A stretch of DNA of 64,000 nt, from assembly GCA_041662665.1 (NCBI GenBank), contig JBAZSC010000003.1, forward strand, positions 4,603 to 68,602. Reading direction: 5' to 3'. The notes under the pieces were generated by a model. That model saw only the letters and a program-made list of their open reading frames with translations. It did not search any database and was not told the origin of the DNA. Within the stretch, counting starts at the first letter, position 1; each line of letters opens with the position of its first letter. The position numbers and the translations under genes were made by a program. Source of the stretch: Patescibacteria group bacterium (GTDB lineage: Bacteria; Patescibacteriota; JABMPQ01; JAQVVF01). Below, in pieces: positions 1 through 64,000 of this stretch.

Positions 1-369
1 AGAATCGGACCGGTGATTGTCGCTATGGCAGGACCTTTTTCCAATTTAGTGATGGTTGTAATTTTTGTTTTGCTATTAAAATTTGTTTATCCTTTAACTG
101 GATTGGGAGAGGGAAATGCTTTATTTGATTTCTTATACACTTTGATTTTGATTAATACATTGTTATTATCTTTCAATATAATTCCAATTCCGCCTTTGGA
201 TGGATCAAGAGTGTTATTTGCTTTGCTTCCGTCATCAGCAGAGAATATAAAAATGTTTTTGGATAAATATGGTTTCTTTATTCTGATTGGATTGTTATTA
301 GTTGGAGGTAGTTTATTTTCAAGATATTTCTATTGGGTGATCGGGATTGTTGATAAGTTTTTGGCATAG
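1..369 (+). CDS. C-terminal fragment of a site-2 protease family (M50-like) membrane metalloprotease; the 5' end lies outside the window
   Basis: Hydrophobic TM segments and the motif NIIPIPPLDGSRV, typical of the M50/S2P C-terminal region. The reading frame is open from base 1. Confidence 0.45.
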   Translation, partial: RIGPVIVAMAGPFSNLVMVVIFVLLLKFVYPLTGLGEGNALFDFLYTLILINTLLLSFNIIPIPPLDGSRVLFALLPSSAENIKMFLDKYGFFILIGLLLVGGSLFSRYFYWVIGIVDKFLA

Positions 370-502
370 ACTGTTTATGAGAAAACAGAAAATAGGAAAC
401 AGTACGACATCGAACTGTTTTCTGTTTACTATTTTCTGCTTTCTAAGAAGAAGCATTGACAATCAAATTTTTATTTGATATTCTTTATGTATTATAAAAA
501 CT

Positions 503-946
503 ATGCCAACTATCAATCAATTAGTTAAACGAAATAGAAAATCTGGAAAAAGAAAATCTAAAGCACCTGCATTGCAGAGGGATTTTAATAAAATCAAAAA
601 ACGATATGTTATGCTTGAAGAAGGAAATCCTTTCAAAAGAGGTGTTTGTACAAAAGTTACAACTACTACTCCAAAAAAACCAAACTCTGCTTTGAGAAAA
701 ATCGCTAGAGTTAGATTAACAAATGGTATGGAAGTTACTGCATATATTCCTGGAGAAGGACATAATTTGCAAGAGCACTCAATTGTTATAGTTCGTGGTG
801 GAAGAGTAAAAGATTTACCAGGTGTTAAATATCATATTGTTCGAGGAATTTTAGATACTGCTGGTGTTGAAGGCAGAATGCAACAAAGAAGTAAATACGG
901 TGCAAAGAAAAGTGCTGGAGGCAAGAAAAAAGAAGCAGCTAAATAA
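503..946 (+). CDS. rpsL: 30S ribosomal protein S12
   Basis: [13 protein letters not shown]... with [10 protein letters not shown] and [13 protein letters not shown]12 signatures. First gene of the str operon. Confidence 0.95.
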
Positions 947-954
947 TCTTAAAG

Positions 955-1078
955 AATTTCTAATTTTTAATTTCTAATTTCTAATAAATTTCCAATTTCT
1001 AATTTCTAATGAATAACTTGTTTGAAAATTAATTCATTAAAAATTTAATAAAAATTGAAAATTAGGAATTAGAAATTG
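955..1078. repeat. Palindromic intergenic element, family A, between rpsL and rpsG
   Basis: aatttctaatttctaat ... gtttgaaaattaattcattaaaaattt ... attaggaattagaaatt. Confidence 0.6.
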
Positions 1079-1088
1079 CAGTTAATTT

Positions 1089-1559
1089 ATGGCAAGACGC
1101 AAAAGACAATATAAAAGAGAATTAAAGCCAGATCCAAAATATGGTAATTTGGTTGTCTCGAAATTTATAAATAGCATAATGGAAAGAGGCAAAAAAGGTG
1201 CAGCTAGAAAAACAATTTATAATACATTAGGTTTTATTTCTACTAAATTAAAAAAAGATCCTATTGAAATTTTTGATTTAGCTTTGAAAAATGTAGCTCC
1301 AGATTTGGAAATCAAAGGTAGAAGAATTGGTGGCGCTAACTATCAGATTCCTTATGAAGTAAGAGGTGATAGAAAACAAACTTTAGCTTTTAGATGGATT
1401 ATTGAAGCTGCTAAAGCTAAAAAAGGTCAGCCAATGTCTATTAGATTAGCAACTGAAATAATTGATGCTTCAAAAAATCAAGGATCTGCTGTTAGAAAGA
1501 AAGAAGATTCTCATAGAATGGCAAGAGCAAACAAAGCTTTTGCACATTTTGCAAGATAA
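1089..1559 (+). CDS. rpsG: 30S ribosomal protein S7
   Basis: S7-like sequence (PDPKYGN..., ...TLAFRWI...) in the conserved position after rpsL. Confidence 0.93.
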   Translation: MARRKRQYKRELKPDPKYGNLVVSKFINSIMERGKKGAARKTIYNTLGFISTKLKKDPIEIFDLALKNVAPDLEIKGRRIGGANYQIPYEVRGDRKQTLAFRWIIEAAKAKKGQPMSIRLATEIIDASKNQGSAVRKKEDSHRMARANKAFAHFAR

Positions 1560-1570
1560 AAATACGAATA

Positions 1571-1634
1571 TCCACCTTCGTCCTGCCTTCGCTTCGGCTA
1601 TGGCAGACAAGCCTGCGGGACTTCGGTGGACAAG
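1571..1634. repeat. GC-rich hairpin repeat, family 'CCACCTTCG...CTTCGGTGGACAAG', copy a
   Basis: tccaccttcg...cttcggtggacaag directly after the rpsG stop. GC-rich island in an AT-rich genome; related copies at 6681, 32143, 49626, 57534 and 62075. Confidence 0.7.
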
Positions 1635-1707
1635 TACGAATAATGCAAATGATACGAATTGCGAATACTGCAAATTCGAAATTTATATCATTTGCATTAT
1701 TTTTTTT
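1634..1707 (+). terminator. Rho-independent terminator candidate after rpsG
   Basis: Inverted repeat aatgcaaatgata / tatcatttgcatt followed by a T8 run. Confidence 0.5.
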
Positions 1708-1835
1708 GTTTAATTTTTATTGTGCATAAGATTGTTGCACTATTTTTATTTAATGATATATTATATTTAACTAGACAGATGCAGGTCGACTGTCAATAAA
1801 CTATTTAAAACAAAATAATTAATTAACAAAAAATT

Positions 1836-2252
1836 ATGAAGAAAATTTTTGCTTTTCTTACAGTTTGCGCACTTACATTAGGAGCAAATATTGCTTTCGC
1901 GCAAAATGATTTAGATTTTAATTTTACAACAACATCAACATTGAATGAAAGCGATGCGGAAGCATTAGCAGGATTAGGAATGGGAATGGGTGTTTTTGGA
2001 ATCATTGTTGCTATCATTGGTGGATTAATTGGATTGTTTTTCTTGATCTTCTGGATTATGATGTTAGTTGATTGTATTAAAAGAGAATTCCCAAATAGAG
2101 GCGTATGGTTGGCTGTTTTGATTATTACATTCTTTATTGGATGGTCATGGTTAGCATCAATCTTATATTATTTCATGGTAAAGAAAAAAAATGTTGGAAC
2201 AATGAAAGGCGGATCTTCAACTCCTGCTGCTCCAGCTGCACCGAAACAATAG
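1836..2252 (+). CDS. Hypothetical secreted/membrane protein with signal peptide, two TM helices and an Ala/Pro-rich C-terminus
   Basis: N-terminal signal-like MKKIFAFLTVCALTLGANIAFA and hydrophobic segments. No recognisable family. Confidence 0.55.
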   Translation: MKKIFAFLTVCALTLGANIAFAQNDLDFNFTTTSTLNESDAEALAGLGMGMGVFGIIVAIIGGLIGLFFLIFWIMMLVDCIKREFPNRGVWLAVLIITFFIGWSWLASILYYFMVKKKNVGTMKGGSSTPAAPAAPKQ

Positions 2253-2282
2253 TCATGAGTTTATAGAATATTACATATTTGC

Positions 2283-2312
2283 AAGGCTCCAATTAATTTT
2301 GGAGCCTTTTGA
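2283..2312 (+). terminator. Rho-independent terminator
   Basis: ggctccaattaattttggagcc hairpin followed by a T run. Confidence 0.6.
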
Positions 2313-2563
2313 TTTTATAATGAAGTTATTGAGTTATAAAGTTATAAAGTCCATAAAGTTTATAAAGTCTGACGTGTTGGTTTTGCGGAGAGATTCTACC
2401 CCCCCATGGGAGGGGTTTCGTAGTTGATGATGAGGGCATGTTTTTATTGTAAATTGTTTACTACGAATCCCTATCTTGGAAAGGTTAGAGGGTTTGGGCT
2501 TGCAAGATTTTTATTTTTTGTTTATACTATTTTAGATTTCTTTGACTAGAAGAGGAGGAAGAA

Positions 2564-3154
2564 ATGAGCACTTTAAAAAATTTTATTTTTTTGTTTATTG
2601 GAGGGAGTTTGTGTTTTATGGGTTATACTTTTTTTGTGAGTAATTTGAACATATTCCAGAGAATAATAGGTTTTTTACTTCTAACAATTTTTGTATTTAT
2701 TTTTGTGAAAATAACAAGGTATGAATATAGAAGTTCGAATTTTGTTAAAAATGTGCAAACTTTTGTTACAGGGAAAAAGCATTTTTGGAATTATTGTGAA
2801 TGCCATAAAAATGAGATTAGTGAAACGGCAAAATTATTGTTTGTATCAAGTATAGTAATTGGAATTTTTGATTTGTTTCTTTCTTTGTATATTTCTATTA
2901 ACTATGACATTATTGATGGATTATTTTTCTTCTTTTTATGTATGTTAATTGTTATGATTTTTGGAGTAAGTGCTGAATATGTAAGAAGATCAGATCAGAA
3001 ATATGCACATTTGAAAGATGAGAATCAAAAATTGCTGAAGCGGAAAGCAATTATTAAAGTTATTCATATTAATCCTGTTCAAGCAGGTCCTAATTTTGGC
3101 AGATATTTTTCAATTCACAATAAAAGAAATGAAAAAGATTATGGTCCTAATTGA
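2564..3154 (+). CDS. Hypothetical integral membrane protein
   Basis: Multiple hydrophobic helices; no recognisable motif. Inserted between rpsG and fusA. Confidence 0.5.
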   Translation: MSTLKNFIFLFIGGSLCFMGYTFFVSNLNIFQRIIGFLLLTIFVFIFVKITRYEYRSSNFVKNVQTFVTGKKHFWNYCECHKNEISETAKLLFVSSIVIGIFDLFLSLYISINYDIIDGLFFFFLCMLIVMIFGVSAEYVRRSDQKYAHLKDENQKLLKRKAIIKVIHINPVQAGPNFGRYFSIHNKRNEKDYGPN

Positions 3155-3337
3155 AGTTCTTTGTCTAGACTGTATTATCAGTCTTTTTTTATGCCAAAAA
3201 TTTTACATAAATTTCTGACAAATTTGAAACGGATAACATAGATAGCTCTTGCAATAATTTTATTTTGTAGTTATAATACGAGCATTGAGTTGGACTTAAG
3301 TGTTTTTAATTTTTATTTAACTTTTTAATTTTTTAAC

Positions 3338-5452
3338 ATGCCTAGAGAGTATTCATTAGAGAAAACAAGGAATATCGGAATTATTGCTCACATTGATGCT
3401 GGTAAAACAACTATTACTGAGCGTATTTTATTTTTTACTGGAATTTCACACAAAATTGGTGAAGTACATGAAGGTGCTGCAATCATGGATTGGATGGAAC
3501 AAGAACAAGAAAGAGGAATTACAATTACTTCAGCAGCAACAACTTGTTTTTGGTCTCCAATTTGGAAAAAAGAACAAGATAAACATCGCATCAATATCAT
3601 TGATACTCCTGGACACGTTGATTTTACTGTAGAAGTTGAAAGATCGTTGCGTGTTTTGGATGGAGCTGTTGTTGTTTTTGACGGCAAGATGGGTGTTGAG
3701 CCTCAATCAGAAACTGTTTGGCATCAAGCTGATAAATACCATGTTCCTAGAATTTGTTTTTTGAATAAGATCAATTTAGTTGGTGGCGATTTTTATAGAA
3801 GTTTAGATTCAATTCATAGCAGACTATCAAAAAATGCTCATCCAGTGATGTTGCCAATTGGTTCTGGTGAAGATATAAAAGGTGCTGTCGATCTTATAAT
3901 GATGAAAGCATATTTTAATGTTGAAGGAAAAGAAGAAGGCATGGAATTATCTGAACCTTCAGAAATTCCTGCTGACATGAAAGAAAAATGCGAAAAATAT
4001 CGTGCAGAATTAATTGAAAAAATTGTTGAAGCAGATGACAAGTTAATGGAAAAATATTTAGAAGGAGCTGAATTGACTGAAGAAGAAATAAGAGCAGCTT
4101 TAAGAAAAGCGACTTTAACTGGTAAGTTTTTTCCAGTTTTGGGTGGTGATGGTAGAAAAGCAATTATTAAAAAAGTATTGGATTATGTTATTGATTGTTT
4201 GCCAAGTCCTTTGGATGTACCAGCAATAGTTGCTTTTGATCCAGAAGATGAAACAAAAAAAATAGAAAGAAAAGTTTCTGATACAGAACCATTTACGGCT
4301 TTGGCGTTTAAAGTTGCAACTGATCCATTTGTAGGAAAATTAGTTTATTTTAGAGTTTATGCTGGAACTTTGACAGCTGGTTCTTACATTTTGAATTCAT
4401 CAACTGACAATAAAGAAAGAGTTGGTAGAATTGTTCGTATGCATGCAAATAAAAGAGAAGAAGTAGAAGAAGTTTATGCTGGAGATATTGCAGCAATTGT
4501 TGGTTTGAAAGGAACAACTACTGGTGATACTTTATGTGATATGGAACATCCTGTAATGTTGGAAAAAATTACTTTTCCTGAACCAGTTATTTCTATTGCA
4601 ATTGAGCCAAAAACAAAAGCTGATCAAGAAAAAATGTCTATGGCTTTGCGTGCTTTGTCTGAAGAAGATCCAACATTTAAAGTTCATACAGACGAAGAAA
4701 CGATGCAAACAATTATTTCTGGTATGGGTGAATTGCACTTGGATGTTTTAGTTGATAGAATGAAAAGAGAATTTAAAGTTGAAGCTAATATTGGAAATCC
4801 TCAAGTTGCTTATAAAGAAACTATTTTGGGTACTGCTGAAGCTGAAGGAAAATATATTAGACAATCAGGAGGTCATGGACAATATGGACATGTATGGTTA
4901 AGACTAGAGCCAAATGAAAGAAATAAAGGCTTCGAATTTATTAACGAAATTAAAGGTGGCGTAATTCCTCAAGAATTTATTCCAGCTGTTGGCAAAGGTT
5001 GTAAAGAAGCTTTGACTGAAGGCGTTATTGCTTCCTATCCAGTAATTGATATTAAGGCAACATTATATGATGGATCTTTCCATGATGTTGATTCCTCTGA
5101 AGCTGCTTTCAAAATTGCTGCATCTATGGCAATGAAAGAAGGCGAGAGAAGAGCAAAACCAATTTTACTTGAACCAATAATGAAAATTGAAGCAATGATG
5201 CCAGCTGAATTTATGGGTGATATTGTTGGAGATTTAAATTCAAAAAGAGCTCAAATTCAAAATATGGAAGACAGAGATAATTTAAAAATTATTTCTGCTA
5301 TGGTTCCATTGGCTTCGATGTTTGGATATGTAACAACAATTAGATCTATTACTTCTGGTCGTGGAAATTTCGTGATGGAATTTGATCATTATGAACAAGT
5401 TCCAAAAAATGTTGAATTGCAAATAGTCGAGGGACGTGTTGGTAAAAAATAA
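3338..5452 (+). CDS. fusA: Elongation factor G
   Basis: GTPase motifs [17 protein letters not shown] and NKID-like, 704 aa, EF-G domains IV-V (GQYGHVWL...). Confidence 0.96.
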
Positions 5453-5600
5453 TTGTAAAATTAGTAAAATTGATAAAATTAATAATTGAGTTTGTTAGAT
5501 AAGTTAGATTTGTTAGATAAGTTAGATTTGTTAGACTAGTTATAAATTCTTTAGGTCAGAAAATAAATCGTAATTAGCAAATATAATTTAAAATAAAAAT

Positions 5601-6023
5601 ATGACAATCAATGTTTTAGATCCAAAAGAATTCCCATCAATTTTAAGATTGTTAAAATCTACTGGTGGAAAATATATTATTGTTGAAGATGGAAAACCTT
5701 CTTTTGCTTTGATGTCAATTTCTGAATACGAAAAGTTATTAAATGATAAAGAAAAGACTGAAAAAAATTCTTCAAGCAAAGCTTTGATTGATAAAATAAA
5801 TTCGGATATTGCTAATTGGAAATTAGAGAATGAAGAAGAGGATAATGATGAAGAAGAAGATTATTCAGAATATATCCCAAAGAAAAATTGGGTAGAAGAT
5901 AAGCAATGCATTGATTATGAAGCGCTAAAAGAAAATAGTCAGAAAAATGATTTAGTGAATGAAGATTTGAGCTATTATTATGATGTTGATGAAGAACAAG
6001 AAGACGAAAGATTTGATTTTTAA
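5601..6023 (+). CDS. Phd/YefM-like antitoxin-fold N-terminal domain fused to a long acidic (D/E-rich) C-terminal tail
   Basis: N-terminus KYIIVEDGKPSFALMSISEYEKLL resembles the Phd/YefM core (ItrrGkpvavlvs.eeyesL). C-terminal half is highly acidic. Confidence 0.45.
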   Translation: MTINVLDPKEFPSILRLLKSTGGKYIIVEDGKPSFALMSISEYEKLLNDKEKTEKNSSSKALIDKINSDIANWKLENEEEDNDEEEDYSEYIPKKNWVEDKQCIDYEALKENSQKNDLVNEDLSYYYDVDEEQEDERFDF

Positions 6024-6077
6024 TATTGCAGGATTAAGTTAAATTGGATAAAAAGGAAATTTTGTTTATATTTATGT

Positions 6078-6497
6078 ATGAGATCTCTTATTTTGCATGT
6101 TAATAAATTTTCTACAGAGATTATTGAAAAATCTAAACGACCAAAAGAAATTATTCCCGAAAATAAAAAATCTAAAGCAGAGGAAATGAAAAATTGTTTA
6201 GTCGTCTTTTTTTGTGTAGAACAGGGAGATAGTGAAAAACAATTAGATGATTTATATAAGGAAATTTTGAAAACAGCTGACGAAGTTAAAACGAAAAACC
6301 TAATGATTTCTCCTTTTGTTCATTTATCAAATAAGATTGCTAGGCCTGAAGTGGCAAAACAACTTTATGAACTGCTAATTGACAAATTTATTGACTTAGA
6401 TTTTGTAATTAAATCATCACATTTTGGTTATCACAAAAGTCTATTGCTTGATATCAAAGGGCATCCAGGATCATTTCGTTATAGAGAGTTTTATTAG
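6078..6497 (+). CDS. Hypothetical protein
   Basis: ORF only. No Doc (HxFxDGNKR) or RelE/YoeB motifs, so it is not an obvious toxin partner for the upstream Phd-like gene. Confidence 0.4.
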   Translation: MRSLILHVNKFSTEIIEKSKRPKEIIPENKKSKAEEMKNCLVVFFCVEQGDSEKQLDDLYKEILKTADEVKTKNLMISPFVHLSNKIARPEVAKQLYELLIDKFIDLDFVIKSSHFGYHKSLLLDIKGHPGSFRYREFY

Positions 6498-6680
6498 AGA
6501 TTTAAGATTTGTAGTTATTAACAAAAAGGTCTTGCTTTATATCAAAAATATTGTTATAATGCTTCTTGCAAAATAGATTTTGGTAAAAACTATTTCTTAT
6601 TTTTGCAAAATTTTTTTAGATTATTATAACGAAGAATTTATATTTGACATTATAATTTTTTGCGTATATAATTAAAATAA

Positions 6681-6715
6681 TCCTCCTTCGTCTTTCTAAG
6701 ACTTCGGAGGATAAG
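6681..6715. repeat. GC-rich hairpin repeat, copy b (tcctccttcg...acttcggaggataag)
   Basis: Same TTCG / CTTCGG-flanked inverted repeat architecture, about 30 nt upstream of tuf. Confidence 0.6.
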
Positions 6716-6741
6716 TAATTAAATAAATTAAAATTAAAAAA

Positions 6742-7935
6742 ATGGCAGAAAAATTTGACAGATCAAAACCACATTTAAACGTTGGAACAATTGGCCATGT
6801 TGATCATGGTAAAACTACTTTAACAGCAGCTATCTTGAAAGTTATCAATGCTACTGGTAAAGGCAAAGCTCAAGAGCGAACAGTTGACCAAATTGACTCA
6901 GCTCCAGAAGAGCGTGAGAGAGGTATTACTATCGCTACAGCTCACTGTGAATACGAAACAGAAAAAAGACACTATGCACACGTTGATTGCCCAGGACATG
7001 CTGATTATATTAAGAATATGATTACTGGCGCAGCTCAAATGGATGGTGCTATTTTGGTTGTTTCTGCTGCTGACGGACCAATGCCTCAAACAAGAGAACA
7101 TATTTTGTTAGCTCGCCAAGTTGGTGTACCAGCTATTGTTGTTTTCTTAAATAAGGTTGATCAAGTTGATGATCCAGAAATGGTTGCTTTAGTTGAAGAA
7201 GAAGTAAGAGAATTATTAAAAAAATATCAATTCCCTGGTGATGAGATTCCAATTGTAAAAGGTTCAGCTTTGAAAGCTTTGGAAGATCCAAATGGTGAAG
7301 CTGGAAAACCAATTTTGGAATTATTGGAAAAATTAGATTCATATATTCCTGAACCAAAAAGAGATGTTGACAAACCTTTATTGATGCCTATTGAAGATGT
7401 ATTTTCAATCGAAGGTCGTGGTACTGTTGTTACAGGCAGAATTGAAAGAGGTATGGTTAAAATTAATGATACAGTTGAAATTGTTGGTTTGAAACCTACT
7501 CAAAAAACTGTTGCAACAGGTATTGAAATGTTTAACAAATCTTTGGATGAAGGTAGAGCTGGTGATAATGCTGGTATTTTACTTCGTGGAACAAAGAAAG
7601 AAGATGTTGAAAGAGGACAAGTATTAGCAAAACCAGGTTCAATTACTCCTCATACTGAATTTGAAGCAGAAAGCTATATTTTGAAAAAAGAAGAAGGTGG
7701 AAGACATACTGCGTTCACAAATGGCTACAAACCACAATTTTATGTTAGAACTACTGATGTTACTGGTGAAGTAACATTGCCTGCTGGAACTGAAATGGTA
7801 ATGCCTGGCGATACTGTCAATGGAATGAAAGTTAAATTAGTTGCTCCAGTTGCTATGGAAGAAAAAATGAAATTCGCTATTCGTGAAGGTGGAAGAACTG
7901 TAGGTGCTGGTGTTGTAACAAAGATTATTAAATAA
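6742..7935 (+). CDS. tuf: Elongation factor Tu
   Basis: [25 protein letters not shown] motifs; 397 aa. Confidence 0.97.
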
Positions 7936-7948
7936 TTTATTTTAATGT

Positions 7949-7978
7949 AGGGTACAAAAATTTTTGTACCCTACTAAT
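7949..7978 (+). terminator. Rho-independent terminator after tuf
   Basis: Perfect hairpin gtagggtacaaaaatttttgtaccctac. Confidence 0.65.
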
Positions 7979-7992
7979 TATAATTAAGCCCT

Positions 7993-8340
7993 TTGATGAC
8001 AAAGACTAAGAATCAAGAAAAGAAAGAAGAGACATCTTCTCCAAGAATAAGAATCAAAATTAAGGCGTTTGATCATAAGATTATTGATCAATCAGCAGAG
8101 CAAATAATTGAAACTGCAAAAAGATCTGGTGCAGAGGTTATTGGCCCGATCCCACTTCCTACTGAAAAGCATAGGGATACTGTTTTGAAATCCACTTTTG
8201 TTCACAAAGATGCTCGTGAGCAATTTGAGATTAGGATCCACAAGAGATTGATTGATATTGTGAAGCCAACACCGAAGACGATTGAAGCTTTGTCGAACCT
8301 TAATTTACCAGCAGGAGTTGATGTAGAGATAAAGATGTAA
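7993..8340 (+). CDS. rpsJ: 30S ribosomal protein S10, with a short N-terminal extension
   Basis: [17 protein letters not shown]...[12 protein letters not shown]...[12 protein letters not shown] matches S10. Confidence 0.93.
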
Positions 8341-8651
8341 CCTTACTCGAATACTTTTTCGAATGATATGCTAATGTTTTTTCGAATGTTAGTGAATGTG
8401 TTTTTGAATAAGATTGAATAAATTTCCGAACCGAATGTTTGTGAACAGTCTTGTGAAGTTTTAAACATTTTTTGTTAACTATTTTTTAGATATAAAGTAG
8501 TATTTAGCAAATAAATAGGCGAGCGAATCGCTTTGGGTTTGTTAACCTAATTTTGTTGTAGTACACTAATGCTACACTAATAACGCTAATTAGACACTAA
8601 TTACTAATGGACACTAATTGTTGTTAATAATGGTTATTTAGATATTATTAT

Positions 8652-9263
8652 ATGAAATTCATTTTTGGCGAAAAAATTGGAATGAGTAGAATGTATAATG
8701 AAGGTAAGCTAGAAGCTGTTACCTTAGTTAAAATTGGTGATTGTTTTGTTACAAGGCTTTTAGATAGCAAAAAAGATGGTTATTCTGCAGTTCAGGTTGG
8801 TTACGATATAGTTAAAAAAGGCGATGGAAGAGTAAAAGGAGCTTTAAATAAGGCTGGAATTAAAGAGAATTTAAGTAATTTTGCCGAATTCAGAGGTGAT
8901 GGCTTGACTTCATTAAAAATAGGTGATAAAATTGATATTTCACAGTTCAAAAAAGGTGATTTATTGTCAATTTCCGGACTTTCAAAAGGTAAGGGTTTTG
9001 CAGGTGTTATGAAACGCCATGGTTTTCATGGTGCTCCACATTCTCATGGTCATAAACATGATATGAGAGCTCCTGGTTCTATTAACTCCGGTCATCCTCA
9101 ACATGTTATGAAAGGTAGAAGAATGGGTGGAAGAATGGGTGGAGAAAATGTAACTTTAAAGAATTCTTCAATTTTGGATATTAATTTAGATGAAAATGTA
9201 TTTGCTGTAAAAGGAGCTTTACCTGGTAAGATTGGCTCATGGTTAAAAATTTGTGGAAATTAA
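8652..9263 (+). CDS. rplC: 50S ribosomal protein L3
   Basis: L3-like (GEKIGMSRMY..., FKKGDLLSISGLSKGKGFAGVMKRHGF). Confidence 0.92.
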   Translation: MKFIFGEKIGMSRMYNEGKLEAVTLVKIGDCFVTRLLDSKKDGYSAVQVGYDIVKKGDGRVKGALNKAGIKENLSNFAEFRGDGLTSLKIGDKIDISQFKKGDLLSISGLSKGKGFAGVMKRHGFHGAPHSHGHKHDMRAPGSINSGHPQHVMKGRRMGGRMGGENVTLKNSSILDINLDENVFAVKGALPGKIGSWLKICGN

Positions 9264-9281
9264 AGATTATTTTGTTTATAT

Positions 9282-9893
9282 ATGTTAAAAGTTGATATAT
9301 TGAATAAAGAAGGAAAGACAGTCGGATCAACGGATTTAGATCCAAAGATTTTTGGTGTAGAAATTAAAACTTCAGTTGTTCATCGTGCTGTTATAGCTCA
9401 ATTGAGCAAGAAAGATGTAACTTCTAAATCAAAAGATCGAGCTGAAGTAAGAGGCGGCGGAATTAAGCCATGGAAGCAAAAAGGTACAGGACGTGCTCGT
9501 GTTGGTTCTATTCGTTCTCCATTATGGAAAGGCGGAGGTAAGACTTTTGGTCCTGTTGCAACAAAGAATGATGTTAAAAAGATTAACAAAAAAGAAAAAA
9601 GAAAAGCTTTACATATGGCGCTTTCTGATAAATTTAATTCAAAGAAATTGATTGTCATAGATGAATTGAAAATGGATGCAATTAAGACTAAAGAATTTGC
9701 AAAAATTTTAAAGAATATAAACGCTTACAAAAGTACTCTTGTAATGTTGAAGGAAAAGGATGAAAAGACAATGAAATCAATCAGAAATATTGCAAGTGTA
9801 AAACCTTTACTATCGAATTTATTGAATGTTTATGATGTTGTTAAGTATGATAAATTAGTTTTAGAAAAAGAAGCATTAAAGAATATTAAATAA
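9282..9893 (+). CDS. rplD: 50S ribosomal protein L4
   Basis: L4-like (KPWKQKGTGRARVGSIRSPLWKGGG); conserved S10-operon order. Confidence 0.92.
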   Translation: MLKVDILNKEGKTVGSTDLDPKIFGVEIKTSVVHRAVIAQLSKKDVTSKSKDRAEVRGGGIKPWKQKGTGRARVGSIRSPLWKGGGKTFGPVATKNDVKKINKKEKRKALHMALSDKFNSKKLIVIDELKMDAIKTKEFAKILKNINAYKSTLVMLKEKDEKTMKSIRNIASVKPLLSNLLNVYDVVKYDKLVLEKEALKNIK

Positions 9894-9972
9894 CGAGTAG
9901 CATGTAGAAAGTAGCAGGTAGAAAGCAGAACTTACTACTTACTACATTTTACTTTCTATTGGAAATAAATTT

Positions 9973-10377
9973 ATGGCGTTGCTAGATGTATTCAAAGGAA
10001 AGAAAAAAGATACTAAGAAAGAAACTTCAGCTAAGAAGAAAGATTTAGGAGTGAAAAAAGAAGTTAAATCAAAAAAAGCTGTAAATATTTATAGTGCTGC
10101 TCACAAGTTTTTATTGAAACCAGTAGTTTCAGAAAAAGGTGCAGATTTGAATATTTCTAATAAATATGTATTTCAAGTAAAGAGAGCTGCTTCTAAGAAA
10201 GAAATCGCAAGAGCAATTTTTGCAGTTTATGGTATTAAACCAATAAAAGTTAATGTCATAAATTTAGCTGGAAAATCAAGACGATATGGCAGAACAATTG
10301 GTCAAACATCTGATAAAAAGAAGGCTATAGTAACATTGCCAGCAGGAAAAAGTATTCAGATTTACGAAGGAGTATAA
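9973..10377 (+). CDS. rplW: 50S ribosomal protein L23, with a ~35-aa lysine-rich N-terminal extension
   Basis: C-terminal part matches L23 (LKPVVSEKG..., YVFQV...KKEI). Confidence 0.88.
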   Translation: MALLDVFKGKKKDTKKETSAKKKDLGVKKEVKSKKAVNIYSAAHKFLLKPVVSEKGADLNISNKYVFQVKRAASKKEIARAIFAVYGIKPIKVNVINLAGKSRRYGRTIGQTSDKKKAIVTLPAGKSIQIYEGV

Positions 10378-10478
10378 TAAATAATTTTCAATTACCAATT
10401 TTCAATTTTCAATTATTTTTTCGAAAATTGTAAAATGAAAATTTATTGAAAATTGATTATTGAAAATTTAATTTAAAT

Positions 10479-11309
10479 ATGCCAATTAAGACTTACAAAC
10501 CAGTAACACCATCAAGACGATATATCACGACCGTTGATTTTTCAATGTTAACTAAAAAAGAACCAGAAAAGGGTTTGATTGTTGCTTTGCAAAAACATAG
10601 TGGTAGAAATCATCGTGGTAAAATTACTGTTCGACATCGTGGTGGAGCAAGCAAGAGACAATACAGAATGATTGATTTTAGAAGATCAAATTATGATGTT
10701 GAAGGTGAAGTTAAAAGTTTAGAATATGATCCAAATAGATCTGCTTTTGTTGCATTAGTACAATATTCTGATGGTACAAAATCATATATTTTAGCTCAAG
10801 AAAATTTGAAAGTTGGAGATAAAGTTAAGAGTTCTTTGAAAAAACTTGAAGCAAATATTGGAAATAGATATCCTTTAAAATATATTCCTACAGGCACTTT
10901 TGTTTCAGAAGTTGAATTTGCGCCAAATAAAGGCGGACAAATGGTTAGAAGCGCTGGTTCTGCTGCACAGCTTTTAGCAATTGAAGGCAAGTTTGCTCAA
11001 TTGAAATTTCCTTCAGGAGAAGTAAGAAATATTTTGATTGATTCTTGTGCGACAGTTGGTAGAGTTAGCAACATTGATCATGGTAATGTTATGATTGGAA
11101 GCGCTGGAAGATCTAGAAAAATGGGAAGAAGACCAGAAGTAAGAGGTAAGGCGATGAATCCAAAAGATCATCCACATGGTGGTGGTGAAGGTAGAAATTC
11201 AATTGGTATGATTCATCCAAAGACAAGATGGGGCAAGCCAGCATTTGGTGTTAAGACTAGAAAACCTCATAAATTATCAGATAAGCTGATTTTAAGAAGA
11301 AGAAAATAA
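10479..11309 (+). CDS. rplB: 50S ribosomal protein L2
   Basis: L2 signatures GRNHRGKITVRHRGGA, HPHGGGEGR. Confidence 0.96.
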   Translation: MPIKTYKPVTPSRRYITTVDFSMLTKKEPEKGLIVALQKHSGRNHRGKITVRHRGGASKRQYRMIDFRRSNYDVEGEVKSLEYDPNRSAFVALVQYSDGTKSYILAQENLKVGDKVKSSLKKLEANIGNRYPLKYIPTGTFVSEVEFAPNKGGQMVRSAGSAAQLLAIEGKFAQLKFPSGEVRNILIDSCATVGRVSNIDHGNVMIGSAGRSRKMGRRPEVRGKAMNPKDHPHGGGEGRNSIGMIHPKTRWGKPAFGVKTRKPHKLSDKLILRRRK

Positions 11310-11336
11310 TTTACAAGATACTAAGTTATATATATT

Positions 11337-11687
11337 ATGTCACGAAGTCTAAAGAAAGGTTTGTGGTGCGATCCAAAACTTTTGAAGAAATTGAAGAAAT
11401 TGAGACAAGGAGATAAGACTATTATTAAGACATGGTCTAGATCTTCAACTATTTTTCCGGAAATGGTTGGTTTTACTATCGGAGTTCACAATGGAAAGGA
11501 ACATATTCCAGTTTTTGTTACAGAAGAAATGGTTGGACATAGACTTGGTGAATTTTCACCAACAAGAAGATTTGAAGTTCATGGTGGTAGAATTGCTAAG
11601 GAAGAAGCAGCAGCAGCTCAAGCAGCTGAATCACAAAAATTAGCAGCTGCACAAGAAGGTGGCGAAAAAAAGGAAGTTAAAGAATAA
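11337..11687 (+). CDS. rpsS: 30S ribosomal protein S19, with an Ala/Glu/Lys-rich C-terminal extension
   Basis: S19 core [47 protein letters not shown]. Confidence 0.93.
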
Positions 11688-11698
11688 TTATTTTAAAT

Positions 11699-12202
11699 AT
11701 GCCAGTTAAAGCAACATTAAGACATTTACATATTGCACCAAGAAAAGCGAAATTAGTTATTGATCTAATTCGTGGTTTGGATGTTATTGATGCTGAGAAT
11801 CAATTGAGATTTTTGAATAAGAAATCTTCTGATTTAGTTTTAAAATTATTATTGTCAGCTACGAGCAATGCAATCAATAATTTTAATATGGAAAAAGATA
11901 ATCTATTTATCTCTAAAACTTTTGTTAATGAAGCACCGACTTTGAAGAGATTTCGTCCTCGAGCTTTCGGCAGAGCTTATACAATTCGAAGAAGAACAAG
12001 CCATATTGAAATAGAATTAGAAGAAAAGATTAAAGGAAAGAAAGCTAAAAAGGTTAAAAAACAAGAAGTGAAAGCAGAAGAAAAGCAAGAAAAGAAAGTT
12101 AAGACAGAAAAGAAGTGGGGCAAAAATAATGATCAGAAACGAGGATTGTTTGGAAGAAAATCAGGCGGAGGAAACAAGATTTTTCAAAGAAAGGCTATGT
12201 AG
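11699..12202 (+). CDS. rplV: 50S ribosomal protein L22, with a ~60-aa lysine-rich C-terminal extension
   Basis: L22 core (RHLHIAPRKAKLVIDLIRG...RPRAFGRAYTIRRRTSHIEI). Confidence 0.9.
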   Translation: MPVKATLRHLHIAPRKAKLVIDLIRGLDVIDAENQLRFLNKKSSDLVLKLLLSATSNAINNFNMEKDNLFISKTFVNEAPTLKRFRPRAFGRAYTIRRRTSHIEIELEEKIKGKKAKKVKKQEVKAEEKQEKKVKTEKKWGKNNDQKRGLFGRKSGGGNKIFQRKAM

Positions 12203-12281
12203 AAGCTGATACACGCTGATTTCTAACGCTGATGTGTATTGATTTAAAAGTTAATAATTTATATATTTTTCAAGTAAACAT

Positions 12282-12923
12282 ATGGGACATAAAATTAGTC
12301 CAATTAGTTTCAGAATAGGTGGGTTACAGACTTGGTCATCGAAGTGGTTTTCAGATAATCAGAAATACAAGAATTATTTGATTAGTGATGTAAAATTAAG
12401 AAAGATGATTTTTGAAAGATTGAAAAATGCAGCTTTATCAATAGTTGAAATTGAAAGAACAGCACAATCAATAATTTTTACATTGCATTCTTCAAGACCT
12501 GGAATTATAATTGGTCGTGGTGGAACAGAAATTGAAGATATGAAAAAAGAAATTGCAAAGAGTGTTGGTTCTGGAATCAAGATTGATATTAATATTAAGG
12601 AAATAAGAGAACCAGAAGCTGATGCTGCAACAGTTGGCGTATTGATTGCAGAACAATTGGAAAAAAGAATTTCTTTTAGAAGAGTTATAAAAAGAGCTTT
12701 AGAGAGAACAATGCAGAATAGAAATGTTAAAGGTTGCAAAATTATGGTTGCTGGAAGATTGGATGGATCAGAAATGTCTAGACGCGAATGGGTTGCAGAA
12801 GGAAAATTACCTTTGCATACATTAAGAGCTAATATCGATTTTGCTAAAAGAGTAGCACAGACAACTATGGGTGCAATCGGAGTCAAGGTTTGGATTTATA
12901 AGGGTGAAGTTTTCCAGAAATAA
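12282..12923 (+). CDS. rpsC: 30S ribosomal protein S3
   Basis: KH-domain S3 sequence (GHKISPISFRIG..., IIGRGG), 213 aa. Confidence 0.94.
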   Translation: MGHKISPISFRIGGLQTWSSKWFSDNQKYKNYLISDVKLRKMIFERLKNAALSIVEIERTAQSIIFTLHSSRPGIIIGRGGTEIEDMKKEIAKSVGSGIKIDINIKEIREPEADAATVGVLIAEQLEKRISFRRVIKRALERTMQNRNVKGCKIMVAGRLDGSEMSRREWVAEGKLPLHTLRANIDFAKRVAQTTMGAIGVKVWIYKGEVFQK

Positions 12924-12948
12924 TTTTACATAACTTAATTTCGAATAT

Positions 12949-13356
12949 ATGTTAATGCCGAAAAAAGTAAAACATAGGAAATGGCAAAAAGGAAGCAATA
13001 AGAGAATTGAAGTTCGCGGAAGTCAATTAAGTTTTGGTATGTTTGGTTTGAAAGCTATGGAAGGAAAATGGCTGACAGCTAGACAAATTGAAGCATCAAG
13101 ACGTGCAATGACAAGATTTATTCAACGTGGTGGAAAAGTTTGGATTAGAATATTTCCTGATAAACCAGTAACTACAAAAGGAGCTGAAACTCCAATGGGT
13201 AAAGGCAAAGGTGCAGTTGATCATTTTGTTGTTTCTGTTGCGCCAGGAAAAATTTTGTTTGAAATGGATGGAGTTACGGAAAAAGTTGCTCGTGAAGCTT
13301 TGAGATTAGCAGCAAATAAATTGCCAGTTAAGACTAAATTTATAGTTGAGTTATAA
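12949..13356 (+). CDS. rplP: 50S ribosomal protein L16
   Basis: L16-like ([13 protein letters not shown]..., RMGKGKG). Confidence 0.93.
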
Positions 13357-13408
13357 GTTAGAGACGAAGCATTGCTTCGTCTGTACTAAAGTTTTAAAGT
13401 TTATAAAT

Positions 13409-13663
13409 ATGAAAGTTAAAGAAATTAGAGAAAAAAAGGATAAAGAGCTTGTAAAAATGTTGGCTGAAAAGAGAGAAAGCCTACGTGAAGTTAGATTTAA
13501 GATTGCTTCGAATCAGCATAAGAATGTAAAAGAGATTTCTTTATTTAAGAAAGATATTGCAAAAGTTTTAACAGTAATGAAAGAAAGATTATTGATAAGC
13601 GCTACAGATTTGACACAAATGAAAGACAAATCTCACACAGATACACAGATAAATGTTAAATAA
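13409..13663 (+). CDS. rpmC: 50S ribosomal protein L29; internal ATG start chosen over the longer ORF
   Basis: MKVKEIREKKDKELVKMLAEKRESLREVRFKIASNQ matches L29. The upstream part of the ORF overlaps rplP, so the start is set at 13409. Confidence 0.85.
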   Translation: MKVKEIREKKDKELVKMLAEKRESLREVRFKIASNQHKNVKEISLFKKDIAKVLTVMKERLLISATDLTQMKDKSHTDTQINVK

Positions 13664-13685
13664 ACTGATATTAAATTTAAATATT

Positions 13686-13949
13686 ATGGAAAAAAATTTA
13701 GATAAGAAAAAAATGCCACGCCAATTGAGAGGCACAGTTGTATCTGATAAGATGGATAAAACCATTGTTGTTGAAGTTGAAAGAATTAAGGCACACCCTA
13801 TTTATAAAAAAAGATACTATATTTCCTTGAAGGTAAAGGCTCATGATTTAGATAATAAAGCTAAAGTTGGCGATGTTGTATTGATTGAACAATGCAGACC
13901 AATTAGTTCAGATAAACATTATAGATTAAAGAAAATTATCAACAGTTAA
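13686..13949 (+). CDS. rpsQ: 30S ribosomal protein S17
   Basis: RQLRGTVVSDKMDKTIVVEVER...YKKRY...KVGDVVLIEQCRPIS. Confidence 0.9.
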   Translation: MEKNLDKKKMPRQLRGTVVSDKMDKTIVVEVERIKAHPIYKKRYYISLKVKAHDLDNKAKVGDVVLIEQCRPISSDKHYRLKKIINS

Positions 13950-14016
13950 CTTTTAACAATTAACAGTTAACAGACATAGTAGTTAATTGTTAAGAGTTAA
14001 GAGTTAAGAGTTAATT

Positions 14017-14382
14017 ATGATACAGACTCAAACAAAATTGAAAGTTGCTGATAACACCGGAGCAAAGATAATCCGTTGTATTAGAGTACACAGAGGATTT
14101 AAAAGAAGATACGCAAGAATTGGCGATACAATTACAGCTGTTGTATTAGATGCTATTCCTGGTGGAGTTGTGAAGAACAAAGAAGTAGTAAAAGCTGTTG
14201 TTGTTAGACAAAGTAAAGAATTGCGTCGAGAAGATGGAACATATATTAGATTTGATGAAAATGCTGCAGTTATTATTGAAGACAAAGAGCCAAGAGGTAC
14301 TAGAATTTTTGGTCCAGTAGCTCGTGAATTGAGAAAAGGTGATTTTACGAAAATTATTTCATTAGCTGTTGAGGTATTATAA
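14017..14382 (+). CDS. rplN: 50S ribosomal protein L14
   Basis: [17 protein letters not shown]...; 121 aa. Confidence 0.95.
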
Positions 14383-14406
14383 AGTAATTATTAATTAGGA
14401 AATCAA

Positions 14407-14715
14407 ATGACGATAAAGAAAGGCGACAATGTATTAGTAATATCTGGTAAAGACAAAGGCAAGGTTGGCAAGGTGCTTTCGGTTTTGCCAAAAAAAGGTA
14501 AAATTATTGTTGAGAATGTTAATAAGATGGCAAAGCATGCTAAATCAAAAAGGCAAGATAAGAAAGGTCAGAAAGTTCAAAAAGATATGCCGATTAATAT
14601 TTCTAATGTTTTGTTTAAATGCCCAAAATGTAATAAGGCTGTTAGAACTGGAGTGAAGATTGGTGAAGAAAAGAAAAAATTTAGAATTTGCAAGAAATGC
14701 AAGGAAACTATCTAA
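14407..14715 (+). CDS. rplX: 50S ribosomal protein L24 (KOW domain), with a C-terminal Cys4 zinc-ribbon-like tail
   Basis: IKKGDNVLVISGKDKGKVGKV KOW motif, plus CPKC...CKKC. Confidence 0.88.
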   Translation: MTIKKGDNVLVISGKDKGKVGKVLSVLPKKGKIIVENVNKMAKHAKSKRQDKKGQKVQKDMPINISNVLFKCPKCNKAVRTGVKIGEEKKKFRICKKCKETI

Positions 14716-14752
14716 GTTATAAAGTTAATAAAGTTTTTAAAGTTATAAAGTA

Positions 14753-15445
14753 ATGACAGAACTACAAAAAAAATATAATGAGAAGATTGTGCCTTTTATG
14801 AAGGAGAAGTTTGGTTACAAAAATGTTAATGAGATCCCAAAGGTTTCTAAGATCGTTTTGAATATTGGTGCAGGAAAGACCTTGAAAGATCCAAAATTAA
14901 TTGATATAATGATTGATAATCTGAAAAGAATCAGCGGGCAGGCTCCTGTTAAGACTCGTGCTGCAAAATCAATAGCTGGATTTGGTATTAAAGAAATGCA
15001 AGTAGTTGGTTTGGCTGTAACGATGCGTGGTGCTAGAATGTATGAATTTATGAATAAGTTTGTTAATGTTGCTTTGCCTCGATTTAGAGATTTTCAAGGA
15101 TTATCTCCAGAAGCTTTTGATGGAAGAGGAAACTATAATATCGGTATCAAAGAACAGATTGTGTTTCCAGAAATAAAAGCTGACGAAATCGAAAAAGTTC
15201 ATGGATTGGAAGTGACTATTTGTACAACTGCTAATACTGATGAAGAAGGATTAGAATTATTAAAGGCTTTCGGATTCTTGTTCAGAAAACGTGGTGAAAG
15301 AGCAAAAGAAGAAGAATTAAAAGAAGTTAGCAAAAAAGAAGCAGTTATGAAGAGATACGACGCAATGAAAAAGAAGCAAACAGTAGCTGGTTCAGCACCT
15401 GCTGTTAAAGCAAAACCAGCGGTTTCAAAAAAAGAATCTAAATAA
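14753..15445 (+). CDS. rplE: 50S ribosomal protein L5, with a ~45-aa Lys/Glu-rich C-terminal extension
   Basis: L5 core ([11 protein letters not shown]..., [10 protein letters not shown]). Confidence 0.93.
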
Positions 15446-15465
15446 ATATATTTTTAAATAATTTT

Positions 15466-15651
15466 ATGGCACGACTGGCATTAATCGCAAAAGCAAAAAA
15501 GAAACCTAAATATTCGACTCGTATTGTAAGACGATGTGAATTGTGCGGCCGAAAACATGGATATATGAGACGCTATGGAATGTGCAGAATTTGTTTTAGA
15601 GAGCTTGCTAGTAAAGGTGAAATTCCTGGAGTAAGAAAGGCATCATGGTAG
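15466..15651 (+). CDS. rpsZ: 30S ribosomal protein S14, zinc-binding type Z
   Basis: 61 aa with CELCGR...CRIC zinc ribbon. Confidence 0.93.
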
Positions 15652-15694
15652 TTTTAAAGTTATAAAGTTTTTAAAGTTATAAAGTACTAAACAT

Positions 15695-16081
15695 ATGGTA
15701 GATCCTATCGCAGACATGTTAACGCAAATTAGAAATGCACAGGCTGTAAAAAAGTCTGAAATTAGTTTACCTTTTTCAAAGGTAAAACTTGCACTTGCAA
15801 AGATTTTGAAAGAAGAAGGCTATATCGTTGATTTTGCAATTTTGGAAAAAAATAAATTCTTGAAAATTGTTTTGAAATATTTAGAAAATGGACAGCCGAT
15901 AATTCAGAAAATTGAGAGAAAAAGTACACCTGGACAAAGAATTTATGTTGGTAGTAAAGAGATTAAGAAGATTCTAGGTGGCTTGGGTACATCTATTGTT
16001 TCGACATCAATGGGTATTATGACAGGAAAAGCTGCTCGAAAAAGAAATCTAGGCGGAGAATTAATTTGTGAAATATTTTAA
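15695..16081 (+). CDS. rpsH: 30S ribosomal protein S8
   Basis: MVDPIADMLTQIRNA... S8 N-terminus. Confidence 0.94.
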   Translation: MVDPIADMLTQIRNAQAVKKSEISLPFSKVKLALAKILKEEGYIVDFAILEKNKFLKIVLKYLENGQPIIQKIERKSTPGQRIYVGSKEIKKILGGLGTSIVSTSMGIMTGKAARKRNLGGELICEIF

Positions 16082-16108
16082 TCGTAGCTAATTAACGCTA
16101 ATAACTAT

Positions 16109-16654
16109 ATGTCAAGAATTGGAAAATTGCCGATTCAAATTCCAGCTGGAGTTGAAGTAAAAATTGTTGATAATACTATTACTGTAAAAAAAGAAAAAAA
16201 TCAGTTACAGTTTTCTTTTAATCCAAAAGTTGATATTACTAGTGATGGTAAAGAAGTGAAAGTTGTAGTAAAAAAAGCAGTTAATCGAAATCTTTGGGGT
16301 GTTACGAGATCAATTATTAATAATATGATTATTGGAGTAACTACAGGATTTGAAAAGAAATTGGAAGTGGAAGGCGTTGGTTTTAATGTTCAAGTCAATG
16401 GTGATAAATTAGTCATGAAGTTAGGTTTTTCTCATCCGATTGAATATAAAGCACCAGAAGGTATTAAATTTGATGTCAAGAAAAATTTAATAACTGTTTC
16501 TGGAATTGATAAGCAATTAGTAGGTCAAGCTGCAGCTGAGATTAGAGAATTTAAGAAGCCTGAGCCATACAAAGGAAAAGGCATACATTATCTTGGTGAA
16601 CATATTATTAGAAAAGAAGGTAAAAAGGCTGTTGCTTCTGAAGGCGGTAAATAG
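16109..16654 (+). CDS. rplF: 50S ribosomal protein L6
   Basis: MSRIGKLPIQIPAGVEV...; 181 aa. Confidence 0.94.
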   Translation: MSRIGKLPIQIPAGVEVKIVDNTITVKKEKNQLQFSFNPKVDITSDGKEVKVVVKKAVNRNLWGVTRSIINNMIIGVTTGFEKKLEVEGVGFNVQVNGDKLVMKLGFSHPIEYKAPEGIKFDVKKNLITVSGIDKQLVGQAAAEIREFKKPEPYKGKGIHYLGEHIIRKEGKKAVASEGGK

Positions 16655-16710
16655 TGCCTCACTCGAATTAATTTTCGAATGAATGCGAATTAGTTTTCAA
16701 ATAGCGTGTA
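16655..16710. repeat. TCGAAT-rich repeat element (cactcgaattaattttcgaatgaatgcgaat)
   Basis: Shares the cactcgaattaattttcgaat core with copies at 44181 (inside recJ) and 45296. A looser copy lies at 8341-8447. Confidence 0.6.
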
Positions 16711-16735
16711 TAATTAATTAATTGTGGTTTAATAT

Positions 16736-17080
16736 ATGAATAAGAAATTACTTAGAACAAGAAGACATAAAAGAATAAGAGCGAGAATGAAAGGTTTTTC
16801 AACAAAGCCTAGATTAGCTGTATTTCGAAGTAATAAACATATTTATGCTCAATTAATTGATGATAATGCTGGTAAGACTTTATTGGCAGGAAAAGACTCT
16901 GAATTAAAGGATATGAAAAAGAAAAAAGGCGAAATAGCTTTTGAAGTTGGTAAATTGATTGCAAAGAAAGCGATAGAAAAAAATATTACAGAAGCTGTTT
17001 TTGATAGAGGTGGATATAAATATGCAGGACGTGTAAAATCGCTTGCGGATGGTGCAAGGAAAGGTGGACTCAAGTTCTAA
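16736..17080 (+). CDS. rplR: 50S ribosomal protein L18
   Basis: RLAVFRSNKHIYAQLIDD...; L18 family. Confidence 0.92.
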   Translation: MNKKLLRTRRHKRIRARMKGFSTKPRLAVFRSNKHIYAQLIDDNAGKTLLAGKDSELKDMKKKKGEIAFEVGKLIAKKAIEKNITEAVFDRGGYKYAGRVKSLADGARKGGLKF

Positions 17081-17149
17081 TAACAAAATTAGAAATAACA
17101 AAATAACTAAATTGCGAATTATAAATTACTTAATTACTGAATTAAATAA

Positions 17150-17746
17150 ATGGCTAGAAATAATAGAAAATTTGGAAGAGATAAAAATGAATTTGATCAA
17201 CAATTAGTTGATATTGCTAGAGTTACTAGAATTGTTGCTGGTGGACGTCGTTTTAGATTTAGAGCAACAATTGTTATGGGTAACAAAAAAGGTATGGTAG
17301 GTATGGGAATGGGTAAAGGCGGAGATGTATCAACTGCAATTGGAAAAGCAGTAGCTATTGCAAAGAAAAATATGATTAAAGTTTCTATTGTTGATAACAC
17401 TATTCCACACGAAGTTTGGGTAAAATATTGTGGTGCAAAAGTATTTTTGAAGCCTGCGAAAGCTGGTACTGGCGTTATTGCTGGCGGAGCTGTTCGTACA
17501 GTTATGGATTTAGCTGGTATCAGAAATATTACAGCAAAGCAATATGGTTCAAATAATACTCCGAATAATGCAATGGCAACTTTGATTGCTTTAAAAGGAT
17601 TGAGAAAACCGGAAGAGATTGCAGAAGCTAGAGGTAAAAAGGTTGAAGATTTAGTTGGCAAGAAACGTGAAGAAAAGAAGGTCGAGGTTAAAGAAGTAAA
17701 GAAAGTAGCTGAAGTTAAGAAACCGGTTAAAACTGTTAAAAAATAG
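17150..17746 (+). CDS. rpsE: 30S ribosomal protein S5, with a ~40-aa Lys/Glu/Val-rich C-terminal extension
   Basis: S5 core (RVTRIVAGGRRFRFRATIVMGN, GTGVIAGGAVR). Confidence 0.93.
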   Translation: MARNNRKFGRDKNEFDQQLVDIARVTRIVAGGRRFRFRATIVMGNKKGMVGMGMGKGGDVSTAIGKAVAIAKKNMIKVSIVDNTIPHEVWVKYCGAKVFLKPAKAGTGVIAGGAVRTVMDLAGIRNITAKQYGSNNTPNNAMATLIALKGLRKPEEIAEARGKKVEDLVGKKREEKKVEVKEVKKVAEVKKPVKTVKK

Positions 17747-17832
17747 ATATTAAGATATTTGAAATTAGATATTAGATATTAGGAGATTTGAAACCTAATT
17801 ACCTAATAAACTAATACAACTAATTAACTACG

Positions 17833-18339
17833 ATGAAATTATACGAATTAAAACCAGCAAAAGGATCTACAAAGAAAAGAAAGATTGTTGGACGTGGAAT
17901 TGGTTCAGGTCATGGAATTTTTTCTGGAAGAGGTTGCAAAGGTCAAAAGGCTAGATCAGGTTATAGCAGACGCCCAAGTTTTGAAGGCGGTAGAACTCCT
18001 TTGTATATGCAAATTCCTAAGAAAAGAGGATTCAAGAGTTTGTCAGATAAATGTGAAATTATTAATGTTTTAAATTTGGAAAAGAATTTCAAAGATAATG
18101 ATACTATTGATAAGAAAGCCATGTCTGAAGCTGGATTAATTAAATCTGCTAAGATGCAAGTAAAGATTTTAGGTGATGGTGATTTAAAGAAAAAATTGAA
18201 TGTTTCTGCTGATTATTTTTCAAAATCTGCAAAAGAAAAAATTGAAAAAGTCGGTGGCAGTATTAAAGTTATTGAAAAGAAAAAAATTAAGACTGTTAAA
18301 GATAAAAAGACTAGATTACAAAATAAAGTAAAAAAGTAA
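17833..18339 (+). CDS. rplO: 50S ribosomal protein L15, with a lysine-rich C-terminal extension
   Basis: MKLYELKPAKGS...GRGIGSGHG... L15 signature. It follows rpsE directly, with no L30 gene in between. Confidence 0.92.
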   Translation: MKLYELKPAKGSTKKRKIVGRGIGSGHGIFSGRGCKGQKARSGYSRRPSFEGGRTPLYMQIPKKRGFKSLSDKCEIINVLNLEKNFKDNDTIDKKAMSEAGLIKSAKMQVKILGDGDLKKKLNVSADYFSKSAKEKIEKVGGSIKVIEKKKIKTVKDKKTRLQNKVKK

Positions 18340-18453
18340 AATATTGAATATTAGATATTGAGATATTTGGAAATTCGGATATTAAAAAATCGACTAGTTA
18401 TGCAAGTTGAGTTGTAAGTTTTTAAATTTTTAGTTTTTTATATTTTTATACGC

Positions 18454-19734
18454 ATGTTTGAGAAGATAGCCCAAATTTTTAAAATAAAAGAACTACGAAA
18501 GAAAATTTTTTTCGCAGTTTCTCTTTTAATTGTGTTTAGACTTGCAGCTCATATTCCAGTTCCTGGTGTTGATGCAGCTGCATTAAAAAGTTTTTTTGAA
18601 GGCAATCAAATTTTTGGTTTATTAAACATGTTTACTGGTGGTGGCATGGAAAACTTTTCAATTGTTGCGATGGGCGTTGGTCCTTACATTACATCTTCGA
18701 TTATTATGCAGCTATTAGTGATGGTTGTTCCTGCTTTGGAAAAAATGCAAAAAGAAGAAGGTGAAGATGGCAGAAGAAAAATGAATCAAATCACTAGATG
18801 GTTAACAATTCCTTTAGCTGCTTTGCAATCTTATTCAATGATTGTGTTGTTACAAAAATCAGGTCAAAATATTTTAGGTGATTTGGATCCTTTTAAATTA
18901 GTAACAATGATTGTGACATTGACTGCTGGAACGATATTTTTGATGTGGTTAGGCGAATTGATAACTGAAAAAGGAATTGGAAATGGTGTTTCATTAATTA
19001 TCTTTGCTGGTATAGTTTCAGCAATACCTATGGCACTTCAGCAAACGTTTGTAAATTTTGAGCAATCGAAGGTAATTGAACTAGTTATTTTCGCAGTTGT
19101 AGCAGTTGTGGTTATTGCTGGTATTGTTTTTATAACAGAAGGACAAAGAAATATTCCTGTTAATTATGCGAGAAGAGTTCGAGGAATGAAAATGTATGGT
19201 GGAACATCTTCACATTTGCCATTGAAAGTTAATCAAGCTGGCGTTATTCCAATCATATTTGCGATGTCATTAATGTTGTTGCCAGGCATGATTGCTAACT
19301 TTTTGGTTAATGTAAATAATGCGATGGTTAAAGATATTGCACAGAATGTTGCTGATTTATTTAATAATAATTTGTTTTACGGCGCAATATATTTTGTAAT
19401 GGTTATTTTCTTTACTTATTTTTATACTGCAGTTACTTTTGATCCAAAACAAATTTCTGAACATTTGCAAAAACAAGGTGGATTTATTCCAGGAATTAGA
19501 CCTGGTACTCATACAAGAGAATATTTGAATAAGACGATGACTAGAATTACTTTAGCTGGTTCATTTTTCTTGGGCCTTGTTGCAGTTTTGCCTTTCATAA
19601 TGAAAGCAGCATTTGATGTGCCATCATTAGTAATTGGCGGTACTGGAATTTTGATTGTCGTAAGTGTTGTAATTGAAACTGTCAGACAAATTGAATCAGA
19701 AATGGTGATGAGAGACTATGAAAGCTTCTATTGA
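18454..19734 (+). CDS. secY: Preprotein translocase subunit SecY
   Basis: 426 aa, 10 TM helices, in the conserved position after rplO. Confidence 0.95.
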   Translation: MFEKIAQIFKIKELRKKIFFAVSLLIVFRLAAHIPVPGVDAAALKSFFEGNQIFGLLNMFTGGGMENFSIVAMGVGPYITSSIIMQLLVMVVPALEKMQKEEGEDGRRKMNQITRWLTIPLAALQSYSMIVLLQKSGQNILGDLDPFKLVTMIVTLTAGTIFLMWLGELITEKGIGNGVSLIIFAGIVSAIPMALQQTFVNFEQSKVIELVIFAVVAVVVIAGIVFITEGQRNIPVNYARRVRGMKMYGGTSSHLPLKVNQAGVIPIIFAMSLMLLPGMIANFLVNVNNAMVKDIAQNVADLFNNNLFYGAIYFVMVIFFTYFYTAVTFDPKQISEHLQKQGGFIPGIRPGTHTREYLNKTMTRITLAGSFFLGLVAVLPFIMKAAFDVPSLVIGGTGILIVVSVVIETVRQIESEMVMRDYESFY

Positions 19735-19811
19735 TTTCTCTAAATTAAAAATTTTGCAATCCAAAATTTTTAATCTCTAATACGACTAATGAATCTCTAA
19801 TATTTTTAAAT

Positions 19812-19838
19812 AATGAAGGTGGAAGCCTTCTTTTTTCT
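19812..19838 (+). terminator. Rho-independent terminator after secY
   Basis: tgaaggtggaagccttctttttt. Near-duplicate of the terminator at 20630. Confidence 0.55.
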
Positions 19839-19890
19839 TGTCTATTTTTTTTGGGAATGCTATATTAGAAGTGAAGTTAATTATAATTTT

Positions 19891-20223
19891 ATGAGTAAAC
19901 AAAAAAAGTTAAAAGAACTAGAAGTGATTACAAAAAGAATTGTTAAGAATTATGCTCCTGAAAAGATTATTCTTTTTGGATCGTATGCTTGGGGTAAGCC
20001 GACAGAAGACAGCGATTTTGATTTAATGATTATAAAAAAGAATAAAAAAAGTGGTAAGGAAGGATTTTTTGAGGAAAATATGAAAGTGAGAGATATAATT
20101 GATGGTGAATTAGCGATTGATGTTTTAATACATACGCCAGAAGAAATTAAAAAAAGGTTGGACATGGGGGATTTCTTTTATGACAATATAATAAAAAAGG
20201 GAAAATATCTTTATGAAAAGTGA
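19891..20223 (+). CDS. Nucleotidyltransferase-domain protein (minimal nucleotidyltransferase, MNT), antitoxin-type component
   Basis: LFGSYAWGKPTEDSDFDLMII matches the GS...D.D polymerase-beta-like NTase motif. Start moved to the internal ATG because the ORF's 5' part overlaps the secY terminator. Confidence 0.8.
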   Translation: MSKQKKLKELEVITKRIVKNYAPEKIILFGSYAWGKPTEDSDFDLMIIKKNKKSGKEGFFEENMKVRDIIDGELAIDVLIHTPEEIKKRLDMGDFFYDNIIKKGKYLYEK

Positions 20224-20614
20224 TAGGAAAGATAAAGAAAAATTATTTCCAGAATGGTTTAGAAAAGCTGAAGAAGATGAACTTTCGGCTAGAGATATTT
20301 TGAATGATCAGGAAGGAGCACCGAGTACGGTTTGTTTTCTGAGTCAACAAATTGCTGAAAAATGTTTGAAAGGATATTTGGTTTATAAGAAAAATGAATT
20401 TCCTAGGATTCATCTTTTGGATAAATTAATAAATTTATGTCGGGAGATTGATCGAAGTTTTGATGATATAATGAAAGAAGCTAAGTTTTTGAGTGATTTT
20501 TATGTTGCAACCCGTTATCCAGGTGATTTTCCTGATTTTGATTTTAAAGATGCAGAGAAGGCTTTTGAAGCAGCTTTAAAGATTAAGAATTTTGTTTTGA
20601 AAAGGATTAAATAA
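20213..20614 (+). CDS. HEPN-domain protein, partner of the MNT gene
   Basis: ATRYPGDFPD motif typical of HEPN domains paired with MNT genes; 11-nt overlap (ATGAAAAGTGA) with the upstream gene. Confidence 0.75.
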   Translation: MKSDRKDKEKLFPEWFRKAEEDELSARDILNDQEGAPSTVCFLSQQIAEKCLKGYLVYKKNEFPRIHLLDKLINLCREIDRSFDDIMKEAKFLSDFYVATRYPGDFPDFDFKDAEKAFEAALKIKNFVLKRIK

Positions 20615-20629
20615 TTTAGATAATAATAT

Positions 20630-20660
20630 ACTGAAGGTTTTAATACCTTCTTTTTTAAGA
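20630..20660 (+). terminator. Rho-independent terminator after the HEPN gene
   Basis: tgaaggttttaataccttctttttt. Confidence 0.55.
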
Positions 20661-20673
20661 ATAAGAATTTTTT

Positions 20674-21333
20674 ATGCAAAAACAATTATTGATATTATTT
20701 ATGGGACCATCTGGTTCTGGAAAAGGCACTCAAGCAAAAATGATTAGCAATGAATTTGGCTTTAATTATATTGAGATGGGCGGAATTTTGCGTTCAGAAG
20801 TAAAAAAACAGACTGATTTAGGCAAGGAAATTGATATAATTATTCATAAAGAAGGAAAATTGGTGCCTGATTTGATGGTTAAAGAGCTGATTAAAAAAGT
20901 ATTAATAGAAAATGATCATGAAAAAACGATTGTTTTAGATGGCTATCCAAGAACGAGCCAGCAAGTTTTTGATTTAGACGAAATTTTAAAAGCAATGGAT
21001 TTAAATAAAGAAATTGTTGTTTTTAATATTAAAATTTCTGATGAAGAGGCAATGAAAAGATTAACTCAAAGAAGGATTTGTGTAGGTTGTAAAAATGTTT
21101 TGCCTGCTGATTCAAAGGATTTAAATTGTCCAAAATGTGGTGGTAAATTAGAACATCGCAGCGATGATAATCCAGAAAAAATTCAAGAGAGATTAAAATG
21201 GGCTCATGAAAAAGTGGAGCCAGCAATTTTGGAATATAAGAAACGTGGAGTTTTGGAGGAAATTAATGGTGAGCGACCAATTGAGATTGTACATAAGGAT
21301 ATTGTTGGAAGGCTTAAAAATATATTATCATAG
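20674..21333 (+). CDS. adk: Adenylate kinase with a zinc-binding LID
   Basis: P-loop GPSGSGKGTQ and LID CVGC...CPKC. Confidence 0.94.
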   Translation: MQKQLLILFMGPSGSGKGTQAKMISNEFGFNYIEMGGILRSEVKKQTDLGKEIDIIIHKEGKLVPDLMVKELIKKVLIENDHEKTIVLDGYPRTSQQVFDLDEILKAMDLNKEIVVFNIKISDEEAMKRLTQRRICVGCKNVLPADSKDLNCPKCGGKLEHRSDDNPEKIQERLKWAHEKVEPAILEYKKRGVLEEINGERPIEIVHKDIVGRLKNILS

Positions 21334-21371
21334 TTTTTAAAGTTATAAAGTTATAAAGTTTTTAAAGTACT

Positions 21372-22127
21372 ATGTCTAAAATCATTATAAAGACAGACGA
21401 AGAAATTGAAATAATTCATGAAGGTGGAAGAAAGCTGGCTCGAATTATGGAAATTTTGAAAGATGAAATATCAAGACCTGGATATCTTACAAAAGGATTG
21501 GATGCTAGAATAAATTTGCTGTGCGAAAAATTTGGCGCTAAACCTGCTTTTATGGGATATCGAGGTTATCCGGCAACTGTTTGTCTGTCTTTGAATGATG
21601 AAATTGTACATTGTCCTCCTGGCGACAGAATAATTAAAGAAGGAGATTTGGTTAGTTTAGATTTTGGGTTGAGATATAAGAATTTATATACTGATAGCGC
21701 AATTAGTTTTGGTGTTGGAAAGATGACGCCTTTGGCTGAAAAATTAATTAAAGTTACTGAAGCTTCATTATATAAAGGTATTGATCAAGTGCGTCCTGAT
21801 GGGCATATCGGAGATATTGGACAAGCAGTTTCGCGATATGCTGAAGCTAATGGATTTTCCGTTGTGCGTGATTTGACTGGTCATGGTGTAGGAAAGGAAG
21901 TTCATGAGCCTCCACAAATTTTAAATTATGGCAGAGAAGGTGTAGGACCAATTATGAAAAAAGGAATGGTTTTGGCAATTGAACCTATGGTCAATGTCGG
22001 TGATTGGAGAATAAAGCAAGGTGTTAATGGCTGGTCAATTATGACTGCTGATGGAGAGTTGTCAGCGCACTTTGAACATACTGTTGCTGTTACTGAGGAT
22101 GGATATGAGATTTTAACTCAGCAATAA
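21372..22127 (+). CDS. map: Methionine aminopeptidase type I
   Basis: 251 aa; metal ligands in conserved contexts (DFG..., HGVG, EPMV). Confidence 0.93.
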   Translation: MSKIIIKTDEEIEIIHEGGRKLARIMEILKDEISRPGYLTKGLDARINLLCEKFGAKPAFMGYRGYPATVCLSLNDEIVHCPPGDRIIKEGDLVSLDFGLRYKNLYTDSAISFGVGKMTPLAEKLIKVTEASLYKGIDQVRPDGHIGDIGQAVSRYAEANGFSVVRDLTGHGVGKEVHEPPQILNYGREGVGPIMKKGMVLAIEPMVNVGDWRIKQGVNGWSIMTADGELSAHFEHTVAVTEDGYEILTQQ

Positions 22128-22260
22128 TTTTCAATTTCTAATTTCTAATTTTTATTAAATTATTAATGAATTAATTTCTAAACATCGACGATAAAAATAG
22201 GTTTGAAAATTAATGCATTAGAAATTCAATAGAAATTAGAAATTTAAAATTAGAAATTTT
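22128..22260. repeat. Palindromic intergenic element, family A (aatttctaatttctaat ... attagaaattagaaatt arms)
   Basis: Inverted terminal arms around an AT-rich core. Homologous copies at 955-1078 and 55341-55509. Confidence 0.65.
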
Positions 22261-22264
22261 AAGC

Positions 22265-22645
22265 ATGAATATTCTAGCAATAGATTTTGGCAGTAAACAC
22301 ATTGGTTTAGCAAAAGGTGATGATCAAAACAAAATAGCTTTGCCTTTTTTAAGTTTGGAAAATAATGGTTTAAATAAATTAATTAACGATTTAAAAGAAA
22401 TTGTTAAAAATGAAAATATAGAGGAGATTGTTGTTGGATTGCCATTAAATATGTCAGGACAAAAAACAGATCAAACTAAAAAGACTGAGTATTTTGCAGA
22501 AAGATTAGGTAAAGAAATTAATATCAAAATTATTCTTGAAGATGAAAGATTGACATCTTTTGGGGCTAAAAAATTAGGTAGTGATGTTGATGAGCATCAA
22601 TTGGCTGCAAGAGAGATTTTACAAGGATATTTGGATAAGAATTAG
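22265..22645 (+). CDS. ruvX: Holliday-junction resolvase-like protein YqgF/RuvX
   Basis: MNILAIDFGSKHIGLAKGD...VVGLPLNMSGQ... RuvX/YqgF pattern. Confidence 0.85.
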   Translation: MNILAIDFGSKHIGLAKGDDQNKIALPFLSLENNGLNKLINDLKEIVKNENIEEIVVGLPLNMSGQKTDQTKKTEYFAERLGKEINIKIILEDERLTSFGAKKLGSDVDEHQLAAREILQGYLDKN

Positions 22646-22649
22646 TTTT

Positions 22650-22717
22650 TTGTGGATAATATTTTATTCTAGACATGGTATACTTAGGTTATCTAAAGAT
22701 AGGATAATAAAACAAAA
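22650..22717 (+). promoter_or_regulatory. Conserved upstream region shared with the paralogous surface-protein gene at 45442
   Basis: ttttgtggataatattttattctagacatggtatacttaggttatctaaa is about 90% identical to 45372-45422; contains a TATACT -10-like hexamer. Confidence 0.55.
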
Positions 22718-25708
22718 ATGTTTTCGAAACGAGCAGGAAAAAATCAAGATCGAATTCTTGAAAAAGTAGGTTTTTTTAGTATTTCAAAATGCAAGATTCT
22801 TTTGAGTCTTTTTTTTGTTTTGGGAGTTTGTTTGTTTATGACGGTAAGGGTAAATGCCGCTTCGACTACATATTATGTTGATGCAACAGGTGGATTAGAT
22901 ACAAATAATGGGACTTCAGTTAGTACACCATGGAAGACAATAACTAAAGTAAATACTTCAATGGATTCTGCCACAATAAAAGCTGGTGATTTTGTTTATT
23001 TTAAACGAGGCGAAACTTTTACAGGATATTTAGATGTTGATGTTACTGGGACTGCTGGAAATATTTTGACTTTTGGCGCTTATGGAGATGGAAATAAGCC
23101 AATTATTAATGCAACTGGTAATAATCGTGCTATTGATGCAAGAACCAATATGTCTTATATAACTTACCAAGATTTAACTGTACAGAATGGAACCACCGAT
23201 CAATTTTTTATCTATGATAGTGCTACAAATATTACTATCAATAATGTAACTATTTCTGGCGGAGCTACAGGTATAAATATTATTACTGGTACTTTTGCTG
23301 ATATCTCTATTACTTCTACTGAAATATCGAATTATACCGGAACAGGAATAGCATTATATAGTGTAACTGGCGGCGGAACAAATATTACCATTGATGGAGT
23401 AACTGAAAATTCAGGTACTGGAACAAGAGGAATCTACATTAGCGCAGGAACATGGAATGGCATTGACATCCTAAATTCAGTATTCAGCAACCATAGTGCA
23501 CAAGGCATACAAACCGCATCATCAGTTGTAAATGATCTGACGATAACTGATGTTACTGCTTCAAGTAATAACGGATATGGTGTGTACTTGGGAGGGAGTG
23601 GTTCAAATTATGATATACATGGTTTGACTGCCAACTCCAATGGCTCTACTGCAGACTATGACGGATTATATCTAAATACTTCATCCAGTTCTTTAAGTAA
23701 TATTACTATTGAAGAAAGCGAATTTAACAGCAATGATGGAAATGGATTAGCATTCGCCAGTACCGGAAGCACTAGCTCCGTTTTATCTACAAACGCTTCA
23801 AGCAATGATGGTGATGGATTTAATATTCATAATGCTTGGACTGATTTAACATTTAATAATTGTATTGCAAATTCTAATGGCCTAGTCGGCCAGTCAGGCG
23901 CAGGCGATGGTTTTTCTTTTCACGAAACAAGTACTGGTACTATTAGAAATAGTATTGCTCAAGATAATATGAAATCATCAGTTGCAAATGTAGGAAGTGC
24001 TCAGGTTGTAATGTATAATAATCTTTTTTCTCATACAACTAATGGTACTCTTGCTCTTGTTTATTTGTCAGAAACAGGAACATATTCGCTATATAATAAT
24101 ACTATTTATAGTGCAGGGCATATAGGGTCTGGTCTGAACGTTGTTGGACCGACTCTAGATGTAAAAAATAACATAATTTATGGTTTCGATATTGGGTTTC
24201 AGAAAACTTCTGGTACTATTACTGAGGATTATAACGATGTATATGGCGCAACTACAGCCAATTTCAGTGGTCTTACTCCAGGCACTCATTCTCTTCAGCT
24301 TGATCCAAAATTAAATAATCCGCCAACTGATTTTTCTCTTCAGTCAGATTCTCCTGCAATTGATTCTGCCTACGATACAAGTATCACCACAGATTATGCC
24401 GGCAAGCAAAGATACGATGATCCAGACGTAGCAAACACCGGAGCAGGAGCAGTACCATATTATGATATGGGAGCTTATGAATATGTTCTTCCACCAGATC
24501 CAATATTTACATCATCATCTCATCCATCGCAATCATCTTGGTATTCAAATACAACAGTCAATATGTCATTGTCATCTAATGGATCTTCAACTACTAATTA
24601 CTATTATCTTGTCAATCAAAATGCAACACCAACTAAAGCAGAAGTCTTAGCTGGTACATTTGATGCTGACGGTATTTTTACAGTAACAATTTCATCTGAT
24701 GGTCAATGGTATATTCATACCATAGCTGTTAATTTAGATAATGATCCGTCAACAAACTACAGCAGCTATTTAGTCCAAATTGACACAGTACCTCCATCAA
24801 TTCCAGGTACTCCTTCAACATCTTCGTTAACAAACAACAACAAGCCAGAATGGACATGGACAGCATCAACAGATGCAACTTCAGGACTAGGTGATCCAGC
24901 TTACAATGTACAATGGTGTGATAATTCAAGCTTTATTGGTTGTGATTTAAATATCTCAACTTCAACAACAAATTCTTTTACTCATTCAATTGCTTTGGCT
25001 GATGGCACTTGGTATTTCAGAGTTCAAGCTATTGATAAAGCTGGAAATACTTCTGATTGGTCAGCTTCAGGTACTGATACAATTTTGACAGTTATTCCTT
25101 TTAACGAAAAAATTAATCTTAAAGATGCAGTTTTAAATCAAACCTATCAAAGCCAACAAAACAATGTAGATCTTCTTTTTTATCTTCTGCCAAAACAGAA
25201 AACAATCAAAGATTTATACATCAAATTAATTAGAAACAAGAAAAAACATCTAAATGGTTTCACAAAGAAAAACAGCTATCCAGGATATCTCAAGCTATTA
25301 TCAAACATCGGCACAGTCAAAAAAGCCTATCAGAAAAATGTTAACAAACATATTAATTTCAGAGTTTCAGTAAGATATTCAAAAACAAAATTAAACAAGA
25401 CGAATATTAAAGAAAAGAATCTAAGACTATTTATTAAAGATCGAGATGGAATATGGCGAGGGCCATACCGAATTTATCAAAACAAAACAACTCATACTCT
25501 AAAATTTAAGATTAGAAACTATTTAGTTAGACAGCCGAAAAACCCAATTCCAAATCCTTTAGATGTTAAGACTAAAAACAGACCATTTGCTCCAACATTT
25601 TACTTTAGAACATTAAAAAAGATTAAATTCGTAATTGCTGAGAAGAATGCCTTATCTAATTTAACTAATTTGGAAACATCGGATAGCCAAGATTTCTTTT
25701 TTGAATAA
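22718..25708 (+). CDS. Large secreted surface protein: leader, right-handed parallel beta-helix region, Ig/Fn3-like region, conserved basic C-terminal domain (~200 aa)
   Basis: 996 aa with a hydrophobic leader FFSISKCKILLSLFFVLGVCLF. Repeated N..T/G-rich beta-helix rungs (pectate-lyase-like). C-terminal 200 aa about 95% identical to the C-terminus of the 45442 gene. Confidence 0.8.
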   Translation: MFSKRAGKNQDRILEKVGFFSISKCKILLSLFFVLGVCLFMTVRVNAASTTYYVDATGGLDTNNGTSVSTPWKTITKVNTSMDSATIKAGDFVYFKRGETFTGYLDVDVTGTAGNILTFGAYGDGNKPIINATGNNRAIDARTNMSYITYQDLTVQNGTTDQFFIYDSATNITINNVTISGGATGINIITGTFADISITSTEISNYTGTGIALYSVTGGGTNITIDGVTENSGTGTRGIYISAGTWNGIDILNSVFSNHSAQGIQTASSVVNDLTITDVTASSNNGYGVYLGGSGSNYDIHGLTANSNGSTADYDGLYLNTSSSSLSNITIEESEFNSNDGNGLAFASTGSTSSVLSTNASSNDGDGFNIHNAWTDLTFNNCIANSNGLVGQSGAGDGFSFHETSTGTIRNSIAQDNMKSSVANVGSAQVVMYNNLFSHTTNGTLALVYLSETGTYSLYNNTIYSAGHIGSGLNVVGPTLDVKNNIIYGFDIGFQKTSGTITEDYNDVYGATTANFSGLTPGTHSLQLDPKLNNPPTDFSLQSDSPAIDSAYDTSITTDYAGKQRYDDPDVANTGAGAVPYYDMGAYEYVLPPDPIFTSSSHPSQSSWYSNTTVNMSLSSNGSSTTNYYYLVNQNATPTKAEVLAGTFDADGIFTVTISSDGQWYIHTIAVNLDNDPSTNYSSYLVQIDTVPPSIPGTPSTSSLTNNNKPEWTWTASTDATSGLGDPAYNVQWCDNSSFIGCDLNISTSTTNSFTHSIALADGTWYFRVQAIDKAGNTSDWSASGTDTILTVIPFNEKINLKDAVLNQTYQSQQNNVDLLFYLLPKQKTIKDLYIKLIRNKKKHLNGFTKKNSYPGYLKLLSNIGTVKKAYQKNVNKHINFRVSVRYSKTKLNKTNIKEKNLRLFIKDRDGIWRGPYRIYQNKTTHTLKFKIRNYLVRQPKNPIPNPLDVKTKNRPFAPTFYFRTLKKIKFVIAEKNALSNLTNLETSDSQDFFFE

Positions 25709-25728
25709 TAATTATATTAACAAAGCCC

Positions 25729-25768
25729 CTCTTGTATTTATTTGGGGCTTTTTGTTTTTTTGATAAAA
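25729..25768 (+). terminator. Rho-independent terminator
   Basis: aaagcccctcttgtatttatttggggcttttt plus a T run. Confidence 0.6.
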
Positions 25769-25886
25769 GTTTGTTATAATATGGCGTAGAAGCGGATTAA
25801 ACGCTGATACTAACGCTGATTCGAACGCTGAAATGAGAATTTGAGATGTAGATCTTTAATTGTTGATAATTTTTATATTTTTTTTA

Positions 25887-26624
25887 ATGATCATGAAACT
25901 TTCAGTAGTAATTCCGGCATACAATGAAGAAAAAAGAATAACAAAAACTTTAGAATCAGTTAATGAATATCTGACAAAACAGGATTTTGATTATGAGATT
26001 TTAGTTGTTGCTAATAATTGTACAGATAATACTGATAAAGTTGTTTTGGATTTGAAAAATAAAATCAAAAATTTAGAATTAATGGATATAGGCGCTGGAA
26101 TACCTGGGAAAGGTGGAGCAGTAAAAGTTGGTTTTTTGAAGGCACAAGGCGAGTACATTATGTTTATGGATGCGGATAATGCAACAAAAATTAATGAATT
26201 AGATCATTTTTGGAATTATTTTGATGAAGGTTATGATATTGTAATTGGTTCGCGTGATACTAAAGGATCAAAAGTTGTTGTTTCTCAAGCTTGGTACAAA
26301 GAATTAGCTGGAAAAATAGGTAATTTATTAATTCAAATTGTGGCCTTACCTGGAATTCATGATACTCAATGTGGATTTAAAATTTTTAAACAAAAAGTTG
26401 TAAAAGACGTTTTTCCAATACAAAAATTAGGTGGATGGGGATTTGATATTGAAATTTTAGCTTTAGCAAAGAAATTTGGTTATAAAATAAAAGAAGAACC
26501 TATTACTTGGTTTAATGCTGTTGGTAGTAAAGTAAGTATGGGTGATTATCTACATGTTTTTTCTGATTTATTTAAAGTTAGGTGGTGGTTGTGGACTGGA
26601 GTTTATAAAGTTAAAAAGTTATAA
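25887..26624 (+). CDS. Family 2 glycosyltransferase, polyprenyl-phosphate sugar synthase-like (DPM1/GtrB/ArnC type)
   Basis: VVIPAYNEE N-terminus, DAD motif (FMDADN), and QCGFK near the C-terminus, as in GT2 Dpm1-like enzymes. Confidence 0.85.
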   Translation: MIMKLSVVIPAYNEEKRITKTLESVNEYLTKQDFDYEILVVANNCTDNTDKVVLDLKNKIKNLELMDIGAGIPGKGGAVKVGFLKAQGEYIMFMDADNATKINELDHFWNYFDEGYDIVIGSRDTKGSKVVVSQAWYKELAGKIGNLLIQIVALPGIHDTQCGFKIFKQKVVKDVFPIQKLGGWGFDIEILALAKKFGYKIKEEPITWFNAVGSKVSMGDYLHVFSDLFKVRWWLWTGVYKVKKL

Positions 26625-26642
26625 AGTTCATAAAGTATTGCT

Positions 26643-27107
26643 ATGTTTCAAAGTTTTTCGCTGATGATTAAGGCGATTCTTATATCAATAGTTGGTGATA
26701 TTAAGATCGTTGTTCCTTTTTTTGCAGCACAAGGACAAATAGCTTGGTGGCAAGTATTATTCGCTTCTGTACTTGGTAATTCTATTTCTGCGATATTTTT
26801 GTTGACATTATTAGTTTTGCTGTCTGATTTTTTGAGACGTAAATTTTCTTTTTGGGATAAATTCTTTACAAACCTTTTTGAAAAAACAAAATTAAAACAT
26901 AAGAAAAATTTTGAAAAATGGGGCGTGTTAGCAGTTCTTTTAGCTGCAGCAATTCCTTTGCCTGGTTTTGGTGGATGGACTGCTGCTATTGTTTCATTTG
27001 TTTTTGGAATTAAATTTAAAAAAGCGGTATTGTTTATTATTTTAGGAATATTTTTGGAAGCTGTTATTATGACTCTTTTGAGTTTTGGGATTAAGAATAT
27101 ATTCTAG
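26643..27107 (+). CDS. Small 4-TM membrane protein, possibly of the small multidrug export-like (COG2426) family
   Basis: IPLPGFGGWTAAIVSFVFGIKFKKA resembles the P.PGTG.WTG motif of that family. Adjacent to the GT2 gene. Confidence 0.4.
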   Translation: MFQSFSLMIKAILISIVGDIKIVVPFFAAQGQIAWWQVLFASVLGNSISAIFLLTLLVLLSDFLRRKFSFWDKFFTNLFEKTKLKHKKNFEKWGVLAVLLAAAIPLPGFGGWTAAIVSFVFGIKFKKAVLFIILGIFLEAVIMTLLSFGIKNIF

Positions 27108-27225
27108 GTTTTGTGTGTTTAGATGTTTGTTAAGTTTAATTAGATTTTATTGTTTTAATAAGTTTTAACGCGGAAAAACGCAGAACTTAACGCGGAAAAT
27201 GCGGAATCGTAATAAATAATAATAT

Positions 27226-27987
27226 ATGCGAAATAAATTAATAGTTGGTAATTGGAAAATGAATTTGACTTTGGAGGAAGCTCGAAGGCTGACTTTGGAT
27301 ATTCGTCAAGGATTAACAAATTTGAGCGAAAAAGTTGAAGTTGCAGTTTGTCCATCATTTGTTCATTTAGCTAACGTTCATTATCAATTGCCATCAAGTA
27401 TAAAATTAGGATCGCAAAATGTTTTTTGGAAAAGTAATGGAGCATATACTGGCGAGATTTCTTGCGATCAACTTTTAGATTTGGGTTGTTCATATGTTAT
27501 TGTTGGTCATTCTGAAAGAAGAAAAAATTTAAGAGAAACTGATGATATGGTTAATGACAAAGTTTTAGAATGCATGCAAAAAGGATTAAAACCAATTATT
27601 TGTGTTGGTGAAACAAATGACGAAAAAGAAAAAAATATGACAGAAGAAAAAGTGACTCAACAAGTTGAATTAGCATTAGAAGGTGTGAAAAGCAAAGATG
27701 TTATAAATATTACAATTGCATATGAACCGATTTGGGCGATTGGTAATTCTAATCCAGCAGAGCCATCTGATGCACAAGCTGTAATTTCAAGAATAAGAGA
27801 TATCTTGAAAAATAATTATTCAGAAAAAGAATCAGAAATGATAAAAATTTTGTATGGAGGAAGTGTGAATCCACAAAATATTGCATCTTTTGTTTTGGAA
27901 AAAGATATTGATGGTGCTTTGGTTGGAGGAGCAAGTATCAAAGCAAATGAATTTGTGGGTATAGTCAAGCAAGTTTTAAAAATATAA
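27226..27987 (+). CDS. tpiA: Triosephosphate isomerase
   Basis: LIVGNWKMN, HSERR, AYEPIWAIG, GGSV motifs. Confidence 0.94.
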   Translation: MRNKLIVGNWKMNLTLEEARRLTLDIRQGLTNLSEKVEVAVCPSFVHLANVHYQLPSSIKLGSQNVFWKSNGAYTGEISCDQLLDLGCSYVIVGHSERRKNLRETDDMVNDKVLECMQKGLKPIICVGETNDEKEKNMTEEKVTQQVELALEGVKSKDVINITIAYEPIWAIGNSNPAEPSDAQAVISRIRDILKNNYSEKESEMIKILYGGSVNPQNIASFVLEKDIDGALVGGASIKANEFVGIVKQVLKI

Positions 27988-27998
27988 TAACTAATAAC

Positions 27999-28108
27999 CA
28001 AATCCCAAATTCCAAACAAATCCCAAATTACAAATTACAAAAATGACGATAGCTTGTAATTTGTGTTTTGTGGATTGTAATTTGTTTGGAATTTGGAGTT
28101 TGTAATTT
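27999..28108. repeat. Palindromic intergenic element, family B (caaatcccaaattccaaacaaat...acaaattacaaa / ttgtaatttgt...tttggaatttgg)
   Basis: Long imperfect inverted repeat between tpiA and fba. Copies at 38306-38428 and 59791-59900. Confidence 0.65.
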
Positions 28109-28110
28109 TT

Positions 28111-28950
28111 ATGTTAATTTCATCTCAGATCTTATTAAAAAAAGCCCAACAAGAGCATTATGCTGTTGGTGCTTTTAATACTTCAGATTTAGAAATTACA
28201 AAAGGAATTGTGAGCGCTTCTGAAGAGATGAATTCGCCAATTATTTTACAAACTTCTGAGGGAGAAATTGTGCATTCTGGCAAAGATATTTTTTTTAATG
28301 CAATGAAAATTTTTGCAGAAAAATCTAAAACTCCAATTAATTTAAATTTAGATCATGGAAAAAGTTTTGAAATGTGCAAATGGGCAGTTGATATTGGCTA
28401 TAATTCTGTAATGATTGATGGTTCAAAATTATCTTTAGACGAAAATATTAAATTAACAAAACAAGTAGTCGATTATGCTCATGAAAGAAGCGTTGTTGTT
28501 GAAGGCGAAATTGGTCTTGTGCCAACACCTGATAAAGGCGAAGAAGTAAAAATCTTAAAAGCTGATCCAAATGAATGTAAAAAATTTGTTGAAGAAACTG
28601 GTTTGGATTTTTTGGCTGTTGGGATTGGCAACGTGCATGGTGAGAACAAAGGAAAGCCAATTTTGGATTTTGAAAGATTAAGTGAAATTTGTAAAGTTGT
28701 TAGTATTCCTTTGGTTTTACATGGTGGTTCAGGAATTTCTGATTTGGATATTAAAAAAGCAATAAGTATGGGAATTTGTAAAATTAATGTTAATACTGAA
28801 CTCCGGCAAGCATTTGTAAAATCTTTGCGTGAATCTTTGGAAGATGAGGACGTGATCAAGCCTTATGATATTATGGAGCCAGTGGAAGATGTGATCAAAA
28901 AGGTTGTTGAGAAGAAGATCGAGATTTTTGGATCTAAAAATAAGATATAA
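28111..28950 (+). CDS. fba: Class II fructose-bisphosphate aldolase
   Basis: LLKKAQQEHYAVGAFN..., LDHG, VEGEIG, LHGGSG class II aldolase motifs. Confidence 0.88.
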   Translation: MLISSQILLKKAQQEHYAVGAFNTSDLEITKGIVSASEEMNSPIILQTSEGEIVHSGKDIFFNAMKIFAEKSKTPINLNLDHGKSFEMCKWAVDIGYNSVMIDGSKLSLDENIKLTKQVVDYAHERSVVVEGEIGLVPTPDKGEEVKILKADPNECKKFVEETGLDFLAVGIGNVHGENKGKPILDFERLSEICKVVSIPLVLHGGSGISDLDIKKAISMGICKINVNTELRQAFVKSLRESLEDEDVIKPYDIMEPVEDVIKKVVEKKIEIFGSKNKI

Positions 28951-28971
28951 AATTGCTCAAATAAAGTTAGT

Positions 28972-29976
28972 ATGTCTAAAACAAAATTTTTAGAATTAAT
29001 CAATTTTTTACAAAAAAACCATAAAGTTTATGGGCCTGTTTTGGATCTGGCAAGCAGATTATTAGTTCGCGAAATAAAAAATCCAGAAGATTTGGTTTTG
29101 AATGGCAGATTGACGCATTATTCTTTTAAAAATTTCTTTTTACCAGCTTGTGAATCTTTGTTTGATTATGATCATCAAAAATTAAAAGAGACAAATTATA
29201 GTTATAAAAAACAAGCAATTGTTGGAATGACAATATCTGATTTAAAAGCATTAGAATTGTATGATCAGGTTTTTGCTAAAGATCCATATTATCAAGAAAG
29301 AAGAAGACAGACTCTGGTGATTGGATATGGTTTGGCGGGCGAAAAAAGTTATTCAGAAGAATTAATTTATGAACAAAAATTTGAGGAAGATATATTAGAA
29401 CATGTTAAATTTGATGTCTTTCTCGAATTAGAATCTAATACGACTAATAAAATCTCTAATGACTTTTGTCACGTTTTTGCTGGATCTGTTGAAGGACAGA
29501 AAGTTTTGGATGGTTTTGGATATAAAGATTATAAAAATATAAAATATGTTGGGCCTATTAAGGAGAACGGTTTAGATAAGACAATGGTCGCTGTTTTTAA
29601 CAAGATGAAAAAGGGTTATGCAAAAAAGATTTGGGAAGATATTGGAAAAAGATGTATAGAATGCGGACAATGCACTTTGGTTTGTCCGACTTGCTATTGT
29701 TTCAGAATTGATGACGAACCAAGTTTAGATAAAGGTAAAGGTAAAAGAATAAGATGTTGGGATGCATGCATGTATCATGAATTTTCAGAAATTTCTGGTA
29801 AGACTAGATTATTGAAAAATACTGAACAGAGAATGTGGTTTTGGTTTTATCATAAATTTGTGAGAATCCCATTCAAATATAAAATACCAGGATGCGTGAA
29901 ATGTGGGCGATGTTCAAGAGTTTGTCCGGTCGATATTGATTTTATGAAGGTTTTGCAGGATGTATTAAAGAGTTAA
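28972..29976 (+). CDS. [NiFe] hydrogenase group 3b-type (sulfhydrogenase-like) beta subunit, 4Fe-4S dicluster protein
   Basis: Two ferredoxin-type motifs CIECGQCTLVCP and CVKCGRCSRVCP. Sits upstream of the FAD/NAD and small/large subunit genes. Confidence 0.7.
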   Translation: MSKTKFLELINFLQKNHKVYGPVLDLASRLLVREIKNPEDLVLNGRLTHYSFKNFFLPACESLFDYDHQKLKETNYSYKKQAIVGMTISDLKALELYDQVFAKDPYYQERRRQTLVIGYGLAGEKSYSEELIYEQKFEEDILEHVKFDVFLELESNTTNKISNDFCHVFAGSVEGQKVLDGFGYKDYKNIKYVGPIKENGLDKTMVAVFNKMKKGYAKKIWEDIGKRCIECGQCTLVCPTCYCFRIDDEPSLDKGKGKRIRCWDACMYHEFSEISGKTRLLKNTEQRMWFWFYHKFVRIPFKYKIPGCVKCGRCSRVCPVDIDFMKVLQDVLKS

Positions 29977-30076
29977 TCGTTGATTTATAAAATGCTTGTA
30001 ACCACAAAGGCACAGAAAATTTTAAGACACAAAAAATGTTAAATTTATTTAGTGTCTTCGTAGATTTTGTGTTTTA

Positions 30077-30943
30077 GTGGTTGCAATGGTTATATCAATT
30101 ATGCTAAATTCGTATAAAACAAAACTTGTAATTATAAAAAGAGTAATTAAAGAATCTTCTGATGTAAAAAGATTTGTTTTAGAATTTGAAAATAAAGTCG
30201 ATCAAGAAAATTTTGATTTTATTCCAGGACAATTTATTAAAGTCTCAGTTCCTGGATTATGCGATGCGCCGTTTACTTTTGGAACAAGCCCAAAAAACAA
30301 AGAAAATTTTGAAATTGCTGTACGAGGAGTCGGAAATTTAACTAATTTTTTGAATCGAATGCAAGTTGGTCAGAAATTAGGAATTAGAGGGCCGTATGGG
30401 AATGGATTTCCAATGGATATAATTAAAAAAAGAAATGTTTTGATTGTTTCTGGAGGTTGCGGATTTGTGCCTTTTAAATCAATTATTGAAGATTATTTAA
30501 TAGATAAAAAAAATTATCAAAGTAAATTCCAGATTTTTTATGGAGCAAGATCTTTTGATGATTTATTATTTAGAGATGATTTTGAAAAATGGGAAAATAA
30601 TGAAATTGAATTGAAATTAATGGTTGACAAGGGAGGCGATGCGATGTGCAAGGATTCGAAGTATAAATGCAATGTTGGTTTAGTGACAGATTTGATTAAA
30701 AATGAAAAATTGGTAGAAAAGCCAGTCGTTTTAGTATGTGGTCCACCAATTATGGTTAAGTTTGTGGTTATGGAATTAGATAAATTATCTATTCCTCATT
30801 CTGATATTTTTGTTTCGTTAGAGCGAAGAATGGAATGCGGAGTTGGAATTTGCGAGCATTGTGCAATCGGTCCTTATTATGTTTGTAAAGATGGACCAGT
30901 GTTTAGTTGGGATAAAATTGAATGGATTCCGGGAGTCGTGTAA
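30077..30943 (+). CDS. Hydrogenase gamma-like subunit: FAD/NAD(P)-binding oxidoreductase with C-terminal 2Fe-2S site (PyrK/HydG-like)
   Basis: Flavin reductase-like fold, with a C-terminal Cys cluster ECGVGICEHCAIG as in PyrK-type electron transfer subunits. Confidence 0.72.
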   Translation: MVAMVISIMLNSYKTKLVIIKRVIKESSDVKRFVLEFENKVDQENFDFIPGQFIKVSVPGLCDAPFTFGTSPKNKENFEIAVRGVGNLTNFLNRMQVGQKLGIRGPYGNGFPMDIIKKRNVLIVSGGCGFVPFKSIIEDYLIDKKNYQSKFQIFYGARSFDDLLFRDDFEKWENNEIELKLMVDKGGDAMCKDSKYKCNVGLVTDLIKNEKLVEKPVVLVCGPPIMVKFVVMELDKLSIPHSDIFVSLERRMECGVGICEHCAIGPYYVCKDGPVFSWDKIEWIPGVV

Positions 30944-31031
30944 AATTAGTAAAATTTATAAAATTAATAAAGCGAGTAATATTTATAAATTCGAAAATTA
31001 AGAAATTGAATATTATTTTAAATTTTTTAGC

Positions 31032-31247
31032 ATGTGCTTAGCGATTCCTGGAAAAATTGTTGATATAAATAAGGATGGATATTTGATTGATTATGAATCA
31101 AAGAAAGTTCAGGTTGCCAATTCTTTAATAAATAATGTAAAATTAGGTGATTGGGTAATTGTGCAAAATAGGTTTATAATTAATAGATTAGATATTCAAG
31201 ATAATGATTTGTTCTTTTCAAATCTCAAAGTAAAGGAGGAAAAGTGA
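31032..31247 (+). CDS. hypC: Hydrogenase maturation factor HypC/HybG family
   Basis: N-terminal MCLAIPGKIV (the HypC MC(L/I)(A/G)(I/V)P signature); 71 aa. Confidence 0.85.
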   Translation: MCLAIPGKIVDINKDGYLIDYESKKVQVANSLINNVKLGDWVIVQNRFIINRLDIQDNDLFFSNLKVKEEK

Positions 31248-31918
31248 TGAGCAGTAAAGAAGGATTGATTGAAGCAGCAAGATTTTCTTGGAATTGTCAG
31301 CCAGATAATAAAATGCTTTGTGATGGATTATATGGTTTTGTTCGTGGTAATGGCGGACATGATGTTGAATGGATTGAAAGGCAATTAAAGAATCTATATT
31401 CATATTTTTATTATCTTTTGATTGCAAGGCAGAATGGTATTTCTGATCCTTTTGATTTGAATGTTGTGCAGGCGCATTGGATTGGCAATGATTTGTTGAG
31501 AATTGTTAAACCTGAAGATGTAAAAAAATTACAGGCTACAGGAGAACTTAAGGCTTTGCCAAAAGAAAAAGAAATGATGATTTTATGGTTGCTGAATAAT
31601 CTAGTAAAATCAGGATCTTGTCCTCATCATAGTTTTCATGCAACTGTAAATGAAAAATTGAATCCAGATTTAATTCGTCAAGGAAAAAGATGTTTTGTTG
31701 AATGTGGCAAGGTAATAGAATTAGAAGATAATTATTTTATTGTTGATATTGATGGAAATACAAGAAAGTGTGGTTATGGTTTTTTGAAAGGTAAGATTCA
31801 AGTTGGCAATTTGGTTTTAATCCATTTGAATGAAGGTCGAAGGATTGCAGATTTGTATGAAAAAATGAGATTGGACGATTGGTCTGCTATCACAATGAGT
31901 TCTTTAAAATTGATTTAA
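31244..31918 (+). CDS. Hypothetical protein with a HypC-like OB-fold at its C-terminus; translationally coupled to hypC by an ATGA overlap
   Basis: C-terminal ...ECGKVIELEDNYFIVDIDGNTRKCGYGFLKGKIQVGNLVLIHLNEG parallels the HypC core (G.V..I......A.VDfgG..r.v....v...vGDyVLVHvG) but lacks the N-terminal Met-Cys. N-terminal 130 aa is novel and Cys/His-bearing. Confidence 0.4.
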   Translation: MMSSKEGLIEAARFSWNCQPDNKMLCDGLYGFVRGNGGHDVEWIERQLKNLYSYFYYLLIARQNGISDPFDLNVVQAHWIGNDLLRIVKPEDVKKLQATGELKALPKEKEMMILWLLNNLVKSGSCPHHSFHATVNEKLNPDLIRQGKRCFVECGKVIELEDNYFIVDIDGNTRKCGYGFLKGKIQVGNLVLIHLNEGRRIADLYEKMRLDDWSAITMSSLKLI

Positions 31919-31999
31919 TTCAGATTTCTGATCTTTAATCTTTCGATTAGAGATTTTTTACCTGCATTAAATATTTTGCGAAAATATTTTTAAATAAAA

Positions 32000-32794
32000 A
32001 TGGAACAACAAAAATTAAAAGTAGCGATGGTTTCTTTAACTTCCTGTGAAGGATGCTATTTTAGTTTGCTTGATTTGGGAAATGAATTTTTGGAAATCGC
32101 AGATAAAATTGATTTAGTTAAATTTAGATTACTTAAGGAAGACCCGCCTTCGCTCCTAGCGAATTCGGAGCTTCGGCGGGCAAAGGAAAAATATGATATA
32201 ACTTTTGTTGAAGGAAGTCCGATTTCAGAAGATAATTTTGATAAATTAATTGATTTAAGATTAAGGACGAAAAAAATGATAGTTTTGGGAGGATGTGCTC
32301 ATACTGGTGGAACGTATGCAATGCGAAATCATACAGACAAGAAAAAAGCCTGCAAATATGTTTATCCAAAAACGAATAAAAAAATTTTTAATCCTAATAT
32401 TTTAGAATTATCAAAAGTTGTACATATCGATGGGATTATTCCAACTTGTCCAGTTAATCCAAGAGAATTCGTAAGATTTATGTCTTTTGTTTTGAATAGT
32501 TTGACTTTTAAAATTACTGAGAGGCCAGTTTGTTATGAATGTCAGTTAGCGCAAACTTCTTGTTTATTAAAAATGGGATTGCCATGTTTTGGACCAATGG
32601 CTTTGGGTGGTTGCGATGCTCCTTGTCCTAGAGCAGGTATGCCATGCCAATTATGTCGTGGGCCAATGAAAGAAATACAATGGGATAATTTTGAAAAGAA
32701 AATGAAAGATATTATGGGAGCAAAAGTTTGGGAAAAAGATTATAATGAAATATTGGAAATTTTTAATGTTAAAGACAAGATAAGTGTTGAATAA
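32000..32794 (+). CDS. [NiFe] hydrogenase small (delta) subunit
   Basis: VAMVSLTSCEGCYFSLLD N-terminal proximal-cluster motif, plus C-terminal Cys motifs (CPVNP, CYEC, CDAPC, CQLC). Carries an in-frame GC-rich repeat insertion at 32143-32186. Confidence 0.82.
   Translation: MEQQKLKVAMVSLTSCEGCYFSLLDLGNEFLEIADKIDLVKFRLLKEDPPSLLANSELRRAKEKYDITFVEGSPISEDNFDKLIDLRLRTKKMIVLGGCAHTGGTYAMRNHTDKKKACKYVYPKTNKKIFNPNILELSKVVHIDGIIPTCPVNPREFVRFMSFVLNSLTFKITERPVCYECQLAQTSCLLKMGLPCFGPMALGGCDAPCPRAGMPCQLCRGPMKEIQWDNFEKKMKDIMGAKVWEKDYNEILEIFNVKDKISVE
32143..32186. repeat. GC-rich hairpin repeat, copy c, inserted in-frame within the hydrogenase small-subunit CDS
   Basis: cccgccttcgctcctagcgaattcggagcttcggcgggcaaagg, encoding DPPSLLANSELRRAKE. 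Same family as the 1571, 57534 and 62075 copies. Confidence 0.65.
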
Positions 32795-32903
32795 GTTAGA
32801 CTAGTTAGATTAGTTAGATTTGTTTCGGAAATTATGATATTCGGAAATTAACTACCCAACTTTTAGTTGGGGTTCGTCAAACTTTAGTTTGAAGTCGTAG
32901 ATA

Positions 32904-33269
32904 TTGGATATTAAGATATTAGAAATTAAATATTTTTTTATGGAAATAAAACAAGAAATTAAAAAATCAGAGGCCGTTAAAATTTTTGCTGAAAAAAATG
33001 GTGAGATTGTTGGAAGAGCATATTTATATTTGATAAAAAATGATTTGCATACAGAGCCTTATGGATTATTGGAAGATGTTTTTGTTTCGGAAAATCAAAG
33101 AGGAAAAGGTACAGGTACAAAATTAGTTCAAGCTGTAATTGAAGAAGCGAAAAAAAGAAAGTGTTATAAATTAATTGCAACAAGTAGAAAATCAAGAGAA
33201 CAAGTGCATCAATGGTATTTAAAATTAGGTTTTGAAGATTATGGATGTGAATTTAGAATAAATTTTTAA
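32904..33269 (+). CDS. GNAT family N-acetyltransferase
   Basis: QRGKGTGTKLVQAV acetyl-CoA-binding motif; about 110 aa. The start may be the internal ATG at 32940. Confidence 0.75.
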   Translation: MDIKILEIKYFFMEIKQEIKKSEAVKIFAEKNGEIVGRAYLYLIKNDLHTEPYGLLEDVFVSENQRGKGTGTKLVQAVIEEAKKRKCYKLIATSRKSREQVHQWYLKLGFEDYGCEFRINF

Positions 33270-33282
33270 TTTGTACTATTTT

Positions 33283-33392
33283 TGCCAAAAATTATTTTTC
33301 TTCAGTCTGCGGAACTCGCCTCGTTTCACTCGGCTCAGACAATCCTCGACTTCAGAAAAAAAATTTTTGGCAAAATAAATTTTTAATTTATT
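33283..33392. repeat. Palindromic element immediately upstream of the hydrogenase large-subunit gene
   Basis: Arms tttttgccaaaaatt / aatttttggcaaaa flank a GC-richer core cttcagtctgcggaactcgcctcgtttcactcggctcagacaatcctcgacttcag. Confidence 0.5.
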
Positions 33393-34700
33393 ATGTCAAA
33401 GAAAATAATAAAAATAAATCATCTAGCAAAAATGGAAGGGCATGCATCTTTTGAAGGTAGGATTTTGGCTGGAGAAATTTCAGAAGCGCATATTATTACA
33501 GAAGAAGGTGCAAGATTGATTGAAGGAACTTTAATTGGCAGACATTATTCTGAAGCGCCGACAATTACTTCTAGAATTTGCGGAATTTGTCCAATTGTTC
33601 ATCATCTAACTGCAGTTAAAGCTTTAGAGGAATGTTTTGAAGTTAAAGTTAGTTCTGAAGTTGTAATGTTACGCAAAATTTTGGAATTGGCGCAAATTAT
33701 TCATAGTCATGCTTTACATCTTTTCTTTTTGTCATTGCCGGACTTTTTGAATTATGATGATACAAAAAAAATGGCAGGCAGATATCCAAATGAAGCACAG
33801 ATGGCAATTGATATTCGAAAATGGGCAACTGATTTATGTTTGGCGATTGGAGGCAGAATTACTCATCCATTAACAAATATGGTTGGCGGATTTAGAAGAT
33901 GGCCAGAAGAAGAAAAATTAGAAAATTTCTTGGATGGATCTGGTGATATTTTAGAAATGGCATTGAAAATTGCTCAATTATTTAGAGATTTGGATTATCC
34001 AAAATTTGATAACTTGGGAAATTTTATTGCATTATCAAATGATAATGAATATGCAATATATGATGGTGAAGTTAAAGTTTGGGAAACAAAGAAAAATTTA
34101 GCTAAAAAAATATTTGGTAAAGAAATGAAAAATTACGAGGCTGTAAAATTTATAAAATTAATAAAAGAAGTTGAATTGCAAAACGAGATGGTTAAGCGAG
34201 TTAAATTTAAAAGAAAGCCATTTTTCTGCGGAGCATTAGCCCGAATAAATATTAATAAATATTTATTGAATGAAGAGGCATCAAAATTTTTGGAAACAAC
34301 AAATATTGATTTTCCTTCTAGCAACACTTTCTATAATGTTTTAGCACAGGCTGTTGAATTAATTCATTGTATTGAAGAAATTAGAAATTTATTACGAGAG
34401 CTAAAGAAAATAAATTGGTTGAATGCAAAAAATGCAAGTTTTAAAATAAAAGCAGGAAAAGGTGTTGGAGCAATTGAAGCTCCAAGAGGCACTTTGTATC
34501 ATTATTATGAAACTGATAAAGATGGATATATTAAAAATTGCAATATAATTACACCAACTGCTCAATTTTTAGCAAAGTTAGAAGATGATTTGGGTGTATT
34601 TCTTGGAGATATTAAAAATTTAACAGATCTGGAAAGAAGAAATAAAATAAAAATGATGATTAGAGCGTTTGATCCATGTATTTCTTGTGCGACACATTAA
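33393..34700 (+). CDS. [NiFe] hydrogenase large (alpha) subunit
   Basis: N-terminal RICGICPIVHH (RxCGxCxxxH) and C-terminal DPCISCATH (DPCxxCxxH) Ni-Fe ligand motifs; 435 aa. Confidence 0.9.
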   Translation: MSKKIIKINHLAKMEGHASFEGRILAGEISEAHIITEEGARLIEGTLIGRHYSEAPTITSRICGICPIVHHLTAVKALEECFEVKVSSEVVMLRKILELAQIIHSHALHLFFLSLPDFLNYDDTKKMAGRYPNEAQMAIDIRKWATDLCLAIGGRITHPLTNMVGGFRRWPEEEKLENFLDGSGDILEMALKIAQLFRDLDYPKFDNLGNFIALSNDNEYAIYDGEVKVWETKKNLAKKIFGKEMKNYEAVKFIKLIKEVELQNEMVKRVKFKRKPFFCGALARININKYLLNEEASKFLETTNIDFPSSNTFYNVLAQAVELIHCIEEIRNLLRELKKINWLNAKNASFKIKAGKGVGAIEAPRGTLYHYYETDKDGYIKNCNIITPTAQFLAKLEDDLGVFLGDIKNLTDLERRNKIKMMIRAFDPCISCATH

Positions 34701-34714
34701 TTAAATTAAAAAAT

Positions 34715-35047
34715 ATGAATAAAAATAAAAAAAATATTAGTACAGAAGGAAAAGAAATTTTAAGATTGCGTGATCTTTATAACTATTTACAAAAGCATCC
34801 AACTGACAAAGAAAATTTTTATAGCAGGATTCAGAATATGAAAAAAAAGTTAGACATTTTGGAGAAAAAGTTGAATGTTAAAGGTAAGATAATTATTTCA
34901 AAAAAAGAAAATAAGTCTTTAGAAGCAGCAATCAAAGCAGTTAAAAATAAAGGATTTGTTGATAATAAAAAAGAATTTGCTAAATTTTTGTATAATTGGC
35001 AATTATTTTTAGAGATGGAAAATAGAGTGAATAGTTTGGATAAGTAA
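34715..35047 (+). CDS. Hypothetical lysine-rich small protein
   Basis: ORF only. Confidence 0.35.
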   Translation: MNKNKKNISTEGKEILRLRDLYNYLQKHPTDKENFYSRIQNMKKKLDILEKKLNVKGKIIISKKENKSLEAAIKAVKNKGFVDNKKEFAKFLYNWQLFLEMENRVNSLDK

Positions 35048-35053
35048 AATATT

Positions 35054-35530
35054 TTGATTTTAAATAATATGAAAAAAGTTAGGGTAAAAAATAAGAAAAA
35101 TATTGGAATTGAAAAATTAGCTAAAGAAATGAGAGCTGGTTTTAAAGAAATGCATAAAGAGATGAATGCTAGTTTTAAGGAAATGCATGCTGGTTTTAAA
35201 GAAATGCATGCTAATTTTAAAGAGGTAGATAAAAGATTCTATGAGCTTTATGATTTTTTGCAAAAGCACATGGTGACTAAGGAAGAGCTTAATAATATTT
35301 TGAGTAATTATGCAACGAAGAAAGATTTACAGGAAGTTAAAAATGAGTTGATGAATACAATGGATAAAATTGTTGGTGATTATAATACTGATAAACAAGA
35401 GCATGTAACTTTTATTTTGCATTTAGACCGATTGGCAGAAATGGAAATTAAAATTGGCAAAATGGATAAAGAGATTAAAACAATTAAAAATATAATTTTT
35501 AAAGATGCACGATTTTCATGCAGCAGATAA
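35054..35530 (+). CDS. Hypothetical coiled-coil protein with tandem FKEMH repeats
   Basis: RAGFKEMHKEMNASFKEMHAGFKEMHANFKEV internal repeats. Confidence 0.4.
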   Translation: MILNNMKKVRVKNKKNIGIEKLAKEMRAGFKEMHKEMNASFKEMHAGFKEMHANFKEVDKRFYELYDFLQKHMVTKEELNNILSNYATKKDLQEVKNELMNTMDKIVGDYNTDKQEHVTFILHLDRLAEMEIKIGKMDKEIKTIKNIIFKDARFSCSR

Positions 35531-35762
35531 TATTTTAAAAACTGCTATAGAATATGCCAAAGAAAATAAGTTAAAAAAAGTTGATAAAATTAAGATTGAA
35601 TTAGGAAAATTTATTGAACATGGGCAAGAAATTTTGGCTGATAATTTAGAATTTAATATAAAAATGTTAGCAAAAGGGACGATTGCAGAAAATTGTGAAA
35701 TTGTTATTATAGAAAAACGAGGAGAAAATGGATATAGATTAGATGAAATTGAAGGAGAATAA
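35505..35762 (+). CDS. HypA-like (hydrogenase nickel insertion) N-terminal domain protein lacking the C-terminal zinc finger
   Basis: MHDFHAADNILKTAIEYAKENKLKKVDKIKIELGKF... follows the HypA N-domain pattern (MHE, IxIxxG, EILxxxxEF) but ends at 85 aa without CxxC...CxxC. Confidence 0.4.
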   Translation: MHDFHAADNILKTAIEYAKENKLKKVDKIKIELGKFIEHGQEILADNLEFNIKMLAKGTIAENCEIVIIEKRGENGYRLDEIEGE

Positions 35763-35807
35763 AATATTCGGATATTATGATATTACGGATATTAGATATT
35801 TAATTTT

Positions 35808-37025
35808 ATGAACAAAAAAACGATCAAAGATATTGATGTTAAAAATAAAATTGTTTTAGTGAGGGATGATTTTAATGTGCCAATTAAGGATAGAAAAATT
35901 TTGGATGATTTTAAGATTAGAAAAAGTCTTGATACGATTAATTATTTGATTAAACAAAATGCAAAAATTGTTTTAATGTCACATTTAGGAAAACCGAAAG
36001 GAAAGATAGTTGAGAATTTACGATTAAAACCGGTTGCTGAATGTCTAGCTGCAATGATGAATAAGAGAATTGTAACCACAAAAACACAAAAAACTGGTGA
36101 AGACTCAAAAAATGGTGTGATTTATTATTGTGATGATTGCATAGGCAATATTGTAAAGAAAACTATTAATGATGCAGATTTTGGCGATATTATTTTGTTG
36201 GAGAATGTTAGATTTTATCCAGAAGAAGAAAAAAATGATGTAGAATTTGCTAAAAAACTGGCGAGTTTAGGTGAGATATTTTGCGAAGATGGATTCGGAT
36301 CAGTACATCGGGGCCACGCCTCTGTTTCAGGAATTGCTAAATTTTTACCCGCTGTTGCTGGATTATTGCTGGAAAGAGAAGTCGATGTTTTGACAGAAGT
36401 TTTAGAAAAACCAGAACATCCATATCTAGTTATTTTAGGCGGAGCAAAAATTTCAACAAAATTAAATTTGATAAATAAATTAGCTAAACAAGCAGACAAG
36501 CTGTTGGTTGCTGGTGCTTTATCAAATACTATTTTTATGGCGAATGGCTTAAATGTTGGCGGTTCTCTTGTTGAAAAAGAAATGATTGATCAGATTAAAA
36601 CAACTGTTTTGAAAAATAATAATATTGATATACCAATTGATGTTGTAGTTGGAAAAGAAAATGGTGATAATGCGAGAATTGTTGATGTTGGAAATGGTAT
36701 AAGTAATGATGAATTTATTTATGATATTGGTCCAAAGACTATTGAATTGTTTAAAAGAAAAATTGATAAATCTAGTTTGGTTGTTTGGAATGGACCAATG
36801 GGAAAATTTGAAAATGAAAGATACGCAAAAGGAACATTTGAATTAGCAAAAGAATTAGTGAAGGTTAAAAAAGCTGTTGTTGGTGGAGGCGAGACTTCAA
36901 TGGCAATCAGAGAGTTAGGATTAGAAGATAAAATTTATCATTTATCAACTGGAGGTGGTGCTATGTTGGAATTTTTGGAAGGAAAAGAGATGCCAGGAAT
37001 AGAATGCTTGCAAGTTAAAAGTTAA
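35808..37025 (+). CDS. pgk: Phosphoglycerate kinase
   Basis: 405 aa PGK pattern (VLVRDDFNVP, ...GGGA...). Confidence 0.92.
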   Translation: MNKKTIKDIDVKNKIVLVRDDFNVPIKDRKILDDFKIRKSLDTINYLIKQNAKIVLMSHLGKPKGKIVENLRLKPVAECLAAMMNKRIVTTKTQKTGEDSKNGVIYYCDDCIGNIVKKTINDADFGDIILLENVRFYPEEEKNDVEFAKKLASLGEIFCEDGFGSVHRGHASVSGIAKFLPAVAGLLLEREVDVLTEVLEKPEHPYLVILGGAKISTKLNLINKLAKQADKLLVAGALSNTIFMANGLNVGGSLVEKEMIDQIKTTVLKNNNIDIPIDVVVGKENGDNARIVDVGNGISNDEFIYDIGPKTIELFKRKIDKSSLVVWNGPMGKFENERYAKGTFELAKELVKVKKAVVGGGETSMAIRELGLEDKIYHLSTGGGAMLEFLEGKEMPGIECLQVKS

Positions 37026-37058
37026 TAAAGTTTTTAAAGTATAAAGTAATAAATTTAT

Positions 37059-38300
37059 ATGAAGATAAACAAAATTAGAGCAAGAGAAATCCTTGATTCA
37101 AGAGGAGAGCCAACTGTAGAAGTGAAGGTCGATCTTGATGATGGAAAATTTGGAATAGCAAAAGTTCCTTCTGGTGCTTCAACAGGCGAGCATGAGGCTT
37201 TGGAATTAAGGGATAATGACAAAAAAAGATATGGAGGCAAAGGAGTAATGAGGGCATGTAAAAATGTTAATGATATTATTTCGGAAAGATTAGTTGGAAT
37301 GGATGTTTTTAAGCAAGAAAAAATCGATCGAACTTTGATAGCATTGGATGGAACTCCAAATAAATCAAAGTTAGGAGCAAACGCAATTCTTGGAGTGTCG
37401 TTGGCTTGTTGTGTTGCAGCAGCTAATTCTAAAGAAATAGAATTATATCAATATATTGGTGAAATTTTTGGGAATAATAATTTTGTTTTACCACAAGCAT
37501 ATTTTAATATCATTAATGGTGGAAAGCATGCTGATTCTGGATTGGATGTCCAAGAATTCATGATTGTGCCAAAAGCAATTAATTTTTTTGAAAAAGTAAG
37601 AGTTGGATCTGAAGTTTTTCATGCTTTGAAAGATATTTTGCAAAGAAGAGAATATTCAGTTGGTGTTGGAGATGAAGGTGGCTTTGCACCAAAATTAGAT
37701 AGCAATGAAGATGCGATTGAAACAATTTTGAGAGCAATTGAAGAAGCAGGATATAAACCAGGTGCTGATGTTAATATTGCATTGGATGTTGCTGCATCTT
37801 CTTTTTATAATAAAGAAAAAGGATATTGTTTGAATTCTGGTAAATGCATTGAGTCAGATCATTTAATAGCAATGTTTTCGGATTGGATTAGCAAATATCC
37901 AATAAAAATGATTGAAGATTTATTGGCTGAAGATGATTGGGAAGGTTGGAAGAAAGCTACAGAAAAATTAGGCGATAAAGTTCAAATTGTCGGCGATGAT
38001 TTATTTGTAACGAATATAGAAAGAGTGAAAAAAGGAATAAAAGAAAATTGCGCAAATTCTGTTTTGATAAAGCTAAATCAAATTGGAACTTTGACAGAAA
38101 CTTTTGAATGCATAAAATTAGCAAAATCAAAAGGATATGCAACAATGATTTCACATCGATCTGGTGAAACAATTGATACTTTTATTGCTGATCTTTGTGT
38201 TGGTACAAATTCCGCACAAATTAAATCTGGATCATTATCTCGTGGTGAAAGAGTATGCAAATATAATAGGTTGATGGAGATAGAGGAATTGTTGAAATAA
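37059..38300 (+). CDS. eno: Enolase
   Basis: [22 protein letters not shown]..., SHRSGETED-like, IKLNQIGT motifs. Confidence 0.95.
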
Positions 38301-38305
38301 TTAAA

Positions 38306-38428
38306 AATTACAAATCTCAAATTCCAAACAAAATCCAAATTACAAATTACAAAGTCGACGGTTTGTTTTTTGTGTTTTGTATATTGTAATTTGTTTGGGA
38401 TTTGGAATTTGTGATTTGGGATTTAATG
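38306..38428. repeat. Palindromic intergenic element, family B, between eno and gpmI
   Basis: caaatctcaaattccaaacaaaatccaaattacaaattacaaa ... ttgtaatttgtttgggatttggaatttgtgatttggg. Confidence 0.65.
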
Positions 38429-38437
38429 CAAAAACTA

Positions 38438-40017
38438 TGAATTACAAACAAGCAGTATTAATTATCCTAGATGGCTTTGGTATTGCGCCTCCAGGAAAAG
38501 GAAATTGTGCGACATTGGCGAAAATGCCATATTATAATTCTTTATTACAGAATTATACTCATACAGTAATAAAAGCTTCTGGCGAGGAAGTTGGTTTGCC
38601 TTGGGGTGATGTTGGAAATTCTGAAGTTGGACATGGTAATTTGGGAGCTGGCAGGATTTCTTATCAAAGCTTGCCATTAATAAATACAGCAATTTTAAAT
38701 AAATCCTTTTTTAAAAACGAAGCTTTGATGGGAGCAATTCATCATGTCAAGAAAAATAAAAGTTCGTTGCATATTATGGGATTGATTAGTGCTGGCGGAG
38801 TTCATTCACATATTGAGCATTTATTTGCTTTATTAAAATTAGCTAAGCAAAATAGAATCAAAAAAGTCTATATTCATTGTTTTATGGATGGACGAGATAT
38901 GCCAAAAGATTCTGGTTTAGATGCCGTAAAAAAAATTCAAAAAGAAACAAGCGGATTTTTTTCAGTAGGAAAAATTGCGACATTATCTGGTAGATTTTTT
39001 GCAATGGATCGAGATAATAATTGGGATAGAATTGAAAAGTCTTACAATACTATGACTGGAAATTGGAGCGTCGGAACGTCGGAACCAAAATTTTTTGCTG
39101 ATCCAATTAATGCCGTAGAGGATTCTTATGCTAATAAAATTTATGATGAGCAAATGGAGCCAATTGTAATTGGGACAAAGGAAAAACCAGTAGCAAAAAT
39201 TTCAAAAGGAGATGCTGTGATATTTTTTAATTTTAGAGCTGATCGAGCAAGACAGATGACCGAAGCTTTTGTCAGTGATAATTTTAAAGGTTTTAAGCGA
39301 GAAAAAATTGAGGATTTATTTTTCGTTTGTTTTACTGAATACGAAAAAGGATTATGTAAGAACATTGCATTTATGCAAAAAGAAACTCCAAATGGCTTGT
39401 CAGAAACCATTAGCAAGAATAATTTAAAACAATTTCATACAGCTGAAACAGAAAAATTTGCTCATGTAACTTTTTTCTTTAACTCTGGACGTGAAAAACC
39501 TTTTGCAGGCGAGGTACATAAAGTTGTTCCTTCTCCAAAAGTAAAATCTTATGACGAAAAACCAGAAATGTCGGCAGAAGGTGTGACAGTTGAAGCTATA
39601 AAAGCAATAAAAGAAAAATATAATTTTGTTTTGATAAATTTTGCAAATCCAGATATGGTTGGACATACTGGCAATATTATGGCAACAATAAAAGGATTAG
39701 AGCTTGTTGATACTTGTTTGAAAAAAATTATTCCAGAAGTTTTAAATAATAATGGAGTTGTTGTTTTAACAGCTGATCATGGAAATTGCGAGGAAAAAAT
39801 AAATTTGCAAAATGGTAGAATAGAAAAAGAGCATACTGCAAATCCAGTACCTTTGGTTTTGATTGGAAAAGGATTGGAGCGAAAGTCAGATAATATTGAT
39901 TTGAGTATTGAATCTTCAACTGGAGCGTTGGCTGATGTGGCGCCGACAATACTTTCTTTGCTTGGTTTAAAAAAGCCGGAAGAGATGACGGGATTGGATT
40001 TGACGAAAGTGATTTAG
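38438..40017 (+). CDS. gpmI: 2,3-bisphosphoglycerate-independent phosphoglycerate mutase
   Basis: iPGM motifs (ILDGFG, SEVGHGN, GRDxP, ADHGN). Start set at the internal ATG, because the longer ORF overlaps the family B repeat. Confidence 0.9.
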
Positions 40018-40169
40018 ATATTCGGAAATTCGGATATTAAGAAATTAGAAATTGGAAATTATTATTTAATTTAGTTCAGATATAAATTTCGTGGTAGCCT
40101 AAAATTAAAAAGTATAAATTACTTTCGAAAATAGATTCGAAAACATTAGAAAATTAATTTGAGTATTAT

Positions 40170-40736
40170 ATGAAAATAAAAATAGAAGTAAGTGCAAGGC
40201 ATATTCATTTGAGCCAAGAACATTTGGATCAACTTTTTGGAAAGGATTATAAATTAACAAAAAAACAAGGATTATCGCAAGAAGGTGAATTTGCTTGTGA
40301 AGAAACTTTGAAAGTTGTTGGACCAAAATTAGAAATTGATCATGTTAGAATAATCGGGCCAGTTAGACCAAGAACACAAATCGAAGTTTCAAAAACTGAT
40401 GGTTTTATGTTAGGCAATATTCCTCCATTAAGAATTTCTGGAGATGTAGTTGGATCAGCGCCAGTGAAATTAGTTGGGCCTAAGGGTTTTGTTGATTTAT
40501 TAGAAGGAATGATTATTGCAATGAGACATATTCATATATCGGAAGAACAGGCAGAAGGTTTAAAATTGAAGGATGGTCAAAGAGTTTCTATTTCTTGTTT
40601 TGGTGATAGAGGTCTGTTATTTAATAATGTTGTTGTTAGAGTTAATCCGAAATTTGATTTTTATTTACAGCTTGATACTGATGAGGCAAATGCTGCTGGT
40701 GTGGAAAATGGAGATGTCGGGGAATTGATTATTTAA
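40170..40736 (+). CDS. pduL: PduL-type phosphate acetyl/propionyltransferase (phosphotransacylase)
   Basis: Two tandem PduL repeats, each with a RHIH motif (SARHIHLS and AMRHIHIS). Confidence 0.8.
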   Translation: MKIKIEVSARHIHLSQEHLDQLFGKDYKLTKKQGLSQEGEFACEETLKVVGPKLEIDHVRIIGPVRPRTQIEVSKTDGFMLGNIPPLRISGDVVGSAPVKLVGPKGFVDLLEGMIIAMRHIHISEEQAEGLKLKDGQRVSISCFGDRGLLFNNVVVRVNPKFDFYLQLDTDEANAAGVENGDVGELII

Positions 40737-40744
40737 TTTCTACC

Positions 40745-40845
40745 CAGCTTTAGCTGGGGTATGTGCAACTTTAGTTGCAGTAGAAGTTTGATGAAAAAAT
40801 AAAGTTTTTCGAACCACAACTAAAGTTGGGTAGATGCTTAATAAA
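40745..40845. repeat. Tandem hairpin element (acccagctttagctggggt, gcaactttagttgc, caactaaagttggg)
   Basis: Hairpins built around a CTTTAG core. Related pair at 32838-32900 (acccaacttttagttggggt, caaactttagtttg). Confidence 0.5.
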
Positions 40846-40850
40846 TTTTT

Positions 40851-41549
40851 ATGCACGAACAAATTGGCGAAATAAGTCAAAAAGATATTATGGAATCAGG
40901 TGTTGAAAAAACTCCAGGTTTAGAAATTGCAAAAACCGAAGAATCAGAAGAAGCTGTAAAATTGTTAGACGAAATTGCAGGAGATATTGAGAATGATCTA
41001 AATATAAAAGCTGAAAGAATGATAATGCTTAGAGAAGCTTTGGGAAAATTGCGATTTAATTTTGGAGCGGAAGGCGAGACAATGACAGCTGAAGAATTAA
41101 AAAAAGTTCCTGATATGAAAGAAAATGTTGAGATTTATGAAGCTATGAAACGAGATTTTCATCTTGGTCGGGCAACACGAATTGATGAAGTTACTTATCT
41201 TACTCCAGGAATGGCAGAAGAAATAATCTTTGTTTATGATCCTGATGAAACTATGTCATTAATGAGTTTAAAAGTAATGACTGATAAACTAGCTGAAGTT
41301 TTGGGTAATGCAGAAGAAGTTAACATAAGGTTACCAAAATTAAATATTTTAACTGGAAAACAGTTGCGAAGTCTTTTGGCAAAAACTAATACTGTTAGTT
41401 TGCGGGGTTTGGATACCGTGCAGGTTGATGGAGATTTAGCGATAACTATAGACCAATGTGCTGGAAGAATTGTTATGGATGACAAGCAAATTGATAGGTT
41501 AAAAGAACTTTTTCCGAAGTTCGAATTTCGTAGAATTATGGGGCATTAA
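40851..41549 (+). CDS. Unknown-family protein, paralog 1 of a tandem pair
   Basis: 232 aa. Shared N-terminal motif (EISQKDIMESGxEKTPGLExAKT) and C-terminus (ELFPxxxFRxxMGH) with the gene at 41612. Confidence 0.6.
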   Translation: MHEQIGEISQKDIMESGVEKTPGLEIAKTEESEEAVKLLDEIAGDIENDLNIKAERMIMLREALGKLRFNFGAEGETMTAEELKKVPDMKENVEIYEAMKRDFHLGRATRIDEVTYLTPGMAEEIIFVYDPDETMSLMSLKVMTDKLAEVLGNAEEVNIRLPKLNILTGKQLRSLLAKTNTVSLRGLDTVQVDGDLAITIDQCAGRIVMDDKQIDRLKELFPKFEFRRIMGH

Positions 41550-41611
41550 TTAATAGACTGAAATTATATAACCTTTAGGTTAAAGCCAAGTAGAAATATT
41601 AAACATTTTTT

Positions 41612-42310
41612 ATGAAAGAACAATTTGGTGAAATAAGTCAAAAAGATATTATGGAATCAGGTGCTGAAAAGACACCTGGTTTAGAATTGGCAAAAACAAA
41701 AGAATTGGATGAAGTTGCAAGTCGAGCTGATGAAATTGCTGATGATTTAAAAAATGATCGAAATATAAAAGCTGAACAATTGATTGGATTAGAAGTGGCT
41801 TTGGGAAAATTGAAGGTTAATTTTGGCGCTGAAGGTGAGACTATGACAGTTGAAGAATTAAAAAAAGTTCCTGATGCAAAAGAAAATGCTAGACTTTATA
41901 GGATAATTGAAAATGCAGTTAAAGAAGGAAAGGCAATTGGGATGGAAGAAGTTACTTATCTTACTCCTGGTATAGCTAGAAAGTTAGTATCTGTTTTAGC
42001 GCCATATCAGATTGCGGATTTGTTAAATCTTAAAGTAATGACTGATGGAGTAGCTGAAGTTTTAGGTAAAGCAGAAAAAGTAAGTATAAGTTCAGCAGCA
42101 TTGGAAAAAATAACATGGAGACAATTGAATGCTTTGTTTGCAAAAACTAATACTGTTCATATGTGGGGTTTAGAAGTGGATAAAAATGATAGGAAATTAG
42201 CTAGAATTATTAATTTACATTCAGAACGAATGGTTATGAATGGTAGTCAAATTGATAAATTACATGAATTATTTCCAGATTTAAATTTTCGCGGACTTAT
42301 GGGCCATTAA
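41612..42310 (+). CDS. Unknown-family protein, paralog 2 of a tandem pair
   Basis: 232 aa, about 50% identical to 40851..41549 along the full length. Confidence 0.6.
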   Translation: MKEQFGEISQKDIMESGAEKTPGLELAKTKELDEVASRADEIADDLKNDRNIKAEQLIGLEVALGKLKVNFGAEGETMTVEELKKVPDAKENARLYRIIENAVKEGKAIGMEEVTYLTPGIARKLVSVLAPYQIADLLNLKVMTDGVAEVLGKAEKVSISSAALEKITWRQLNALFAKTNTVHMWGLEVDKNDRKLARIINLHSERMVMNGSQIDKLHELFPDLNFRGLMGH

Positions 42311-42323
42311 TTAAAGTTTTATT

Positions 42324-43400
42324 ATGCAAAAATATATACTAGTTATAAATTCAGGTTCAACTTCTTTAAAATACAAATTATTTTTAGAGACTGATTTAAA
42401 GATGATTAGATCTGGATATATTGAACACATTGGTGAAAGTGAAATTAAAGATCATGAGCAAGCTTTTGGAATAGTTTTGGAAGAAATCAAAGATTATAAA
42501 AATGATATTGTAAAAATTGGACATCGAGTTGTGCATGGAGGAACTAAGTTTGTAGAGCCAACAAAGATTGATGAAAACGTTTTGAAAGAATTAGAAGAAG
42601 TAAGTAAATTAGCGCCATTACATAATCCAGCAAATTTAATGGGAATTAAGGCATCTATGAAATTATTGCCAAATGTTTTAAATGTTGCTGTTTTCGATAC
42701 TGCTTTTCATCAAAGTATTCCAGAAAAAGCGTGGAGATATGCGATTGATGATAAATATTTTAAACAATATGGAGTGAGGCGATATGGATTTCATGGGATA
42801 TCACATGAATATGTTTGTGGACAAGTTAAAAGTCAAAAGTCTAAAGTCAAAAGTAACAATTCAAAATTAAAAATAATCTCCTGCCATCTTGGTGGTGGAT
42901 GTTCGGTTTGTGCTATTTCTGATGGCAAATCTGTTGATACTTCGATGGGATTTACGCCACTTGAGGGATTGGTGATGATGAGCAGATGTGGTGATATTGA
43001 TCCAGCAATAGTGACATATTTGCAGAAAAAAGAAAATTTAAGCGTTGATCAAATTGAAGAAATTTTGAATTTTAAATCTGGAATTTTTGCATTATGTGGT
43101 GAGACAAATTGGTTGAAAGTTTTGGAACGTGTTAAAGTTAATGATAGATTAGCAAAAATGGCTTTTGATATTTTTGTTTATAGAATAAAAAAATATATTG
43201 GTAGTTATTACGCAATTTTAGGCGGACTTGATGTTTTGGTTTTTACTGGATCAATTGGATCTGGAGATGCTTTAACTCGAGAGGCTGTTTGTGACGGTTT
43301 GCCATTTTTGGAAAATGTTGAAGTGACGGCGATTAAGACGGATGAGGAAATGATGATCTCTAGGAAAATTCTAAGCACTAAATTCGTTAAAAGCTTCTAA
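42324..43400 (+). CDS. ackA: Acetate kinase
   Basis: ILVINSGSTSLKYKLF N-terminus, HLGGG, and ASKHD-family fold. Small Lys/Ser-rich insertion (SQKSKVKSNNSKLK). Confidence 0.88.
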   Translation: MQKYILVINSGSTSLKYKLFLETDLKMIRSGYIEHIGESEIKDHEQAFGIVLEEIKDYKNDIVKIGHRVVHGGTKFVEPTKIDENVLKELEEVSKLAPLHNPANLMGIKASMKLLPNVLNVAVFDTAFHQSIPEKAWRYAIDDKYFKQYGVRRYGFHGISHEYVCGQVKSQKSKVKSNNSKLKIISCHLGGGCSVCAISDGKSVDTSMGFTPLEGLVMMSRCGDIDPAIVTYLQKKENLSVDQIEEILNFKSGIFALCGETNWLKVLERVKVNDRLAKMAFDIFVYRIKKYIGSYYAILGGLDVLVFTGSIGSGDALTREAVCDGLPFLENVEVTAIKTDEEMMISRKILSTKFVKSF

Positions 43401-43450
43401 GGTCGCTTTTAACTTCTAAGCAAATTCAAAGAACAAAAATATAAATATAC

Positions 43451-43550
43451 GAAGAGGCTCAGCCTTTTATTTAAATTGTTGGTTTGTGTTTTTAATAAAG
43501 TTGATTTTAAATGTAATTGCTTAGTTTTTTTAATAAAAGGCTGAGCCTCT
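43451..43550. repeat. Long-range inverted repeat directly upstream of recJ
   Basis: aagaggctcagccttttatttaaa ... ttaataaaaggctgagcctctt (about 19-bp stem, about 55-nt loop). Confidence 0.5.
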
Positions 43551-43557
43551 TAAGATT

Positions 43558-45293
43558 ATGCAAAGACTTTGGCAGGTAAAACAAAAAATAAGTGAAGATT
43601 TTATTAATAAATTTCCAGAATTTGATTCTGTGATTTTGCAATTGTTATTTAATAGAGGAATTGATAATCAGAAAAAGATTGATGAATTTTTTAATCCAGA
43701 TTATTCAAAAAATTTATTTGATCCATTTTTATTGAAAGATATGGATCGAGCGGTTGAAAGAATTTTTAAGGCATTAAAGAATAAAGAAAGAGTTGGAATT
43801 TTTGGTGACTATGATGCTGATGGCGTAACATCATCTGTTTTATTAACAGAATTATTTAAAAAAATTGGTTTGGCTGGGCAAGTTTATATTCCTGATCGAG
43901 TCTCTGAAGGCTATGGAATGAATAAGAAAGCAATTGATTGGCTAGCAAAAAAAGATATTAAATTGATTGTCAGTTGTGATTGTGGTGTTTCAAACAAGGA
44001 AGAAATTGATTATGCAAAAGAAAAATATGGAATTGATTGCGTAATTACTGATCACCATCATGTTCCTATAGATTTTGATAAAAAATATATTGTTGTTGAC
44101 TCAAAAAGAAAGGGTGATAAATATCCATATAAAGAGTTGGCGGGTGTTGGCGTTGTTTTTAAGCTGGCTCAGGCATTGATCACTCGAATTAATTTTCGAA
44201 TAAAAGCGAATGAATTTTCGAATGTTAAACTTGAAAATGGTTGGGAAAAGAGTTTGCTTGATTTAGTGACGATTGGCACGATTGCGGATTGTTCGCCGAT
44301 TATTTCGGAGAATAGAACATTGGTGAAATATGGATTAAATATTATAAAAGAGACTGAAAGAATTGGTTTGCAAAGTTTGATGCAAGTAGCTTGCGTTGAT
44401 CCAAAATTAATTAATAGCGACAGAATCGGTTTTGCAATTGCGCCAAGAATTAATTCAGCTGGCAGAATGGATCATGCTTCGGCATCGTATAAACTTTTGA
44501 TTACAGAAGATTTGGAAAAAGCAGTTTGGTTGTCTAAAAAAATCGATAAGACAAATTCAAGCCGGCAATCTTTGACAAGTAAATTAGTTGATGAGGCAAA
44601 AAAGAAAATTGGCGATGTCAAAGATCAAAAAGTATTAATGGCATCTGGTGGAAATGGCCTTTGGGCGTTGTAGGTATTGTGGCTGGCAGGATTTGTGAAG
44701 AATATAATCGGCCAACTTTGATTTGTGGTAAGGGCTTGATTGAATCTGTTGGATCAGCTAGAAGTATTCCTGCTTTTGATATTATTGACGCTATTTCTTC
44801 TTGTAAAAATTTGTTATTAGAATATGGCGGACATAAACAAGCAGCTGGCTTTTCTTTGAAAAATGAAAATTTTGAAAAATTTCATAAAAAATTAGAAAAA
44901 ATTGCAACAGAAAAAATAGATGAAAAAGATTTACAGCCAGTAATTGAAATTGACAGCGAAGTTGATTTTAAAGATGTGAATTGGAATTTGTATGAAAGAT
45001 TATTAGATTTTGAACCTCATGGAATTGGAAATCGAAAGCCGGTTTTTTTGGCAAAAGATATTCAAGTTATTAATGCTTATCCTGTTGGCAAAACAAAAAA
45101 GCATTTAAAAATGAAAATTAAGTCTAATTCCGATAGTCGGATTTTTGATGTGATTGGTTTTAATCATGGACATAGAGTAGAGGAGTTAAATAAAAAAGGT
45201 AAAATGGATATTGTTTTTAATTTGGATTGTAATGAATGGAATGGAGAAAAGATTTTGCAGTTGAGACTTGTTGATTTTAGGATTTCACTCTAA
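43558..45293 (+). pseudogene. recJ: Single-stranded-DNA exonuclease RecJ, split into two ORFs (43558..44673 and 44661..45293) by a frameshift near 44650-44662
   Basis: N-terminal ORF carries DHH motifs (GDYDADGVTS, ITDHHH). C-terminal ORF carries DHHA1 (GGHKQAAGF). The canonical ...WxPGVVGIVAGRI junction appears as WKWPLGVVGIVAGRI in the shifted frame. Could be a real pseudogene, a sequencing error or a slippage site. Confidence 0.7.
44181..44230. repeat. TCGAAT-rich repeat inserted in-frame within recJ
   Basis: cactcgaattaattttcgaataaaagcgaatgaattttcgaatg encodes ITRINFRIKANEFSN. Its 22-nt core aattttcgaataaaagcgaat recurs at 45296 just after the recJ stop. Confidence 0.65.
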
Positions 45294-45295
45294 TA

Positions 45296-45360
45296 AATTT
45301 TCGAATAAAAGCGAATTCATTAAAAAATTTCTATTCAAAATTTTTTAATTCGAATGATGT
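45296..45360. repeat. TCGAAT-rich repeat, intergenic copy
   Basis: aattttcgaataaaagcgaattcattaaaaaatttc...aattcgaatg. Confidence 0.6.
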
Positions 45361-45371
45361 TCCGATAACTT

Positions 45372-45441
45372 TTTGTGGATAATATTTTATTCTAGATATG
45401 GTATACTTAGATTATCTAAAATTGGTATAATTAAAACAAAT
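45372..45441 (+). promoter_or_regulatory. Conserved upstream region shared with the surface-protein gene at 22718
   Basis: ttttgtggataatattttattctagatatggtatacttagattatctaaa, about 90% identical to 22650-22700. Confidence 0.55.
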
Positions 45442-47856
45442 ATGTATTTTTTTAATACAAAAATAAACAAAAAAGTACGAGGGGGGGGGCTTAATGGAAA
45501 GGTAAAATTTTTTAGTATTTCAAAATACAAGATTCTTTTGAGTCTTTTTTTTGTTTTGGGGGTTTGTTTTTGTTTTGGTAAAATAACGTTTGCTTATCCA
45601 CCCTATACACCAAATTCTGATTTAGTTGTTGTGGGTCCTTATGATACTGCACCAACAAGTGGAGTAAAAAATATAGGTGATGGAGTAGGCGATGGAGTTG
45701 CTAAACGTTATTGGTTAAACGGCGGTCAAAAATACAGAATTCGGCAGAATGGAACCATTAGTAAAGCTAAGGTCTGGGTACCAAACTCTAATGGAACATT
45801 TACTTTTTTTCAAATTCAAATATGGAGACCAAATGGAACAAATTTTGATTTAGTAGGAGAATCGGAAAATTTTTATTCTTCAATTACAAAAAATCAAGTT
45901 AATGAGATCACTTTATCTTCTCCTATCTCCAATGTTCAAGAAGGAGATTATTATGGAATTGTAATTTCGATGAATGGTGATACTGGGTCAATGTATGCAA
46001 GAAGTGGTTTGACCGGAGTCAATCTATACTATACTTCGACGACGCCTAGTGATACTAATTATAATTGGTTGGCAAATTCTAAACTATCAGGATATGCTAT
46101 TCCACTAGAATTATATATGCAAGCGCCACAGGGTGTTTTTATCGGTGATTCTATTGTGGCTGGTCATCCTGCTAATTATAGTTTCTTAGAAACTACAGCA
46201 ACAACAGATATTAGTTCTACTATTGAGAAACAATTTAGTAATCTTACAGGATATACTTATCAAAATATGGGTATTGGTTCACAGACAACTTCTAACATAT
46301 CTGCTCGTTTTACCAATGATGCATTAAATTTAAAACCTAGATTTATAGTAGTTGAAGGAGGAGTAAATGATTTAGCTGGAAGTGTAGATAAGTCTGTTTT
46401 TATTGCAAATTGGACGAGCATGTTGGATGCGGTACAAGCAGATGATGATATAACAACAATAATAATTTTGAAAATCTTACCTTGGACAGATGGAACAAAT
46501 ATTCAAATGCAAACTAGAGATGATTGGAACGCATCATTAGTTACTTTGTCATCAGGATATTCAAAGGCTATAGTTGTTGATGCGAGTACTTATGTGGGGC
46601 AGTTTCGTGCAGGTGGTGATGTTGGAAATCTTTGGGATATACAACTCGCTTATGATGAGTCGGGAGTACATTTTAATCAAGCAGGAAATTCTCAAATAGC
46701 ACAAGCAATTGCCGATGCATTAGATAGTGATGCTCCAGTTACAACTGCTCTTCCATTAGGGGGAATATATAACAGTTTTAAAACAGTAACTTTATCTTGT
46801 GATGATGGTAGCGGACAAGGATGTAATAAAACATATTACACAATTGACGGGACAGATCCAACTACAAGCTCACCTGAATATACTGTTCCTCTAGATATTT
46901 CTTCTAATACTACTTTAAAATTCTTTTCAGTTGATGTTGTTGATAACCAAGAATCAGTAAAAACAGAAGTTTATGTTATTGACACAGAATCACCAGTAAC
47001 AACTGCTACTCCAGCTGGTGGAACATACGATAGCGTTCAAGTAGTTACTTTGACAACAGATGAAGCAGCAACAACATATTACACATTAGATGGCACAGAT
47101 CCAACAATTTTATCGTTAGTCTATTCTTTGCCAATCACAATTTCTGAAACATCAGTTCTTAAATTTTTTTCAGTTGATAATGTTGGAAATTCCGAAAGTG
47201 TAAAAACTGAAGAATATATTATTAATACTGAAGCTCCATTTATTCCTTTCATTGAAAAACTTAATTTAGAAAACGTAATTCTAAATCAAACCTATCAAAG
47301 TCAACAAAACAATGCAGATCTTCTTTTCTATCTTCTTCCTAAACAAAAAGTAATCAAAGATCTATATATTAAATTAATCAGAAACAAGAAGAAACACCTT
47401 AATGGTTTTACAAAAAAGAATAGTTATCCAGGTTATTTAAAACTATTATCAAATATTGGTACAGTAAAAAAAGCTTATCAAAAAAATGTTAATAAGCATA
47501 TTAATTTTAGAGTCTCTGTTAGATATTCTAAAACAAAATTAAACAAGACTAACATCAAAGAAAAGAATCTAAGATTATTTATTAAAGATCGAGATGGTAT
47601 TTGGCGAGGACCATACAGAATTTATCAAAACAAAACAACTCATACTCTAAAATTTAAGATTAGAAATTATTTAGTTAGACAACCGAAAAATCCTGTTCCA
47701 AATCCACTTGATGTCAAAACAAAAAATAGACCATTTGCGCCATCATTTTACTTTAGAACTTTGAAAAAGATTAAATTCGTAATTGCAGAGAAAAATACAT
47801 TATCTAAATTAACAAATTCTGAAACATCGGATAGCCAAGATTTTGATTTTGAATAA
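45442..47856 (+). CDS. Large secreted surface protein: leader, SGNH/GDSL hydrolase domain, two CHB_HEX_C-like (chitobiase/beta-hexosaminidase C-terminal-like) repeats, conserved basic C-terminal domain
   Basis: Leader FFSISKYKILLSLFFVLGVC matches the 22718 gene. GDSL block VFIGDSIVAG, block III GGVNDL and block V DESGVHFNQAG. Tandem ~80-aa repeats (YYTIDGTDPTTSS... / YYTLDGTDPT...). C-terminal 200 aa about 95% identical to the 22718 protein. G9 tract at 45481-45489. Confidence 0.8.
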   Translation: MYFFNTKINKKVRGGGLNGKVKFFSISKYKILLSLFFVLGVCFCFGKITFAYPPYTPNSDLVVVGPYDTAPTSGVKNIGDGVGDGVAKRYWLNGGQKYRIRQNGTISKAKVWVPNSNGTFTFFQIQIWRPNGTNFDLVGESENFYSSITKNQVNEITLSSPISNVQEGDYYGIVISMNGDTGSMYARSGLTGVNLYYTSTTPSDTNYNWLANSKLSGYAIPLELYMQAPQGVFIGDSIVAGHPANYSFLETTATTDISSTIEKQFSNLTGYTYQNMGIGSQTTSNISARFTNDALNLKPRFIVVEGGVNDLAGSVDKSVFIANWTSMLDAVQADDDITTIIILKILPWTDGTNIQMQTRDDWNASLVTLSSGYSKAIVVDASTYVGQFRAGGDVGNLWDIQLAYDESGVHFNQAGNSQIAQAIADALDSDAPVTTALPLGGIYNSFKTVTLSCDDGSGQGCNKTYYTIDGTDPTTSSPEYTVPLDISSNTTLKFFSVDVVDNQESVKTEVYVIDTESPVTTATPAGGTYDSVQVVTLTTDEAATTYYTLDGTDPTILSLVYSLPITISETSVLKFFSVDNVGNSESVKTEEYIINTEAPFIPFIEKLNLENVILNQTYQSQQNNADLLFYLLPKQKVIKDLYIKLIRNKKKHLNGFTKKNSYPGYLKLLSNIGTVKKAYQKNVNKHINFRVSVRYSKTKLNKTNIKEKNLRLFIKDRDGIWRGPYRIYQNKTTHTLKFKIRNYLVRQPKNPVPNPLDVKTKNRPFAPSFYFRTLKKIKFVIAEKNTLSKLTNSETSDSQDFDFE
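45481..45489 (+). repeat. Homopolymeric G9 tract inside the 5' coding region (codes RGGG)
   Basis: gggggggggc in a roughly 30% GC genome; absent from the paralog at 22718. Confidence 0.9.
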
Positions 47857-47865
47857 GAAATTAAG

Positions 47866-47900
47866 AATACTAAAACAGGCTAAAAAAATAGTCTGTTTTT
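47866..47900 (+). terminator. Rho-independent terminator candidate
   Basis: aaacaggctaaaaaaatagtctgttttttt. Confidence 0.45.
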
Positions 47901-47975
47901 TTATTGTTAAAATTGTTAAATTGTTTTATTGTTGATATATAGGAATATTTTTTGTGAATTATTTATTAAAATAAA

Positions 47976-48326
47976 ATGTTAACTAAAACAGATCTAAAAT
48001 CAATAGCTGGCTTGATAAATAAAAGCGCTAATGGTTTGGAAAAAAGACTAGATAAAAAGATTAATAATTTAGACAAAAAATTTGATAAAAAGTTTGATTC
48101 TTTTGCAATTATGGTTCAAAAAGGTTTTGAACATGTTGATAAAAGATTTGAAAACATCGAGCAAGATATTTCAGTAATGAAAACAAGTATTTCAAAAATA
48201 GAGACAGATGTTTCTGAAATGAAAATAAGACTTTCAAAAATAGAGACAGATATTTCTGAAATGAAAGAAGATATCGAATATTTGAAGCAAAAATTGATTG
48301 TAGTTGAAGAAAAATTGATTATTTAG
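47976..48326 (+). CDS. Hypothetical coiled-coil protein with an internal 30-nt tandem repeat
   Basis: SKIETDVSEMK / SKIETDISEMK repeat; direct DNA repeat at 48189-48265. Confidence 0.45.
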   Translation: MLTKTDLKSIAGLINKSANGLEKRLDKKINNLDKKFDKKFDSFAIMVQKGFEHVDKRFENIEQDISVMKTSISKIETDVSEMKIRLSKIETDISEMKEDIEYLKQKLIVVEEKLII

Positions 48327-48469
48327 AACAAAAAATTGGTGGATTATCAAAAGTTGAACAAGAAGATGTTGATGTTTTGGCTGTTGATTTAGAAAAATTA
48401 AAAGTTAAAGTACAAGATTTAAAAGTGCAGGTTCAAAATCAAAAAACATTAAGTTAATTATATTTTTTT

Positions 48470-48913
48470 ATGGCAACAACAGATTATATTGATAGTAAGA
48501 AAACTAAAGAATTAGATATTTATACTGATGGCGGATCCAGAGGAAATCCTGGCAATGCAGCAATTGGAGTGGTGATTTATAATTCTGATGGTTTGGCAGT
48601 TGAAAAAGTTTCTGAATATATTGGTGAAGCAACAAATAATCAAGCGGAATATAATGCGTTGATTGTTGGTTTGCAAGAAGCGCAGAATTATAAAGCAAAA
48701 TCTGTTCATTGTTATTTGGATAGTGAATTAGTTGTAAAACAGATGAAAGGACAGTACAAAGTTAAGAATGAAAATATGAAACCTTTATTTACAGTTGTCC
48801 AAGGATTAATTAAAAATTTTGAAAGTGTGAAATTTACGCATATTCCTCGCGAGAAAAATAAAGAAGCGGATCGTCTTGTTAATTTGGCATTGGATAAAGC
48901 AAAAAAAAGTTAG
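48470..48913 (+). CDS. rnhA: Ribonuclease HI
   Basis: LDIYTDGGSRGNPGNAAIGVVIY, NNQAEYNALIVGL, and DSELVVKQM with a C-terminal D: type 1 RNase H catalytic residues (D, E, D, D). Confidence 0.85.
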   Translation: MATTDYIDSKKTKELDIYTDGGSRGNPGNAAIGVVIYNSDGLAVEKVSEYIGEATNNQAEYNALIVGLQEAQNYKAKSVHCYLDSELVVKQMKGQYKVKNENMKPLFTVVQGLIKNFESVKFTHIPREKNKEADRLVNLALDKAKKS

Positions 48914-49016
48914 ACTAGTTAGATTTGTTAGACTGGTTAACAATCTGAAATCTGACATTGCTAAATTGTTTCATTGTTAAATTGTTTTTTGGCTTATTTG
49001 AGCTTATATAAATACA

Positions 49017-49045
49017 TTGACAAAAATGTATTTTTTTGTTATGTT
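49017..49045 (+). promoter_or_regulatory. Sigma70-like promoter for the RNase P RNA
   Basis: TTGACA (49017-49022), 17-nt spacer, TATGTT (49040-49045); about 6 nt upstream of the predicted P1 5' end. Confidence 0.5.
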
Positions 49046-49050
49046 GATAT

Positions 49051-49618
49051 GACTCAAGTAAGTTGAGTGATTGCTCTGTACATGGTTTGCAAAAATTATG
49101 TGCGGAGAGGAAAGTCCGGGCATCATTTGGAGGTTGGATGTGAGAAATGGGAAATGGGAAAAGAAAAATTCTCATTTTCTCATATCCCATATCCAACTTC
49201 CAATTTCGTGGTAGTTCCGAAATGGAACCAAGTATAAGAAATTGCTAACTGCTAATAGTTTATAGCTAATAGTTGATAGTTGTTTCGAAGCTAGGACCAG
49301 TGCCACAGAGACGTAAACTACCGGGGAACTAGTAACTAGGAAACTAGTAATTAGGGAACTGGAAAAGGTGAAAAGAGTGGTGTAAAAGACCACAGATTGT
49401 CATGGTGACATGGCAATGGGGTAAACTCTACCTGATGCAACCCAATATAAACTGGGGCATGAATTGTCAAGCAATTGACAATCCAGAGAGATAATCACTG
49501 AATCTCTAATTTGCACTAATTTAGCACAAATAGCACGAATAACTATTTGTGAAATTCGTGATAAATTTGTGCCTATTAGAGATTCTACAGAACCTGGCTT
49601 ATAGACTTACTTGAGTCA
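49051..49618 (+). ncRNA. rnpB: RNase P RNA (bacterial type A), unusually long at about 568 nt owing to AT-rich helix expansions
   Basis: P4 strands GAGGAAAGTCCGGGC (49087-49101) and ACAGAACCTGGCTTA (49588-49602). Conserved AAGGTGAAAAGAGTGGTGTAAAAGACCAC. 13-bp P1 pairing gactcaagtaagt / acttacttgagtc. Confidence 0.85.
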
Positions 49619-49625
49619 TTTTAAT

Positions 49626-49658
49626 CTGCCTACGTCTTGAGGGACTTCGGTAGACAAG
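49626..49658. repeat. GC-rich hairpin repeat, copy f, just 3' of rnpB
   Basis: tctgcctacgtcttgagggacttcggtagacaag. Confidence 0.55.
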
Positions 49659-49783
49659 AAGTTATAAACAACCCAACATGTTTTGTTGAGTTTTTTTTAT
49701 TTTTGGGTTAGAATAATGTTAGTAAACAGGAAACAGAAAACAGTATTTTCTATTTTCTATTTTTCATTAACTATTTTCTATAA

Positions 49784-51169
49784 ATGAAACGATCTGAATT
49801 ATTTTTTACTGCGGCATTAGTACCACTTGACTTTTTAATGTTATTATTGGCTGCTGTTTCAGCTTATTTTTTGAGATTCACTTCTTACTTTGTAGATCTT
49901 CGAGAAGTAAAATTTGATATGCCGTTTGCAAAATTTATAGTATTTGTTTCTATTATTGCTTTGGCTTGGTTAATAATTTTTGCCTTTTTGGGATTATATG
50001 ATGTAAAAAAGAAAAGAAGATTTGTTGATGATTTATATTTAGTTTTTGTTGCAGTTTCAACTGGCATGGCAGCAATATTTGCATATTTGTTTTTTTCACA
50101 AGAATTATTTGGGTCGCGTTTCATTGTTTTATTTGTATGGTTGTTCAGTATTGTCTATGTTGTTATTGCAAGACAATTTGTAAAAATTTTTCAAAAATGG
50201 CTTTATAGATTCAACATTGGCGTTCATCGAGTAGTTTTAGTTGGTCTTAATTCAATCAGTCAAAGCATAGTTAAATATTTAACCGAAAAAAAATATTCTG
50301 GCTATAAAGTGGTGGCAAGAATAAAAAGTTTTGATGAAACAGTTGAAGGAACATTGGAAAGAATTTCTCAACGAAAAGGCATTGATGAAATTATTCAGAT
50401 AGATCCAAAATTACCAAAAGGCCAAGTATTATCTTTGATTGATTTTGCTGATGAAAGAAAAATTGATTTTAAATATGCTCCAGATCTTTTTGGAACTCAA
50501 GCAACGAATATTGATGTTGAAACTTTTTATGGCGTACCGATTGTATATTTAAGGAGAACTCCTTTGGATGGATGGGGTAGAATTATAAAAAGAATAATTG
50601 ATTTTATTTTAGCATTAATTTTATTGATTATTTTATCGCCAATATTTTTTTTAGTCGCATTAATTATAAAAATTGATTCACGAGGTCCAGTGTTTGTGAG
50701 ATTGAAGCGTGTTAAAAAAGATGGAGAATTCTATATTTTTAAATTCAGGTCAATGGTTAAAAATGCGCATAAAATGAAAAAGGAATTATTAAAATATAGT
50801 GATAGAAAGGGTCCATTATTTAAGATGAAGGATGATCCTCGAGTTACCAGGGTTGGCAGAATTTTGAGAAAAACAAGAATTGATGAATTACCGCAATTGA
50901 TGAATGTTGTTTGCAATGAAATGAGCTTAATCGGTCCAAGACCGCATGAGCCACAAGAGGTTGAAAAATATACAAAACATCAAAGAAGAGTTTTGGAAAT
51001 AAAACCTGGAATGACTGGAATGGCTCAAGTTTCTGGAGCTTCAGATCTTAGTTTTAATGAAGAAGTTAGATTAGATACTTATTATATTGAAGATTGGTCA
51101 TTGTTATTAGATTTACAGATTTTTTTAAAAACAATTATTATTGTTATAACAATGCATGGAGCAGCGTAG
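49784..51169 (+). CDS. Polyprenyl-phosphate sugar phosphotransferase (bacterial sugar transferase family, WbaP/EpsB-like), initiating enzyme
   Basis: N-terminal TM bundle, then C-terminal catalytic domain with RPxxPxLxQL-type block ...DELPQLMNV... and LIGPRPH. Confidence 0.85.
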   Translation: MKRSELFFTAALVPLDFLMLLLAAVSAYFLRFTSYFVDLREVKFDMPFAKFIVFVSIIALAWLIIFAFLGLYDVKKKRRFVDDLYLVFVAVSTGMAAIFAYLFFSQELFGSRFIVLFVWLFSIVYVVIARQFVKIFQKWLYRFNIGVHRVVLVGLNSISQSIVKYLTEKKYSGYKVVARIKSFDETVEGTLERISQRKGIDEIIQIDPKLPKGQVLSLIDFADERKIDFKYAPDLFGTQATNIDVETFYGVPIVYLRRTPLDGWGRIIKRIIDFILALILLIILSPIFFLVALIIKIDSRGPVFVRLKRVKKDGEFYIFKFRSMVKNAHKMKKELLKYSDRKGPLFKMKDDPRVTRVGRILRKTRIDELPQLMNVVCNEMSLIGPRPHEPQEVEKYTKHQRRVLEIKPGMTGMAQVSGASDLSFNEEVRLDTYYIEDWSLLLDLQIFLKTIIIVITMHGAA

Positions 51170-51312
51170 TGCGAAATCCTGAATTCTAAATCCTAAACTC
51201 TAAACAAATCAAAAATCCAAATATTAAAATTCAAAGAGTTGGGTTTTGAAATTTAGGTTTTATGTTTTGAATTTATTTAGAATTTAGAGTTTAGAAATTA
51301 GAATTTTAATTT

Positions 51313-52437
51313 ATGAAGGTCGCTTTAGTACATGATTTTTTAAATCAAGTTGGTGGAGCTGAAAAAGTTTTGGAAATTTTTCATGAAATTTTTCCGAGAG
51401 CTCCTGTCTATACAATTACCTACGATGAAAAAGAAACTCGGGGTGTTTTTAAGCACTTAAATATTAAGACGTCTTTTATTCAACGTTTGCCTTTTGGTGT
51501 CAAACAATACAAATGGTATATTTCAATGATGCCGGCAGCAATTGAGCAATTTGATTTTTCTAAATATGATATTGTTTTATCTGATTGTTCTGCTTTTTCA
51601 AAAGGCGTGATTGTTCGACCAGAGACTTTGCATATTAGCTATGTTCATTCACCAACAAGATATCTTTGGAATGATACGCACAGCTATACTGAAGAAATAA
51701 AACAACCAGGTGTTATCAAAAAAATGTTGCCTTTAGTATTGCAAAAAATTAGGACTTGGGATCAATTGGCAGCTTTGAGAGTTGATAAAATGATTGCAAA
51801 TTCCAAAACTGTTTCAGAAAGAATTGAAAAATATTATAAAAGAAAAAGTGATATTATTTATCCGCCAGTTGAAACAGACAAATATTATATTTCTAATGAC
51901 ATTGATGATTATTTTTTGGTTGTCTCTAGACTTCGTCCATACAAGCGAGTTGATTTAGTTGTTGAAGCTTTTAATGCATTGCGTTTGCCTTTGAAAGTAA
52001 TCGGCACAGGAGAAGAATTAGAAACTTTAAAGAAAATGGCAAATGATAATATTGAATTTTTAGGTCCAGTTTCTGATAAAGAAAAAGCTTATTATCTTTC
52101 AAGATGCAAGGCGTTTATTCATCCGCAAGAAGAAGATTTTGGTATTACAGCTCTGGAAGCAATGGCATCTGGTAGACCAGTAATTGCTTATAAAAAAGGC
52201 GGAGCAGTGGAAACTGTAATTCCTGGTAAGAGCGGTATTCTATTTGAAGATCAATCGCCTTGGAGTTTAGTTGATGCAGTTCGTGATTTTGATTCGAAAA
52301 ATTTTAATCCAGAAGAAATTAGAAAAAGAGCTTTGGATTTTGATATTAAATTATTTAAAGATAGAATTGAAAAATATATTTTTGATTCTTATCGAGAATT
52401 TAAAGATAGCAGAGAAAATTATTATAAAATAAATTAA
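51313..52437 (+). CDS. Glycosyltransferase family 4
   Basis: GT4 E-x7-E region EDFGITALEAMASGRPVIA. Confidence 0.82.
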   Translation: MKVALVHDFLNQVGGAEKVLEIFHEIFPRAPVYTITYDEKETRGVFKHLNIKTSFIQRLPFGVKQYKWYISMMPAAIEQFDFSKYDIVLSDCSAFSKGVIVRPETLHISYVHSPTRYLWNDTHSYTEEIKQPGVIKKMLPLVLQKIRTWDQLAALRVDKMIANSKTVSERIEKYYKRKSDIIYPPVETDKYYISNDIDDYFLVVSRLRPYKRVDLVVEAFNALRLPLKVIGTGEELETLKKMANDNIEFLGPVSDKEKAYYLSRCKAFIHPQEEDFGITALEAMASGRPVIAYKKGGAVETVIPGKSGILFEDQSPWSLVDAVRDFDSKNFNPEEIRKRALDFDIKLFKDRIEKYIFDSYREFKDSRENYYKIN

Positions 52438-52446
52438 AAAATAATT

Positions 52447-53058
52447 ATGAATCCAAAGAATTATATTCAAGTAGTTTTAAGGCACAAATTTACAATAATT
52501 GCGTGTATTGTTTTGTGCGGTTTGGCAGCGTTGATTTATGCTTATGTAAAGCCTCAATCTTTTAGTTCAAATATTTCAATGTCTTTTCATAGAGTGAACA
52601 AAGAGGCAACAGTTGATTATCAATATGATAATTATTATGCTGGCAAGGCTGTAGAAATTGTTTCTAATACTGTTGCTGGATGGTTGCAAACTCCAAATAT
52701 TGTTCAGGAAATTTATACAACAGCAAATGTTACTCCTGATGATATTTATAAAGATGCAAAGAAATTTAAACCAAAACAAGTTTCTGCTCATCAAGTAGAA
52801 ATGAGATTAACTAATAAAAATAGGCAAGATTTGGAAAAATTATCAAAAGCAACTGTGTCTGTTATGAAAAATAAAGTTGCAAATTTGGAAGTAACAAATG
52901 AACAGAAAAATGCTTTTGATGTGATTTCTGAAGATCCAATAATTACAGAAGTAAAATATAGTCCATTAATGTTGACTTTGATTGGACTTGTGGCTGGATT
53001 ATTTGTGGGCATTGGATTAGCATTTTTGTGGGAGTATTTTAGAGATGAAAGTAACTAG
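52447..53058 (+). CDS. Short polysaccharide co-polymerase / chain-length determinant (Wzz-like) protein
   Basis: N-terminal TM, periplasmic-type middle, C-terminal TM with a G-rich helix (LIGLVAGLFVGIGLAFLWEYF). Located within the glycan locus. Confidence 0.5.
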   Translation: MNPKNYIQVVLRHKFTIIACIVLCGLAALIYAYVKPQSFSSNISMSFHRVNKEATVDYQYDNYYAGKAVEIVSNTVAGWLQTPNIVQEIYTTANVTPDDIYKDAKKFKPKQVSAHQVEMRLTNKNRQDLEKLSKATVSVMKNKVANLEVTNEQKNAFDVISEDPIITEVKYSPLMLTLIGLVAGLFVGIGLAFLWEYFRDESN

Positions 53059-53084
53059 TAATAAGTAACTAGTAACTGAATTTT

Positions 53085-54134
53085 ATGGAGAGATCTGTTG
53101 AGACTTCGCAATTTGCAGATATTAAAGAACCTGGAGAAGTAAAAGAAACTCCAGGTTTTGAATTTGAAAAAACAGAATATTCAGAACAGTTTGTTACAGA
53201 AGCAAATGAAATTGCAAAAGCAATAGAAAGAGACAAGCCAGTTTTGCTTGATCAAGTGTTGAAATTAAGAGAAGCATTAGAAAAAATGGTTGAATCAGAT
53301 CCAAAAGTTGAAGCAAAAAGATTGTTTGGCGAAGGATATATGGGACCAGATGAAATAGAAGCTCATTTTACAGTTCAAGATGAGAATGGAAATGTTGAAA
53401 AGTTATTTGAATATACTCCTGAAGAAAAAGAGAAGATCAATCAGATGTTGCGAGAGAAATTAGATGATCCGCAAATCAAAGATTTAATCAGAAGAACACC
53501 AAAAGAAGAATTGCGAGAAAAATTTCAGCTATTTCTTTTTCCTGATAAATTCAAAGATGGCATGCCGGTAACAATGAAAAGTTTGAATGAAAGATTTCAG
53601 CCTGAAATGACAAGACGAGGTTTAGGAAAATTGTTTGTCGGTGATGTTACTGAAAGTTGGTATGCTAAAGTTGAAGAGCCATTTTTTATTTCAGATTCAG
53701 CTAAAAAATTAGAATGGAAACTAGTTAGTCGTGGAAATATTGAAGGTTCATATAATCATGATGCTTTTGATGAAACTAGAATTTTGCGAGAATTTTTAAC
53801 AGTAAATAACTTAGCAACTACTGAAGAATTAGCCGAGGCTTGGAATGGAAAACTAGATGCTTTAAGACAGTTACAACTAACTGACGTGAAGGATGCAGCC
53901 AGACAATTATCAGAACTTAAAATTAACCAAAATTACAGAATGGATCCTTTGCAAGTGATATTCTTGCATGCAATGCAGAAAAGTTTTCTAGGAAATAATT
54001 ATACAAGAACCGCTAAGCTTTCATCAGATGGCCGCTTGGTTGATGTTGGTCGCTGTAGTGCTGGTGGTGCGGGAGTGCGTACTGCGTTTCTTGTTAATTT
54101 CAGTGGTATTTTGGGTGTTTCTTTTTCCATCTAA
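53085..54134 (+). CDS. Unknown-family protein, third member of the family at 40851/41612 (shared N-terminal ~80 aa, different C-terminal region)
   Basis: IKEPGEVKETPGFEFEKTEYSE...LKLREALEKM parallels IMESGVEKTPGLEIAKTEESE...IMLREALGKL. Confidence 0.5.
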   Translation: MERSVETSQFADIKEPGEVKETPGFEFEKTEYSEQFVTEANEIAKAIERDKPVLLDQVLKLREALEKMVESDPKVEAKRLFGEGYMGPDEIEAHFTVQDENGNVEKLFEYTPEEKEKINQMLREKLDDPQIKDLIRRTPKEELREKFQLFLFPDKFKDGMPVTMKSLNERFQPEMTRRGLGKLFVGDVTESWYAKVEEPFFISDSAKKLEWKLVSRGNIEGSYNHDAFDETRILREFLTVNNLATTEELAEAWNGKLDALRQLQLTDVKDAARQLSELKINQNYRMDPLQVIFLHAMQKSFLGNNYTRTAKLSSDGRLVDVGRCSAGGAGVRTAFLVNFSGILGVSFSI

Positions 54135-54146
54135 TTTTATTTAAGT

Positions 54147-55337
54147 ATGATAATCGGTATCGATATAAGATCATTAATGGAAGGGAAAAGAAGCGGAGTA
54201 CAGCAATATCTGATTAATTTAATGCGCAATTTGTTTGTTATAGATTCTAAAAATCAATACAAACTATTTTGTAATGCTTATAAAAAAAATAGTTTGGATG
54301 TCAGTGAATTTGAAAAATTTCCTAACGTCAAAGTTTGCAAATTTAATTATCCTAATAAGGTTTTGAATACTAGTTTCTGGTTGTTGAAATATCCAAAGAT
54401 CGATAGTTTGATCAAAGATTTGGATATTTTTTTTGCGCCAAATATTTTGTTTTCAGCCATTTCTCCTAATTGTAAATTTGTAACAACAATTCATGATTTG
54501 TCATTTGATTATTTTAGACGATTTTATTCAATGAAGCGGAGATTTTGGCATAATATTGTTGGACCGAAAAAAAAGATTAAGAAATCCGATGCTGTAATTT
54601 GTGTTTCGGAGTCGACGGCGAATGATTTGATTAATAAATATGGTGTTTCTAAAGATAAAGTGCATGTTGTATATTCGGGCATAGAGAATAGACAACAGGA
54701 AACAGAAAACAGGAAACTAGATATTAAAAATAAATATAATTTGTCGGATAATTTTGTGTTGTTTCTTGGAGCAATGGAGCCAAGGAAAAATATTGTGGGA
54801 TTGATTGAAGCCTTTGAGTTACTTAAAAAACAAGAAAACAATAAAACAAAAAAACAAACTGACTACAAATTACAAATAACAAATAATTTTCAAAATTTGA
54901 AACTTGTTGTTGCTGGTTCTTCTGGCTGGTTAGAAAAAAGAGTGAATAAAATTTATGAGCAAAGTAAATTTAAAAATGATATAATGTTTTTAGGATATGT
55001 TGATGAAAAAGATAAATCTGCTTTGTACAGTTTAGCAAAATTGTTTGTTTATCCGTCTTTTTATGAAGGATTTGGTTTTCCGCCCCTTGAAGCAATGGCT
55101 TGCAATTGTCCAGTTGTAACTTCTAATGTTGGATCATTATCTGAAGTTTGTGAAAAAGCAGCGATTTTAGTTGATCCATATAATGTTAATGAAATCTTTG
55201 AAGCAATGAAGCAAGGACTTTCTGATGAAAAGTTGCGTAAATATTTGATTGCTGAAGGGCAAAAACAAGTTGTTAAGTTTAATTGGCAGAATTGTGCGAG
55301 GGAGACGCTTAAGGTATTCGAAATGTTAAATAGTTGA
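54147..55337 (+). CDS. Glycosyltransferase family 4
   Basis: EGFGFPPLEAMACNCPVVTSNVGSLSEV. Confidence 0.82.
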   Translation: MIIGIDIRSLMEGKRSGVQQYLINLMRNLFVIDSKNQYKLFCNAYKKNSLDVSEFEKFPNVKVCKFNYPNKVLNTSFWLLKYPKIDSLIKDLDIFFAPNILFSAISPNCKFVTTIHDLSFDYFRRFYSMKRRFWHNIVGPKKKIKKSDAVICVSESTANDLINKYGVSKDKVHVVYSGIENRQQETENRKLDIKNKYNLSDNFVLFLGAMEPRKNIVGLIEAFELLKKQENNKTKKQTDYKLQITNNFQNLKLVVAGSSGWLEKRVNKIYEQSKFKNDIMFLGYVDEKDKSALYSLAKLFVYPSFYEGFGFPPLEAMACNCPVVTSNVGSLSEVCEKAAILVDPYNVNEIFEAMKQGLSDEKLRKYLIAEGQKQVVKFNWQNCARETLKVFEMLNS

Positions 55338-55340
55338 TGA

Positions 55341-55509
55341 ATTTTTAATTTTCAATTTCTAATTTCTATTAAATTTTTAATGCATTAATTTCTAAACGCT
55401 TTCGTCAAAGGTTTAAAAATTAGTTAATTAGAGTTAAAAGCGACATTAAGGAGCTTTTAACGGGTAGTAACCCTTTAATAGAAATTGAAAATTAGAAATT
55501 AGAAATTTT
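55341..55509. repeat. Palindromic intergenic element, family A, longest copy
   Basis: ttcaatttctaatttctat ... gaaattgaaaattagaaattagaaatttt. Contains the internal hairpin gttaaaagc...gcttttaac, which also occurs at 43385-43412. Confidence 0.65.
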
Positions 55510-55511
55510 CT

Positions 55512-56639
55512 ATGCGAATTGCAATTGACGCTCGTTTCTTTGGTCCCTTTGGAAAAGGCCTTGGGCGTTATACTGAAAAATTAATAAAATATTTAGAAAA
55601 AGTTGATCAGAAAAATGATTATACTATTTTTTTGCGTAAAGAAAATTTTGATTATTATATAGTTGAAAACAAAAATTTTAAAAAAGAATTGGCTGATTTT
55701 AAATGGTATACATTAAATGAGCAAAGAAATATGCCAAAAGTTTTGAAAAAAGGTAATTTTGATTTAGTCCATTTTCCGCATTTTAATGTTCCATTATTTT
55801 ATAAAGGCGATTTTGTAGTAACAATTCATGATTTGATTCTGCTTGATTTTCCAACAAAAAGAACAACTACGCTTGGACCGATAAAATATGCCTTAAAAAA
55901 TATGGCTTATAAAAAAGTTATTAGCTCTGCAGTTAAAAAAGCAAAAAAAGTAATAACAGTTTCCGAATATACTAAAAAAAGATTAATAGAGCATTTTGAT
56001 TTAGATGATGATAAAATTGTGGTAACATATGAAGCTTGCGAGAAAATTCATCCAGAAAAAGAAGTGATAAATAAAGATTTTTTAAGAATGCATAAGATTG
56101 AAAAGAATTATCTATTGTATGTTGGCAATGCATATCCGCATAAAAATCTTGAAAGATTATTGAAAGTTTTTAAAAATTTAAGAAAAGATAATTTTGATTA
56201 TCAGCTTGTTTTAGTTGGAAAAAATGATTATTTTTATCAAAGATTACAAGATTTAGCAAAAGAGTTAGGATTGCTAGATTCTAACCAAGTTGTTTTTTAT
56301 GGTTTTGCTAAAGATAGCGATCTTGCTACTTTATATCAAAATGCATCTTTATATGTTTTTCCATCTTTTATTGAGGGTTTTGGTTTGCCACCTCTTGAAG
56401 CAATGAGCTATGGTTTGCCAGTTGTAACTTCAAAAACTTCTTGTTTGCCAGAAATTTTGGGAGATGCAGCGCAATATTTTGATCCAAAAATAGAGAAAGA
56501 TATTGCTGATGTCATTTTAAATGTTATTAATGATAATATTTTAAAGGAAGAAATGAAGAGTAAGGGCTTAGAGCAAGTGAAAAAATATAGTTGGGAAAGA
56601 TGTGCAAAAGAAACGTTAGATGTGTACGAGAGTTTATAA
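55512..56639 (+). CDS. Glycosyltransferase family 4
   Basis: EGFGLPPLEAMSYGLPVVTSKTSCLPEI. Confidence 0.82.
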   Translation: MRIAIDARFFGPFGKGLGRYTEKLIKYLEKVDQKNDYTIFLRKENFDYYIVENKNFKKELADFKWYTLNEQRNMPKVLKKGNFDLVHFPHFNVPLFYKGDFVVTIHDLILLDFPTKRTTTLGPIKYALKNMAYKKVISSAVKKAKKVITVSEYTKKRLIEHFDLDDDKIVVTYEACEKIHPEKEVINKDFLRMHKIEKNYLLYVGNAYPHKNLERLLKVFKNLRKDNFDYQLVLVGKNDYFYQRLQDLAKELGLLDSNQVVFYGFAKDSDLATLYQNASLYVFPSFIEGFGLPPLEAMSYGLPVVTSKTSCLPEILGDAAQYFDPKIEKDIADVILNVINDNILKEEMKSKGLEQVKKYSWERCAKETLDVYESL

Positions 56640-56801
56640 AGTTATAAGGTTATAAAGTTGGAGCATTATTCATGCTCTATTTTTTTTGATAAAAATATGT
56701 TATTATAAATTCGCGAATAGACACAAATGAAGCACAAATTTCACTAATGAATATCTGTGTATTTGTGTGATTTGTGCTAGAATAGTGCAAATTCGAGATT
56801 C

Positions 56802-59780
56802 ATGATAAACAAAAACAAATTTAGAATTATTGGTGATGTAGCGGATTTTAATAATGGTCCGGCAGTTTTAGATTTGCGTGAAATTGGAAAAGCAAGAAAA
56901 CTTGAAGAAAAGCAGAGATTAGAGAAAGATTTGATTAATCTAAGATCATCGCAGAAAAACGCAGAAGCGAACGTAGAAAACGCAGAAGCGAACGCAGAAA
57001 ATGCGGAAACTAATGCGGAAAATGAGGAAGCTAACTTACTTGTTGATCAGGTAGGTGCAGAAAAAGCAGTAGAACAAATACAAATACAAGAATTACAGAA
57101 ACCTAAAGTTCAAGAAAAAAATGATGAGCAAATTTTAGTTCAGCATGAAGATCAAGTGAAGCCCGTTGTTTTACCTCAAGCAGAAATTGTTGCTAAACCG
57201 TTAGTGATTAAGGATGAAAAACCAAAAGTAAAAAAAATGTCTTTTAGCAAGAATTGGTTGCAAAGACAAGCAGAAAAGAAAAAAATAAGAAATGCAAAAA
57301 TAGCTGAGATTAAAAGAATAAAATTAGAAAAACAACAGAAAGAACAGGAATTAAAGAAAGCAAGAATTTTAGAACAGCAAAATATAAAATTAAAAAAAGA
57401 ATTAGAAAAAAGAGAAGCAAAAAAATTATGGCTTTTAGCAAAACAGGAAGCTAAACGTAAAAAGTTAGAGGAGAAAAAGGCATTACAAGAAAAAATATTA
57501 TTACAAAAACAACAACTAAAATTAAAAAAAGAATCCGCCTTCGCTCTTGCTAGAGCTACGGCGGACAAAGAAAGAATTTTGGAAAAGCAAAGATTGGAAT
57601 TAGAATTGAAAGCAAGACAGGAAGAATTGAGACTTAGAAAAATAGCCGAAAAGCAAGAATTAGAATTAAGATTGCAATTAGAACAACAAGAAAAAGAAGA
57701 GAGAAAATTAATTGAACAGCAAAGAAAAAGTTTTCAAGAACAGCAAAAACCAAAAGTTGATTATTTATTATTATTTAAAAATAGATTTGGCAAGAGTTTT
57801 AGATTCTCATTAATCTTTTTTGTTCTGGTTTGCGCTATTTTAATGTCTGGAATTAAGGGTTTAGATTTTTTTAGTTCTCAAGCAAAAAATACAAAATCAA
57901 AAATATTAAGCGATGCAATGGTTGCTTATCAATATATGGGATCAGCAACTAATTCAGCGACAAGCAAGGATTTTGAAATGGCATCTTATAAATTTGGCGT
58001 GGCTGGAGATAGATTTTTGAATGCGCAAAAAGATTTGAATCAATATGGCGAAGTTTTGACTTCAGTTCTAAAAATTATGCCTGGCGCATCAGCTGTTAGA
58101 TCAGGCGATAATTTGCTGTCAGCTGGCGCTAATTTATCACAAGCTGGAGAATATTTATCATCAGCAGTAACTCCTTTTAATGATTTAGGCAGTTTTATTA
58201 GCTTGCCTAGTGATGAAAATAGCAATAACCAAAAAACTACTTTAACAGAATTATTATCTGAAGCAACGAATAATTTGAATTTAGCAATTGGAAAATTAGA
58301 TGCTGCTAACTCAGATTTAAAGAATGTAAAAGTTTCTGATTTGCCTTCTGATGTAGCGCCAAAAATTGCAACAATTAAAGATAATTTGCCAACGATTAGT
58401 TCTGATTTAAAAACTTTGACTTCTTATTCTGATAATTTTTTGCAAATGCTTGGACATAAGGGCGCAAAAAGATATTTAGTATTATTTGAAAACAATAGGG
58501 AATTAAGACCTACTGGCGGATTTATGGGAACATATGCTTTAGTTGATATTGATTCTGGTAAGATAAAAAATATTAAAATAGAAGGTCCATATAATTTGGA
58601 TGGAAATTTAATGGAAAAAATAATTGCTCCAGAGCCATTACGATTGATTCAAGTTAAATTATTTTTGAGAGATTCTAATTGGTTTTTAGATTTTCCAATG
58701 TCAGCAAAAAAAGTAATGTCAATGTATGAAAAATCAGGCGGGCCTACAGTTGATGGCGTTTTTACAGTTACAGGTAATGTGATGGAAGCTTTGTTAGGAG
58801 TAACAGGCGAAATTGATATGCCAGAATATGGAACAGCAGTCAATGCTGATAATTTTTTTGATAAAACGCAGTTTGAAGTGGAATATGATTATGACAAACA
58901 AGAAAATGAACCAAAGAAATTTTTGGCAGATCTTTTTCCAGTATTCCTTGACAGATTGTCAAATTTAAGCAAGGATAAATGGTTGGAAACTGCAAATGTG
59001 ATGTATAAGATGCTTGATCAGAAAGATATTATGATGTATTTTAATGATGAAAAACTAGAAAATTTTGTAAAAGAATTTAATTGGACTGGCGAGATAAAGA
59101 ATCCAAGCAAAGATTATTTATCAACTGTTATAACAAATATTGGCGGAGGAAAAACAGATGATGTTATTGACCAAAATATTTTTCATGAAGCAGAAATTCA
59201 AGATGATGGTTCAGTGATTGATACAATAACAGTAACAAGAATTCATAATGGCGATCCAAATGATATGTGGACTAGTGTTAAGAATATGGCTTATATGAGA
59301 TTTTATGTTCCACTAGGAAGCGAGATGATTGAAGCTCGAGGTTTTGATAAAGAATTTTGGGGAGTTCTTCGACCGTTAGAAGAAGGTTCTAACCCTGATC
59401 CTTTGATTTCAAATATTGAAAATAATACAAAAGTTAATAATGAAAATGGAATTAGAATTATGGAAGAAGGCGGTAAGACTGTTTTTGCAAATTGGATTGG
59501 TATCGAATGTGGTCAAGCAAAAACAATGGTGATAAAATATAGATTACCTTTTAAAGTGCAAAAGACTGGTCAAGATGCAGCGACTTCTTATGCAATGTTT
59601 TTTCAAAAACAACCAGGTACAAAAGCGTTTGAAACAACAAGTATTTTGAAATATCCAATAGATTATTATGTTAATTGGAAATATTCTTCTGATAATATGT
59701 TGACTGAAGTTTCTGATGGATTGCAATATAGGACAAATTTGAATAAAGATAAAGCATATGCAGTGGTATTTGTGAAATAG
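56802..59780 (+). CDS. Large envelope protein: charged coiled-coil N-terminal region with oligopeptide repeats, one TM helix, and a large extracytoplasmic domain that appears DUF4012-like
   Basis: E/K/Q-rich 300 aa with NAEAN repeats; TM FRFSLIFFVLVCAILMSGI; then LVLFENNRELRPTGGFMGTYALVDID, resembling the DUF4012 N.E.R.TGGF.G signature (recalled from memory, not searched). Confidence 0.55.
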   Translation: MINKNKFRIIGDVADFNNGPAVLDLREIGKARKLEEKQRLEKDLINLRSSQKNAEANVENAEANAENAETNAENEEANLLVDQVGAEKAVEQIQIQELQKPKVQEKNDEQILVQHEDQVKPVVLPQAEIVAKPLVIKDEKPKVKKMSFSKNWLQRQAEKKKIRNAKIAEIKRIKLEKQQKEQELKKARILEQQNIKLKKELEKREAKKLWLLAKQEAKRKKLEEKKALQEKILLQKQQLKLKKESAFALARATADKERILEKQRLELELKARQEELRLRKIAEKQELELRLQLEQQEKEERKLIEQQRKSFQEQQKPKVDYLLLFKNRFGKSFRFSLIFFVLVCAILMSGIKGLDFFSSQAKNTKSKILSDAMVAYQYMGSATNSATSKDFEMASYKFGVAGDRFLNAQKDLNQYGEVLTSVLKIMPGASAVRSGDNLLSAGANLSQAGEYLSSAVTPFNDLGSFISLPSDENSNNQKTTLTELLSEATNNLNLAIGKLDAANSDLKNVKVSDLPSDVAPKIATIKDNLPTISSDLKTLTSYSDNFLQMLGHKGAKRYLVLFENNRELRPTGGFMGTYALVDIDSGKIKNIKIEGPYNLDGNLMEKIIAPEPLRLIQVKLFLRDSNWFLDFPMSAKKVMSMYEKSGGPTVDGVFTVTGNVMEALLGVTGEIDMPEYGTAVNADNFFDKTQFEVEYDYDKQENEPKKFLADLFPVFLDRLSNLSKDKWLETANVMYKMLDQKDIMMYFNDEKLENFVKEFNWTGEIKNPSKDYLSTVITNIGGGKTDDVIDQNIFHEAEIQDDGSVIDTITVTRIHNGDPNDMWTSVKNMAYMRFYVPLGSEMIEARGFDKEFWGVLRPLEEGSNPDPLISNIENNTKVNNENGIRIMEEGGKTVFANWIGIECGQAKTMVIKYRLPFKVQKTGQDAATSYAMFFQKQPGTKAFETTSILKYPIDYYVNWKYSSDNMLTEVSDGLQYRTNLNKDKAYAVVFVK
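57534..57570. repeat. GC-rich hairpin repeat, copy d, in-frame within the DUF4012-like CDS
   Basis: tccgccttcgctcttgctagagctacggcggacaaag, encoding SAFALARATADKE. Confidence 0.6.
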
Positions 59781-59790
59781 TTAGTAAAGC

Positions 59791-59900
59791 TACAAATTCC
59801 AAATTCCAAACAAATTACAAACCACAAGTCACAAACTTTTTGTTTTTGTAATTTGGGATTTGTAGTTTGTTTGGAATTTGGTGCTTGTAATTTGTAATTT
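59791..59900. repeat. Palindromic intergenic element, family B, between the DUF4012-like gene and murJ
   Basis: caaattccaaattccaaacaaattacaaaccacaag ... ttgtaatttgggatttgtagtttgtttggaatttggtg. Confidence 0.65.
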
Positions 59901-59902
59901 TT

Positions 59903-61450
59903 ATGAAATTGTTTGAAAAGTATAAAAAATATTTTATATCAGGCGCGTTGATTTTAGGTATCTCTTCTTTTTTATCGCGCTTTTTAGGTTTGGTTAGAGA
60001 TAGATTATTTGCTGAACAATTTGGTGCAGGCAGAGATTTGGATGCATATTATGCAGCATTTAGAATTCCAGATTTTATTTTTAATTTGTTGATTTTAGGC
60101 GCATTATCTTCGGCATTTATTCCAATTTTTGTTGATTATTTATCACAAAAAAAACAAAAAGAAGCATGGCATTTGGCTAATTCGTTACTGAATATTATTC
60201 TAGGAATTACGATTGTAATTTGCGCGATTATATTTATTTTTGCGCCTCATTTGATGTTTTTGATTGCGCCTGGATTTAGCGGATCTGAAAAAGAGTTAAC
60301 TGCACAATTAACTCGAATCATGCTTTTGTCGCCGATATTTTTTGGATTTTCGAATATCGCTGGTGCGATTTTAACTTCATATAAAAGATTCTTTTTTTAT
60401 GCTTTAGCTCCAATAATGTATAATTTAGGAATTATTTTTGGAGCTTGGTTTTTAGTTGATCCTTATGGTATAAAAGGAATAGCTTATGGTGTTGTAATTG
60501 GCGCATTTTTGCATTTTATTGTTCAACTGCCAAGTATTTATAAATTAGGTTATCGTTATAAATTCATTTTTGATTATACGCATAAGGGTGTTCAGAGAGT
60601 TGTAAATTTAATGATTCCATCAATTATGGGTCTTGCAATGACACAGATAAATCTTTGGGTAATTACAGTAATTGCATCATTAATTTCAGTCGGCAGTATT
60701 ACTATTTTTAATTTTGCGAGCAATTTGCAATATTTTCCAGTCGGAGTATTCGGAATATCAATTGGTCTTGCTGCTTTTCCAAAATTAGCTGAAGCAGTTT
60801 CGTTAAAAAAATCAATGTTGTTTAAAAATACTTTCTCTTTTGCATTTTCGAAAATTATGTTTTTTGTAATTCCAATTTCTGTTTTTATGCTGTTGATGCG
60901 CGCGCAAATTGTTAGGTTAGTTTTAGGTTCTGGAAAATTTGATTGGGAAGATACATATTTAACAGCGCAATCTTTAGGACTTTTTACTTTAAGTTTGTTT
61001 GCTCAAGCATTAATTCCTCTTTTAGTCAGGTCTTTTTATTCGATGCAAGATGCAAAGACTCCAGTTTTTATTAGTATAGTTTCAATGATAACAAATATTG
61101 CTGGCGGATTAATATTATCAAAATATTTTGGTGTATTAGGATTGGCTTTAGCGTTTTCTTTTGCAGCATTGATAAATATGTTATTATTGTTTGTAGTATT
61201 GAGATATCGGCTTGGTGATTTGGGAGATTCGGAAATTATAAAAAGTATTTTAAAGACTTCTTTTTTAACAATCATTTCTGGAATAGTTTGTTATTGTTTA
61301 TTAATTATTATGGCGAATTTTGTTGATATGGAAACATTTATTGGAATATTATTGCAAGCAAGCGTTGCATTTGTTGGAGGAGCAGGAGTATTTATTCTAT
61401 TAGCTTGGGTGTTCAAGTTTCGTGAACTAGGAATTGTAAAAAGTAACTAG
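59903..61450 (+). CDS. murJ: Lipid II flippase MurJ (MviN)
   Basis: N-terminal LSRFLGLVRDRLFAEQFGAGRDLDAYYAAFRIPDF MurJ signature; 14 TM helices; 515 aa. Confidence 0.88.
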   Translation: MKLFEKYKKYFISGALILGISSFLSRFLGLVRDRLFAEQFGAGRDLDAYYAAFRIPDFIFNLLILGALSSAFIPIFVDYLSQKKQKEAWHLANSLLNIILGITIVICAIIFIFAPHLMFLIAPGFSGSEKELTAQLTRIMLLSPIFFGFSNIAGAILTSYKRFFFYALAPIMYNLGIIFGAWFLVDPYGIKGIAYGVVIGAFLHFIVQLPSIYKLGYRYKFIFDYTHKGVQRVVNLMIPSIMGLAMTQINLWVITVIASLISVGSITIFNFASNLQYFPVGVFGISIGLAAFPKLAEAVSLKKSMLFKNTFSFAFSKIMFFVIPISVFMLLMRAQIVRLVLGSGKFDWEDTYLTAQSLGLFTLSLFAQALIPLLVRSFYSMQDAKTPVFISIVSMITNIAGGLILSKYFGVLGLALAFSFAALINMLLLFVVLRYRLGDLGDSEIIKSILKTSFLTIISGIVCYCLLIIMANFVDMETFIGILLQASVAFVGGAGVFILLAWVFKFRELGIVKSN

Positions 61451-61476
61451 GAATTTGTAACTAGTAACTAAAAATT

Positions 61477-62052
61477 ATGGATGAAATAATTTTGGCAACT
61501 GGCTCGCCATATAGACAACAGTTATTCAGTAATTTAGGATTGAATTTTCGTGCTGAAAAAAGTGATGTTGATGAGAATTTTTCTGATCGACCAAGTGATC
61601 CTAAAAAATTAGTTATAGAATTAGCAAAAAGAAAAGCTTTAACAATTGCCAAGAAAAATAAAACAGGAATTGTAATTGGATTTGATTCGATTGGATATGC
61701 ATCCGGAAAGATATTAGAAAAGCCAGTTTCAAGAAAAGATGCTTTTAAAATGTTAAAAAAACTTTCAGGAAGTTCATGGTATTTTGTGACTGGAATTTTT
61801 ATAATTAATATTGAAAAAAATAAAAGTTTGAAAAAAGTTGTTTCAACAAAAATATATTTTAGACAAATTTCTGATTTTGAAATAAATAAATATCTTGATC
61901 AAGATAAAAATTATTGTACTTATGCTTCTGGATTTAATGCTTCAAAATATTATAGTTCAACTTTTTGCGATCGAATTTCTGGAAGCTATAATAATTTATG
62001 CGGAGGTTTGCCTTTAGAAGTAATTATAAAGATGTTAGATAAAATAAAATAA
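61477..62052 (+). CDS. maf: Maf-like nucleoside triphosphate pyrophosphatase
   Basis: IILATGSPYRQQLFSNLGLNFRAEKSDVDE Maf N-terminal motif; 191 aa. Confidence 0.8.
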   Translation: MDEIILATGSPYRQQLFSNLGLNFRAEKSDVDENFSDRPSDPKKLVIELAKRKALTIAKKNKTGIVIGFDSIGYASGKILEKPVSRKDAFKMLKKLSGSSWYFVTGIFIINIEKNKSLKKVVSTKIYFRQISDFEINKYLDQDKNYCTYASGFNASKYYSSTFCDRISGSYNNLCGGLPLEVIIKMLDKIK

Positions 62053-62074
62053 ATTTTTATAAATAAATAAAACA

Positions 62075-62177
62075 TCCACCTTCGCTTCTGCGGAAGCTTC
62101 GGTGGACAAGTTCCGCCTTCGCTCTGAGGAGCTTCTGCCTTCGCTGAAGCTTCGGCAGACAAGTCGGCGGACAAAGG
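62075..62177. repeat. GC-rich hairpin repeat cluster, copy e: 2-3 tandem units immediately upstream of the 62187 gene
   Basis: tccaccttcgcttctgcggaagcttcggtggacaag, then ttccgccttcgctctgaggagcttctgccttcgctgaagcttcggcagacaag, then tcggcggacaaagg. Confidence 0.7.
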
Positions 62178-62186
62178 AAAACAAAA

Positions 62187-63746
62187 ATGCGAAAAAAAGT
62201 ATTATTGGGAGTTGTATTTTTTGCGAGCATGATTTTGGCTTTTCTAGGCTTTGCAAAAATGACATTGGCTTGGACAGATATTACTGGCGCAATATCTGGT
62301 TCATCGGTAACGGATTTGTTATATGCATCTGATGGATCAATTTATGCTAGTGGTACATATAATGATGGAGAGTTAGCAAAAGTATGGCGATACACAAATG
62401 GATCTTGGATAGATATAACTGGCGATATTGTTGGATCAGGAGTCCAAACTTTAATACAGACATCAGATGGATCAATTTATGCTGGCGGACAATATAATCT
62501 TTTTCATGCAAGAGTTTGGAAATATGCAAATGGCGTTTGGACTGATGTAACTAGTGATATTAGTGGATATATAATCAATTCTTTAATGTTGGCATCCGAT
62601 GGCTCGATTTATGCAGGTGGAACTATGACAGAAAATGGTTCTGATTTTTTTGCACGAGTTTGGAAATATTCAAATAATATTTGGAGCGATATAACAGGTA
62701 CTTTGACTGGAACGGAAATTTATTCTTTAAAACAATTTTTTGATGGTTCAATTTATGCTGGTGGTTATGATGTTGATAATGCAAAAGTATGGAAATATTC
62801 TGATAATAGTTGGAACGATATTTCTTCTAATTTAAGCGAAGGTTCAGTGTATACTTTAGCTCAAACAAAAAGTGGATTGATCTTTGCTGGCGGTAATTTT
62901 GATCTTGGTTCTGGACAATTTGGCGGTGTTTATAGGTATGATAATGGAATGTGGAATAATGCAGGTTTAATGACTAATATCGTTGGAGGTGTTTATGATT
63001 TACAAACATTGGGTGATATTGTTTACGTTGGAGGTTATGAACCTACAGATTCTGGCCATGAAGCGAAAATATGGACTTATTCTAATGGTGTTTGGAGTGG
63101 AGATGTTTTAGGGATATCTACAGATTATCATACAGATGTAAGATCTTTATTGTTTGCTTCTGACGGTTTATATGCTGGTGGCGACCAAGCTTCTTTGGCA
63201 AAAGTATGGACCCGCTCATATACAACAGAAGAATGGCGCTTGATTGAAGAGAATAATTTAGAAAATGGCGATGAAGTGACATTACTTCCAGAATTAAATA
63301 CTCAAACTATTTCTGGTCAAGATCTTATTCTTAATTTTACAAAGCTTCCAAACAAATTAACAAAAAATAGCGCGTATTATATGCAATGGCAAAGATTTAA
63401 TGCATATCCAAAAAAATGGAAGAATGTTAAAAAGACTGCTTTAAAAAGATATTGGAAGTTAACTACGAATTTGAATAAATACAAAGCTAAAAAATCTTCA
63501 CAGAAATTTAAAGTAAAAGTGACTTTCAAATATACTAAAAAATTATTTAATGCTTTAAAAAAGAAAAATTCATTAGCTACAAAATCAAATTTGACTTTGA
63601 AGTATAGAAATAAAAAAACTTCTTGGAAAACTGTGACTTCTGTTTTTACTGATGCAAAATTAGTTAAAAAGAATAAGAAAATGATTGTAAAATATTTTAC
63701 TCATTTTCCTAAAAAGACAAACTATTTTGCAATTGGATTGAAATAG
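62187..63746 (+). CDS. Secreted repeat protein (about 8 copies of a ~45-aa WxDITG...SDGSIYAGG unit, beta-propeller-like) with a lysine-rich basic C-terminal domain
   Basis: Signal peptide VFFASMILAFLGFA; recurring DGSIYA(G/S)G and (V/A)W(K/R)Y motifs; C-terminal 130 aa K-rich. Confidence 0.7.
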   Translation: MRKKVLLGVVFFASMILAFLGFAKMTLAWTDITGAISGSSVTDLLYASDGSIYASGTYNDGELAKVWRYTNGSWIDITGDIVGSGVQTLIQTSDGSIYAGGQYNLFHARVWKYANGVWTDVTSDISGYIINSLMLASDGSIYAGGTMTENGSDFFARVWKYSNNIWSDITGTLTGTEIYSLKQFFDGSIYAGGYDVDNAKVWKYSDNSWNDISSNLSEGSVYTLAQTKSGLIFAGGNFDLGSGQFGGVYRYDNGMWNNAGLMTNIVGGVYDLQTLGDIVYVGGYEPTDSGHEAKIWTYSNGVWSGDVLGISTDYHTDVRSLLFASDGLYAGGDQASLAKVWTRSYTTEEWRLIEENNLENGDEVTLLPELNTQTISGQDLILNFTKLPNKLTKNSAYYMQWQRFNAYPKKWKNVKKTALKRYWKLTTNLNKYKAKKSSQKFKVKVTFKYTKKLFNALKKKNSLATKSNLTLKYRNKKTSWKTVTSVFTDAKLVKKNKKMIVKYFTHFPKKTNYFAIGLK

Positions 63747-63763
63747 AGTCGTTGATAATGCTA

Positions 63764-63797
63764 AGCCGTAAATAATTTCGTTTACGGCTTTTTTAAT
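63764..63797 (+). terminator. Rho-independent terminator
   Basis: aagccgtaaataatttcgtttacggctttttt. Confidence 0.6.
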
Positions 63798-63839
63798 TTA
63801 TGTCATAATATATTTAATATTATTTATTAAAAACAAAAA

Positions 63840-64000
63840 TGAAAAAATTATTATTTGGACTTGTTTTTTGTGCAAGCCTAGCAATCAGTTGTATTGGTTT
63901 TGCTAAGACAACTCTAGCTTGGACAGATATAACAGGTAGTTTGAATGGGACAGAAATTAGCGATTTAGTACAGGCAACTGATGGATCAATTTATGCGTGT
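63840..64000 (+). CDS. N-terminal part of a tandem paralog of the 62187 repeat protein; continues beyond the window
   Basis: MKKLLFGLVFCASLAISCIGFAKTTLAWTDITGSLNGTEISDLVQATDGSIYAC parallels the 62187 N-terminus. Confidence 0.65.

Follow-up and report, generated by a model that had tools for sequence, protein, structure and literature searches.

A conserved acidic N-terminal module on LRR-like and lectin-fold proteins of Peribacteria-like CPR bacteria, a possible docking handle for an AAA_5 ATPase/VWA machine

ATPases of the NorQ and CbbQ type work together with VWA partners; in the NorQ-NorD and CbbQ-CbbO pairs the MIDAS site of the VWA protein engages an acidic residue of the client. MoxR-vWA 'ternary' conflict systems are characterized by an adjacent MoxR-class AAA+ ATPase and vWA protein (Kaur et al. 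2020, PMC7159879), with diversifying repeat-type or lectin-fold binders beside the pair (PMC7159879; Dore et al. 2024, PMC10907252). Lectin domains diversified by diversity-generating retroelements (DGRs) have been proposed as antigen sensors in these systems, and some of the DGR-diversified CLec proteins proposed as MoxR-vWA sensors carry uncharacterised N-terminal extensions (PMC10907252). The variable proteins of DGRs, among them Mtd of Bordetella phage, TvpA of Treponema denticola and the targets in CPR bacteria, have a C-type-lectin/FGE-like fold, and the CPR targets were reported without a recognisable N-terminal domain (PMC8144416). An analogous architecture is that of the F-box/LRR proteins (FBXL; bacterial GALA/LegL effectors), in which a small conserved N-terminal adaptor is followed by LRRs or other binding domains.

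The window analysed here, a stretch of 64,000 nucleotides (64 kb) from a Patescibacteria group bacterium, encodes three proteins with a common N-terminal module, two of a short and one of a long type, and no further family member. The relevant features are as follows:

40737-40850, plus strand: intergenic spacer from pduL to short-type member 1, with two perfect small hairpins with TTTA loops.
40851-41549, plus strand: short-type member 1 (232 aa), with the N-terminal module, a predicted degenerate LRR-like solenoid of 4-5 repeats and a C-terminal cap helix.
40851-41120, plus strand: N-terminal module of member 1, residues 1-90 (region common to both types in hhalign, 11-90).
41612-42310, plus strand: short-type member 2, also 232 aa long; it is the tandem paralog of member 1 and shares its architecture.
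53085-54134, plus strand: long-type member (349 aa), with the N-terminal module and an FGE-like/C-type-lectin-fold body; a member of a DGR-target family.
53085-53378, plus strand: N-terminal module of the long-type protein (residues 1-98); compared to the short type it contains nine additional residues, ESDPKVEAK.
54021-54128, plus strand: candidate variable region of a DGR, 108 nt long (residues ~313-348) and depleted in adenine, between the conserved flanks TCATCAGATGG and GGGTGTTTCTTTTTCC.

All three ORFs are present at these coordinates. The two short-type proteins are 56% identical over their whole 232 residues (BLASTP, E = 3e-88). The long-type protein matches member 1 in residues 6-68 only, with 48% identity (E = 8e-10), and member 2 with 37% identity (E = 3e-7). 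The original prediction had described a conserved N-terminal module on divergent bodies, and the similarity is indeed significant in a formal alignment: the profiles of the short and the long family align over residues 11-90 and 11-98, respectively (hhalign, probability 97.4%, E = 1.2e-11), and show no similarity past the module. Its length, first put at 40-80 residues, is about 90 residues, which together with a disordered acidic head distinguishes it from a BMC encapsulation peptide (~18 residues). The module is acidic (pI ~4.5) and consists, in this order, of the disordered head with D-I and PG(L/F)E motifs, a helical hairpin and the motif FGxEGxxMTxEEL; the residues D12, I13, G23, E25, D49, A63, F71, G72, E74 and E82 are invariant in the alignment. 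In the predicted structure of member 1 the pLDDT is below 50 at residues 1-24, followed by helices at 30-47 and 54-65; the module of the long type has predicted helices at 31-48, 55-71 and 73-84 (pLDDT 84-88). The first ~25 residues are thus conserved though predicted to be disordered. The module has no match in Pfam, NCBIfam, PHROG or PADLOC, and profile searches of the PDB with full-length family alignments as queries gave no match either. None of the three proteins contains a hydrophobic segment (maximum Kyte-Doolittle mean over 19 residues ≤1.45), in line with the expectation that signal peptides and transmembrane helices are absent. We know of no earlier description of an N-terminal module common to DGR targets and a non-DGR, LRR-type family.

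The family had been regarded as unknown. This holds for the module, which matches no characterised domain, but not for the bodies, which can be assigned to an LRR-like solenoid in the short type and to the FGE/C-type-lectin fold of a DGR-target family in the long type. An exhaustive HMM search yielded 56 cluster representatives of the repeat-type family, all of which, bar one spurious match, have the module at the extreme N-terminus. The family has 2-12 tandem repeats of 23-24 residues (consensus L.GL.SLSD.AAE.LS.H.G.L.L); the two short copies of the window are degenerate members with 4-5 repeats, and the short-type genes constitute a distinct subgroup with conserved motifs of its own. The predicted structure of the body is the curved alpha/beta solenoid of the LRR superfamily, with FBXL2, FBXL17, Skp2 and LegL1 among the best structural matches; a curated Pfam LRR family matched none of 53 members at E ≤ 0.01. 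As in F-box/LRR proteins, the repeats are of the helix-backed (cysteine-containing/RNase-inhibitor) class, but their period is 23-24 residues instead of 26, and Pfam finds no F-box at E ≤ 1 in the proteins of the window or at E ≤ 0.01 in the 53 members. Neither the organism nor its likely hosts would be expected to have a ubiquitin system.

The long-type protein, whose gene belongs to the glycan locus, ends in the C-type-lectin/FGE-like fold of DGR targets. It differs from known targets in its N-terminal module of ~90 residues, which is common to a non-DGR, LRR-type family, and in having neither a lipoprotein nor a signal sequence. In a related genome (L046/L047) a long-type homologue, P0011, is found beside a template repeat (TR), a gene for bAvd (PF22296, 38.9 bits, just under the 40-bit Pfam gathering score, and also present in the precomputed annotation) and a reverse transcriptase (RT; PF00078, E = 8e-21). 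The TR and the variable region (VR) form a pair of 117 nt with 84% identity, and 15 of the 17 mismatches are located at template adenines (P = 7e-8); this homologue is the target of a DGR. The RT copies the adenine-rich template with errors at A, and the product overwrites the 3' end of this homologue. Segment 54021-54128 of the window looks like a VR of this kind: its length and flanks match the verified VR/TR pair in L046, it contains 11 A compared to 28 in that TR, and 75% of the TR-A positions are changed, as against 27.5% of the non-A positions. Within it, positions 54045-54104 consist of 10% A and 52% GC, whereas A makes up 28-48% of the 60-nt bins before them; the codons are mostly NNT. 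The segment is also the least conserved part among the long-type paralogs (23-48% identity versus 62-69% in the body). No cognate TR or RT is found within the 64-kb window, hence the assignment of the window gene as a DGR target derives from the homologue in another genome.

The count of three members is correct for the window but too low for the family; the same MAG (locus tags WC663_*) harbors three further long-type paralogs. The family occurs in multiple copies, evolves fast and is confined to Peribacteria-like CPR bacteria, and its repeat-type members occur in tandem arrays. In six related loci outside the window (L004, L034, L005, L040, L042/L043 and L050) such members adjoin, and often lie between, the genes for an AAA_5 ATPase of the MoxR class and a VWA protein, that is, the adjacent pair that characterizes MoxR-vWA systems. 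Locus L042/L043 belongs to the organism of the window or to a nearly identical strain: P0059 and P0072 show 100% identity, and proteins 100% identical to those of the locus are encoded on a 645-kb contig of the window's MAG; P0059 is a repeat-type member of 388 aa, and the AAA_5 ATPase copy beside it is 100% identical to one on the MAG contig. The arrays are reshuffled between the cassettes, with 1 to about 7 members and differing gene order, and the ATPase identity decreases to 52% (L050). At 42% ATPase identity (L051), the genes flanking the pair encode WD40 repeat proteins. These have a conserved N-terminus of their own (~95 residues) and are encoded as separate genes, not fused to vWA. The lectin type is never seen inside a cassette, in one genome it is located ~21 kb away on the same contig, and the three genes of the window are far from any AAA_5/VWA cassette.

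The ATPase (AAA_5, PF07728, E = 7e-17) has its nearest PDB relatives in NorQ/CbbQ. In contrast to the ATPases of MoxR-vWA systems, it is ~630 aa long, carries a long extension at either terminus and has GKN in its Walker A motif; since this motif ends in Asn and not in Ser/Thr, activity is uncertain. The VWA domain gives only a weak Pfam match (E = 3e-4 to 0.016); the MIDAS motif D.SGSM is present in every copy that covers this part, and an HExxH motif in every copy except the split one of L034. With its intact start of the MIDAS motif, the VWA partner resembles CbbO and NorD. The present pair differs from CbbQ-CbbO and NorQ-NorD in that it lacks a Rubisco or NO-reductase context, its VWA partner adds the conserved HExxH, and an entire family of binding proteins would serve as clients. 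The likeness to MoxR-vWA systems extends to the diversifying repeat-type or lectin-fold binders. Here, however, arrays of small, separate proteins provide the binders in place of vWA or STAND fusions, and the host is a CPR bacterium with a small genome, not a multicellular bacterium. The N-terminal module is absent from the core components (hhalign probability 0.4% with the AAA_5 alignment and 0.2% with the VWA alignment), hence the arrangement does not follow the homotypic adaptor (EAD) pattern. Beside the pair there was no recognisable effector of the VMAP, TIR, caspase or trypsin kind. Pfam, scanned without VMAP-C/iSTAND profiles, recognised no third ternary component (VMAP-C, iSTAND, FtsH, beta-propeller-vWA fusion) among the neighbours, and no PADLOC defence model matched. 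The association with the cassette is one of gene neighbourhood in genomes of one clade, such that shared ancestry inflates it.

Our preferred reading, to which we assign a probability of roughly 45%, is that the genes form one lineage-restricted superfamily of modular binding proteins, whose N-terminal module docks interchangeable binding domains onto an ATPase/VWA machine. The divergent bodies on a single module, together with the repeat-type members beside the ATPase/VWA pair, indicate that the module is probably a docking handle. Each protein would consist of the acidic module of ~90 residues and a variable ligand-binding domain, and the module would present these sensor or binder domains, namely LRR arrays varied in the germline and lectin domains hypermutated by DGRs, to the AAA_5/VWA(-peptidase) machine, in a CPR version of the MoxR-vWA systems for sensing or conflict. 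The MIDAS contact with an acidic client residue in CbbQ-CbbO and NorQ-NorD motivates a speculative but plausible contact, in which the MIDAS site binds an invariant acidic residue of the module (D12, E25, D49 or E82); cleavage by the HExxH domain is an equally speculative output. The idea of an interaction tag thereby survives in the form of a shared partner, pointed to by gene neighbourhood. A PduL-linked compartment tag is not supported: PduL matches the Pfam PTAC model from residue 5 and therefore has no N-terminal extension of the kind expected in a BMC-type PduL.

It is unlikely that the proteins, as those of an episymbiont, are exported or surface-displayed to bind the host, with the module as a signal for non-classical export or for anchoring, or as a stalk to a surface structure, and with the ATPase/VWA pair as a mere chaperone or unrelated. 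DGR lectin-fold targets and LRR arrays often bind extracellular ligands, most cellular DGR targets bear signal peptides or transmembrane helices (PMC8144416), and a multi-copy, tandemly arrayed, fast-evolving family is what one expects at a host interface; a conserved yet disordered beginning is likewise frequent in secretion signals. The proteins, however, lack a signal peptide or transmembrane segment, the precomputed Pfam annotations of the inspected neighbourhoods contain no recognisable secretion-system gene, and what recurs beside the family is a soluble AAA+ ATPase together with a VWA protein. CPR DGR targets were also noted to be without membrane or secretion features (PMC8144416).

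We judge it similarly unlikely that the module serves only structure or oligomerisation, e.g. as a helical stalk through which the binding domains multimerise, spread by recombination and without a common partner, with the ATPase/VWA neighbourhood as a phylogenetic accident of one ancestral locus. The predicted helical hairpin or bundle at the core of the module, the relatedness of all cassette-bearing genomes and the absence of the module from the ATPase and the VWA protein are in agreement with such a role. But the neighbourhood persists to 52% ATPase identity despite the reshuffled arrays. The WD40 proteins with their own conserved N-terminus, found at 42% identity, suggest a functional link of the pair to N-terminally tagged repeat binders. 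Moreover, the invariant residues of the module are acidic or polar and located in the disordered head, which is atypical for a pure oligomerisation core.

The tandem pair lies, as initially described, between pduL and ackA (PF06130, E = 2e-69, and PF00871, E = 1e-111), and the insertion into the acetate branch had been considered significant. It is nevertheless improbable that the pair is a subfamily specialised for the acetate/ATP branch, e.g. for scaffolding or regulating PduL and AckA. In its favour, all six known short-type genes, from 4 genomes, are located between PTAC/PduL and acetate kinase, with a spacing as tight as 3 nt and 13 nt in L002, and they form the distinct subgroup described above. 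However, the four genomes are close relatives with synteny over at least 20 kb, for which a conserved position carries little weight; the inserted genes share 44-64% identity, compared to 78-88% for PduL and AckA and 78-96% for the neighbours overall, and hence diverge 2-4 times faster than their surroundings. Their number varies between two (L001) and one (L002 and L003), thus the tandem duplication is lineage-specific, and other family members are found in many unrelated contexts, where the recurrent neighbours are the AAA_5 ATPase and the VWA protein and not PduL/AckA. Co-orientation carries no operon information, as every ORF of at least 200 aa in the window is on the plus strand. A position kept in four close relatives that is not a trait of the family does not support a metabolic role, and as part of our preferred reading we regard the location as a conserved but incidental insertion site. 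The two hairpins of the upstream spacer, at 40743 and 40764, are the only perfect small hairpins with TTTA loops in the 64-kb window, and the spacer has no match to an Rfam family.

An origin of the genes as remnants of receptor-binding proteins of phages, with a conserved N-terminal virion-attachment domain, variable C-terminal binding domains and a phage-type DGR, is hardly credible, even though tail fibres classically combine a conserved N-terminal with a variable C-terminal part: a PHROG search gave no match at E < 0.01, the precomputed Pfam annotations of the inspected loci contain no recognisable phage structural gene, a scan of viral contigs showed no VR/TR pattern, and the genes are scattered among housekeeping genes. 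The first discovery of DGRs, in the diversification of tail-fibre-type proteins (PMC5758913), counts on the side of phage origin.

The reading of the module as a docking handle can be extended to a bolder picture, which we consider doubtful: Peribacteria-like CPR bacteria may run intracellular recognition with a single hub, a MoxR-type ATPase/VWA-metallopeptidase, and detachable receptors that share one docking domain. The receptors of this hub would be germline LRR arrays (WD40 in distant relatives) and lectin-fold receptors hypermutated by a retroelement. If so, 'innate-like' and 'adaptive-like' receptor diversity would be combined on one signalling machine within a genome of ~1 Mb, and the DGR targets of CPR bacteria would obtain their first mechanistic context.

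The three genes predicted to form an expanded protein family are all present in the window as open reading frames on the forward strand:

40851-41549, forward strand: p1, short type, between pduL and ackA
41612-42310, forward strand: p2, short type, between pduL and ackA
53085-54134, forward strand: p3, long type, in the glycan locus

A search in every frame of the window found no further family member, so that the predicted number of three holds for the window but not for the genome: the long type has twelve relatives, among them three more paralogs in the same MAG (WC663_03680, WC663_03575 and WC663_01175). The proteins p1 and p2 are paralogs over their full length (56% identity, E 3e-88). 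The likeness of p3 to p1 (48% identity across 63 residues, E 8e-10) and to p2 (37% identity, E 3e-7) is restricted to the N-terminus. Profile-profile comparison of the two families locates a shared N-terminal module at residues 11-90 of the short type and 11-98 of the long type (hhalign probability 97.4%, E 1.2e-11), the latter with a 9-residue insert relative to the former, and detects no similarity between the families outside this region. The conserved module on differing bodies put forward in the original prediction is real; it is ~90 residues long and heads both LRR-like solenoids and lectin-fold bodies. It is acidic, with a pI of ~4.5 and a net charge of -7 to -10. Searches of Pfam, NCBIfam, PHROGs and PADLOC with the three proteins and 53 family members gave no match covering the module or the repeats described below, and PDB sequence-profile searches with both families gave no match.

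Among 5.8 billion proteins, a word-indexed search for the short type returned only five sequences. Two of them come from the window; the remaining three, as well as a second copy in L001, are located between the PTAC/PduL gene and the acetate kinase gene in three syntenic relatives. An AlphaFold2 model built on these 5 sequences (mean pLDDT 75.6) consists of a disordered segment (residues 1-24), a two-helix segment, and a confident alternation of helix and strand with a period of ~24 residues (residues 115-225, pLDDT 85-96). Foldseek matches of the model lean towards LRR proteins, none of them significant. The module profile (97 positions), run exhaustively as an HMM against 1.84 billion cluster representatives, identified 56 proteins, 25 of them at E<=1e-10, and the module is found at the extreme N-terminus in all except one spurious repeat protein. 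In these repeat-type members the module leads through a conserved '...IPD..N..IW..I..G' linker to 2-12 copies of a 23-24-residue tandem repeat ('L.GL.SLSD.AAE.LS.H.G.L.L'), after which come the cap helix and a tail of basic character; Pfam models, including those for LRRs, do not recognize them (53 members). Because the 56 module-bearing proteins display this repeat architecture, p1 and p2 belong, as short and degenerate versions, to an LRR-like family not described before. An F-box reading was also considered and was either rejected or left unsupported.

The long type differs in its C-terminal region. Among its paralogs the C-terminal ~30 residues are least conserved (23-48% identity versus 62-69% for the body), and this variable segment is bounded by the conserved motifs 'RTAK..SS' and 'GVSFSR'. 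In a distant relative (P0017) the first ~70 residues of the module are missing. Positions 54045-54104 of p3 have 10% A and 52% GC, compared to 28-48% A in the 60-nt bins before it within the same gene; NNT codons predominate. A locus from a JGI metagenome (L046, 3300026159) carries, downstream of the long-type homologue P0011, a 117-nt intergenic repeat that copies the gene's own 3' end at 84% identity, followed by a bAvd gene (38.9 bits, slightly below Pfam's 40-bit gathering score) and a reverse transcriptase (RT); a second locus (L047) has the same arrangement of gene, repeat, bAvd and RT. Over the 112 nt compared, 15 of the 17 differences between P0011 and the intergenic copy fall on adenines of the latter (binomial P=7e-8), which is rich in AAT codons and has 25% A (28 A versus 15 in the gene). 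Mismatches concentrated in this way on adenines of the template define a diversity-generating retroelement (DGR), and a member of the lectin-type family is hence targeted by a DGR.

For p3 the corresponding segment (54021-54128) is identical in length to that of the homologue, has both flanks conserved and contains only 11 A; compared to the foreign template of L046, 75% of the template-A positions differ versus 27.5% of all others. Since the window contains neither a template repeat (low-stringency blastn) nor an RT, DGR targeting of p3 itself is strongly inferred from these sequence patterns rather than demonstrated. An adjacent DGR cassette is likewise absent at the syntenic ortholog in L045 and at the L049 copy, which fits the remote targets known for chromosomal DGRs (PMC5758913). 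Scans of metagenomes and viruses for the pattern of variable region and template repeat (VR/TR) gave 0 matches and missed the known JGI contig as well, hence the scanned collection lacks that sample; a protein-based metagenome scan recovered two short fragments only, one of them without an adjacent DGR. A phage tail-fibre reading was considered and was either rejected or left unsupported.

The repeat-type members adjoin, and are often located between, the genes for an AAA_5 (MoxR-class) ATPase and a VWA protein with an HExxH motif, an arrangement we refer to as a cassette:

Cassette loci: L004, L034, L005, L040, L042/L043 and L050
L051, 4840-9365, forward strand: one 260-aa and three 388-aa tandem WD40 propeller paralogs, 3' of a distantly related ATPase/VWA pair

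The ATPase (~630 residues, PF07728, 61% identity between two genomes) has NorQ and CbbQ as nearest solved relatives. Its Walker A motif 'GEAG(T/V)GKN' is conserved (L004, L034, L042, L050, L051), unusually with Asn in place of the Ser/Thr that normally coordinates Mg2+, and it has N-terminal (~300 residues) and C-terminal (~190 residues) extensions with many invariant residues. The VWA partner (~640-670 residues) matches Pfam VWA models weakly and has the MIDAS motif 'D.SGSM' wherever that part is covered; its N-terminal HExxH motif, 'GEI.HE.GHA', is conserved in every copy except the split one of L034. Putative metallopeptidases combined with VWA domains and encoded beside MoxR ATPases include the DUF2201_N / DUF2201 families. 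In that locus (CAZNOH01), the gene is divided into ORFs of 127 aa (2059-2439) and 511 aa (499-2031, both reverse strand) exactly at the HExxH region, with the motif in neither piece, and is possibly a pseudogene or a frameshift; the genome still has a four-gene array.

In L042/L043 a repeat-type protein of 388 residues (P0059) is encoded directly 5' of the ATPase P0072 and the VWA protein. Both P0059 and P0072 are 100% matches, and the longest recorded contig of P0072 (645,164 bp) carries WC663_01175. The cassette recurs in a Peribacteraceae genome (L050) with an ATPase identity of only 52%. There, an RVT_1 reverse transcriptase with small unannotated neighbours is located ~9 kb upstream (580-1647, reverse strand), yet no TR/VR repeat was found within 4.2 kb. 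On the JGI contig the DGR locus is ~21 kb from the cassette. In L051 the ATPase/VWA pair is kept at 42% ATPase identity, and the array beside it is made up of four WD40 propeller proteins that share 76-85% identity across their first ~95 residues, a further case in which arrayed repeat binders carry an N-terminal tag. This tag hints at a likeness to the module but falls short of significance (hhalign E 0.0015 and probability 17%, versus E 0.2 for the reversed control). The recurrent adjacency of repeat-type members to the ATPase and the VWA/HExxH protein is plain from the cassette loci.

A hand-made degenerate DNA pattern, which recovers a subset of members only, was used to scan species-representative genomes, with matches checked by the module HMM. 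True members were found in three CPR MAGs only, often in tandem arrays (about six in L005, three in L025, four in L034, two in L040); 29 loci in unrelated taxa had no module-HMM match and were taken as chance. In the pieces examined of CAZNOH01, at least 11 genes bear the module, and L045 adds more. Compared with its syntenic relatives, the window shows 78-96% identity in neighbouring genes, 44-64% in short-type genes and 58% in the long-type ortholog. The family is thus multi-copy and often arrayed, and it evolves fast. We note that p3 is closer to its own-genome paralogs (P0007-P0009, 61-66%) than to its syntenic ortholog (P0014, 58%), which suggests either that the paralogs undergo gene conversion or that they diverge very fast; the glycosyltransferase and Wzz genes on either side have 82-96% identity in the related genome. 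Relatives of the associated ATPase are named Candidatus Peribacteria or Peribacteraceae (phylum Peregrinibacteriota), the window MAG bears the deposit name 'Patescibacteria group bacterium', and the family-bearing MAGs L005, L015, L025, L034 and L040 are labelled uncultured Candidatus Saccharibacteria. A GC content of ~31% and a context of PduL/AckA and NiFe-hydrogenase seem unlike typical Saccharibacteria, and the labels on these TPA assemblies look unreliable.

Further features were observed elsewhere in the window:

43558-44673 and 44661-45293: RecJ as two overlapping ORFs
47976-48326, forward strand: predicted coiled-coil protein of 116 aa with internally repeated motifs …ISKIETDVSEMK… / …LSKIETDISEMK…
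49055-49617, forward strand: bacterial RNase P RNA class A (137.9 bits, E 7.5e-43)

In syntenic relatives RecJ is one protein of 572-577 aa (DHH, DHHA1, RecJ_OB); the split is a frameshift, due to a sequencing or assembly error or marking a pseudogene. The RNase P RNA spans 563 nt versus a 367-position model and must therefore contain sizeable insertions.

The reading we favour, at a probability of roughly 45% and on evidence from neighbourhoods in one clade, is that the module may serve as a docking handle, a common part through which interchangeable binding domains would engage the ATPase/VWA machine. It follows published proposals for MoxR-vWA conflict systems, in which DGR-diversified lectin domains act as sensors (PMC10907252; framework PMC7159879); some DGR targets described there have uncharacterised N-terminal extensions and are located beside a MoxR gene (PMC10907252). 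Speculatively, the MIDAS could contact an acidic residue of the module, and the HExxH domain could cleave the proteins. Neither the ATPase nor the VWA protein carries the module, and a homotypic adaptor (EAD) arrangement with these partners was rejected on that ground. There are two main rivals. It is rather unlikely that the module has a role in export or at the surface; no hydrophobic segment is found in the proteins, in agreement with the predicted lack of signal peptides and TM helices. Similarly doubtful is a purely structural or oligomerisation function, for which the neighbourhood would be accidental.

A metabolic role for p1 and p2, for which we found no support, is very unlikely. The flanking genes do encode PduL and acetate kinase as originally described, and since the position is kept in four genomes, with spacers that are sometimes very short, co-transcription with pduL and ackA is plausible. 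The insertion into the acetate branch loses its weight: the four genomes are close relatives with varying copy number, the inserted genes change far faster than PduL and AckA, other members occur in unrelated contexts, and every ORF of at least 200 aa in the window lies on one strand. PduL also has no N-terminal extension suggesting compartment targeting, contrary to a compartment tag; a microcompartment reading was rejected or left unsupported. The spacer between pduL and p1 contains two neighbouring 6-bp hairpins, both perfect and both with TTTA loops (40743-40784; CCCAGC-TTTA-GCTGGG and TGCAAC-TTTA-GTTGCA), the sole such elements in 64 kb, followed by an imperfect third (CCACAACT-AAA-GTTGGG). 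Such an element may act in RNA processing or stability, or may be an insertion scar.

The tempting metabolic reading of two genes in an acetate-fermentation gene string is thereby corrected as unsupported; the finding itself holds up and is of greater interest than an orphan family would be, for a reason other than the one first proposed. The proteins resemble two known kinds, DGR targets and MoxR-vWA-associated variable binders, and differ in the previously undescribed N-terminal domain that joins both. DGRs are unusually abundant in CPR bacteria, with targets reported to lack a recognisable N-terminal domain or known cellular context (PMC8144416, PMC5758913), a gap that the docking-handle reading would fill with respect to the N-terminal domain (PMC8144416). 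One DGR-target family now has a defined, searchable N-terminal domain in common with an expanded LRR-type family, whose genes border those of a conserved MoxR-class ATPase and of a VWA/HExxH protein, and the question of what the DGR targets of CPR bacteria plug into thereby becomes testable.

Follow-up and report, generated by a model that had tools for sequence, protein, structure and literature searches.

A dispersed, probably minisatellite-like 44-nt repeat module within and directly after recJ in a Patescibacteria group bacterium

Here we report an AT-rich repeat module of about 44 nt that occurs at five loci, one of them inside the exonuclease gene recJ, in a 64-kb window (the whole stretch of DNA analysed) contained in a metagenome-assembled genome with a G + C content of 31% that is rich in low-complexity sequence. 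We consider it probable that the module is a dispersed, minisatellite-like repeat that was spread by slippage and template switching and is tolerated in a surface linker of RecJ. It is one of many short-period families that occupy almost all unconstrained DNA of this Patescibacteria lineage, and on this reading no function specific to its sequence would be required.

Results

The module comprises two units of about 22 nt, each with two C(G/T)AAT cores that are spaced 12/10/12 nt apart, and the core offsets (5, 17, 27 and 39) are common to all seven modules compared. The units are arranged head to tail (by TRF, 3.5-3.8 copies at a period of 12 and, at 8348-8409, 2.7 copies at a period of 23) in arrays at 8347-8409, 16663-16702 and 44184-44224, and they are imperfect, with 66-67% matches between units. 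The 21-nt string AATTTTCGAATAAAAGCGAAT is exact at 44191-44211, where it encodes ...ITRINFRIKANEFSN... in the N-terminal recJ open reading frame (43558..44673), and at 45296-45316; a copy with two mismatches is located at 16670-16690, 3' of rplF. Against these three occurrences, the chance expectation was 0.04, and none of 100 dinucleotide shuffles reached three, which speaks strongly against the possibility, raised in the earlier note, that the motif occupies these positions by chance. That note had described a 22-nt core within the recJ frame and again after its stop codon; the repeat is real and exact at both sites, with one member read in frame and a second directly 3' of the gene, but its length is 21 nt.

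Outside recJ, a copy was found by repeat search in the rplF-rplR spacer (16659..16702, plus strand), where it starts 4 nt 3' of the rplF stop codon. An extended array of about nine CGAAT/CTAAT/TGAAT cores lies in the rpsJ-rplC spacer (8344..8447, plus strand; TRF period 12 and 23, and alignment), and a degenerate copy is located on the minus strand at 40121..40164, just upstream of a PTAC-family (PF06130) gene at 40170, with 77% complementarity to 44182-44225 (I22). The ribosomal protein genes at these spacers were assigned with Pfam (S10, 7993..8340; L3, 8652..9263; L6, 16109..16654; L18, 16736..17080), and TRF bore out the related copies that had been noted in both places. The cores are on the sense strand in four of the five window copies. 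CGAAT is present at a density of 2.8 per kb in the spacers of the window versus 0.72 per kb in its coding DNA, where recJ contains the sole cluster of cores.

In the 44-nt register of family D17, with 16659-16702 as the reference, 44180-44223 matches at 89% and 45285-45328 at 80%. The two recJ copies align over 32 nt (44180-44211 and 45285-45316; 2 mismatches, 93.75%, E 3e-8), and the rplF copy and the intragenic recJ copy match at 39 of 44 positions. Between loci, recJ and rplF copies agree at 39-41 of 44 positions, and recJ copies of different genomes agree with each other at 30-39 of 44; the similarity between loci fits exchange between them, but also selection on sequence. The copies at 16659, 44180 and 45285 have the 5' boundary TCACTC(G/T)AAT in common, which is what a discrete element would show, and no discrete insertion boundary was found at the 3' end of the module. 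Direct inspection of the flanks of 44180-44223, 16659-16702 and 45285-45316 revealed neither terminal inverted repeats nor the flanking direct repeats of a target-site duplication. The five copies did not fold better than shuffled sequences (z 0.02 to -1.71), and their self-complementarity was limited to the trivial TTCGAA.

The gene recJ encodes a single-stranded-DNA exonuclease and extends over two open reading frames (43558..44673 and 44661..45293; together 43558..45293, plus strand), which were identified with Pfam and homologues and contain the DHH domain (in 43558..44670) followed by the DHHA1 and RecJ_OB domains (in 44661..45290). The N-terminal piece matches the solved RecJ chains 8y30, 5f54 and 2zxo, and full-length RecJ homologues are 82-92% identical. 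A single T missing between 44649 and 44650 (GGTTGG to GGTGG) interrupts the reading frame at a site that is intact in eight of eight relatives (GGTTGG/GGCTGG); this 1-nt loss marks either a pseudogene or a sequencing error.

The intragenic module (44180..44223, plus strand; repeat search and TRF) has cores at 44185, 44197, 44207 and 44219 and is translated as (I)TRINFRIKANEFSN. It occupies a linker of variable length that follows FKLAQA in the DHH domain and is flanked by this invariant motif and the equally invariant LLDLVTIGTIADC. The segment is extra when compared with solved RecJ structures (a gap of 18 residues to 8y30_A and of 14 to 5f54), as the earlier note had anticipated for an alignment of orthologs. 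In an AlphaFold model, a helix (residues 196-216) runs into the module segment and residues 217-228 form a coil, with pLDDT values of 77-79 in the segment versus 95-97 in its flanks. The intragenic copy may persist because what it encodes is a tolerated helix extension and loop.

Relatives with 72-92% identical RecJ have the four-core module in common, in the same frame and in the same linker, so the module did not enter recJ recently and the variable linker is a general feature. The in-frame insertion proposed from the window is thus indeed read in frame, but it is not recent. At seven recJ loci with conserved flanks, the linkers measure 87, 96, 96, 108, 111, 111 and 123 nt and contain four to six C(G/T)AAT cores in all cases except L003/L204, where only a TTTGAAT remnant is kept; the spacing is 12/10/12 wherever four cores are present. 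The linker of L008 has an internal 27-nt duplication, and the 72% relative (L205) still contains ACACTAAT / GCTCGAAT / ACTCTAAT units. Differences in linker length (3, 9, 12, 15, 24 and 27 nt) are all multiples of three, whereas the core spacing of 12/10/12 is not, and the copies changed through base substitutions, which interconvert CGAAT and CTAAT, and through indels in multiples of three. The intragenic CGAAT sequence is ancestral to the clade and predates the divergence from the relatives whose RecJ is 72% identical.

The copy after recJ (45285..45316, plus strand; alignment) is partial, comprising the first three cores, and overlaps the end of the gene: its TCA CTC TAA provides the last two recJ codons (S, L) and the stop codon (45291-45293), and the 21-nt string begins 3 nt later. 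It matches the intragenic copy (44180-44211) at 30 of 32 positions versus 28 of 32 for the rplF copy and shares the window-specific AAAAGCGAAT with the former. In the relatives, RecJ ends directly with ...DFKID, DFKIN or DFRIM, and unrelated spacers follow recJ in all of them. The downstream copy is specific to the source genome, a partial duplicate that most closely resembles the intragenic copy located 1.1 kb upstream, the choice of this copy as the donor turning on two diagnostic positions in copies of 32-44 nt each. An origin of the downstream copy by tandem duplication of 44180-45284 and subsequent deletion was also considered, but is indistinguishable here from direct template switching.

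Between the downstream copy and a duplicated promoter block lies a unique AT-rich filler (45317..45369, plus strand) with a 12-bp A/T inverted repeat (45319-45330 / 45338-45349). It has no significant match elsewhere in the window, and its fold is unremarkable against shuffles (z = -0.16). No terminator-like site was called between 45293 and 45440, where the sole stem consists of 12 A/U pairs. The adjoining segment (45370..45569, plus strand; Pfam and alignment) is the 5' region of a downstream gene for a GDSL-lipase/CHB_HEX_C surface protein and is duplicated from 22647-22833, with an identity of 96% over 51 nt and 91% over 75 nt (D19). Among relatives, gene content between recJ and rnhA varies. 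The location of the downstream copy at a rearrangement junction with a variable surface-protein island points to its origin and is silent on its role.

The module is embedded in a heavy repeat load. The earlier note had recognized it as a second, AT-richer family; an AT-rich TCGAAT family does exist, but it is one of more than 10 short-period families that fill almost every spacer of the window, others having periods of 7, 8 and 9 nt. In spacers, 4.8% of positions have a 6-mer that recurs within 6-13 nt, versus 1.0% of positions in coding DNA. Corresponding spacers of relatives are occupied by quite different repeat families, and in both the window and the relatives many other spacers form long hairpins composed of repeats. 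When whole loci were compared with other Patescibacteria and controls, raw repeat density was highest in the window and in the close relatives L001 and L008, with L007 and L205 within the control range, and the metric is too noisy to establish clade specificity. A viral scan yielded six matches.

The rplF loci of relatives were recovered by protein search and exact look-ups; in the scan of RplF contigs, relatives had at most 59% identity among the matches listed. Position and content of the array behave differently: four relatives retain the array at its place after rplF, together with the conserved lead-in TAGTGYCTCAC, whereas the number and type of cores vary (four to six cores in L089, ACACTAAT units in L092). 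Where the window has four cores in this spacer, L089/L090 have six, so that the arrays differ by exactly 22 nt; the module of L091 has a 20-nt hairpin nested within it. L001, L003 and L007 lack the reverse copy of 40121-40164, and there the 152-nt spacer is wholly replaced by 17-18 nt. Repeats also enter other coding sequences. A second RecJ loop in relatives holds short-period repeats, RecJ of P0001 contains a 27-nt (AGTAAAATT x3) array, RecJ of P0006 has a 33-nt GC-rich hairpin that RecJ of P0004 lacks, and a repeat loop in AckA varies in frame from 0 to about 40 residues. The RNase P RNA, which is the sole Rfam match in the window, is apparently repeat-expanded; Rfam found nothing at the recJ region.

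A metagenome scan for four-core CGAAT stretches returned 111 at equal spacing, a spacing that the search pattern imposed. The source contig and its close relatives were not among the matches, and the contigs were heterogeneous, with G + C contents from 0.18 to 0.71. In a crude open reading frame classification, 12 arrays followed a co-directional gene and 4 an antisense one, and in several contigs (L160, L163, L184) the array immediately follows a stop codon and precedes a canonical terminator. Four-core arrays just 3' of stop codons in unrelated contigs could reflect a function, and we regard the metagenome arrays as a weak hint.

Discussion

In the explanation that we favor, arrays would grow and shrink by replication slippage. 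Slippage explains the change in core number, but not the arrival of a 44-nt module at a new locus; new sites would have been reached by template switching or ectopic conversion, with filler synthesized from a template where breaks and rearrangement junctions occurred, and transposition would not have been the route. Selection would remove only the out-of-frame variants of the intragenic copy.

A miniature non-autonomous mobile element (like a MITE or a Rickettsia palindromic element, RPE), with the recJ copies as two insertions, would account for the dispersal of copies over five loci within 64 kb, for the 5' boundary that three of them share, and for a similarity between loci and genomes that equals that among recJ copies of different genomes; the clean presence or absence of the 33-nt hairpin in RecJ (P0006 versus P0004) and the 20-nt hairpin inside the L091 module also speak for it. 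We nevertheless consider this unlikely, given copies that have neither terminal inverted repeats nor a target-site duplication nor a fold beyond that of shuffles, that vary in length by cores and not in an all-or-none manner, and that occupy a clade-wide position and frame in recJ. Moreover, the downstream copy is a truncated piece of 32 nt, and 44 nt is far below RPE size. Pfam detected no transposase, RAYT-type or other, among the recJ neighbors tested. The position of the arrays could instead reflect a functional cis-acting element, with phased sites for DNA- or RNA-binding proteins or bent DNA that would act after genes in transcript 3'-end formation, processing or nucleoid organization, the recJ copy being accidental or exapted. 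The mean core spacing of 11 nt is about one helical turn, the position after rplF and its lead-in are kept in four relatives, four of the five window copies are on the sense strand, and several metagenome stretches immediately follow a stop codon and precede a terminator. Against such an element, which we judge to be rather improbable, stands the drift that the core shows among relatives at a fixed position (from CGAAT via CTAAT to ACACTAAT), along with the 7-, 8- and 9-nt periods of other families, which cannot phase with the helix, the presence of different families at equal positions in relatives, and the absence of the reverse copy in relatives; the metagenome stretches, for their part, come from heterogeneous contigs and owe their spacing to the search pattern. 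A role as RNA structure or terminator was rejected because folding was no better than in shuffles and no terminator was called.

That the direct repeats flanking the 3' two-thirds of recJ are a recombination substrate that deletes or switches the gene is very improbable. The two copies, which are in direct orientation and identical over 21 nt (32 nt with two mismatches), do lie 1,105 nt apart, and recJ is already frameshifted between them in the source assembly, but the frameshift is an unrelated single-base loss. Deletion or inversion between the copies had been suggested in the earlier note; since they are direct repeats, inversion is excluded and they could at most delete, yet none of nine related RecJ genes has a repeat-bounded deletion and none has the downstream copy. 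An identity of 21 nt is also a poor substrate for homologous recombination. The recJ case is not a regulatory switch, and a programmed rearrangement of recJ is not expected. Chance similarity of AT-rich sequence, or a false join via a repeated k-mer, might be suspected in a metagenome-assembled source with a G + C content of 31% and abundant low-complexity sequence. Three occurrences against a shuffle expectation of 0.04, and the presence of the module in recJ and after rplF in independent assemblies from other samples, make either barely credible. In the downstream copy, the 11 nt that precede the exact core have two mismatches of their own and a different sequence follows the core, so neither flank was borrowed from the intragenic locus.

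The dispersed, minisatellite-like module resembles several known repeats in part. RPEs are palindromic elements of about 150 bp, each encoding a conserved peptide, that occur in reduced genomes between genes and in frame within genes (MITE review, PMC10969869). Like these, the TCGAAT module is a small dispersed repeat of a reduced genome, located in spacers and in frame in unrelated conserved genes and encoding a fold-compatible peptide; unlike these, it is 44 nt long, non-palindromic and without a significant fold, and consists of tandem cores of variable number. The tandem repeats of Borg extrachromosomal elements arise locally and independently, and their units are perfect and, in open reading frames, a multiple of three nucleotides long (PMC9879509). 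Common features are pervasive, fast-evolving tandem repeats in spacers and open reading frames that differ between close relatives, genes nearly all on one strand, repeats that can begin inside the end of a gene, and protein segments that become variable or disordered with the frame intact. The module differs by its imperfect units and 12/10/12 spacing, with only the total length in frame, by its recurrence at several loci and genomes, and by an intragenic array that is old and not recent. As in bacterial minisatellites (VNTR loci) and slipped-strand repeats, units are head to tail and their number varies between relatives (four versus six cores after rplF; 87-123 nt in recJ), with coding DNA changing in length in frame only; a classical VNTR, however, is restricted to a single locus, whereas the module is about 90% identical at unlinked loci and more than 10 families nearly saturate the spacers. 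REP/BIME and ERIC sequences are likewise short, dispersed intergenic repeats located after genes, but the TCGAAT module is not a hairpin, occurs also inside coding sequence, and has no RAYT among the recJ neighbors tested. Literature searches on the Candidate Phyla Radiation did not turn up arrays of this kind, which does not prove their absence.

More tentatively, and as a possibility that we hold with limited confidence, the lineage may have an active copy-and-paste process that writes short modules into DNA without strong constraint, be it spacers, RNase P RNA expansion segments or the surface loops of housekeeping proteins such as RecJ and AckA, and keeps unlinked copies similar, a distinct and undescribed mode of genome evolution in ultra-small bacteria. 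If true, it would be analogous to the RPEs of Rickettsia and the tandem repeats of Borgs but mechanistically different, and might be linked to a deficiency in polymerase or repair, or to an array function at gene ends.

If our reading of a dispersed, slippage-prone module is right, conserved proteins of reduced genomes gain fast-evolving linkers of variable length from the repeat material of spacers, a cheap source of length variation in protein and RNA for organisms with very little spare DNA. Repeat loops and saturated spacers would mislead phylogenetic inference from alignments as well as gene calling and strain typing in Patescibacteria, and the arrays could serve as sensitive strain markers.

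A 21-nt core, AATTTTCGAATAAAAGCGAAT, occurs exactly at 44191-44211, inside recJ, and at 45296-45316, directly behind it, and with two mismatches at 16670-16690, between rplF and rplR. The repeat described in an earlier note is therefore real, with a length of 21 nt and not the 22 nt given there. The possibility that the motif recurs by chance was ruled out: the mean expectation in dinucleotide shuffles of the window was 0.04 matches, and three were reached in 0 of 100. The two recJ copies align over 32 nt with two mismatches (44180-44211 vs 45285-45316), and a repeat search united them with the rplF-rplR copy in one 44-nt family (16659-16702, 100% identity; 44180-44223, 89%; 45285-45328, 80%). 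A degenerate copy in reverse orientation at 40121-40164 was found as an inverted-repeat match (I22). The gene names in the earlier note agree with the Pfam assignments (S10, L3, L6 and L18; DHH and DHHA1+RecJ_OB for recJ).

The C(G/T)AAT cores of every copy lie at offsets 5, 17, 27 and 39 and are spaced 12/10/12 nt apart, so that the module consists of two units of ~22 nt with two cores each. TRF reported a period of 12, and also of 23 in the longer array 3' of rpsJ. Fourteen copies of the window and relatives, when aligned, yield the consensus TTACTCGAAT-nAAT-TTTCGAAT-AAAT-GCGAAT-nnnT-TTTCGAAT, and three window copies have the 5' boundary TCACTC(G/T)AAT in common. In the window, CGAAT is four times as dense in spacers as in coding DNA, and the only coding cluster of cores is that in recJ. 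None of five copies folded better as RNA than shuffled sequences (z 0.02 to -1.71), no terminator-like site was called 3' of recJ, and neither terminal inverted repeats nor a target duplication was seen in the flanks of the copies inspected.

As previously noted, the first copy lies in frame within the N-terminal recJ ORF, where it is translated as ITRINFRIKANEFSN; the second starts two codons ahead of the recJ stop. RecJ homologues from Patescibacteria MAGs and raw assemblies were 82-92% (P0001-P0007) and 71-72% (P0008, P0009) identical, and their alignment has a single hypervariable stretch in the N-terminal domain, between the invariant FKLAQA and LLDLVTIGTIADC. The DNA of this linker was compared across eight relatives. 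Its length (87, 96, 96, 108, 111, 111 and 123 nt) always differs by multiples of three, and cores in the identical frame are present in all relatives except L003/L204, which have only a TTTGAAT remnant. Cores 1-2 encode Arg (CGA), cores 3-4 Ser/Ala-Asn (xCG AAT), and the spacing in linkers with four cores is invariably 12/10/12. The linker of L008 contains a 27-nt internal duplication, and that of L205, a 72% relative, retains ACACTAAT, GCTCGAAT and ACTCTAAT units. Judged by the cores, frame and multiple-of-three lengths that the relatives share, the recJ array predates the divergence of the clade and has changed by substitution and in-frame indels. The segment is indeed in frame and adds 14-18 residues to solved RecJ structures, as the proposal of an in-frame insertion implied, but a recent insertion in the window genome is contradicted by the relatives, which carry the module. 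AlphaFold modelling of the N-terminal fragment (mean pLDDT 87.8) extends the FKLAQA helix through ITRINFRIK and places coil after it at residues 217-228, where pLDDT is 77-79 vs 95-97 on both sides; this fits a tolerated surface linker. Separately, recJ is broken at 44649-44650 by a single lost T (GGTTGG to GGTGG) at a site intact in all eight relatives, and the public record holds the identical 371-aa fragment (P0010); either recJ is a pseudogene here or the missing base is a sequencing error, and the repeats are not involved.

The copy behind recJ is partial, genome-specific and positioned at a junction. RecJ of the relatives ends in ...DF(K/R)I(D/N/M)-stop; in the window, the conserved GATTTTAGGATT directly abuts TCACTCTAATAAATTTTCGAATAAAAGCGAAT, so that the module supplies the Ser-Leu-stop of the gene. 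The spacers 3' of recJ in relatives are unrelated and made of other families (ATTGTTAA in L001/L005, GTTAGAT in L008), and between recJ and rnhA there are none, one or two surface-protein genes. In the window, the copy is followed directly by 53 nt of unique AT-rich filler and then by the promoter and 5' block of a gene for a GDSL-lipase/CHB_HEX_C protein, duplicated from 22647-22833. The downstream copy matches the intragenic one at 30 of 32 positions, including the window-specific AAAAGCGAAT, and the rplF copy at 28 of 32. From these two diagnostic positions only, we infer that the intragenic copy, which lies 1.1 kb upstream, served as its template when the junction formed. The post-recJ surface-protein gene and gene 22718..25708, which encodes a 996-aa beta-helix protein, have in common the promoter/5' region (45370-45569 vs 22647-22833, 91-96%), a 300-nt internal block (47237-47536 vs 25089-25388, 83%) and, in the upstream block, a perfect DnaA-box-like TGTGGATAA.

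The rplF-rplR spacer of relatives always starts with TAGTGYCTCAC and always contains an array, the content of which depends on the genome: four cores in the window, six in L089/L090 (exactly one additional 22-nt unit), a 20-nt GC-rich hairpin nested in the module in L091, and ACACTAAT units with a spacing of 11/9/11 in L092. Of the 44 positions in the window's recJ module, 39 agree with the rplF module of the same genome and 41 with that of L089; the counts against recJ modules are 39 for L007, 35 for L006 and 30 for L001. Similarity between loci is therefore at least as high as that of recJ between genomes, which, at 44 nt per copy, suggests inter-locus exchange or selection on the module sequence.

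The module is a dispersed tandem array with a variable number of cores at a conserved locus and only in-frame variants in coding DNA. We consider it probable that slippage lengthens and shortens the arrays, that template switching or ectopic conversion, rather than transposition, would carry modules to new sites, and that the intragenic recJ copy stays in place by toleration. A miniature mobile element would account for the common 5' boundary, and a clean hairpin insertion is known here for another family, but the module has no inverted termini, target duplication or discrete length, and this origin is doubtful. That the array acts in cis is unlikely too: the mean core spacing is ~11 nt, the position 3' of rplF is conserved, and unrelated low-GC metagenome contigs carry four (T)GCGAAT cores at 12/10/12 directly 3' of stop codons (L160 556-640, just 5' of a canonical GC-rich terminator; L163 829-880; L184 9866-9910), whereas the core sequence drifts, other families have 7-9-nt periods, and the spacers turn over among relatives. 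The suggestion that the flanking pair could mediate deletion or inversion found no support: the direct orientation of the copies excludes inversion, and no relative examined has the deletion; a switch of recJ is highly improbable, and chance or artefact can practically be discounted.

The nearest known systems are Rickettsia palindromic elements, small dispersed repeats found in frame inside conserved genes (PMC10969869), and Borg tandem repeats, fast-evolving arrays that occur throughout spacers and ORFs and leave reading frames intact (PMC9879509). The module fits neither definition: it is not palindromic, is far shorter than about 150 bp, and its units are not perfect, locally unique or divisible by three. 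It has the features of a minisatellite, but its dispersal exceeds what a single-locus VNTR explains. The literature searched contained no account of such arrays in Patescibacteria. The evidence comes from assemblies only and covers 64 kb of the source genome plus short stretches of its relatives.

Nearly all spacers of the window are made of short-period repeats (AATTTCT, AGTTATAAA, GTTAGATNN, CAAATTC, ACGCTGATnnn, ACACTAAT, GATATTA and GTAACTA, among others), frequently in inverted pairs that form long hairpins; the share of positions at which a 6-mer recurs within 6-13 nt is 4.8% in spacers vs 1.0% in coding DNA. The eno-ipgm (38301-38424) and ackA-recJ (43401-43557) spacers form hairpins of ~90-150 nt in every relative examined (L001, L003 and L007 for both; also L006 and L008 for ackA-recJ), with a different repeat family in each genome. 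That the hairpin keeps its place while its sequence does not stay the same may indicate that structure is under selection, or that the spacer has been replaced repeatedly. Small GC-rich hairpins of the family CCACCTTCG...CTTCGG...GGACAAG are conspicuous in this 31% GC genome (1575-1650, 6700-6730, 33310-33370, 49640-49680, 62080-62180), with related ones in spacers of L007 and L006. An intergenic ACGCGGAAAA/ACGCAGAA array at 27169-27209 shares 66-78% identity with an array of 21-nt period at 56950-57032 inside ORF 56802..59780, a family common to spacer and coding DNA. All gene-like ORFs of at least 100 aa in the 64 kb are on the + strand, and repeat units without a recognisable Shine-Dalgarno sequence stand ahead of many start codons.

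Other unconstrained places hold the same material. The bacterial type A RNase P RNA (49055-49617) measures 563 nt vs 367 positions of the model and includes TRF arrays of GAAATGG, TAATAGT and AACTAGT units; the ~200 nt beyond the model length look like hairpins made of repeats. RecJ P0006 has, and the otherwise near-identical P0004 lacks, a clean in-frame GC-rich hairpin of 33 nt, TCCGTCTTCGCCTGCGGGCTATGACGGACAAAG (L204 4591-4674 vs L003 11591-11641), and the same C-terminal loop holds a 27-nt AGTAAAATT x3 array in P0001 (L005 1667-1744). In seven related AckA proteins, the repeat-built loop between the invariant HEYV and IISCHLGGG varies from 0 to ~40 residues; in the window, an in-frame array of 7-nt AAAGTCA-type units (42818-42874, within ackA 42324..43400) encodes VKSQKSKVKSNNSK. 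AckA of L001 has an additional 9-residue N-terminal insert. Because such repeats recur in spacers, RecJ, AckA and apparently RNase P RNA, the TCGAAT segment of recJ is one case of a lineage-wide property.

Follow-up and report, generated by a model that had tools for sequence, protein, structure and literature searches.

A nine-G tract in the signal-peptide-coding region of a Patescibacteria surface-protein gene family, a candidate slipped-strand phase-variation switch

The stretch of DNA analysed here (the window, 64,000 nt) comes from a metagenome-assembled genome (MAG) of a Patescibacteria group bacterium and carries, at 45442..47856 on the + strand, the gene of an 804-aa secreted protein (P0001), defined from the list of open reading frames, Pfam matches and NCBI protein identity. 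NCBI lists the same protein, residue for residue, as MFA6296650.1 of a Patescibacteria MAG. Its long signal peptide leads into an N-terminal domain, which is followed by an SGNH/GDSL hydrolase domain, a pair of CHB_HEX_C/Fn3-associated domains and, at the end, a basic C-terminal module. Pfam E-values are 8.4e-17 for Lipase_GDSL_2 and 6.7e-36 for CHB_HEX_C_1, and both SGNH/GDSL profiles score above their cut-offs (PF13472, 62.7 bits versus 32.9; PF00657, 25.4 versus 23.6). The C-terminal module (47245..47853, + strand, about 203 aa), delimited by aligning five family genes, is about 93% identical across all five of these genes in the MAG. It has no Pfam match, its AF2 model is unusable (mean pLDDT 43), and just 18 cluster representatives carry it among 1.84 billion proteins. 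A scan of species-representative genomes with the module gave no relative, a scan of viral contigs gave no match, and the stand-alone forms of the module have signal peptides. The signal peptide, the hydrolase and the CHB_HEX_C/Fn3-associated domains together predict a surface-linked product, as is typical of contingency loci. Elsewhere in the window, recJ is split in the MAG by a missing T at about 44649; on Logan contig L005 the gene is whole (578 aa).

A second family member in the window served as an internal control. This paralogue (22718..25708, + strand) encodes a 996-aa beta-helix protein and has its upstream block, the position of its ATG, its signal peptide and its C-terminal module in common with the P0001 gene. 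Alignment of the 5' regions places the block common to both genes at 45370..45441 (+ strand) and 22647-22717, with about 90% identity overall and an exact 27-nt match between 22647 and 45370, and brings the paralogue ATG (22718) into the same column as ATG 45442. The block contains two extended -10-like motifs, TGGTATACT (45399-45407) and TGGTATAAT (45423-45431); a simple promoter-consensus scan returned weak matches only, at chance frequency. We infer that this block is a putative promoter. The NCBI annotation of the source MAG also places the start at ATG 45442, giving 804 aa. Because annotation and the homologous ATG of a tract-less paralogue behind the same upstream block agree, and because the only positive charges in the signal-peptide N-region of a related protein, P0003, come from the leader block described below, ATG 45442 appears to be the real start of the gene. 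It is preceded by no Shine-Dalgarno sequence, so that the mRNA leader may be very short or absent. A crude scan found a strong Shine-Dalgarno sequence in 4 of the 61 window genes.

The sequence-only reading had drawn attention to a run of nine G coding for RGGG between the start codon and the hydrophobic leader of this gene, and had held such a run to be very unlikely by chance; both statements agree with what we find. Read directly, the sequence runs ...AAAAAAGTACGA GGGGGGGGG CTTAATGGAAAGG..., with nine G at 45481-45489 (+ strand), the proposed slippage tract, here at its in-frame or ON length. The tract forms codons 14-16 of 804, 13 codons after ATG 45442, and encodes G14-G16 of MYFFNTKINKKVRGGGLNGKVKFFSISKYKILLSLFF..., in the positively charged N-region of the signal peptide. 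Behind it comes the hydrophobic core (about 45532-45594), which together with the predicted cleavage region makes up ILLSLFFVLGVCFCFGKITFA (45532..45594, + strand) and belongs to a leader that is common to the paralogue.

No other G run in the 64-kb window is longer than five. Zero- or first-order models predict 0.023 runs of nine or more G per window. G runs are in general scarcer than predicted: about 15 runs of five or more would be expected, 4 are observed, and lengths 6-8 do not occur. Codon choice tells the same story: GGG is the rarest glycine codon in the window (50/1,284, or 3.9%), both of the GGG-GGG pairs found among 107 Gly-Gly pairs lie within the tract, and the other Gly-Gly-Gly triplets (10/10) are written with mixed codons. 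From window codon usage, the probability of three successive GGG codons is about 6e-5. The G9 tract is thus confirmed as real and non-random. Like the repeats of contingency loci, it exceeds what base composition and codon usage lead one to expect, and it lies in the length range at which G/C repeats are hypermutable (about 7-9 or more). A C7 run at 2399-2405 was considered as a second switch and set aside: it lies between genes, not where a gene begins, and has neither an Rfam match nor a significant fold. Nor do we read a structure into RNA folding around the tract, where the nine G can pair with the U8 in the signal-peptide codons with a z-score of only -1.8.

The effect of tract length on the reading frame was examined in silico for G5 to G14. 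Only G6, G9 and G12 give the full-length protein, and at all other lengths translation stops after 16-22 codons. The stops responsible lie within 45492..45505 (+ strand), TAA 45492-45494 being used at G7, G10 and G13 and TAA 45503-45505 at G5, G8, G11 and G14. That a gain or loss of one G would shift the frame, as had been proposed from the sequence, is thus borne out in silico, G8 giving ...RGGGLMER* and G10 ...RGGGA*. The next in-frame starts (TTG 45538, TTG 45556 and GTG 45631) lie within or past the hydrophobic core, and therefore restart after a frameshift could not yield an exportable protein. The repeat is in this respect placed as in contingency loci, where a change of one unit switches expression, with no usable restart behind it. 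ATG 45494 opens only a 3-codon out-of-frame mini-ORF (ATG-GAA-AGG-TAA, 45494-45505) ending at the TAA at 45503-45505. That the G tract might act as a Shine-Dalgarno sequence, with translation starting further downstream, was considered and rejected, as no in-frame ATG, GTG or TTG occurs before the hydrophobic core.

The tract forms part of a conserved leader block of about 39 nt, AAAAAAGTACGA-G9-CTTAATGGAAAGGTAAAA (45469..45507, + strand), which encodes KKVRGGGLNGKVK and was recognised from the N-termini of sister proteins and from the DNA of a contig considered below. Comparison of N-termini shows that KKVRGGGLNGKVK also heads P0002, P0003 and P0007, and the block is kept while the sister-gene sequences diverge on either side; within the 64-kb window it is single copy. 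The accessions of P0002, P0003 and P0007 (MFA6296113, MFA6296560 and MFA6296820) are close to that of P0001 (MFA6296650), which suggests a common genome for the four leader-bearing genes, a MAG of about 1.25 Mb, in which at least four of the five family genes would have the block. Exact-protein look-ups gave no record for P0001 (804-aa and 827-aa forms), P0002, P0003, P0007, the N-terminal recJ fragment or P0129, and for this reason the MAG sister tracts are known from protein and not from DNA; the protein sequences suggest that they too are G9. All of the leader-bearing genes visible are in frame (4/4), a count that comes from protein searches, where OFF copies, being annotated pseudogenes, are invisible.

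The protein family does not depend on this motif. As noted from the sequence at the outset, the paralogue at 22718 has no G tract, which the alignment bears out, and 11 of 11 family members newly retrieved from other genomes have no Gly motif and ordinary short signal peptides. Absent from the fifth paralogue and from all of these members, the motif seems dispensable for the family. The comparison with orthologues suggested earlier thus found, outside the lineage, no Gly motif at all, and hence no conserved glycines written with mixed codons. A degenerate tract pattern searched in species-representative genomes gave a single chance match (L004), rejected as an interrupted GGCGGG inside a minus-strand gene of an unrelated genome.

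Contig L003 comes from a near-identical strain that JGI assembled independently, and its P0003 locus carries G10. The downstream ORF is open and identical to P0003 over 616/616 aa, but out of frame with KKVRGGG, which ends in ...RGGGA*. The two strains show 1 difference in the first 1,701 nt upstream and many in the approximately 45 nt 5' of the block, where the L003 leader, despite numerous substitutions and indels, is still recognisably homologous to the MAG allele. The MGMT gene is the neighbour of the P0003 gene in L003 as well as in the MAG (MFA6296821 next to MFA6296820). No ATG, GTG or TTG lies upstream of the L003 tract in any frame; without an upstream ATG, slippage alone would not turn the allele on again, and it appears not to be a simple one-step phase variant.

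For the window locus itself the only other assembly recovered, L005, ends 18 nt before the tract, and ENA contig L006 ends 38 nt short of a tract. We do not take these breaks as signs of length heterogeneity, since they can be accounted for just as readily by a leader repeat that P0007 shares, or by low coverage. Repeat-length polymorphism among related strains, as known from contingency loci, may be represented here by the sister tract of ten G in L003, an allele without ATG, the comparison being between this single contig and a MAG length at the P0003 locus that is inferred from protein. A G9 fixed in all strains, which would have argued against a switch, is not what we see, as the sister tract in L003 has ten G, which is not an in-frame length, and precedes an intact but out-of-frame ORF. 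The proposal that the tract is a phase switch accordingly stands in part: position, rarity, the paralogue, frame logic and the sister G10 speak for it, whereas a length change of the window tract itself is not among the recovered assemblies.

We consider it probable that G9 is a slipped-strand phase-variation tract in a lineage-specific surface-gene family, comparable to Neisseria pilC and the Campylobacter polyG loci. Translation would start at ATG 45442 and, with nine G (or six, or twelve), the ribosome would read KKVR-GGG-LNGKVK into the hydrophobic leader, leading to export of the protein. Replication slippage by plus or minus one G would end translation after 16-22 codons at either of the out-of-frame TAA codons and, with no usable restart before the hydrophobic core, the gene would be OFF. 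Independent switching at the four tracts could produce up to 16 surface-protein combinations within a clonal population. Such length changes would presumably be frequent, reversible and used adaptively.

The best-surviving alternative, which we nevertheless think unlikely, is that the tract is incidental, having arisen once and been copied by duplication or gene conversion, and serves as a short, flexible glycine linker or as a rare-codon cluster (CGA GGG GGG GGG) slowing early translation, so that slips are simply deleterious mutations. The in-frame state of the four visible copies fits this, as do the conserved flanks of the tract, which look as if the whole block had been copied, and the placing of the rarest glycine codon in a cluster near the 5' end; the L003 allele, with neither start nor frame, resembles a damaged 5' end more than a clean phase variant. 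Neither a linker nor a rare-codon ramp, however, needs an uninterrupted homopolymer in a genome that avoids G runs elsewhere, and both the fifth paralogue and the family members of other genomes do without the motif. Stops directly downstream in both alternative frames are also not accounted for by an incidental tract, and the L003 ORF is free of decay over 616 codons. Tracts of this length are, moreover, intrinsically unstable in the model organisms in which they have been measured (PMC3401435).

That the approximately 39-nt block is instead a recombination joint, at which promoter/start leaders are swapped by gene conversion or site-specific recombination and the poly-G is merely part of the site, we regard as improbable. 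It would explain why the block is conserved while paralogue sequence diverges on both sides, why strains that are near-identical around it differ in the adjoining 45 nt 5' of it to the point of losing the ATG, and why two independent assemblies break inside the leader segment. Inverted matches around the block are, however, only AT-rich and of low complexity, none of them a convincing inverted repeat, and the 64-kb window holds no second or inverted copy. Within about 10 kb on either side we found no recombinase, invertase or reverse transcriptase, the Pfam content being housekeeping and polysaccharide genes. Alternative junctions are not seen either: MGMT lies upstream in both strains, the divergent leaders are homologous rather than replaced, and the contig breaks can be explained by paralogue repeats or low coverage. 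Least probable of all is an artefact, in which the true length would be equal in all strains and the difference between G9 and G10, or G9 itself, a homopolymer miscall: comparison with another assembly does reveal at least one indel of a single base in the MAG (the T missing from recJ), but the tract is contig-internal with flanks matched in two independent assemblies, four paralogues in frame are not expected of random miscalls, only 1 of the 61 window genes is disrupted although A/T runs of 5-8 nt number in the hundreds, and L003 differs by other substitutions too, as befits a distinct allele.

A more elaborate version of the slippage reading can be entertained, though we hold it doubtful: the block, with its poly-G and two stops, could be a portable switch cassette spread by gene conversion to the start of most genes of the family and coupled with a hyper-divergent leader of about 45 nt that gains or loses its start codon, slippage and leader exchange then forming two layers of control.

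Comparable arrangements exist in other bacteria. In Mycoplasma hominis, a small-genome, low-GC, host-associated species, Zhang and Wise (in 1997) reportedly found reversible frameshifting at a poly-A tract in the 5' part of the coding sequence of the adhesin gene vaa; as in the window gene, a homopolymer follows soon after the start of a surface gene, but it is poly-A and concerns a single gene. The mycoplasma vsa/vsp systems, which are families of surface-protein genes, switch an expression site by site-specific recombination, with a conserved short 5' coding sequence and some start-less copies. The latter recall L003; unlike in those systems, no inverted repeats, nearby recombinase or rearranged context were found here. 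The pilC poly-G tract is said to lie within the signal-peptide-coding region (Jonsson et al., in 1991), and the genome of Campylobacter jejuni has a GC content of about 30%. In Neisseria, phase variation is established for genic G(9-20) tracts, for instance those of pilC and pglA (PMC5953494), and the nine G fall within this length range. The likeness to pilC extends to a genic tract of at least nine G near the 5' end, a surface-associated product, ON/OFF switching by plus or minus one unit and two tract-bearing paralogues (PMC5953494). The present case differs in its phylum, Patescibacteria, in a block of about 39 nt standing on four or more genes whose catalytic or binding domains differ, and in proteins that are unrelated to PilC; it is also known from sequence alone. 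In C. jejuni, nine is the modal length of polyG/C tracts, and high switching rates have been measured for G8 and G9 (PMC3401435). Shared features are G/C homopolymers that are otherwise rare, the modal and in-frame length of nine, genes that affect the surface, and several tracts yielding combinatorial phasotypes (PMC3401435). Some 29 C. jejuni loci have polyG/C of seven or more (PMC4965091). Those loci are in unrelated genes, mostly for glycan-modifying enzymes, whereas here one paralogous family with shared flanks is involved; and their mutation rates are measured, whereas the Patescibacteria tracts are so far a matter of sequence.

Patescibacteria (CPR) are tiny and many are episymbionts, and their surface proteins are thought to mediate host attachment and phage exposure. 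To our knowledge, little has been established about surface variation in CPR beyond diversity-generating retroelements, and a full-text search of a literature collection for repeat-mediated phase variation in Patescibacteria found no report. The slippage mechanism is already textbook material; what the present case would bring is a new phylum for a known system, and no new principle. If the tracts switch, they would constitute a small and easily scored phasome of four genes with up to 16 states, and would raise the question of whether uncultured ultra-small bacteria switch their surfaces stochastically, as pathogens do. Should the switch cassette be true, the Candidate Phyla Radiation would gain its first description of a contingency-gene system, one that provides a combinatorial surface repertoire with a possible role in host-cell attachment or phage evasion.

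The tract reads ...AAAAAAGTACGA-GGGGGGGGG-CTTAATGGAAAGGTAAAA... in the window, with nine G residues at 45481-45489, as the sequence-only reading had reported, and this G9 is not a chance run. When homopolymers were counted across the full 64 kb (31% GC; G 19.7%, C 11.3%), only 4 G runs of at least five were seen versus ~15 expected, none was of length 6 to 8 and one was a G9, with 0.023 runs of G9 or longer expected. Codon usage agrees on this improbability: GGG represents 3.9% of the 1,284 Gly codons of the window, GGG-GGG occurs in just 2 of its 107 Gly-Gly pairs (both within the tract), all 10 remaining Gly-Gly-Gly triplets use mixed codons, and the probability of GGG GGG GGG is ~6e-5. Folding of the RNA around the tract gave a marginal signal for structure (z = -1.8). 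The sole other G/C homopolymer of at least six in the window is a C7 (2399-2405), located between ORFs 1836-2252 and 2564-3154 where the intergenic DNA is locally rich in GC; no Rfam family matched the region 2370-2440, and its folding was not significant (z = -0.27).

The tract is contained in a 2.4-kb ORF whose product (P0001, MFA6296650.1, from a 211,616-bp contig of the Patescibacteria MAG) is 804 aa long from the NCBI start at ATG 45442 and carries one SGNH/GDSL hydrolase and two CHB_HEX_C/Fn3-associated domains (Pfam). Its N-terminus, MYFFNTKINKKVRGGGLNGKVKFFSISKYKILLSLFFVLGVCFCFGKITFA, opens with a long N-region of positive charge and continues into a hydrophobic core. The start is supported by the family paralogue at 22718, a beta-helix protein, which shares with it an ATG in the same aligned position, a signal peptide and a ~72-nt upstream block, ~90% identical between the two genes (22647-22717 and 45370-45441). 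This block includes two extended -10-like motifs, one of them TGGTATACT, the second stopping ~10 nt before the ATG. No Shine-Dalgarno sequence precedes the ATG of either gene, which is normal here (a strong one was found for 4 of 61 window ORFs in a crude scan), and the upstream block, lacking such a sequence, suggests that the transcripts are nearly leaderless and that the family is co-regulated.

When the tract was replaced in silico by G5 to G14, G6, G9 and G12 gave the full-length protein, G7, G10 and G13 ended at a stop after ...GGA, and G5, G8, G11 and G14 at a stop after ...LMER, the out-of-frame lengths yielding truncated products of 16-22 residues. The earlier claim that a change of +1 or -1 shifts the frame is therefore borne out, as G8 and G10 both truncate the product. 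A restart could not give an exportable protein, because the following in-frame starts (TTG 45538, TTG 45556 and GTG 45631) lie within or past the hydrophobic core. This frame series and the crude scan also make it unlikely that the G tract is itself a Shine-Dalgarno sequence.

The closest homologues of P0001 are P0002 (MFA6296113; 1,127 aa), P0003 (MFA6296820; 796 aa) and P0007 (MFA6296560; 1,317 aa), whose N-termini all contain ...KKVRGGGLNGKVK.... Since the accession numbers are close to that of P0001 and the contigs (645, 136 and 258 kb, with 211 kb for that of the window) total ~1.25 Mb, we infer that the four are paralogues of one MAG, not orthologues across genomes. The fifth family gene, at 22718, lacks the tract, as previously stated: from its ATG to the FFSISK motif it has a stretch unrelated to that of P0001 and devoid of any G run. 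Leaders ahead of the tract are of two types (MYFFNTKIN- and MDN[FL]NI[IN]-) and the P0003 signal peptide after it differs from the others, so that the conserved unit is a short block of ~39 nt around the tract (45469-45507). All five genes have in common a basic C-terminal module of ~203-204 aa (47245-47853 and 25097-25705 in the window) with ~93% identity, for which an exhaustive HMMER search of 1.84 billion proteins found only 18 cluster representatives. The module, which has no Pfam match and no confident AlphaFold model (pLDDT 43), may be a cell-surface anchoring domain; another Patescibacteria MAG encodes it on its own, in secreted proteins of 228 aa. All 11 newly retrieved family members from other genomes have ordinary short signal peptides without the Gly motif. 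The Gly codons are thus not conserved without a homopolymer, a pattern that the sequence-only reading had named as telling against a switch, and the block is an addition confined to this lineage, carried by four of the five genes, rather than a conserved protein feature.

A degenerate, gap-tolerant pattern catching any tract length, as well as non-homopolymer Gly codons, had a single match among JGI metagenome contigs, L003 (Ga0172379_10051331). This contig bears the P0003 gene, with 616 open codons past the tract that are 100% identical to P0003. As the same MGMT-family gene lies upstream in L003 and in the MAG (where MFA6296821 adjoins MFA6296820), the two proteins being one residue apart, L003 represents the P0003 locus of a near-identical strain. 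Its tract is a G10: the KKVRGGG frame terminates after ...RGGGA and is no longer that of the long ORF. A possible instance of the proposed variation in tract length is thus seen at a sister tract, on this one contig only. Upstream of the L003 tract there is no ATG, GTG or TTG in any frame, the start codon having been lost within a divergent leader of ~45 nt (NDNLKRT, versus MDNLNIN in the MAG annotation), and for this reason slippage alone would not reactivate the allele. An ENA contig (L006) with the MAG-type MGMT allele has one mismatch to L003 in the first 1,701 nt, with changes clustering from position 1702 (L003 1702-1745 versus L006 1702-1715). Judging from these alignments, the ~45 nt directly 5' of the block are far more divergent between these strains than the flanking kilobases; the simplest idea is that gene conversion among paralogous leaders may be responsible. 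L006 stops 38 nt short of its tract, and a Logan contig (L005), identical to window 43390-45462 bar one base, stops 18 nt short of the G9; we discount these breaks as evidence, repeats common to the paralogues or low coverage being sufficient explanations.

The main alternative to a switch, that the tract is an incidental homopolymer, seems to us unlikely. That the difference between G9 and G10 is an assembly artefact is disfavoured by the four paralogues being in frame and by the low number of disrupted genes in the window (1 of 61). The recJ gene (43558-45293) is split into ORFs of 371 and 210 aa by one T missing at ~44649 (GGTGG in the window, GGTTGG in L005); L005 and a 5.4-kb JGI contig both encode an intact RecJ of 578 aa. 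Either the MAG's strain truly carries an inactivating mutation or the consensus is in error there, which bears on the trust placed in single-base counts of this MAG. A role of the block as a recombination site has no local support, as there are no convincing inverted repeats, no second copy in the 64-kb window and no recombinase or reverse transcriptase within ~±10 kb (glycolytic genes, ackA, recJ, RNase HI, RNase P RNA and a polysaccharide cluster are the neighbours), and the upstream context is the same in both strains.

Several other features of the window were recorded. All 61 ORFs of at least 120 aa are on the + strand, which has a strong excess of G over C (19.7% versus 11.3%). Just 3' of the SGNH gene, a 116-aa ORF (47976-48326) encodes a small coiled-coil-like protein with no exact match in the protein collection; it includes a 42-nt (14-aa) tandem repeat of 2.5 copies (48164-48274), for which allelic variation is only a possibility, and a 116-aa gene is in the matching position on a Logan contig (L001). 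The bacterial class A RNase P RNA (49055-49617) has 563 nt matched to a 367-position model, implying large insertions. Tandem arrays of 3-5 copies of an 8-nt unit (AAGTTATA / TTATAAAG) recur in intergenic regions (for example 2323-2370, 14714-14751, 15650-15685, 21338-21360, 26603-26636 and 56634-56659) and could be a repeat spread over the genome and linked to regulation or to terminators.

The anatomy of the tract matches that of classical contingency loci such as those of Neisseria and Campylobacter jejuni. It shares four features with them: tract length, over-representation, a switch-competent position and a predicted surface-related product. The pilC tract was reportedly placed within the signal-peptide region by Jonsson et al. 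in 1991. In Neisseria, phase variation occurs at genic G(9-20) tracts such as those of pilC and pglA (PMC5953494); the polyG/C tracts of C. jejuni have a modal length of nine, and its G8 and G9 tracts switch at high measured rates (PMC3401435). For Patescibacteria, CPR or Saccharibacteria, full-text literature searches turned up no account of phase variation mediated by repeats. With this anatomy and the sister G10 in its favour, and the missing start codon of the L003 allele against it, the phase-variation reading stands in part: the G9 is probably an ON/OFF switch that works by slipped-strand mispairing, and at least four genes of a lineage-specific surface-protein family, its own included, carry such a tract. 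The switch would be a known mechanism in a phylum where we found none reported, and the finding would matter more if the sister tracts switch combinatorially, or if the hyper-variable leader acts as a second, coupled layer of control.
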